In this document: one piece after another, positions 1 to 16,942 of the stretch | Position numbering within the stretch: position 1 is the first letter of the stretch | How the letters are laid out: each line of letters starts with the position of its first letter | DNA from: Chthoniobacteraceae bacterium | Lineage (GTDB): Bacteria; Verrucomicrobiota; Verrucomicrobiia; Chthoniobacterales; Chthoniobacteraceae | Reading direction: 5' to 3' | Assembly: GCA_031409655.1 (NCBI GenBank) | Contig: JANNXQ010000045.1 | Span: 1-16,942, forward strand | DNA length: 16,942 nucleotides | Translations under genes and position numbers: made by a program | Notes under the pieces: model-generated | The model's database searches: none | What the model was told of the DNA's origin: nothing | The model's input: only the letters and a program-made list of their open reading frames with translations

Positions 1-27
1 CTGAGGGTATGTGGGTGGGATGAATGA

Positions 28-295
28 GATCGACAGAGAGCGGAGTCGTGTGGCAGATGCCGATTGAGAGAACTGGAAAACCCACTCTTTCAGAAGGCGA
101 GCCGCCGAAAGCCCGTGCGCTGCAGTGGGGTTACTCCCCGTTTTCGCTGACTGGGCTTCGGATGAACTCTCGTGGAGCGGAGGACCAAGGACCCGGGGCC
201 TAACGAACGATAGGACCGCCCCGGGCCGCGGCCGCCGACTCCGGATGCCTGCTTGAGAACGGTTCACCGCCGCGCGGCTTCGCTTTCTGTCGATC
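28..295 (+). ncRNA. Putative IS110 bridge RNA (seekRNA-type guide RNA)
   Basis: 28-54 pairs with 269-295 as a contiguous 27-bp stem, and all 5 DNA-level mismatches are G-U pairs on the + strand. Internal hairpins lie at 65-92, 105-161 (large internal loop) and 192-225. Located in the non-coding end upstream of an IS110 recombinase. Confidence 0.75.
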
Positions 296-319
296 AACAT
301 AAACAACAGTCAAAACCCT

Positions 320-1537
320 ATGAACCATCCACCAGCAAAGCAATCCGCAAATGCCCCGCTCGCAGCGCCGCCGGCGCTCGGGCCGCAGGGGCGCGCCGTC
401 GGCCTCGATGTCCACCCGGACACCTTCGCCGCCGCCATCCTCGAAGGCCGCGAGCCACTGGGCGCGCGCGTGCGGCTCAATGTCACCCAGCAGCCGCTGG
501 CGGCCCTCGGCGCCTGGGCCGCCCGGCACACCACCGCGGAGGATGTCCTCATCCTCGAAGCCAGCGCCAACAGCTTCGCCATCGCCGAACGCCTGACCGC
601 GCTCGGTCGCCAGGTCTATATCCTGGAGAGCCACCGCGCGGGGCAGATCGGCAAAAGCTATCTGGCCAATGACAAGGTCGATGCCGTGAAGATCGCGCGC
701 ATCTACCTGAGCGGCCTGGGCATCAAAGTCTGGCAGCCCGACCCGGAGACCCGGCAGCGCCGTGAGTTACTCTCCACCTACCAGCGTTGCGTGAAAGACA
801 GCACCCGCGCCCAGCAGCACCTGCGCAGCTTCCTCAATGAACATACCCTGCGCCTGCCCAAAGGCTTTCGCCTCTGCCGGCCCGAAGCGGGCGCGAGACT
901 GGTGACCCTCAAGGACTGGACGCCGCGCCAGAAGCTGCTCCTGCAGGAAATGCACGGCAGCCTGCTCGCCGCCCGCGAGCGGCGCACCCGGCTGCGCCGG
1001 ATGATGGCCCTGGAGATCGAGGAGACCCCCGACTTCCTGCGCCTCTATAAGCTGGCCGGACTGAACCTGGTCACCACCTATGCGCTGGTCGCCATCATCG
1101 GCAACATCGCCCGCTTCGCCCACAGCAAGAACCTCGTCAGTTACCTCGGCCTCAACCCCAGCGTCGTCGAGAGCGGCAACTTCGAGGGCGGCGGCGCCTT
1201 GCACGGGCACGGCCGCGGCAGGCTGCGCGCCCTGCTCATCCAGGCCAGCAAACGGCTGCTGACCTGCGTGAACCCCCTGCAAAAGTGGGGCCTCAGCGTC
1301 GCCCTGCACCGCGGGACCAACAAAGCCGCCGTGGCCGTCGCCCGCAAGCTGACCGTGGCCGTCTGGCACGTCCTGCAAGGCCACTGGAACAAAGCCCTGG
1401 AGGAAAACAGCACACTCCTGACCAAGCTCAGCAAACTGGCCACCGACCTCGGTCTGCCGACCCTCAAGGAGCTGGGTTACGCGAGCAAGATCGCCTTCCA
1501 GGAGCAGAAGTTAGAGGTGCTGCGCACGCATCTTTGA
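320..1537 (+). CDS. IS110-family transposase/recombinase (RuvC-like DEDD domain plus C-terminal Tnp domain), 405 aa
   Basis: GLDVH, LILEAS and NDKVDAVKIA give the DEDD tetrad. SYLGLNPSVVESG carries the conserved serine motif. KAAVAVARKL is the typical C-terminal motif. Confidence 0.95.
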   Translation: MNHPPAKQSANAPLAAPPALGPQGRAVGLDVHPDTFAAAILEGREPLGARVRLNVTQQPLAALGAWAARHTTAEDVLILEASANSFAIAERLTALGRQVYILESHRAGQIGKSYLANDKVDAVKIARIYLSGLGIKVWQPDPETRQRRELLSTYQRCVKDSTRAQQHLRSFLNEHTLRLPKGFRLCRPEAGARLVTLKDWTPRQKLLLQEMHGSLLAARERRTRLRRMMALEIEETPDFLRLYKLAGLNLVTTYALVAIIGNIARFAHSKNLVSYLGLNPSVVESGNFEGGGALHGHGRGRLRALLIQASKRLLTCVNPLQKWGLSVALHRGTNKAAVAVARKLTVAVWHVLQGHWNKALEENSTLLTKLSKLATDLGLPTLKELGYASKIAFQEQKLEVLRTHL

Positions 1538-1598
1538 GGATGGGGAAACACGTTTCCCCAAACCCCTTCTCTAGGGGGAACAGCAGGTCCCATCCCTC
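1536..1598 (+). other. Hairpin cluster in the IS right end
   Basis: GGGGAAAC-ac-GTTTCCCC (1542-1559) and CCCCT-tctct-AGGGG; GGATGGG (1538-1544) can alternatively pair with CCCATCC (1589-1595). Confidence 0.5.
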
Positions 1599-1652
1599 TG
1601 TCGCCCCCGCAGAACCCACCAAAGAAAAAGACGATGACTTACAGATAACCTA

Positions 1653-1658
1653 TTGACT
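1653..1658 (+). promoter_or_regulatory. Outward-facing -35 box (TTGACT) at the IS110 right end, candidate half of a circle-junction promoter
   Basis: TTGACT lies 11 bp before the CT core. Joining it to the left end puts GTATGT/TATGTG (7-13) 17-18 bp downstream, a weak -10. Junction promoters are established for IS110 circles. Confidence 0.5.
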
Positions 1659-1669
1659 TAACCACATGC

Positions 1670-1688
1670 CTGCAGCGCGTGGTTAGGC
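1670..1688 (-). other. Integron attC left half (R'' plus L''), interrupted by the IS110
   Basis: Four bp after the stop codon of the minus-strand gene the sequence reads GCCTAAC (RYYYAAC, R''), 5-bp spacer CACGC, then GCTGCAG (L''-like), then IS sequence. Confidence 0.75.
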
Positions 1689-1692
1689 GACT

Positions 1693-2241
1693 TCATTTGT
1701 AACTTGGATCTCCATAGCGAAGTTCGTTGAAAGAGTAGGATGCGTCGTAATGACCTGTAAGTGGCTCGAAGCGTCCGTCGGCTCGGCGTTTGAGGAAGGC
1801 GAGCCACTTCGGTTGATACTTAACGTGCTCGACCTCTCCGGTGGGCTTGCCGTCTTTCAGTTCGCGCTTCTCGTAGGTGATGAATCCGATTGGGAATCGT
1901 ATGAAGCTGGCTCCGTTGTTGATTCCGTTCACGCGCTTGGAGTATGTGAAGTGTAGGATCGACAGTTCCTTGGGCGTGTCCCCAGTCGTCTTGAATACGG
2001 AGTGAACCTTGAAGCTGGTATTCGTGGCGTCGAAGTCGGCCTGCGGGTGGCCATAAGTGTTGCCGGGGAACTCATCTTTTGCCGGTTGGTTCTCGATTGC
2101 TTCGAGGACCACGACGATGTCGGCTTCGGCAAGGAGCTTGTCGTATGGCCAAAGCGGCACCAAACGACCGAAGGCGGAAGTGCCCGCGACGATGGCAACG
2201 AGCAGAATCGCGAGAGAGCGGCTAGAAAAAGGCTGGTTCAT
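1693..2241 (-). CDS. Hypothetical secreted protein, 182 aa, probable integron gene cassette
   Basis: ATG at 2241 gives MNQPFSSRSLAILLVAIVAGTSAFG, a signal-peptide-like N-terminus. GC is lower than in the flanks, the leader is very short and an attC R'' follows directly. The ORF-track extension to 2382 is intron RNA. Confidence 0.8.
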   Translation of the reverse strand: MNQPFSSRSLAILLVAIVAGTSAFGRLVPLWPYDKLLAEADIVVVLEAIENQPAKDEFPGNTYGHPQADFDATNTSFKVHSVFKTTGDTPKELSILHFTYSKRVNGINNGASFIRFPIGFITYEKRELKDGKPTGEVEHVKYQPKWLAFLKRRADGRFEPLTGHYDASYSFNELRYGDPSYK

Positions 2242-2263
2242 AGGAGAGACGCGCAAAGTCACA

Positions 2264-2704
2264 GTAGAGTAGGCGAGAAGCGATTGCGGGGGCAAGCTCT
2301 TCGCTGGCGCTGCCGTTTTCGCTGCCGACCCCTCATCAAACCGTGCAGGCGGTTTTCCCGCACACGGCTTTCCGAGTTCCATTCATGCGCTTGGCCTTTG
2401 GCTTTCATGCAGCGGTCCACGCCGCACTGCGCGGCGGGGTCCAGAGTCCGTAGTGGGTTTCGAGTTGCTCGTTCGGGTAGTGTTTGTGGAGGCCGCCGCG
2501 GCAACCGTGTTTGCGCCACAACCAGCGGCGCAGGCGGTTGCAGGTCCAGTAACGCTGCCGGCTCATCACCGCGGCACTGTTGCCGTAATGGAAGTAACCG
2601 CTCCAGCCCCGGACCACGGCATTGACCTCGCGCACCACCTCCGCAATGGCTCGCCATTGGGTGTGGTGGTTGAGGATGTGGCTCACTTTCCCGCGCAGCG
2701 ATCG
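2264..2704 (-). mobile_element. Group II intron, 3' fragment (end of the intron-encoded ORF, domain V, domain VI, 3' splice site)
   Basis: Domain V AAGCCGTGTGCGGGAAAACCGCCTGCACGGTTT (about 2370-2338, AGC triad) followed by GATGAGGGG; typical 3' end CCTACTCTAC ending at 2264. Confidence 0.9.
2405..2704 (-). pseudogene. C-terminal maturase (X/thumb) fragment of a group II intron reverse transcriptase; RT core missing, no endonuclease domain
   Basis: EVNAVVRGWSGYFHYGNS...RLRRWLWRKH is the maturase X-domain signature, and the stop lies just upstream of domain V. Confidence 0.88.
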
Positions 2705-2713
2705 TCCCCGAGT

Positions 2714-2792
2714 GGGGTCAACTCTTGAAACTTGAATACACCCTTCATCCCCTGCACAACTTCCAGCGTGTCATGTTTCAAGCGTTGACCCC
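2714..2792. repeat. REP-like inverted repeat with 22-bp arms
   Basis: GGGGTCAACTCTTGAAACTTGA (2714-2735) versus the reverse complement of 2771-2792, GGGGTCAACGCTTGAAACATGA: 20/22 identical. Confidence 0.85.
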
Positions 2793-3392
2793 GTTCCCCC
2801 CGAGGATCTGACGTTTGCCATCGGGGCCGATGCCCACGGCGATGAGCACAGCGCAGTCGAGCACGCGGCCGCCGTGGCGGATTTTTTCGTAGCGGGCATC
2901 GAGGAGGACGTAGGGGAAGGCACCGAGCGGGCGGGTGCGCCAGAGGAGCAGATCGGCGTCGAGGCGGGCGGCGCACTGGCTGACCTGAGTGGAACTTACG
3001 GAGGTGCCGCAAAGCTCTTCGAGGATGGTGGTGACTTTGCGAGTGGAGACGCCCTGGACATACATTTCGGCAAGCGCGAGGATCAGCGCCTGCTCGCTGC
3101 GGATGCCCTTCTCGAGGGCCGAAGGATAGAACTCGACCTCGCCGCGCACCTGCGGGATGGCGAAGGTGATGGGGCCAAGGCGGGTCTTGAGGGTCTTGGC
3201 TTTGAAGCCGTTGGCGTGGCCCAGGCGGGCGTCGGTGCGCTCGAAAGGCCGGGCTCTGAGCACGTGGGAACGCTCGGCCTGCATGGCCTCGTTGACGAGC
3301 AAGCGAAGCCCCTCGGCAAAGCCGTCGGAGCCTTCGTCATTGAGGAGTTGCAGCACGGATTGGAGGAGTTGAGGATGATGGAGGTGGGTCAT
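2778..3392 (-). pseudogene. IS256-family (Mutator-like) transposase, 3'-truncated at about 2799
   Basis: ERT..R.G.ANG...TLKTRLG.I...IPQVR, LAEMYVQGVSTRKV, YVLLDARYEK and LIAVGI..DGKRQILG are IS256 motifs. Similarity ends at about half the normal length. Confidence 0.92.
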
Positions 3393-3460
3393 GTGTGGTG
3401 TTGGTGTTGGTGTTTTCGAGACACCCCGACCTGAACCCATGTGACCCACCCTCTGCCAGA

Positions 3461-3564
3461 CTGGCTTCGCGTCGCAGCTCCCCTGCGGGAGCGGCTGCGC
3501 TCGGCTCGCTACGCTCGCCTTCGCTCCGCCGCTCCCGCAGGGGAGCTGGGCATCGCGAAGCCAG
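3461..3564. repeat. Long GC-rich hairpin within the IS256 leader
   Basis: Perfect 21-bp stem 3475-3495/3528-3548 plus outer 11-bp stem 3461-3471/3554-3564. Confidence 0.85.
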
Positions 3565-3567
3565 CGC

Positions 3568-3596
3568 AATCTACAGAAAGACTTTTACACCCCCTC
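3568..3596 (-). mobile_element. IS256 left terminal inverted repeat
   Basis: Minus strand GAGGGGGTGTAAAAGTCTTTCTGTAGATT resembles IS256-family ends and lies about 200 bp upstream of the transposase start. Confidence 0.65.
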
Positions 3597-3923
3597 ATAA
3601 AGAAATTTCATCGACCGGCTAGATGGTGTATTTTTCGCTCCGCATTGCAACCGCAAAATATACTCGCACACACACCGCGAGAGGTCCGGGGCACCCGGGC
3701 ACCTGGCGACCGTCGGGTTCGCCTGAAGTCGACCGCCGATTGTCAAAGTGCAATATTTGCTCGTGACCTCTGGCCGGCAAACGCAGAAATCGTGGAATGT
3801 TTGTGAACATTCGCAGTATCGTTGTCGGAGTAATCGCTGTCAGCGCGTGCTTTACGAACCCAAATCGGTCAGCGCACGTCGTTGCAATGGAGAAAAAGAG
3901 GCACGAACTTAGCGCAGGGGGAT

Positions 3924-4018
3924 GATTTGCCGGTGCCGCCCGTGCCTGCGGTCGCCGCGTGAAGTTCAAGCTCGACGAGAACCTGCCGGAATCACTGGCC
4001 GCTGAACTTTCTGTGCAG
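3924..4018 (+). pseudogene. Remnant of a second DUF433/DUF5615 gene junction, inverted relative to the intact pair
   Basis: ...PPVPAVAA* overlaps GTG-KFKLDENLPESLAAEL at 3959; compare ...PTPAGVAA* / MKFKFDENLPSDL in the intact pair. Confidence 0.65.
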
Positions 4019-4848
<830 letters not shown>

Positions 4849-4925
4849 AAGGCAGCGCTCGGTGCCGTCAGAGGATCGGCGTTTCCGGCAGGGGGCACCA
4901 GGGTCAGCTCCAGAAAATCGCTGTT

Positions 4926-5102
4926 TCACTTGGCGGGCTGGTCGGAGCGGGCGCGCAACTCGGCTTGCCGCTGGCGTGCCACCTCCCCCAAGCGCTCGTA
5001 ATGCGTAACCAACTGCTCAGGCGTGAGGTCTTTGGTCTGCTCGTAGATGCGGGCTTGGGCGCGGCGCTTCGTTTTCACGCATTCGTATTCTTCAAGTTTC
5101 AT
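4926..5102 (-). CDS. Small hypothetical protein, 58 aa, putative antitoxin partner of the PIN protein (not in the ORF track)
   Basis: MKLEEYECVKTKRRAQARIYEQTKDLTPEQLVTHYERLGEVARQRQAELRARSDQPAK*; start overlaps the PIN gene end by 11 bp. Confidence 0.75.
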   Translation of the reverse strand: MKLEEYECVKTKRRAQARIYEQTKDLTPEQLVTHYERLGEVARQRQAELRARSDQPAK

Positions 5103-5550
5103 AGGCGATGACCTCGGCGGGGGTGTTGATGCTGATGGTGTCGAAACCGTTGATCAGGTTGACGCCATTATACAGCGGGATTTTGTCGAAGTGAACGATG
5201 TGTCTGAAATTCCAACTGACGATGCAGCGGCAGTGCTGCGCGCTGGCGAGGGCGACGTGCAGGGCGTCGGTGGCCCATTTCGGCGTGACCACGCCGGCTT
5301 GCAGGTAGGCATCGCGCAGGCGCACGGCTTCGACAGAGACGCTGATGAATTCCGCCCACGGCAAATGTTCCTCATAGACCAGGCGGACGCGCTCCGGCGC
5401 GTCCTGCAGTTCATCGACGACCACGGGGGAGACGACCAACTGGAAGCGTCCGGCTTTGACCTGGAAGAAAAACTCCTGGCTCGTCGCGTCGATCCCCGGA
5501 TCGAAGACGCCGCCGTACACGGAGGTGTCGGCATAAACGCGGATGGGCAT
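5092..5550 (-). CDS. PIN-domain protein (VapC-like toxin), 152 aa
   Basis: RVYADTSVYGG, S.VV.DEL, DALHVALA and IVSWNFRHIV motifs; start at ATG 5550. Confidence 0.9.
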   Translation of the reverse strand: MPIRVYADTSVYGGVFDPGIDATSQEFFFQVKAGRFQLVVSPVVVDELQDAPERVRLVYEEHLPWAEFISVSVEAVRLRDAYLQAGVVTPKWATDALHVALASAQHCRCIVSWNFRHIVHFDKIPLYNGVNLINGFDTISINTPAEVIAYET

Positions 5551-5557
5551 GGGAGCG

Positions 5558-5586
5558 ATGATACTGGTACGCGCTGCGCGAAGCAA
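5558..5586 (-). promoter_or_regulatory. Sigma70-type promoter for the PIN operon, probably giving a leaderless mRNA
   Basis: TTGCTT, 17 bp, TATCAT, then 7 nt to the ATG. Confidence 0.55.
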
Positions 5587-5632
5587 CGCGCCTCAGCGGG
5601 CTACGTCCGGTCGCTTCTGCTTCCAAAGTGAC

Positions 5633-7660
5633 TCACCACTGGAAGCCCAGCGCATCGAGGCGGGCCTGGCGGTCGGGCAGGAGCGTGCCTTTGCGGCGGG
5701 CTCGGCGTTGGCCGGAGACCCATTCGGCGAGGACCCTTAGACCGGGGGCGTCGCAGTTAGGGCGGCAGTGGCCGTGGGTGGCTTGGAACTCCACTAACTC
5801 GGCGTAGCGCTCTTCCCACACGGCGGCGTTTCTCGCGGAGAGGCGGCGGTCGCCCGTCCAGGAGAAGCCGATGTCGTCGAGGCGGGCAATGCGTTCGGCG
5901 CTCACCTTGCCGCGCGCTCTGAGGCCGCGCTGATTGTGCGCCCAGTCGGATAGTGCCGGGTCTTCGGGAAGCGGGCGCGGGATGACGCAGTGCCCGAAGC
6001 GTTCGCGGAACTGCGCGCATTGCTCGAGGCGTTGCTGCCAGCGGGCTTCGAGCTCGGGGCTGGGTTCGGTGCGCACGTTCTTCCATACGGTCATGTCCCA
6101 AGGGAAACCGACGGCCTCGAGGCGGGCTTCCCGTTCGGGCCGGAGCTTGCCGGTGCGGTGCAGCACCCGCTGGGTCTCGGCCCACCGATAGAGGAAGAGC
6201 TCCCGCCGTGCGGAGAGACGGAAGGTTCCGTGCTGCTCCTGCCATTGCATCAGCTGGGTGAAGTTCGCATCCCAATCCGCATCCCACTCGGCATTGAGGG
6301 CCTCCTCGCCGTCCCAGGAAAAGGCGATCTCCTCCAGGCGGGCCACGCGCTCGGCGGAGAGGCGGGCGCTGGCGTAGAGGATGCGCTGACTCGCGACCCA
6401 CGGCCCCAGGCCCGGCTCCTCCTGCCAAGTGCCGGGCACGCGGCAATGGCCGAACCGTTCGCGGAAGGCGAGCAGCCGCTCGAAATGCTGATCCCAGCGC
6501 TGGCGCTCGCTGCGGTAGGGATCGGCCGGGCCGAGCCCGAGGGCGGCGAGGCGCTCGCACCGGTGCGGCCGCAGGTGTCCGGCGCGCCACGTGTCGCGCT
6601 GCGCTTTCACCCAGCGGCGCAGCGGCACGCACTGAGCGGGATGGTCCGGCACATCGCAGTGCCCATGCGCCGCGTGGAATTCGGCCAATTGCGAAAACTT
6701 TTTCATCCAGCGCGCTTCGTGGATCGCCGCCGCCGGGCGCGGATCGCTCCAGACAAAGCCAAGGGCCTCGAGACGCGCCTGCCGCTCGCGAGTGAGCCGG
6801 CTCTCCTTCTTCATCTTGCGCTGGCGGCACACCCAGGCCGCGAAGCGCCGATCCTCCGTCCAGTGGGCGGGCACGCGCACGTGGCCGAAGCGCTCGCGGA
6901 AGTGCAGCAGTTTCTGAAAGCGGCGCTCCCAGCGGTCCGCTTCGTGCCCATCCCAGTCGGGATTGTGGCACCGCGCCCCGCGCGCATTCCACACGAACCC
7001 CGCCTCGTCCAGCCGCCGCGCGAGCTCGGGGTCGAGCGAATGGTGCCGGCGCGCCTTGCGCTGCGTCCGCACCCACCTGCCCAGCTTCAGATTTTCCCGC
7101 CAGGCATTCGGCACCAGGCTATGGCCATAGGCCCGCTGAAAGGCCAGGAGCTGCGCATAACGTTCGTCCCACGTGAGCTCCCTCGTCGCCGGCTCGGGAT
7201 CGCGCGCGGCGGCGAGGTGGCGGGGCTCCCAGCAAAAGTTGATCTTTTCGAGCTGGCTGGCGCGCCTTTTCGCGAGGCGGCCCGCGCGGCGCAGGGCCCG
7301 CTGGAAGCGCACCCAGCCGGCCAGCGCCTGATCCTCCGGCCAGCGCACCGGCACCAGGCAATCGCCGTGGATGCGTTCGTAGGCGGCGAGGCGTTCGAAC
7401 ATTTCATCCCAATCCTCCTGCTGCCGATCGCAGTCGAAGCCGATCTCCGCGAGTTGCGCCCGGCGTTGCTTTTCCAGCAGGCCCGCTGCGGAGAGCCGCC
7501 GCTGCCGCACCACCCAGCGGCTCAGCGGTACGCCGCGCCCACCACCCGCGGGCACCTGGCAATGGCCGTGCGCCCGACGGAACTCCTGCAATTGGCGGAA
7601 CTGCCTCTCCCAGATCATCAGGTAGGAGAGCCCGGGGCCGGTGCGGATCGTCTCGGTCAT
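5633..7660 (-). CDS. Protein composed of 9 tandem helicase-associated (HA, PF03457-like) domains with no helicase domain, about 675 aa
   Basis: Nine copies of W...F..L..F....GHC.VP......L..WV..QR......L...R...L...GF.W. The start is uncertain (7660 preferred; the frame is open to 7795). Confidence 0.9.
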   Translation of the reverse strand: MTETIRTGPGLSYLMIWERQFRQLQEFRRAHGHCQVPAGGGRGVPLSRWVVRQRRLSAAGLLEKQRRAQLAEIGFDCDRQQEDWDEMFERLAAYERIHGDCLVPVRWPEDQALAGWVRFQRALRRAGRLAKRRASQLEKINFCWEPRHLAAARDPEPATRELTWDERYAQLLAFQRAYGHSLVPNAWRENLKLGRWVRTQRKARRHHSLDPELARRLDEAGFVWNARGARCHNPDWDGHEADRWERRFQKLLHFRERFGHVRVPAHWTEDRRFAAWVCRQRKMKKESRLTRERQARLEALGFVWSDPRPAAAIHEARWMKKFSQLAEFHAAHGHCDVPDHPAQCVPLRRWVKAQRDTWRAGHLRPHRCERLAALGLGPADPYRSERQRWDQHFERLLAFRERFGHCRVPGTWQEEPGLGPWVASQRILYASARLSAERVARLEEIAFSWDGEEALNAEWDADWDANFTQLMQWQEQHGTFRLSARRELFLYRWAETQRVLHRTGKLRPEREARLEAVGFPWDMTVWKNVRTEPSPELEARWQQRLEQCAQFRERFGHCVIPRPLPEDPALSDWAHNQRGLRARGKVSAERIARLDDIGFSWTGDRRLSARNAAVWEERYAELVEFQATHGHCRPNCDAPGLRVLAEWVSGQRRARRKGTLLPDRQARLDALGFQW

Positions 7661-7797
7661 ATGGTCTCGAAGGGGAATAGGTGGTTGCGTGGTGAAAGTC
7701 TGGTTGGTGACTTTCGCAAACGAGCAATTGCAGGATCCGTGCCAAAGGATGCTCTCCCTCCCTCGTTTTGCGTGCCAGCTTGGGAGAATTCGCATCT

Positions 7798-8055
7798 TTC
7801 GGGCTCTAACAGAGTCAGAAAGATGGCCGGAGAAGCTCTTAGAGCTCTAAATGGGCCGGAATGCATAATTTCCATACAACTAGAGCTCTAAGAGGGCTTC
7901 CGGCCTCGCAGGGTTGAGAATGGGAACTCTAAGTCTCTCAAAATTGCCCTTTCCAAGGCACTTAGAGTTCTAAGTGGGTTGGAAAGGACAATTCTGGCGC
8001 GTTTAGAGTTCTAAGAGCTGCAAAATTTCCCTTTCCGGCACGGTTAGAGTTTTTC
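7798..8055. repeat. Array of seven 12-bp palindromic repeats (consensus TTAGAGYTCTAA) with 29-bp spacers, exact 41-bp period
   Basis: Copies start at 7798, 7839, 7880, 7921, 7962, 8003 and 8044. Confidence 0.92.
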
Positions 8056-8247
8056 GCGGTTGGGAAATTTGGCGGTGGCTTCCCTTTGGGGCCGAGGAGC
8101 GTCCTAACCCCGGTGGATGGCGCGCTCCGCCGCGCGATGGGATGCTCTGCGCGCAGCGCCATGCTGGGAAAGATGGGCCTGCGGCGGCGGTGTGGCATGG
8201 CGCGGCGGAGCGCACCATCCACCGAGGCAGAATATTTCAAAAGGCGG

Positions 8248-9582
8248 TTAGGGCAGTTCGATGTGATCGCGCCAGCCGGGCGGGGGGACGAAGCGGCGAA
8301 GGATCGACACGGCGTCGAGGCCGTTCGGGAAGTGGCGGCCATTGAGCGTCAGCGGGACGGTGGAGGGATGGAAATCCGCGAAGGGGGCGTAGGGGAAGCG
8401 GCGGTGATTGGCGAGCAGGCGGATTTTTTCGGCGTCGTAACCCATGAGCTTCGCCATGGCGAAGTCGATGAGGAAGGGATTGCGCGCGGCGAGCAGGACA
8501 TTTGCGGCGACCGGGAGCGGTTGCAGCGGGCCATTGCCTTCGCCGGCGACGAGTCCGTCCATGATCGAAAGGACGGTGCGCTGCGGTTCGGCGCGCAGCG
8601 GGCCGCCATCCGCGTGGGCCATGAGGATGATCATGTTCAGGTCATAGACCATGCGCCAGATGGAGTCGTTCCCATACCAGGAGCCGGAGCCGACGTAGAA
8701 TTGCCCGCCGAGATTTTCCCGTGTGCCCACGGTCTCGATGCCGCGCGCTTTTTTGATCAGCTCCCAACCGGTCTTCAGGGTCTTAAAGAGGAACTTTGAC
8801 TTTTTCTGAAAGCGCTCCCGCAGCCGCGCCTGCCAGTAGAAGACCTTTGAGACATCGTCGGGAAACTCATCACCGCCCTGCGCCGGGCAGCCGAGTTGGT
8901 GATGCACGAGATGCGCCTTGGAGCCATTGATGCCGACGAGATTTTTCAGCGCGCCGGTGATGCCCGTTTTCTGGTGCGTCTTCATCTTGGGTAAGTTGAT
9001 GAAGAAGTCCGCCTCCAGGATGGTCCGCGCGATGAGGTAACGATGCAGGCCTTTGCGATGCACGCTCACGGTCTCCGCGGGATCGTAGTCCGAGACGCGA
9101 AAGGAGTCCGCATTGTGGCTCACTTCTTCGAGCAGGCTGCTGCCGTCGATAATGATCTCGGTGTAGCCGAGCGGATCGCCCGGATGCCCGGAGTCCAGCT
9201 CCATGAAGCCGCCGACGGGCCGCCAGCGTTCGCGGCGGAGATCGAGAAACTGGATCGTCGGTCCGGTGCGTTCGCGATATTTCTCGATGAGTCGGAAGAC
9301 CCCGCTCTGCCGGATGAGCAGGTCCCAATCGCAGGTCTGCAACGGCACATCGCCCACGGTGATTTTTTCCAGCCCCGGATACTTCGCGAGACATGCCTCG
9401 ATCGTGGCCTCGATGAGCGCGGTGCTCGTGACCAGCGCCTCGATGGGAAACTCCGGGCGCTCGGCGTGTTTTACCCAATTCGGTTTCAGCACCACTTTCC
9501 GAAACTCGCCGTCGGGCAGGTTTCGGGAGACGAAGGTGCGCAGATCGGGGTCCGCGCCCAGAGCGATGTCGAGTGCAATCAT
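8248..9582 (-). CDS. DUF362 domain protein (putative Fe-S protein), about 444 aa
   Basis: VVLKPNWV, ITVGDVP, ADFFINLPKMKTHQKTGITGALKNLVG and DGLVAGEGNGP motifs. Confidence 0.88.
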   Translation of the reverse strand: MIALDIALGADPDLRTFVSRNLPDGEFRKVVLKPNWVKHAERPEFPIEALVTSTALIEATIEACLAKYPGLEKITVGDVPLQTCDWDLLIRQSGVFRLIEKYRERTGPTIQFLDLRRERWRPVGGFMELDSGHPGDPLGYTEIIIDGSSLLEEVSHNADSFRVSDYDPAETVSVHRKGLHRYLIARTILEADFFINLPKMKTHQKTGITGALKNLVGINGSKAHLVHHQLGCPAQGGDEFPDDVSKVFYWQARLRERFQKKSKFLFKTLKTGWELIKKARGIETVGTRENLGGQFYVGSGSWYGNDSIWRMVYDLNMIILMAHADGGPLRAEPQRTVLSIMDGLVAGEGNGPLQPLPVAANVLLAARNPFLIDFAMAKLMGYDAEKIRLLANHRRFPYAPFADFHPSTVPLTLNGRHFPNGLDAVSILRRFVPPPGWRDHIELP

Positions 9583-9665
9583 CGGCAGGGAGCGCGGGAA
9601 GGTAGCGGGTTGGGGGAGCGTGTAAATCAGGGATGCCACGAGCCGGCGCGGTCGGGATGGAAGAG

Positions 9666-9761
9666 AACGCCAAACTTCAAACGCCAAAGGACTCGCGCAC
9701 CCGGAGCAGTCGCGCACTCTTCGTTTAAAGTTTGGCGTTTAGCGTTTGAAGTTTGGCGTTT
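9666..9761. repeat. Inverted heptamer tandem repeats (AAACGCC/AAACTTC type) forming a hairpin
   Basis: 9666-9688 versus the reverse complement of 9738-9760: 22/23 identical. Confidence 0.85.
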
Positions 9762-9800
9762 ACTCCGCGCTCCGCGTTCGGACTCGATCCAGCCCACCAG

Positions 9801-10781
9801 TCAAGCGCGGTGCCGCCAGCGGTCGAGGGCGACGGCGGCGATGATGATGCCGCCGGTGACGATCTCCTGCACCCAGTTCGCGAGGTTCATTTTGGTGCAG
9901 CCATTCGCAACCACGGTCATGACCAGGGCGCCGATCACGGAGCCGAAGACGGAGCCTTCGCCGCCATTCAAGCTCGCGCCGCCGATGACGACGGCGGCGA
10001 TGACGGCGAGTTCGAGGCCGGCGGCGGTGGTGGGATCGCCGACGGTGAGATAGGAAAATTGCAGCACTCCGGCGATGCCCGCGAAGGCGAGGCCGACGGT
10101 GTAGATGAGGAGTTTCGTCCTCTGCACGGGCACGCCGCAGAGCCGCGCGGTCTGTTCATTGGACCCGATGGCGAAGACGTGACGACCGAAGCGCGTGTAG
10201 CGCAGCAGCGCGGCGACGAGCACGGTGAGCGCGAGCATGAGCCAGACGCCGGGGGGAAGAAGCATCCAGCGATTCGTCGGGCGGAGGCTGGTCAGGAGGC
10301 CATTGAGCCAGGTGGTCGGTGCGGAGACGATGGACTCGTGCGCGAGCCCCTTCGCCGCGCCGCGCAGGGCGCCCCACATTCCCAAAGTGACGATGAACGG
10401 CGTGAGCCCGAGCCGCGTGATGAGCAGGCCAATGAGGGCTCCGCAAAGCGCGCCGACGCCGATGCCGCCGAGGGCCGCCAGGAGCGGCGGGACGCCGAGC
10501 GAAAGTAGCAGCGCCACGGCAACCGTGCAGAGCGCGATATTTGAACCGATGGAAAGATCGATGCCGCCGGAGATGATGATGAGCGTCATGCCGAGTGCCG
10601 CGGTGCCCACGACGGCGGTCTGGAGGAGCATGATCTGAAAATTGTCCGCGGTGAGAAAGCTGTGCGGGCGCAGTACGCCGAAGAGCGCGACGACGAAGAT
10701 GAGTCCGAGCAGCGGACCGAGCCGCGCAAGGAGCAGGGGCGAGCGTGGCCTCGGCCATGATGCGGTGCTCGTCGCATTCAC
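9801..10781 (-). CDS. Sugar ABC transporter permease (RbsC-like); start uncertain
   Basis: GMTLIIISGGIDLSIG, PFIVTLG, T.FGRHVFAIGSNE..ARLCGV and ELAVIAAVVIGGASL.GG.G motifs; strongly hydrophobic. Confidence 0.92.
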   Translation of the reverse strand: MNATSTASWPRPRSPLLLARLGPLLGLIFVVALFGVLRPHSFLTADNFQIMLLQTAVVGTAALGMTLIIISGGIDLSIGSNIALCTVAVALLLSLGVPPLLAALGGIGVGALCGALIGLLITRLGLTPFIVTLGMWGALRGAAKGLAHESIVSAPTTWLNGLLTSLRPTNRWMLLPPGVWLMLALTVLVAALLRYTRFGRHVFAIGSNEQTARLCGVPVQRTKLLIYTVGLAFAGIAGVLQFSYLTVGDPTTAAGLELAVIAAVVIGGASLNGGEGSVFGSVIGALVMTVVANGCTKMNLANWVQEIVTGGIIIAAVALDRWRHRA

Positions 10782-12219
10782 TCACAGGTCGCGCGGGGCC
10801 GAGTCGGCCGCGGGACATGACGGCGATGCGATCGCAGATGCCGAGCAGCTCTGGCAGGTAGCTGCTGACGATGAGCACGGCGCGGCCAGCGCAAGCGAGC
10901 TCGTCGATGAGCCGGTAGATCTCGGCCTTGGAACCGACGTCGATGCCGCGCGTCGGTTCGTCCAGCAGCAGGACATCGACGCCGTGTTCGAGCAGCCGCG
11001 CGAGGGCTATCTTCTGCTGATTGCCGCCAGAGAGATCGCCGACGCGCTGCTCGGGATCGCGGCAGCGGATGCCGAGTTTCGCGATCCATTTCTGACTCGC
11101 TGCGGACTGCGCGGCGGGCCGCACAGTGGCGCTGAGGCTGGAAAGGGTGACATTGTCCGCGACGCTCAGGGAAAGGGCGAGGCCCTCGGTCTTGCGATCC
11201 TCGCTGACGAGGCCGACGCCCTGCGCCCAGCGTTGTGCGGGAGAAGCAGGACCGAGGTGCGTCTTCACGGTGATCCGACCGGAGCGCACGGGATCGAGGC
11301 CGAAGATCGCGCGGAGCAATTCCGTGCGGCCAGCGCCGATGAGGCCGGCGATGCCGAGCACTTCGCCGCGGTGCAACGTGAGCGAAGCGCGCGCGGGCTT
11401 GGACACGCCGGCGACATCGGCGAGATCGAGCACGGCCTCGCCGGGCGTGCGCGGGGAGCGCGGATAAAGATCGGCCACCGAGCGACCGACCATGAGCGCG
11501 ACGATCTCCGCATTCGTCGCGCGGGCGGTGTCGCCAGAGCCGACGCTGCGCCCATCGCGCAGGACGGTGAAGCGATCGGAGAGCGCGCGGACTTCTTCGA
11601 GAAAGTGCGAGATGTAGATGATGCCGAGGCCGCGCGCTTTCAGTCGGCGGACGAGATCGAAGAGCCGCTGAATGTCATTCTGCGCGAGACTGCTCGTCGG
11701 TTCATCGAGCACCAGCACGCGCGCGCCCACGGCGACAGCGCGCGCGATTTCCACGAGCTGCTGTTCGGCGATGGCCAGCCGATGCACGGGTGTCTCGGGC
11801 CGGATGTCGCTGCGTCCGAGCTGCGCCATGGCCTCGGTCGCGCGACGGCGCATTTCTTTCCAGTCCACGAAAGGCCCGCGCGTCGGCTCCATCCCGAGGA
11901 CGATGTTTTCCATGACGGAAAGATGCCGCGCGAGCGAGAGCTCCTGATAGATCATCGAGACCCCGGCGCGACGTGCGGCGAGCGGATCTGCGGGCGCGTA
12001 ATTTTCGCCCCCGAGCCACATCCGACCGGCATCGGGCGAGTGCGCGCCGGAGAGGACTTTCATGAGCGTGCTTTTGCCCGCGCCGTTCTCGCCGACGAGG
12101 GCGAGGACCTCCCCGGCGCGCACGGTGAGATCGACGCCGTCCAGAGCCACGGTCGCGCCGAAGCGTTTGGTCACGCCTTCCATGATGAGGAGGTCCATCG
12201 AGGGCGGGGGGGAGGCCAT
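10156..12219 (-). CDS. Sugar ABC transporter ATP-binding protein (RbsA-like, two ABC domains); homologous part ends near 10740 but the frame stays open to 10156
   Basis: GENGAGKST Walker A, VLVLDEPT, LSGGNQQK and LLLDEPTRGIDVG. Confidence 0.9.
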   Translation of the reverse strand: MASPPPSMDLLIMEGVTKRFGATVALDGVDLTVRAGEVLALVGENGAGKSTLMKVLSGAHSPDAGRMWLGGENYAPADPLAARRAGVSMIYQELSLARHLSVMENIVLGMEPTRGPFVDWKEMRRRATEAMAQLGRSDIRPETPVHRLAIAEQQLVEIARAVAVGARVLVLDEPTSSLAQNDIQRLFDLVRRLKARGLGIIYISHFLEEVRALSDRFTVLRDGRSVGSGDTARATNAEIVALMVGRSVADLYPRSPRTPGEAVLDLADVAGVSKPARASLTLHRGEVLGIAGLIGAGRTELLRAIFGLDPVRSGRITVKTHLGPASPAQRWAQGVGLVSEDRKTEGLALSLSVADNVTLSSLSATVRPAAQSAASQKWIAKLGIRCRDPEQRVGDLSGGNQQKIALARLLEHGVDVLLLDEPTRGIDVGSKAEIYRLIDELACAGRAVLIVSSYLPELLGICDRIAVMSRGRLGPARPVSECDEHRIMAEATLAPAPCAARSAARTHLRRRALRRTAPAQLSHRGQFSDHAPPDRRRGHRGTRHDAHHHLRRHRSFHRFKYRALHGCRGAATFARRPAAPGGPRRHRRRRALRSPHWPAHHAARAHAVHRHFGNVGRPARRGEGARARVHRLRTDHLAQWPPDQPPPDESLDASSPRRLAHARAHRARRRAAALHALRSSRLRHRVQ

Positions 12220-12264
12220 GCACTAAGAGGAGCGGCTATGACTCAACATCCGAAACTCGGGATT

Positions 12265-12378
12265 AACGTCGAACATCGAACATCGAACTTTGAACATCGA
12301 ACATTGAATGAACCTGTCGGAGGCTCGTGGGTTCCTTAGGATGTTGGGGCGGGAGTTCGATGTTCGATGTTCGACGTT
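12265..12378. repeat. Inverted heptamer tandem repeats (AACATCG)n
   Basis: Six heptamers at 12265-12306; 12355-12378 is the perfect reverse complement of 12265-12288. Confidence 0.9.
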
Positions 12379-12380
12379 TC

Positions 12381-13367
12381 TTACATTAACGGCAGCCCCA
12401 GAAGCTCCTTGATCTCCGGCGTGCTGAGATTCTCCGTCGTCACCAGCGCCACTCCGCTATCCACCACCGCCGGCACTTTCTCTCCACGCCGCTGCGCCAT
12501 CATCGCCTTCACGCCTTCATAGCCCATCTTCGTCGGATTCTGCGCGACGAGCGCCTGGATCTCTCCTTTTTGCAGCGCCTCGACGAGCGGGGGCGAGGTG
12601 TCGAAGCCGACAAACTTAGCCTTCCCCACGAGATTATTCTGCCGCAGCGCGAGGAGCATTCCGAAGGTCAGCGATTCATTGGAGCAGAAGATGCCGTCGG
12701 CTTCGCGGAGGAGTTCGAGCATATTCATCGCCGTGGTCTGCGCCTCGCTCGCGGTCGCACCGCCGAAGCGATTTTCCACGAGCATCTGGAGGTCCGGGTG
12801 CTGCTTCATCACGGAGAGAAATCCTTCCTCGCGTTCCACGGTGCTGGCCGAACCTTCCTGGTAACGCAGCAGGACCACCTTGCCTTTGCCGCCGAGCAAA
12901 CGCGCGAGTTCCTGACCGGCGATTTCGCCCCCGAGCCGATTGTTCGTGCCGACGTAGTTCACGAAATCCTTGCCCGCTTCGCCCTTGAGCGCGGAGTCGA
13001 TGATCACGACGGGAATCCCCTTCCCCATCGCGGCCTCCACGGGTCGGCGCAGGGCGATGTCATCAAGCGGCGCGAGGACGATGCCGCTCACGCCTTCCGA
13101 GGTGAATTGCTCGACGATCTTGATCTGCTCTGCGCGGTCACTCTCTTTGAGCGGCCCTTTCCAGAGGATCTCGACGCCGAGTTCCGCGCCCGCTTTGCGC
13201 GCCCCGGCTTCCACGGATTTCCAATGGACGTGGGTGGTGCCTTTCGGGATCACCGCGATCCGCTCCGCGCTGGTGCCGGGAGTGGCGCCGGAGGGCGGGG
13301 CTTTTTCGCAGGCGGCGAAAAGGGTGGCGGCGAGGCTGGCGAGCGGGAGGAGTCTGGGGAGGCGCAT
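12381..13367 (-). CDS. Sugar ABC transporter substrate-binding lipoprotein (RbsB-like), 328 aa
   Basis: Lipobox-like LFAAC; IAVIPKG, GIVLAPLD, GIPVVIIDS, VGFD and ALVAQNP.KMGY motifs. Confidence 0.92.
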   Translation of the reverse strand: MRLPRLLPLASLAATLFAACEKAPPSGATPGTSAERIAVIPKGTTHVHWKSVEAGARKAGAELGVEILWKGPLKESDRAEQIKIVEQFTSEGVSGIVLAPLDDIALRRPVEAAMGKGIPVVIIDSALKGEAGKDFVNYVGTNNRLGGEIAGQELARLLGGKGKVVLLRYQEGSASTVEREEGFLSVMKQHPDLQMLVENRFGGATASEAQTTAMNMLELLREADGIFCSNESLTFGMLLALRQNNLVGKAKFVGFDTSPPLVEALQKGEIQALVAQNPTKMGYEGVKAMMAQRRGEKVPAVVDSGVALVTTENLSTPEIKELLGLPLM

Positions 13368-13466
13368 GGCGAAGGTTCTGCCGTGCCGGAGCGGGGCTGA
13401 CGAGCCTGAGTTGCGCAGGCGGATTTCGCGCTGGCGCCCGCTTCAAGATGGGCAGAACATTTCTCC

Positions 13467-14240
13467 ATGAAGACGAACCGTTCCCCTATCCTCACCACCA
13501 CCATCGCGATTGCCGCTGCGGCTCTCGTGACGCTCACTGCTCCTGCCCAAGCCGGAAAGACGCTGGAAGAGCGCAAGGCAGAAACCAAAACCGCGATCAT
13601 GGCGAAACGCTCGGAAGGTACTTCGGCGTTTTATCAGGAGCTGGAAAAGCAGGGTCGCGCGCTGATCGCGGAGTTTCCCGACAAGGCGGAGGCCTACGAA
13701 TACTTGATGAGCGTGGCTTCGCAGGCTGATCCGAATAAGGCGCGGGCGATCGCCGGGGAGATCAATGCGGGCAACGCGCCGGACGCGGCGAAGGCGAAAG
13801 CGAAAGCGCTACTGGGCAAACTCGATGCGGTGGGCAAGCCGCTCGACATCAAGTTCACCGCCATCGACGGGCGCGCGGTGGATCTCGCGGCGATGAAGGG
13901 CAAGGTAGTGCTCGTGGATTTCTGGGCGACGTGGTGCGGGCCGTGTGTCGCGGAACTGCCGAAGGTGAAAGCCGCCTACGAACAACTCCATGCGAAAGGC
14001 TTCGAGATCGTCGGGATCAGCTTTGATTCCGACAAGGGCAAGCTGGAGAGTTTCGTGAAAGACAAGGCGATGGCCTGGCCGCAGTTCTTCGACGGGAAGG
14101 GCTGGAAAAACGAATACGGCGTGAAGTACGACATTCGTGGCATCCCGGCGATGTGGCTCGTGGATAAGAAGGGCAATCTGCGCGACATGGCGGCGCGGCA
14201 GGATCTCGAATCGAAAGTGGAAAAGCTGCTCGCGGAGTAG
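13467..14240 (+). CDS. TlpA/ResA-family thiol-disulfide oxidoreductase with signal peptide, 257 aa
   Basis: KGKVVLVDFWATWCGPC, GFEIVGISFD and GIPAMWLVDKKG. Confidence 0.93.
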   Translation: MKTNRSPILTTTIAIAAAALVTLTAPAQAGKTLEERKAETKTAIMAKRSEGTSAFYQELEKQGRALIAEFPDKAEAYEYLMSVASQADPNKARAIAGEINAGNAPDAAKAKAKALLGKLDAVGKPLDIKFTAIDGRAVDLAAMKGKVVLVDFWATWCGPCVAELPKVKAAYEQLHAKGFEIVGISFDSDKGKLESFVKDKAMAWPQFFDGKGWKNEYGVKYDIRGIPAMWLVDKKGNLRDMAARQDLESKVEKLLAE

Positions 14241-14260
14241 CCAGAGGCGCGCAGGCCGTA

Positions 14261-14371
14261 GTGGCACAGGTTTCCAGCCTGGAGTGGTCATGCGGGCATC
14301 CTGCCTGCATCTCCGGGATGAGCCGGCGCCGGCAGGATGCCTCCGCGACCACAACAGGCTGGAAGCCTGCG
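14261..14371. repeat. Nested REP-like palindromes downstream of the TlpA gene
   Basis: Outer arms CACAGGTTTCCAGCCTG / CAGGCTGGAAGCCTGCG; inner arms GGCATCCTGCC / GGCAGGATGCC. Confidence 0.7.
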
Positions 14372-14877
14372 ATGATCGGCATGGCGCGGGCTGCGGAGGT
14401 CGGCTTGCGAGCGGGCGGGCGGGGCGTTGCCGGTCGGGCGCGGCGGGGGAGGTGGGCTCGGGGAGGCGCGTCCTTTTTGGGCAGGCTTCGCCCAGCCGGG
14501 GCCTTGGGATAAAGGCGGCGCCTTATTGGGCGGTGGCTTCCTCGAGCACTTCACGAAAGCGCGAGAGCATCTTCAAGGAGCGAAGATCCTTTTCGGTGAA
14601 GACGGGCGTGGAGTGGGCGCGCGGTGCGGGCAAGCGCGCGCTTCGTGCCAGTACGAGAACGATCGTACAAGTGACAATCAAGTGTCCGCACCGTGTCCCA
14701 TTGCAGGCACTCGGGTTCTTCACTTTCTATGCCGAACGTCTTTGGCTTCGAGCAGGGTCTCCTTGCTCACACGGGAGGGCGTCTGTCGGTCTATGGCGAC
14801 GTCGAGTTGGGTAAGTTTCGTGGCGATGATGCCAAAGTGGACGCTGGCCATGCTGTCCGCGGTGAAGTCGGTGTCAT

Positions 14878-15350
14878 GTAAGCGTCACGCGGCGGACCCT
14901 TGAAGTCCGGTGGTCGTGGATTGCGGCGGCGTTACGCTCCGCAATCGATGACTGAAACCGCTCGAATTTTGAAAGTGGACGCCGCGGGAGCAGCGCGAGC
15001 CGGTGCTCGATGAATTTGAGCGCAGCGGGCTGCCGGCGGCGAAGTTTGCGGCCCACCTCGGGGTCAAGTATTCGACGTTCACTTCGTGGGTGCAAAAGCG
15101 CCGGAAGCGACGGGGTGATGGCGCGGCGCCTGTGCGCCAGGAGCCTGCGGCGTTACGGTGGAGGAGGCGACGGTGGAGGAGGCGAAGGCCGGAGCGGCGC
15201 GGACGTTGACGGCCCATCTGCCAGGCGGGGCGCGCCTGGAGGTGGGCGATGCGGCGCAGGCGGTGCTGGCGGCGCAGTTGTTACGGGCGTTTGGTGGGGG
15301 AGGATCGGCGTGCTGAGTTTTGCGGGCAGCGTGCGGGTGTTCCTAGCGAG
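14878..15350 (+). mobile_element. Decayed IS66-family element: left IR, frameshifted tnpA, first ~13 codons of tnpB
   Basis: Begins GTAAGCGTC (IS66-type end). tnpA pieces MTETARILKVDAAG / LDEFERSGLPAAKFAAHLGVKYSTFTSWV / LPGGARLEV...LAAQLLRA are split by frameshifts (14948-15316). Overlapping GTG-LSFAGSVRVFLA at 15310 resembles the TnpB N-terminus and is then cut off. Confidence 0.85.
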
Positions 15351-15376
15351 GCTCTCGGCGACCTCGGCGACCTCGG

Positions 15377-15412
15377 CTATCCGCGGTCTAAAGATCGCGG
15401 CCCCATTGAAGC
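15377..15412 (+). CRISPR. Solitary 36-bp CRISPR-like direct repeat (type I-G/I-U style); no array
   Basis: CTATCCGCGGTCTAAAGATCGCGGCCCCATTGAAGC has an internal hairpin CCGCGGTC/GATCGCGG and a 3' ATTGAAGC handle. Only one copy and no cas genes are in the window. Confidence 0.6.
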
Positions 15413-15544
15413 TCGCCGCGAGCTTGCCCGAGACGGTTCTCTCCCGAGTTGCCTGGCTCTTGATTTCTGAAGGAGGCGATGACCCGAAGCCGACTAATGG
15501 CGCGGGCCTTCAGATCCGCGCCAGCGTGGCGGTGATCACGAGGG

Positions 15545-16477
15545 TTACTTTTTCGCCGAGGGAGGCTGGGCAGTGAAGTGGCCTGCGGCCTGAACTTTGC
15601 GTCGGTAGATTTTGTCACCGTTTGTAACGTAGAGATACGACAGGCCCGGTCCCGCAAGCGCGCAGCTCGTGAGTGGCTTGTCGAGTTGGGGCTTCGGGAG
15701 CACTCCACACATCCGACCCGTGGGGTCGAAGACTTGCACGCCGAGCGCGCTCGTCACGTAGTAGCGGCCCGCGGCGTCCGTCGTCATCCCATCGCCGCCC
15801 GAGGCGCTTTTAATTGGTGGTGCCTTTCCGCTTTCAAATTTCCCCTCCGGATCGATCGGCATCCGCATCGCCATATACGGAGCTTTCGCGCTGAGCGAGC
15901 CATCGGCCTCGACGCGGAACGTCCACGTATTCTCCCCGCCCATATCGCTCACTGCCAGGGTGCCCTGATCGGGAGACAGCGCGATTCCGTTTGGCTTGGT
16001 GATGCCCGTATCCGCGACGCGCTTCTCCTTTGTCTTCGCATCGAGGAAAGTGACCTGCTTCTTTCCAGTCTCGGTGAAATAGAGGTGGCCGCGATGCGAC
16101 AGGGCGAGGTCGTTCGGTTGCACGTCTTCGGTGAGGATCTCGACGTGCTTTGTCCTGAGGTCGATGGCGATGATGCGTTTCTTCGATCCCTGGCAGCAAT
16201 AGAGTCGGCCATCGGGCCCGAGCTTCATCCCGCTTACGGATTCGTCGGAGAGCTTCGTCTTCGTGCCATCGAGCGCGATTTTGTAGATGCCGGCCTGCTC
16301 GCCCCGCATGTCGCAGTAGAGAAAGTTGCCATCGGCGTCGGTCATCGGGCCATCCGCAAAGCCGAGCCCTTCGGCGACGACCTTCCAATCTTCGCCGTCA
16401 ATGAGCAAAGTATTGAGAGCGAGGTCCTGGGCGTGAACCACCGCGAAGGACGTGAGGGCAAGGAGGGGGAGGATCAT
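15545..16477 (-). CDS. SMP-30/gluconolactonase/LRE-family beta-propeller protein with signal peptide, about 310 aa
   Basis: GFADGP, PNDL, LYFTE, PNGIALSPD, GDGMTTDAAGRYYV and GVQVFDPTG. Confidence 0.92.
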   Translation of the reverse strand: MILPLLALTSFAVVHAQDLALNTLLIDGEDWKVVAEGLGFADGPMTDADGNFLYCDMRGEQAGIYKIALDGTKTKLSDESVSGMKLGPDGRLYCCQGSKKRIIAIDLRTKHVEILTEDVQPNDLALSHRGHLYFTETGKKQVTFLDAKTKEKRVADTGITKPNGIALSPDQGTLAVSDMGGENTWTFRVEADGSLSAKAPYMAMRMPIDPEGKFESGKAPPIKSASGGDGMTTDAAGRYYVTSALGVQVFDPTGRMCGVLPKPQLDKPLTSCALAGPGLSYLYVTNGDKIYRRKVQAAGHFTAQPPSAKK

Positions 16478-16536
16478 GGGTGGAGTAAGGATCAGCGGTG
16501 GTCTGTTGTCAGTAAGTAGCTCGCGCAAACGTGGAG

Positions 16537-16942
16537 TTACTTTGAGGCGGGGTGGGAAAAGAGACGCTGGTGGAGATCGTAGATTCGCTGCAACTCGGCG
16601 ATGGGCGCGGGATGGTCGTCCACCCGCAGGTCCCGGTAGCGATCATTGAGCCCCGCATAACCCCAGCCTTCGCGGACGACGAGCAGTGCGGCGCTTTGCA
16701 TCCCGCGCTTGTCCCCGCCTTTCGTCTGACCCGCGGCAAGCGCATCGAGGAGACGCTGCCCGAGTTCCTTCCCGCTTTCCGCAGATTGCTCGAAACTTTC
16801 CACCATCGCCGCGACGACCGCTTCGCCCGCGAGGATGTTTCCCTGCACCGCAAAATTCGGCCCCGTGCGCCCCCCCGCCCAATCGAGGCATTTCGCGCCA
16901 GTGAAACTCGCCGCTTTTCCATCCGCAGCGACCATGCCGACC
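16537..16942 (-). CDS. DUF1028 (Ntn-hydrolase-like) protein, 5' part outside the window
   Basis: FTG..C..WAG, AVQGNILAG, LL.ALAAGQ..GGDKRG.QSAALLVV and DLRVDDH..PI.EL.RI. Confidence 0.9.
   Translation of the reverse strand, partial: VGMVAADGKAASFTGAKCLDWAGGRTGPNFAVQGNILAGEAVVAAMVESFEQSAESGKELGQRLLDALAAGQTKGGDKRGMQSAALLVVREGWGYAGLNDRYRDLRVDDHPAPIAELQRIYDLHQRLFSHPASK

Follow-up and report, generated by a model that had tools for sequence, protein, structure and literature searches.

The hairpin at positions 105–161 (plus strand) very probably forms the target-binding loop of a bridge/seek RNA with two loops, which lies upstream of a DEDD recombinase gene on the same strand and guides insertion of the element into the L'' region of integron attC sites. 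The loop, judged by comparison with homologous elements, is real and well-supported. The window, i.e., the whole stretch of 16,942 nt analyzed here, opens contig C45 in genome G000, and its first letters coincide exactly with the CT core of the element.

Element ends, recombinase and RNA region

The element spans positions 1–1671 and consists, in this order, of CT, GAGGGT, an ATGTGG repeat, the RNA region, the transposase gene (tnp), TTGACT, CCACAT, GC and CT, with non-coding flanks of tnp of 319 bp at the left end and 134 bp at the right end. The left CT core (1–2, plus strand) was located by the flank ...GTTCG|CT in contig C133 and by right end-CT-left end junctions in three homolog contigs (L048, L050 and L086). 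It is followed by the left-end terminal extension GAGGGT (3–8, plus strand), representing the long donor arm and present as GAGGG(T/A) in every one of the 63 left ends that were listed together with a donor guide, and by the left subterminal inverted repeat ATGTGG (9–14, plus strand), which pairs with 1662–1667. The right end (1662–1671, plus strand), delimited by sequence and homolog comparison, is made of the subterminal repeat CCACAT, the 2-bp extension GC and the CT core. The perfect part of the subterminal repeat measured 6 bp in the window copy, 8 bp in 36 of the 58 elements and 10 bp in three, falling within 6–10 bp in 53/58; the repeats are thus shorter than the 11–13 bp usual for IS1111, and across the junction they are separated by a 10-bp spacer (2+CT+6). 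The hexamer TTGACT (1653–1658, plus strand) is −35-like and may be part of a junction promoter in the circle, its paired −10 being weak; a promoter consensus scan of the junction contig L050 found none.

The tnp gene (320–1537, plus strand) encodes an intact DEDD recombinase/transposase of 405 aa, recognized by Pfam (PF01548 and PF02371) and by NF033542 (184 bits against a cut-off of 140), in which D30, E80, D118, D121 and S285 are invariant among 31 homologs. It carries the hallmark of the IS110 superfamily, a DEDD RuvC domain plus a Tnp domain with the SG motif (GLNPSVVESG), and is accompanied by what appears to be another attribute of this superfamily, a non-coding RNA whose loops match the target and the donor.

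The predicted RNA region extends over 27–300 (plus strand), its ends being placed by the long enclosing stem (about 27–54 with 262–297). The plus strand of 1–330 folded with a z-score of −6.31, none of 100 shuffles being equally stable, and an alignment of 12 homologs produced the same two-stem loop with compensatory changes in 10 of the 34 predicted pairs. An RNA from the minus strand was rejected because of its weaker fold (z −2.56) and because some G-U pairs are conserved in 12/12 homologs, which only the plus strand accommodates. Hence the original proposal that the guides read on the strand opposite to the recombinase gene fell, the RNA being made from the tnp strand; the inversion relative to IS621 concerns the reading orientation of target and donor. 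Both the fold and the homolog alignment reproduced the predicted hairpin, with the outer stem at 105–116/150–161 and the inner stem at 126–130/136–140; the consensus fold contains, in addition, a second internal loop with 166–172 as part of its 5' strand. An Rfam search with the RNA gave no match. The near-perfect stem 27–54/262–297, enclosing the entire RNA, stops about 20 nt before the tnp start and could influence processing or translation.

Target guides and insertion into attC

Homologs were gathered by protein similarity only, from 13 genome loci, 80 of 290 metagenome loci and 5 phylum-sample loci, resulting in 99 rows including the window and 87 after removal of duplicates; the five distant loci, and also the truncated loci, remained unparsed and are outside every count. 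The 5' target guide (117–125, plus strand), GCGCTGCAG, is the reverse complement of 1670–1678, exactly as had been read from the minus-strand flank (1678–1670), and the chance of such a 9-mer match within a 57-nt stretch is about 4e-4. Among 68 elements the 5' guide matched the element's own core and right flank perfectly in 44, with one mismatch in 17, two in six and seven in a single case (L043, 7/9 positions), i.e., 61/68 were within at most one mismatch; in 10,000 shuffles of the guide/flank pairs, perfect matches averaged 20.9 out of 68 and never exceeded 32. Guide and target covary at two positions: position 4 was C/C in 29, A/A in 28 and discordant in 11 elements (57/68 concordant), and position 6 was G/G in 61, C/C in five, T/T in one and discordant in one (67/68 concordant).

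The 3' target guide (143–148, plus strand) belongs to the TTCGCTG string at 143–149, found where it had been reported. The blind prediction that the sequence left of position 1 would end in TTCG was borne out by contig C133, which overlaps window positions 1–134 at 100% and carries the junction ...CCCGTTCG|CT at its end. In the homologs (58 rows, one of them, L057, with a mis-parsed 3' guide) position 3 matched in 41/58 and position 4 in 56/58, positions 1–2 in only 12–13/58; the match is perfect in the window copy, and the larger subclade matches only the last two of the four flank bases (AAGG versus TTGG). The remaining attC half, also expected on this side, did not appear: from about 7 nt outward the flank in C133 consists of a palindromic repeat, present as well at window positions 2724–2800, with local duplications, and therefore is not the missing half. 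C133 may be a rearranged or mis-joined copy.

On the right side, the proximal arm of an attC site is preserved (1670–1688, minus strand), comprising R'' GCCTAAC (1688–1682), a 5-bp spacer and L'' broken at the AG core, and the same site is used in the homologs. A cassette-like open reading frame (1693–2241, minus strand; ATG at 2241) stops 4 bp before R''; a Pfam search gave no match for it. In the right flanks of homologs, GTT occupied the R''-complement position in 63/74 and GTTRRRY matched in 52/74. An L'-R' arm was detected on the cassette strand in 31/45 left flanks, compared to 0 on the opposite strand and 0.14 in shuffles, by a post hoc pattern that had been loosened after inspection of the misses, with the controls still near zero; two stricter patterns for the distal arm gave 21/50 and 16/45. 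The distal-arm pattern was absent from 14/45 left flanks. Rebuilt attC sites of homolog insertions were 59–127 bp long. These data, together with the natural covariation, support the predicted target GCGCTGC-AG-CGAA within attC L''.

The host genomes differed in their content of empty targets. In G455, the empty target occurred 98 times (control 1); most of these sites form arrays with a regular spacing of a few hundred bases, and one such array ends beside a full intI. G454 had nine (control 0), and one element within the array lies next to intI; eight of the nine empty sites are the C variant, as spelled by the guide of the G454 elements. G453 contained only two empty targets (control 6) and five element ends, with no integrase over the cut-off; on one contig of this genome (L034, L037), three copies occupy successive attC sites about 2.3 kb apart with short cassettes between them. 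An integron integrase, intI, is present in G000 on contig C132 (389 bits), and no empty perfect target was found in that genome. One further attC site turned up when G000 was searched (L133:490–610, C132). It has the target with one additional base at its core (TTCG-C-CT-GCAGCGC), and its R'' is degenerate; this could reflect escape from the guide, a scar left by excision or a mistake in the assembly.

It is possible, even if we would not expect it, that the RNA guide is necessary and not sufficient, with the attC hairpin or the protein acting as a second check, as reported for ISPpu10; a target stem-loop determinant is reported in the available part of bioRxiv 10.64898/2026.03.19.712850. The flank retains TT at positions 1–2 despite the poor fit of the 3' guide there, and the 9-mer GCGCTGCAG is present 175 times in G000, yet the homologs sit almost exclusively in attC. 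On the other hand, the guides of the window copy specify 13 bp, which is sufficient for near-unique targeting, and insertions exist where the distal arm was undetected. Such a check would supplement RNA-guided insertion rather than replace it.

Far less probable is that targeting is encoded by the protein and that the RNA loop merely resembles the flank by shared ancestry or chance. The homologs are indeed related, and the tree-aware tests stayed above p<0.05: position 4 provided eight independent pairs (on average 5.2 same and 0.0 opposite; median p 0.06, underpowered), and position 6 and the 3' guide provided three pairs each (p 0.5 and 1, underpowered and not significant). Nevertheless, the guide state at position 4 changed nine times on the tree, the target being essentially never opposite, guide and site change together in distant relatives, and the target, donor and handshake positions are all consistent with IS621 geometry. 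The guide of this lineage appears to have been retuned several times alongside attC L'' variants, and the homologs offer a naturally occurring set of guides that differ by single bases and follow the variants of the target.

Donor guides, handshake bases and proposed mechanism

The 3' donor guide (245–252, plus strand) consists of ATGC and CT, followed by the handshake bases GC. ATGCCTG at 245–251 is identical to 1666–1672, and its predicted role as a donor guide was strengthened by the homologs, in which ATGCCT or ATGTCT equals the element's own right end in 72/72; the guide switches between the two forms along with the right end, and this split coincides with two subclades. The partner 5' donor guide is probably ACTCTCG (166–172, plus strand) on the 5' side of the second loop, complementing left-end bases 2–8 with two wobbles. 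Its variants are CCCTC in 50/63 and CTCTC (wobble) in 13/63, without covariation and with a mismatched core. The wobble candidate of the original prediction, CTTTCAG at 87–93, was abandoned in favor of 166–172, since it is base-paired in a separate hairpin and is not kept in homologs. According to the handshake rule, as given in the accessible text of PMC11208158, the GA at 149–150 (plus strand), found in 69 of 75 parsed elements, is predicted to pair with donor positions 6–7 after strand exchange; the two bases following each 3' guide (GA and GC) complement positions 6–7 of the non-cognate DNA in 69/75 and 59/65, respectively. The donor-loop handshake was unchanged in five elements whose target position 6 is C.

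The right end-CT-left end junctions of the three homolog contigs represent either a circle or a tandem dimer; no abutted-end junction of the window copy was seen in four sequencing runs of one study, among which the source run may be included. Read depth over the element exceeded that of the neighboring cassette 3–7 times in three of the four runs (the cassette was uncovered in the fourth), and in two of four the contig with the element breaks off at 1678, where the match to the guide ends, which suggests several copies with different flanks, the summed depth not being equal to copy number.

Where the element ends, its CT core, its insertion site and the covarying matches of its guides can be read directly in the sequence comparisons; the subsequent course is drawn by analogy with IS621 and ISKpn4. 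The element would be excised as a circle with abutted right end-CT-left end, the junction of which would drive expression of the RNA and tnp. The recombinase would then bind the RNA, open the attC L'' region with the guides 117–125 and 143–148 and the circle junction with the guides 166–172 and 245–250, and exchange strands at CT, aided by the handshake bases. In this way the element would land 11–12 bp past R'', inside L'' and antisense to the cassette. Because this insertion falls within the L'' integrase-binding box, established integron biology implies that attC would be disabled until precise excision. We consider it conceivable, although rather doubtful, that this clade, with its ISMch4-like relatives, constitutes a third bridge-recombinase architecture, combining a left-end RNA, IS1111-type ends and inverted reading as a surviving intermediate of the move of the RNA between the ends, and that its attC branch retunes the guide to host L'' variants, acting as a lock, RNA-programmed and reversible, on the shuffling of integron cassettes in soil and sediment Verrucomicrobiota. 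Since the copy is intact and all its guides are readable, it is directly testable.

Lineage, relation to known systems and neighboring features

In a tree of 35 proteins, calculated without IS621, ISEc21, ISPa25 and IS110 sequences, the 13 attC-targeting proteins formed a single clade (100/100) inside a wider clade with L128–L131, whose nearest neighbors were ISMch4-like proteins, sister with moderate support (92/85). The transposase falls outside the core IS1111 clade and groups with ISMch4, ISEc45 and a haloarchaeal element, the deep support being weak with long branches and few references; its 405 aa compare with 330–350 aa expected of the IS1111 group. The distant relatives L129 (44%) and L131 (33%) have the same layout, with guides, read by eye, matching non-attC repeats, which points to an origin of attC targeting within the element's clade; L129, L131 and L132 are inserted into REP-like palindromic repeats. 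A search of viral contigs for relatives of the element found none.

The IS1111-attC group is reportedly that of Tetu & Holmes from 2008 and Post & Hall from 2009. Its members (ISKpn4, ISPst6, ISPa21 and ISPa25) resemble our element in inserting at a constant position close to the R'' end, antisense to the cassette, in having the top-strand match before the bottom-strand match (the order seen in L141), and in repeats which begin with ATG and are separated by 10 bp at the junction. They differ in the cut point: the CT core of the element lies at +11/+12 from R'' inside L'', compared to TG at +5/+6 in ISKpn4 (L141, L142), and ISPpu24, like ISKpn4, inserts 5–6 bp past R'', so that our element goes 6 bp further into L''. 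In ISKpn4, one repeat lies 65 bp before the ORF and the other 258 bp after it, the repeats measure about 13–15 bp and the protein has 347 aa, as opposed to an upstream RNA (319 versus 134 bp), 6–10-bp repeats and 405 aa here. That the element is a stray IS1111-attC member whose RNA moved upstream is hardly tenable: despite the shared guide order, 10-bp repeat spacer and orientation in attC, and the small number of IS1111 elements mentioned in the available text of PMC11187229 whose non-coding region is upstream, a single clade with ISKpn4/ISPpu24 was rejected (p-AU 1.5e-46; 19 rows, quick tree), those two being far from the element's clade and nesting with IS4321, ISKpn2 and IS5708 (100/99), the alignment is limited to a C-terminal third at about 33%, and the guides read different bases at a core 6 bp away. 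On the phylogeny, this lineage has apparently reached attC targeting independently of the IS1111-attC group, i.e., convergently.

The remaining properties of the element are mixed. It resembles IS621, as far as described in the accessible parts of PMC11208160 and PMC11208158, in the left-end RNA upstream of the recombinase with the target loop preceding the donor loop, the 9-nt and 4+2-nt guides, the CT core, the handshake bases and the DEDD motif with a catalytic serine; it deviates in the inverted target/donor reading relative to tnp, the longer subterminal repeats, the attC target and a profile E-value of only 2e-5. The long non-coding region upstream of tnp is shared with the strict IS110 group (IS621/ISEc21 type), in which, however, the bottom-strand match comes first and repeats are nil or 2–3 bp, compared to the top-strand complement first (117–125, then 143–148) and 6 bp in our element. 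Conversely, the available text of PMC11187229 assigns to the IS1111 type both the top-strand-first guide order and a long donor arm in the left end, as found here, together with a long non-coding region downstream of tnp (exceptions being few), which is absent here; IS1111 repeats, furthermore, carry 7+3 (or 6+3) bp extensions; the 10-bp spacer of our element (2+CT+6) corresponds to these, and its perfect repeats of 6–10 bp are shorter than usual. The original contrast with IS1111-attC elements held for the upstream RNA; nevertheless, the element is not a plain IS110-group member, since its ends resemble the IS1111 type. The nearest named relatives, ISMch4-like elements (31% identity), labeled IS1111 in the source data of PMC11187229 in the part available, have about 250 bp of non-coding sequence upstream, a similar CCGG-TGC-CTGC motif and a C-terminal extension (408 aa), and at two loci examined by eye were inserted in other IS transposase genes.

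seekRNA-guided attC targeting has been published for ISKpn4/ISPst6 (PMC11187229, text available in part), so the mechanism is already known, and what is new, as far as searched, is the lineage, the cut point and the mixed layout. In the literature covered (further including the accessible parts of PMC11089894, PMC12444791, PMC13604230 and bioRxiv 10.64898/2026.08.14.744561), no element that targets attC was mentioned as having its RNA upstream or as coming from Verrucomicrobiota; one could be present in ISfinder, in subscription papers or in figures (tree supplements, Extended Data Fig. 10), which lay outside this scope. Bridge recombinases would thus have arrived at integron attC at least twice, at different bases. 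Moreover, this element separates the position of the RNA from the order of the guides and the structure of the ends, which as a rule are regarded as belonging together. This is relevant to the question whether IS110 and IS1111 act by different mechanisms and to bridge RNA prediction: the IS621 orientation applied to such elements places the guides on the wrong flanks. Group IIC-attC introns, as described in the available text of PMC3001079, also home to the antisense strand of attC, but are retroelements with unrelated chemistry.

Just upstream of the cassette-like ORF, and on its strand, is a truncated group II intron 3' end (2264–2686, minus strand; Rfam RF00029, 47.8 bits), accompanied by a GIIM maturase fragment, in contrast to the antisense position of IIC-attC introns. 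A palindromic repeat of roughly 80 bp, GGGGTCAAC...TTGACCCC, occurs at window positions 2709–2800 and at L002:1320–1495; it lies between this intron and a truncated transposase of the IS256 type, and a second time next to the left flank of the element in C133. The repeat may indicate where deletions ended, or else a tangled assembly. The transposase fragment (2781–3425, minus strand) is the N-terminal part of a Mutator/IS256-family protein (PF00872). Further downstream, a 720-aa ORF (5633–7795, minus strand) is built of repeated W..R/F..L...G units, which we take to resemble helicase-associated (HA) repeats, and is adjoined by small toxin-antitoxin-like PIN/DUF433 genes at 4019–5586.

Follow-up and report, generated by a model that had tools for sequence, protein, structure and literature searches.

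A non-coding row of 41-bp units with inverted 6-bp ends stands upstream of a predicted sigma-54 promoter in DNA of a Chthoniobacteraceae bacterium, and the same row recurs once elsewhere in the genome. It lies in the window, the whole stretch of 16,942 nucleotides that was analysed. The array is real, its anatomy is odd, and it belongs as a variant among phased intergenic arrays. With a probability of roughly 0.45, it is a bendable, helically phased platform at the DNA level for a dimeric or ring-forming protein that would act on the adjacent promoter.

Anatomy and symmetry of the array

Seven 12-bp palindromic junctions start at 7798, 7839, 7880, 7921, 7962, 8003 and 8044. The exact 41-bp steps leave six spacers of 29 bp each, which confirms the arrangement described in the initial annotation. 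At the background rate of such sites in the genome, about 1e-24 occurrences of six sites in register would be expected by chance per period genome-wide. Contigs from other runs of the same study cross the whole array with no differences (run X2 over 7655-8226, run X3 over 7612-8110), and no joint falls inside the array in the contigs of three runs, so the array is not an assembly artefact, with the proviso that contigs drop rare variants. The features are as follows.

5633-7660, minus strand: gene for an HA-only protein of 675 aa, with nine PF03457 domains and no helicase
7729-7744, minus strand: predicted promoter of the HA gene, of the sigma-54 (-24/-12) type, at a distance of 25 bp from the array
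7769-8055, no strand: whole element common to both genomic copies (blastn, 83% identity over 285 bp, one gap)
7769-7797, minus strand: unit U0, degenerate, common to the second copy on contig C235, whose homology stops here
7798-7809, no strand: junction 1, inward half CTCTAA alone intact
7804-7844, minus strand: unit U1, a weak call (p=0.015)
7845-7885, minus strand: unit U2, reverse orientation
7886-7926, no strand: unit U3, of the same length, spacer not alignable to the consensus
7927-7967, plus strand: unit U4, forming a long inverted pair with U5
7968-8008, minus strand: unit U5, reverse
8009-8049, plus strand: unit U6, forward
8044-8055, no strand: junction 7, inward half TTAGAG alone intact, degenerate to about 8090
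8108-8227, no strand: REP-like hairpin that belongs to a dispersed family of its own (75 loci at E<=1e-5), a neighbour of the array and not part of it
8248-9582, minus strand: DUF362 gene, the resident upstream neighbour

Given that the edge junctions retain the inward half alone, the unit measures 41 bp and carries inverted ends of 6 bp, and it is not a palindrome plus a spacer. The 12-bp palindrome arises at every meeting of two units, and the units are joined both head-to-head and head-to-tail. Five of the seven junctions are degenerate. The initial annotation held that the spacers are conserved in length and not in sequence; the first part stands for all six, and the second does not, as spacers 2, 4, 5 and 6 are homologous, with 15-19 of 29 positions identical when oriented (leave-one-out profile, shuffle p<0.0002 each). 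Spacer 1 matches the unit consensus weakly in reverse orientation, and spacer 3 fits it in neither direction (p=0.69 and 0.50). The orientation of spacers 1 to 6 is thus mixed, namely R (weak), R, ?, F, R, F, and only about 35-65% of spacer positions are shared between units. Inverted neighbour pairs are formed by U4/U5, with 29 of 40 positions in Watson-Crick pairs around junction 5, and by U5/U6. The left edge of the element starts abruptly at 7769 and the right side decays, and U0 ends in a bare sigma-54 -24 box (TGGCACG, 7777-7771) that has no -12 box.

Well-kept units contain four half-sites of 6 bp (YTCYRR or YYRGAR) separated by 5, 7 and 5 bp, that is, 6-5-6-7-6-5-6. Two kinds of dyad therefore alternate every ~20.5 bp, and the centre of the second lies 20-21 bp from each junction. 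The 17-bp dyad YTCYRR-N5-YYRGAR fits 19 of the 28 half-units in the two arrays at two mismatches or fewer, 11 of them with none. It is not enriched in the genome outside the arrays, which speaks against a regulon, and its use as a dispersed operator was ruled out on the same grounds.

The AA/TT steps of the array have a period of 10.2-10.25 bp, and the fourth harmonic is dominant for the W, AA/TT and SS signals of the window copy. The AA/TT harmonic exceeds that of spacer shuffles with the junctions kept (p=0.004) and of one shared column permutation (p=0.015); the W and SS signals are not significant against the same nulls (p=0.05-0.27). Ranked by helical-period AA/TT power among 67,773 genome windows, the window array is 19th and the C235 array 6th and 28th, in a test that was post hoc and in which the power of every repeat with an n-turn period gathers at the helical harmonic. 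Folding is strong on both strands (z of -6.2 and -8.8), and self-complementarity inside the units is weak (26/66, p=0.005).

The second copy and the wider distribution

The second array lies at 52731-52370 of contig C235, and the part in common with the window element is 52731-52448. The two copies begin at the same base and agree in unit order and orientation over six units, after which the C235 copy carries two further forward units, such that exact register is held over six units in the window and eight on C235. A palindrome scan of the genome assembly (6.85 Mb, 306 contigs, 94.9% complete) at up to one mismatch gives seven sites, all within the two arrays, and the best 17 matches of a PWM scan are also all within them. 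The dispersed genome-wide repeat that the initial annotation had raised is not what was seen.

Between the copies, 13 of 72 junction positions (18%) and 30 of 174 spacer positions (17%) differ (p=0.86), and the junctions show no sign of stronger constraint than the spacers. Each symmetry centre has 0-1 compensatory changes, and the two copies are predicted to fold differently. One gap in 285 bp is not unusual when compared to 19 other duplicated pairs (P=0.31). The right end is decayed in both copies. The C235 array stands before an unrelated PATR-repeat gene, with the same polarity relative to its downstream gene as the window array. The PATR-repeat gene (9958-14285 of the C235 region L001) consists of four consecutive ORFs in different frames, and it may therefore be a pseudogene. 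Contig C235 carries no HA domain, and the C235 copy has no complete sigma-54 site, with a -24 box that is again bare of a -12 box.

Two variants were seen in other runs. Run X4 holds a variant of the right part of the array (7927-8129) with 11 differences and two gaps, four letters of which are common with the C235 copy, and run X2 holds a variant of the 5' end of the HA gene (7491-7684) with 24 differences and four gaps. These are possibly strain variants or a third copy.

Searches of other genomes, in sets of relative, family, class and phylum genomes that overlap, gave no homologous array. A DNA search of 60 relatives gave none, and in 400 class genomes it gave seven matches of 20-35 bp (E of 0.002-0.01) that were taken as chance. 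Pattern searches gave no arrays in 150 family genomes and none in 400 phylum genomes. A further pattern search of family genomes gave ten single matches with two mismatches against ten control matches, and the seven that were inspected are coding-like singletons. A GTDB scan gave two matches, one an AT-rich 20/21-bp repeat and the other a single site; a metagenome scan gave seven, none in an array. Viral scans gave no matches in one case and 18 in another, none with a junction run, and a viral scan for HA relatives gave none. Phage and plasmid scans, a check that the initial annotation had proposed for the spacers, gave no phage match and one chance plasmid match. Elsewhere in the genome, the longest spacer matches are 13-15 nt, at chance level. 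The array is so far confined to one species, on search patterns that need close sequence and a mostly 41-bp register and so would miss diverged arrays.

The same genome carries many unrelated arrays with periods of 21, 41, 42, 43, 63-64 and 83. Among TRF arrays of at least three copies and a period of at least 19, the periods not divisible by three are 41, 43 and 83 only, all near whole numbers of helical turns. Codons or heptamer repeats could also account for periods of 21 and 42, but not for 41, 43 and 83. Several other phased arrays share the top of the helical-period ranking. Phased arrays are seen at C8:17227-17556, where a 41-bp unit has two alternating palindromes about 20 bp apart, and at C38:1274-1624, C132:4619-4915, C178:8923-9130, C66:70032-70400, C253:19800-20064, C277:4247-4560, C128:1-230, C187:33500-33780, C271:21800-22070, C241:5780-6010 and others (L138-L154), in many cases shortly before genes for restriction-modification, toxin-antitoxin or small FN3-type proteins. 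From 20 regions chosen by eye, 11 neighbours were scanned with Pfam; five had no match, and the others are an FN3 protein, a C-5 methylase, a type I restriction subunit, an N6-methylase fragment, a nucleotidyltransferase and a PIN toxin. Of 21 phased arrays, 3 have a relaxed sigma-54 site that lies within 400 bp and points away from the array, a fraction at which a general link between phased arrays and sigma-54 was judged unconvincing. No description of such arrays was returned by a literature search.

Promoter, neighbourhood and HA gene

On the minus strand, the order is the DUF362 gene, the REP-like hairpin, the array, the -24/-12 site, the nine-domain HA gene, PIN, DUF433 and DUF5615. The window array lies about 85-330 bp upstream of the predicted start of the sigma-54-type promoter. 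The -24/-12 site is one of nine strict matches in 6.85 Mb and is directed at the start of the HA gene. By inspection, most strict matches stand shortly before an ATG, and genome-wide the motif is not enriched over spacing controls (9 matches as compared to 4-13). The genome encodes rpoN and ten strong Sigma54_activat matches. Scans for sigma-70 promoters and for terminators found none.

In two congeners, G002 and G003, DUF362 runs directly into a different gene, and neither the array nor the HA gene is there; in a third, G001, the contig ends inside DUF362. Downstream of the C235 neighbour, the array is absent at all three loci in G001 and G003. Both array sites are lineage-specific insertions or rearrangements, and both copies adjoin other repeat families.

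Several further features of the window were recorded. Two toxin-antitoxin-like pairs (PIN with a short ORF, and DUF433 with DUF5615) lie directly downstream of the HA gene at 4019-5586, and the start of DUF5615 recurs inverted at 3951-3988. Between the two modules, at 4693-4791, the final 99 bases of the HA gene recur on their own at 85% identity, amounting to half an HA domain and the stop, with GGGTCAA-type repeats on both flanks. The region 320-3569 holds debris of mobile elements, namely an IS110 transposase, an IS256 (Mutator) fragment and a group II intron remnant (Rfam RF00029 at 2264-2372 and a maturase fragment). An ORF for a ribose-type ABC ATPase at 10156-12219 lacks a stop at the expected end and overlaps the permease gene, in a different frame, for about 190 codons. 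An intergenic inverted pair made of heptamer-repeat arms, another heptamer run and a further REP-like hairpin family are found at 12265-12378, 9722-9762 and 14267-14369, respectively.

The start methionine of the HA protein is common to the orthologues P0002 and P0003, which together with P0004 make up the three close orthologues (67-76% identical, on short contigs). An alignment-based AF2 model has a pLDDT of 81.7 and a pTM of 0.29, such that the domains are confident and their arrangement is not; the single-sequence model has a pLDDT of 38.6. Foldseek with the alignment-based model gave nothing at E<=0.001, and a PDB sequence search with the protein returned 2KTA alone. A literature search gave no paper on HA-only repeat proteins. 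A second multi-HA gene of at least nine domains is present on contig C198 (L002), with its 5' side cut by the contig end.

The initial annotation had proposed a search for 41-bp-period arrays upstream of HA-only homologues. Such an array accompanies none of 20 HA-bearing regions in 16 relatives, a sample in which the HA genes are distant (32-47% identical) and three regions have little or no 5' flank. Elsewhere, HA repeats are mostly fused to helicases or standalone without arrays. Three relatives do carry arrays within about 1.3 kb of HA-bearing genes, at L078:6243-6515 (21-bp), L081:~9800 (64-bp) and L085:~9576 (43-bp), of a sequence unrelated to the window array. The array shows no exclusive link to the HA gene, and the HA protein is not required by the evidence. 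The phased binding array of about four turns suggested by the initial annotation is supported by the dyad symmetry, the 10.25-bp AA/TT period and the position upstream of a predicted promoter; the array-plus-HA-protein system suggested with it is not supported, given the C235 copy, which has no HA gene beside it, and the 20 distant regions.

Readings of the array and comparison with known systems

In the platform reading, an enhancer-binding ATPase, bound in trans, would wrap the array DNA upstream of the sigma-54 promoter and switch on the HA gene and the downstream toxin-antitoxin genes. Symmetry of the unit would let a flipped unit keep its geometry, so that direct and inverted duplications at the palindromic junctions would be tolerated and changes of length would not. 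The block would have been copied once, about 17% divergence ago, to the front of the PATR-repeat gene, where it may be inactive, given that no complete sigma-54 site is left there. This reading is supported by the exact register despite the low share of common spacer positions, by the fit of half-units to the 17-bp dyad and the AA/TT helical signal, by the sigma-54 site at the HA start and the equal polarity of both copies to the downstream gene, and by the non-triplet TRF periods near whole turns. It is weakened by junctions no more constrained than spacers and a scarcity of indels between copies that is not significant, by the incomplete site on C235, the 3 of 21 arrays with a relaxed site and the unenriched promoter motif, by the 17-bp dyad being unenriched outside the arrays, the W and SS nulls and the post hoc period test, and by the lack of a homologue in any other genome searched. 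Seven to nine sites also exceed what known enhancers need. If the platform reading is true, the array is a compact case of a bacterial regulatory region set by helical geometry, with units invertible without loss, and it ties to an undescribed abundance of two- and four-turn arrays before defence, toxin-antitoxin and FN3-type genes in the lineage.

The strongest competitor, plausible yet on balance doubtful, is a functionless or selfish intergenic mosaic of the BIME or NIME kind, in which slippage and fold-back template switching at the palindromic ends would have extended a quasi-palindromic unit into a row that was later copied once and is now in decay. Divergence of about 17% spread uniformly over junctions and spacers suggests as much, as do the decayed right ends, the inverted neighbour pairs, the other repeat families beside both copies at sites that are array-free in congeners, and the privacy of the array to this genome in every search. 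The mosaic sits less easily with units that have diverged to ~35-65% identity and kept register, when the adjoining REP-like family shows 0.2 gap openings per mismatch. Two arrays are also few against the more than 100 copies typical of REPs (in the part of PMC2817692 drawn on), no Y1/RAYT transposase is on C45, the window's contig, or on C235, and the internal 10.25-bp signal stands above spacer shuffles. If true, the mosaic would still show palindromic junctions building mixed-orientation arrays, a point of little weight.

The remaining readings follow in the order of an array read by the HA protein, symmetric recombination cassettes and processed RNAs. It is improbable that the nine-domain HA protein reads the array at about one HA domain per turn, acting on its own operon in cis and on the C235 gene in trans. 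The HA gene adjoins the array and is co-oriented with it, two congeners have neither of them downstream of DUF362, close homologues of either are absent from the sampled genomes, and PF03457 is said to bind DNA, going by the title of Mills 2013; the array-free distant HA regions, the second array with no HA gene nearby, the helicase-fused or array-free HA repeats elsewhere and the lack of a fixed domain arrangement in AF2 argue the other way. Equally improbable is a fuller version, a private protein-DNA pair whose nine HA domains, strung in a flexible chain, would track a nucleosome-like 10.25-bp code at one domain per turn over freely flippable symmetric units. Such a pair would govern both its own island and an adhesin-like gene far from it, as one branch of a class of promoters, found across the phylum, in which DNA geometry and not sequence is recognised. 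Were the HA protein the reader, this would be the first natural target for PF03457 arrays. It is still less probable that the junctions are symmetric recombination sites, used by a trans-acting recombinase to invert, duplicate and shuffle entire cassettes of 41 bp. Steps of whole units and their mixed orientation would follow from a perfectly symmetric junction, C235 carries two units more, tyrosine recombinases have 12 matches in the genome, and the dRS3 of NIMEs has been proposed to act in this way (PMC1797815, as excerpted), but order and orientation are the same in both copies over six units, the run contigs, which drop rare variants, have no joint inside the array, five junctions are degenerate, C45 has no recombinase and the sole one on C235 is 16 kb away. 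Least probable is transcription of the array and cutting into ~41-nt hairpin or guide RNAs of a TIGR-, CRISPR- or type III antitoxin-like kind. The strong folding of both strands, the fixed unit length and the weak self-complementarity within units are consistent with it. The initial annotation's idea of a template for processed 41-nt RNAs is disfavoured by the mixed orientation, the differing folds and the scarce compensatory changes, and further by spacers that are homologues and not unique guides, by the absence of a box C/D pattern or an Rfam match at the array and of a Nop domain in the genome, by the phage and plasmid results, and by a genomic CRISPR locus on another contig with an unrelated repeat.

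CRISPR repeats are about 23-47 bp, with unique spacers between them and cas genes beside them. The 12-bp junction and the homologous spacers do not fit a CRISPR array, and cas1 is on C279 with an unrelated repeat; there, at C279:1-230, a short CRISPR array at the contig end lies beside cas2/cas1 and is unrelated to the window array. Integron attC sites have RYYYAAC ... GTTRRRY cores with 5-6-bp spacers, and cassette ORFs lie between sites. This candidate was rejected, as inspection gave no fit to the cores, an attC is longer than 41 bp, ORFs are absent between the units and C45 has no integrase. A MITE was rejected because inspection of the right side gave no inverted copy of the left end. TIGR-Tas systems have a Nop-domain Tas protein and dual-spacer units with box C/D that all face the same way. 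TIGR arrays, as outlined in an excerpt of PMC12045711, resemble the array in their short, fixed period and in having one motif at the edge and another inside; the present array differs in having no Nop-domain protein or box C/D pattern, mixed orientation and homologous spacers. The Nop domain PF01798 has no matches in the genome, in a single-profile search that a divergent Tas could escape.

Units of the sopC centromere each carry a short inverted repeat for a dimer. The F-plasmid sopC (parS-F) is similar to the array in its tandem units of about four turns, with twelve of 43 bp according to part of PMC9178275, but it adjoins sopAB, and the units here are degenerate and of mixed orientation. 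ParB is absent from C45 and C235; ParB_N is found on C265 and C270 only, and none was among the 16 scanned window ORFs. Multi-site enhancers have a precedent in NorR at norVW, where several dyads precede a -24/-12 promoter and the DNA is possibly wrapped round a hexamer over ~130 bp (PMC2831303, in excerpt). In the same excerpt, norVW has three sites as compared to 7-9 junctions here, and here there is no adjacent activator gene and the second copy has no complete promoter. Of the features of sigma-54 enhancers, a predicted -24/-12 promoter is downstream in the window and not on C235, and RpoN and enhancer-binding ATPases are encoded.

Neisserial NIMEs, in the portion of PMC1797815 consulted, resemble the array in that their intergenic arrays have families of spacers set apart by a short palindromic junction, whose inverted arms are 6 bp long. 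However, the same text gives dRS3 as 20 bp with eight variable bases, RS as 19-214 bp and the elements as numbering hundreds, as compared to a gapless junction, 29-bp spacers and about 14 units here. BIMEs, in the section of PMC2817692 used, are extragenic imperfect palindromic units of about 40 bp with regular spacing and alternating or mixed orientation. Likewise, the array has 41-bp symmetric units between genes, in the 20-40 bp manner of REP palindromes, with regular spacing and an order (R,R,?,F,R,F,(F,F)) that is mixed and not strictly alternating. BIMEs are also candidate protein-binding DNA, and gyrase binding is described in part of PMC6379681. They differ in copy number, with two arrays here against more than 100 copies, and in that the units here abut without a linker. 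A cognate RAYT flanked by the repeat, as in REP/BIME families, is not seen beside either copy, and none of the 13 Y1_Tnp matches in the genome is on C45 or C235. The array thus fails a defining feature of each named family, whether copy number or RAYT, dRS3 or variable spacers, adjacent parAB, cas, or the Nop domain. In its working it would come closest to a multi-site enhancer or to a phased array of the sopC type, and in its build to a BIME or NIME.
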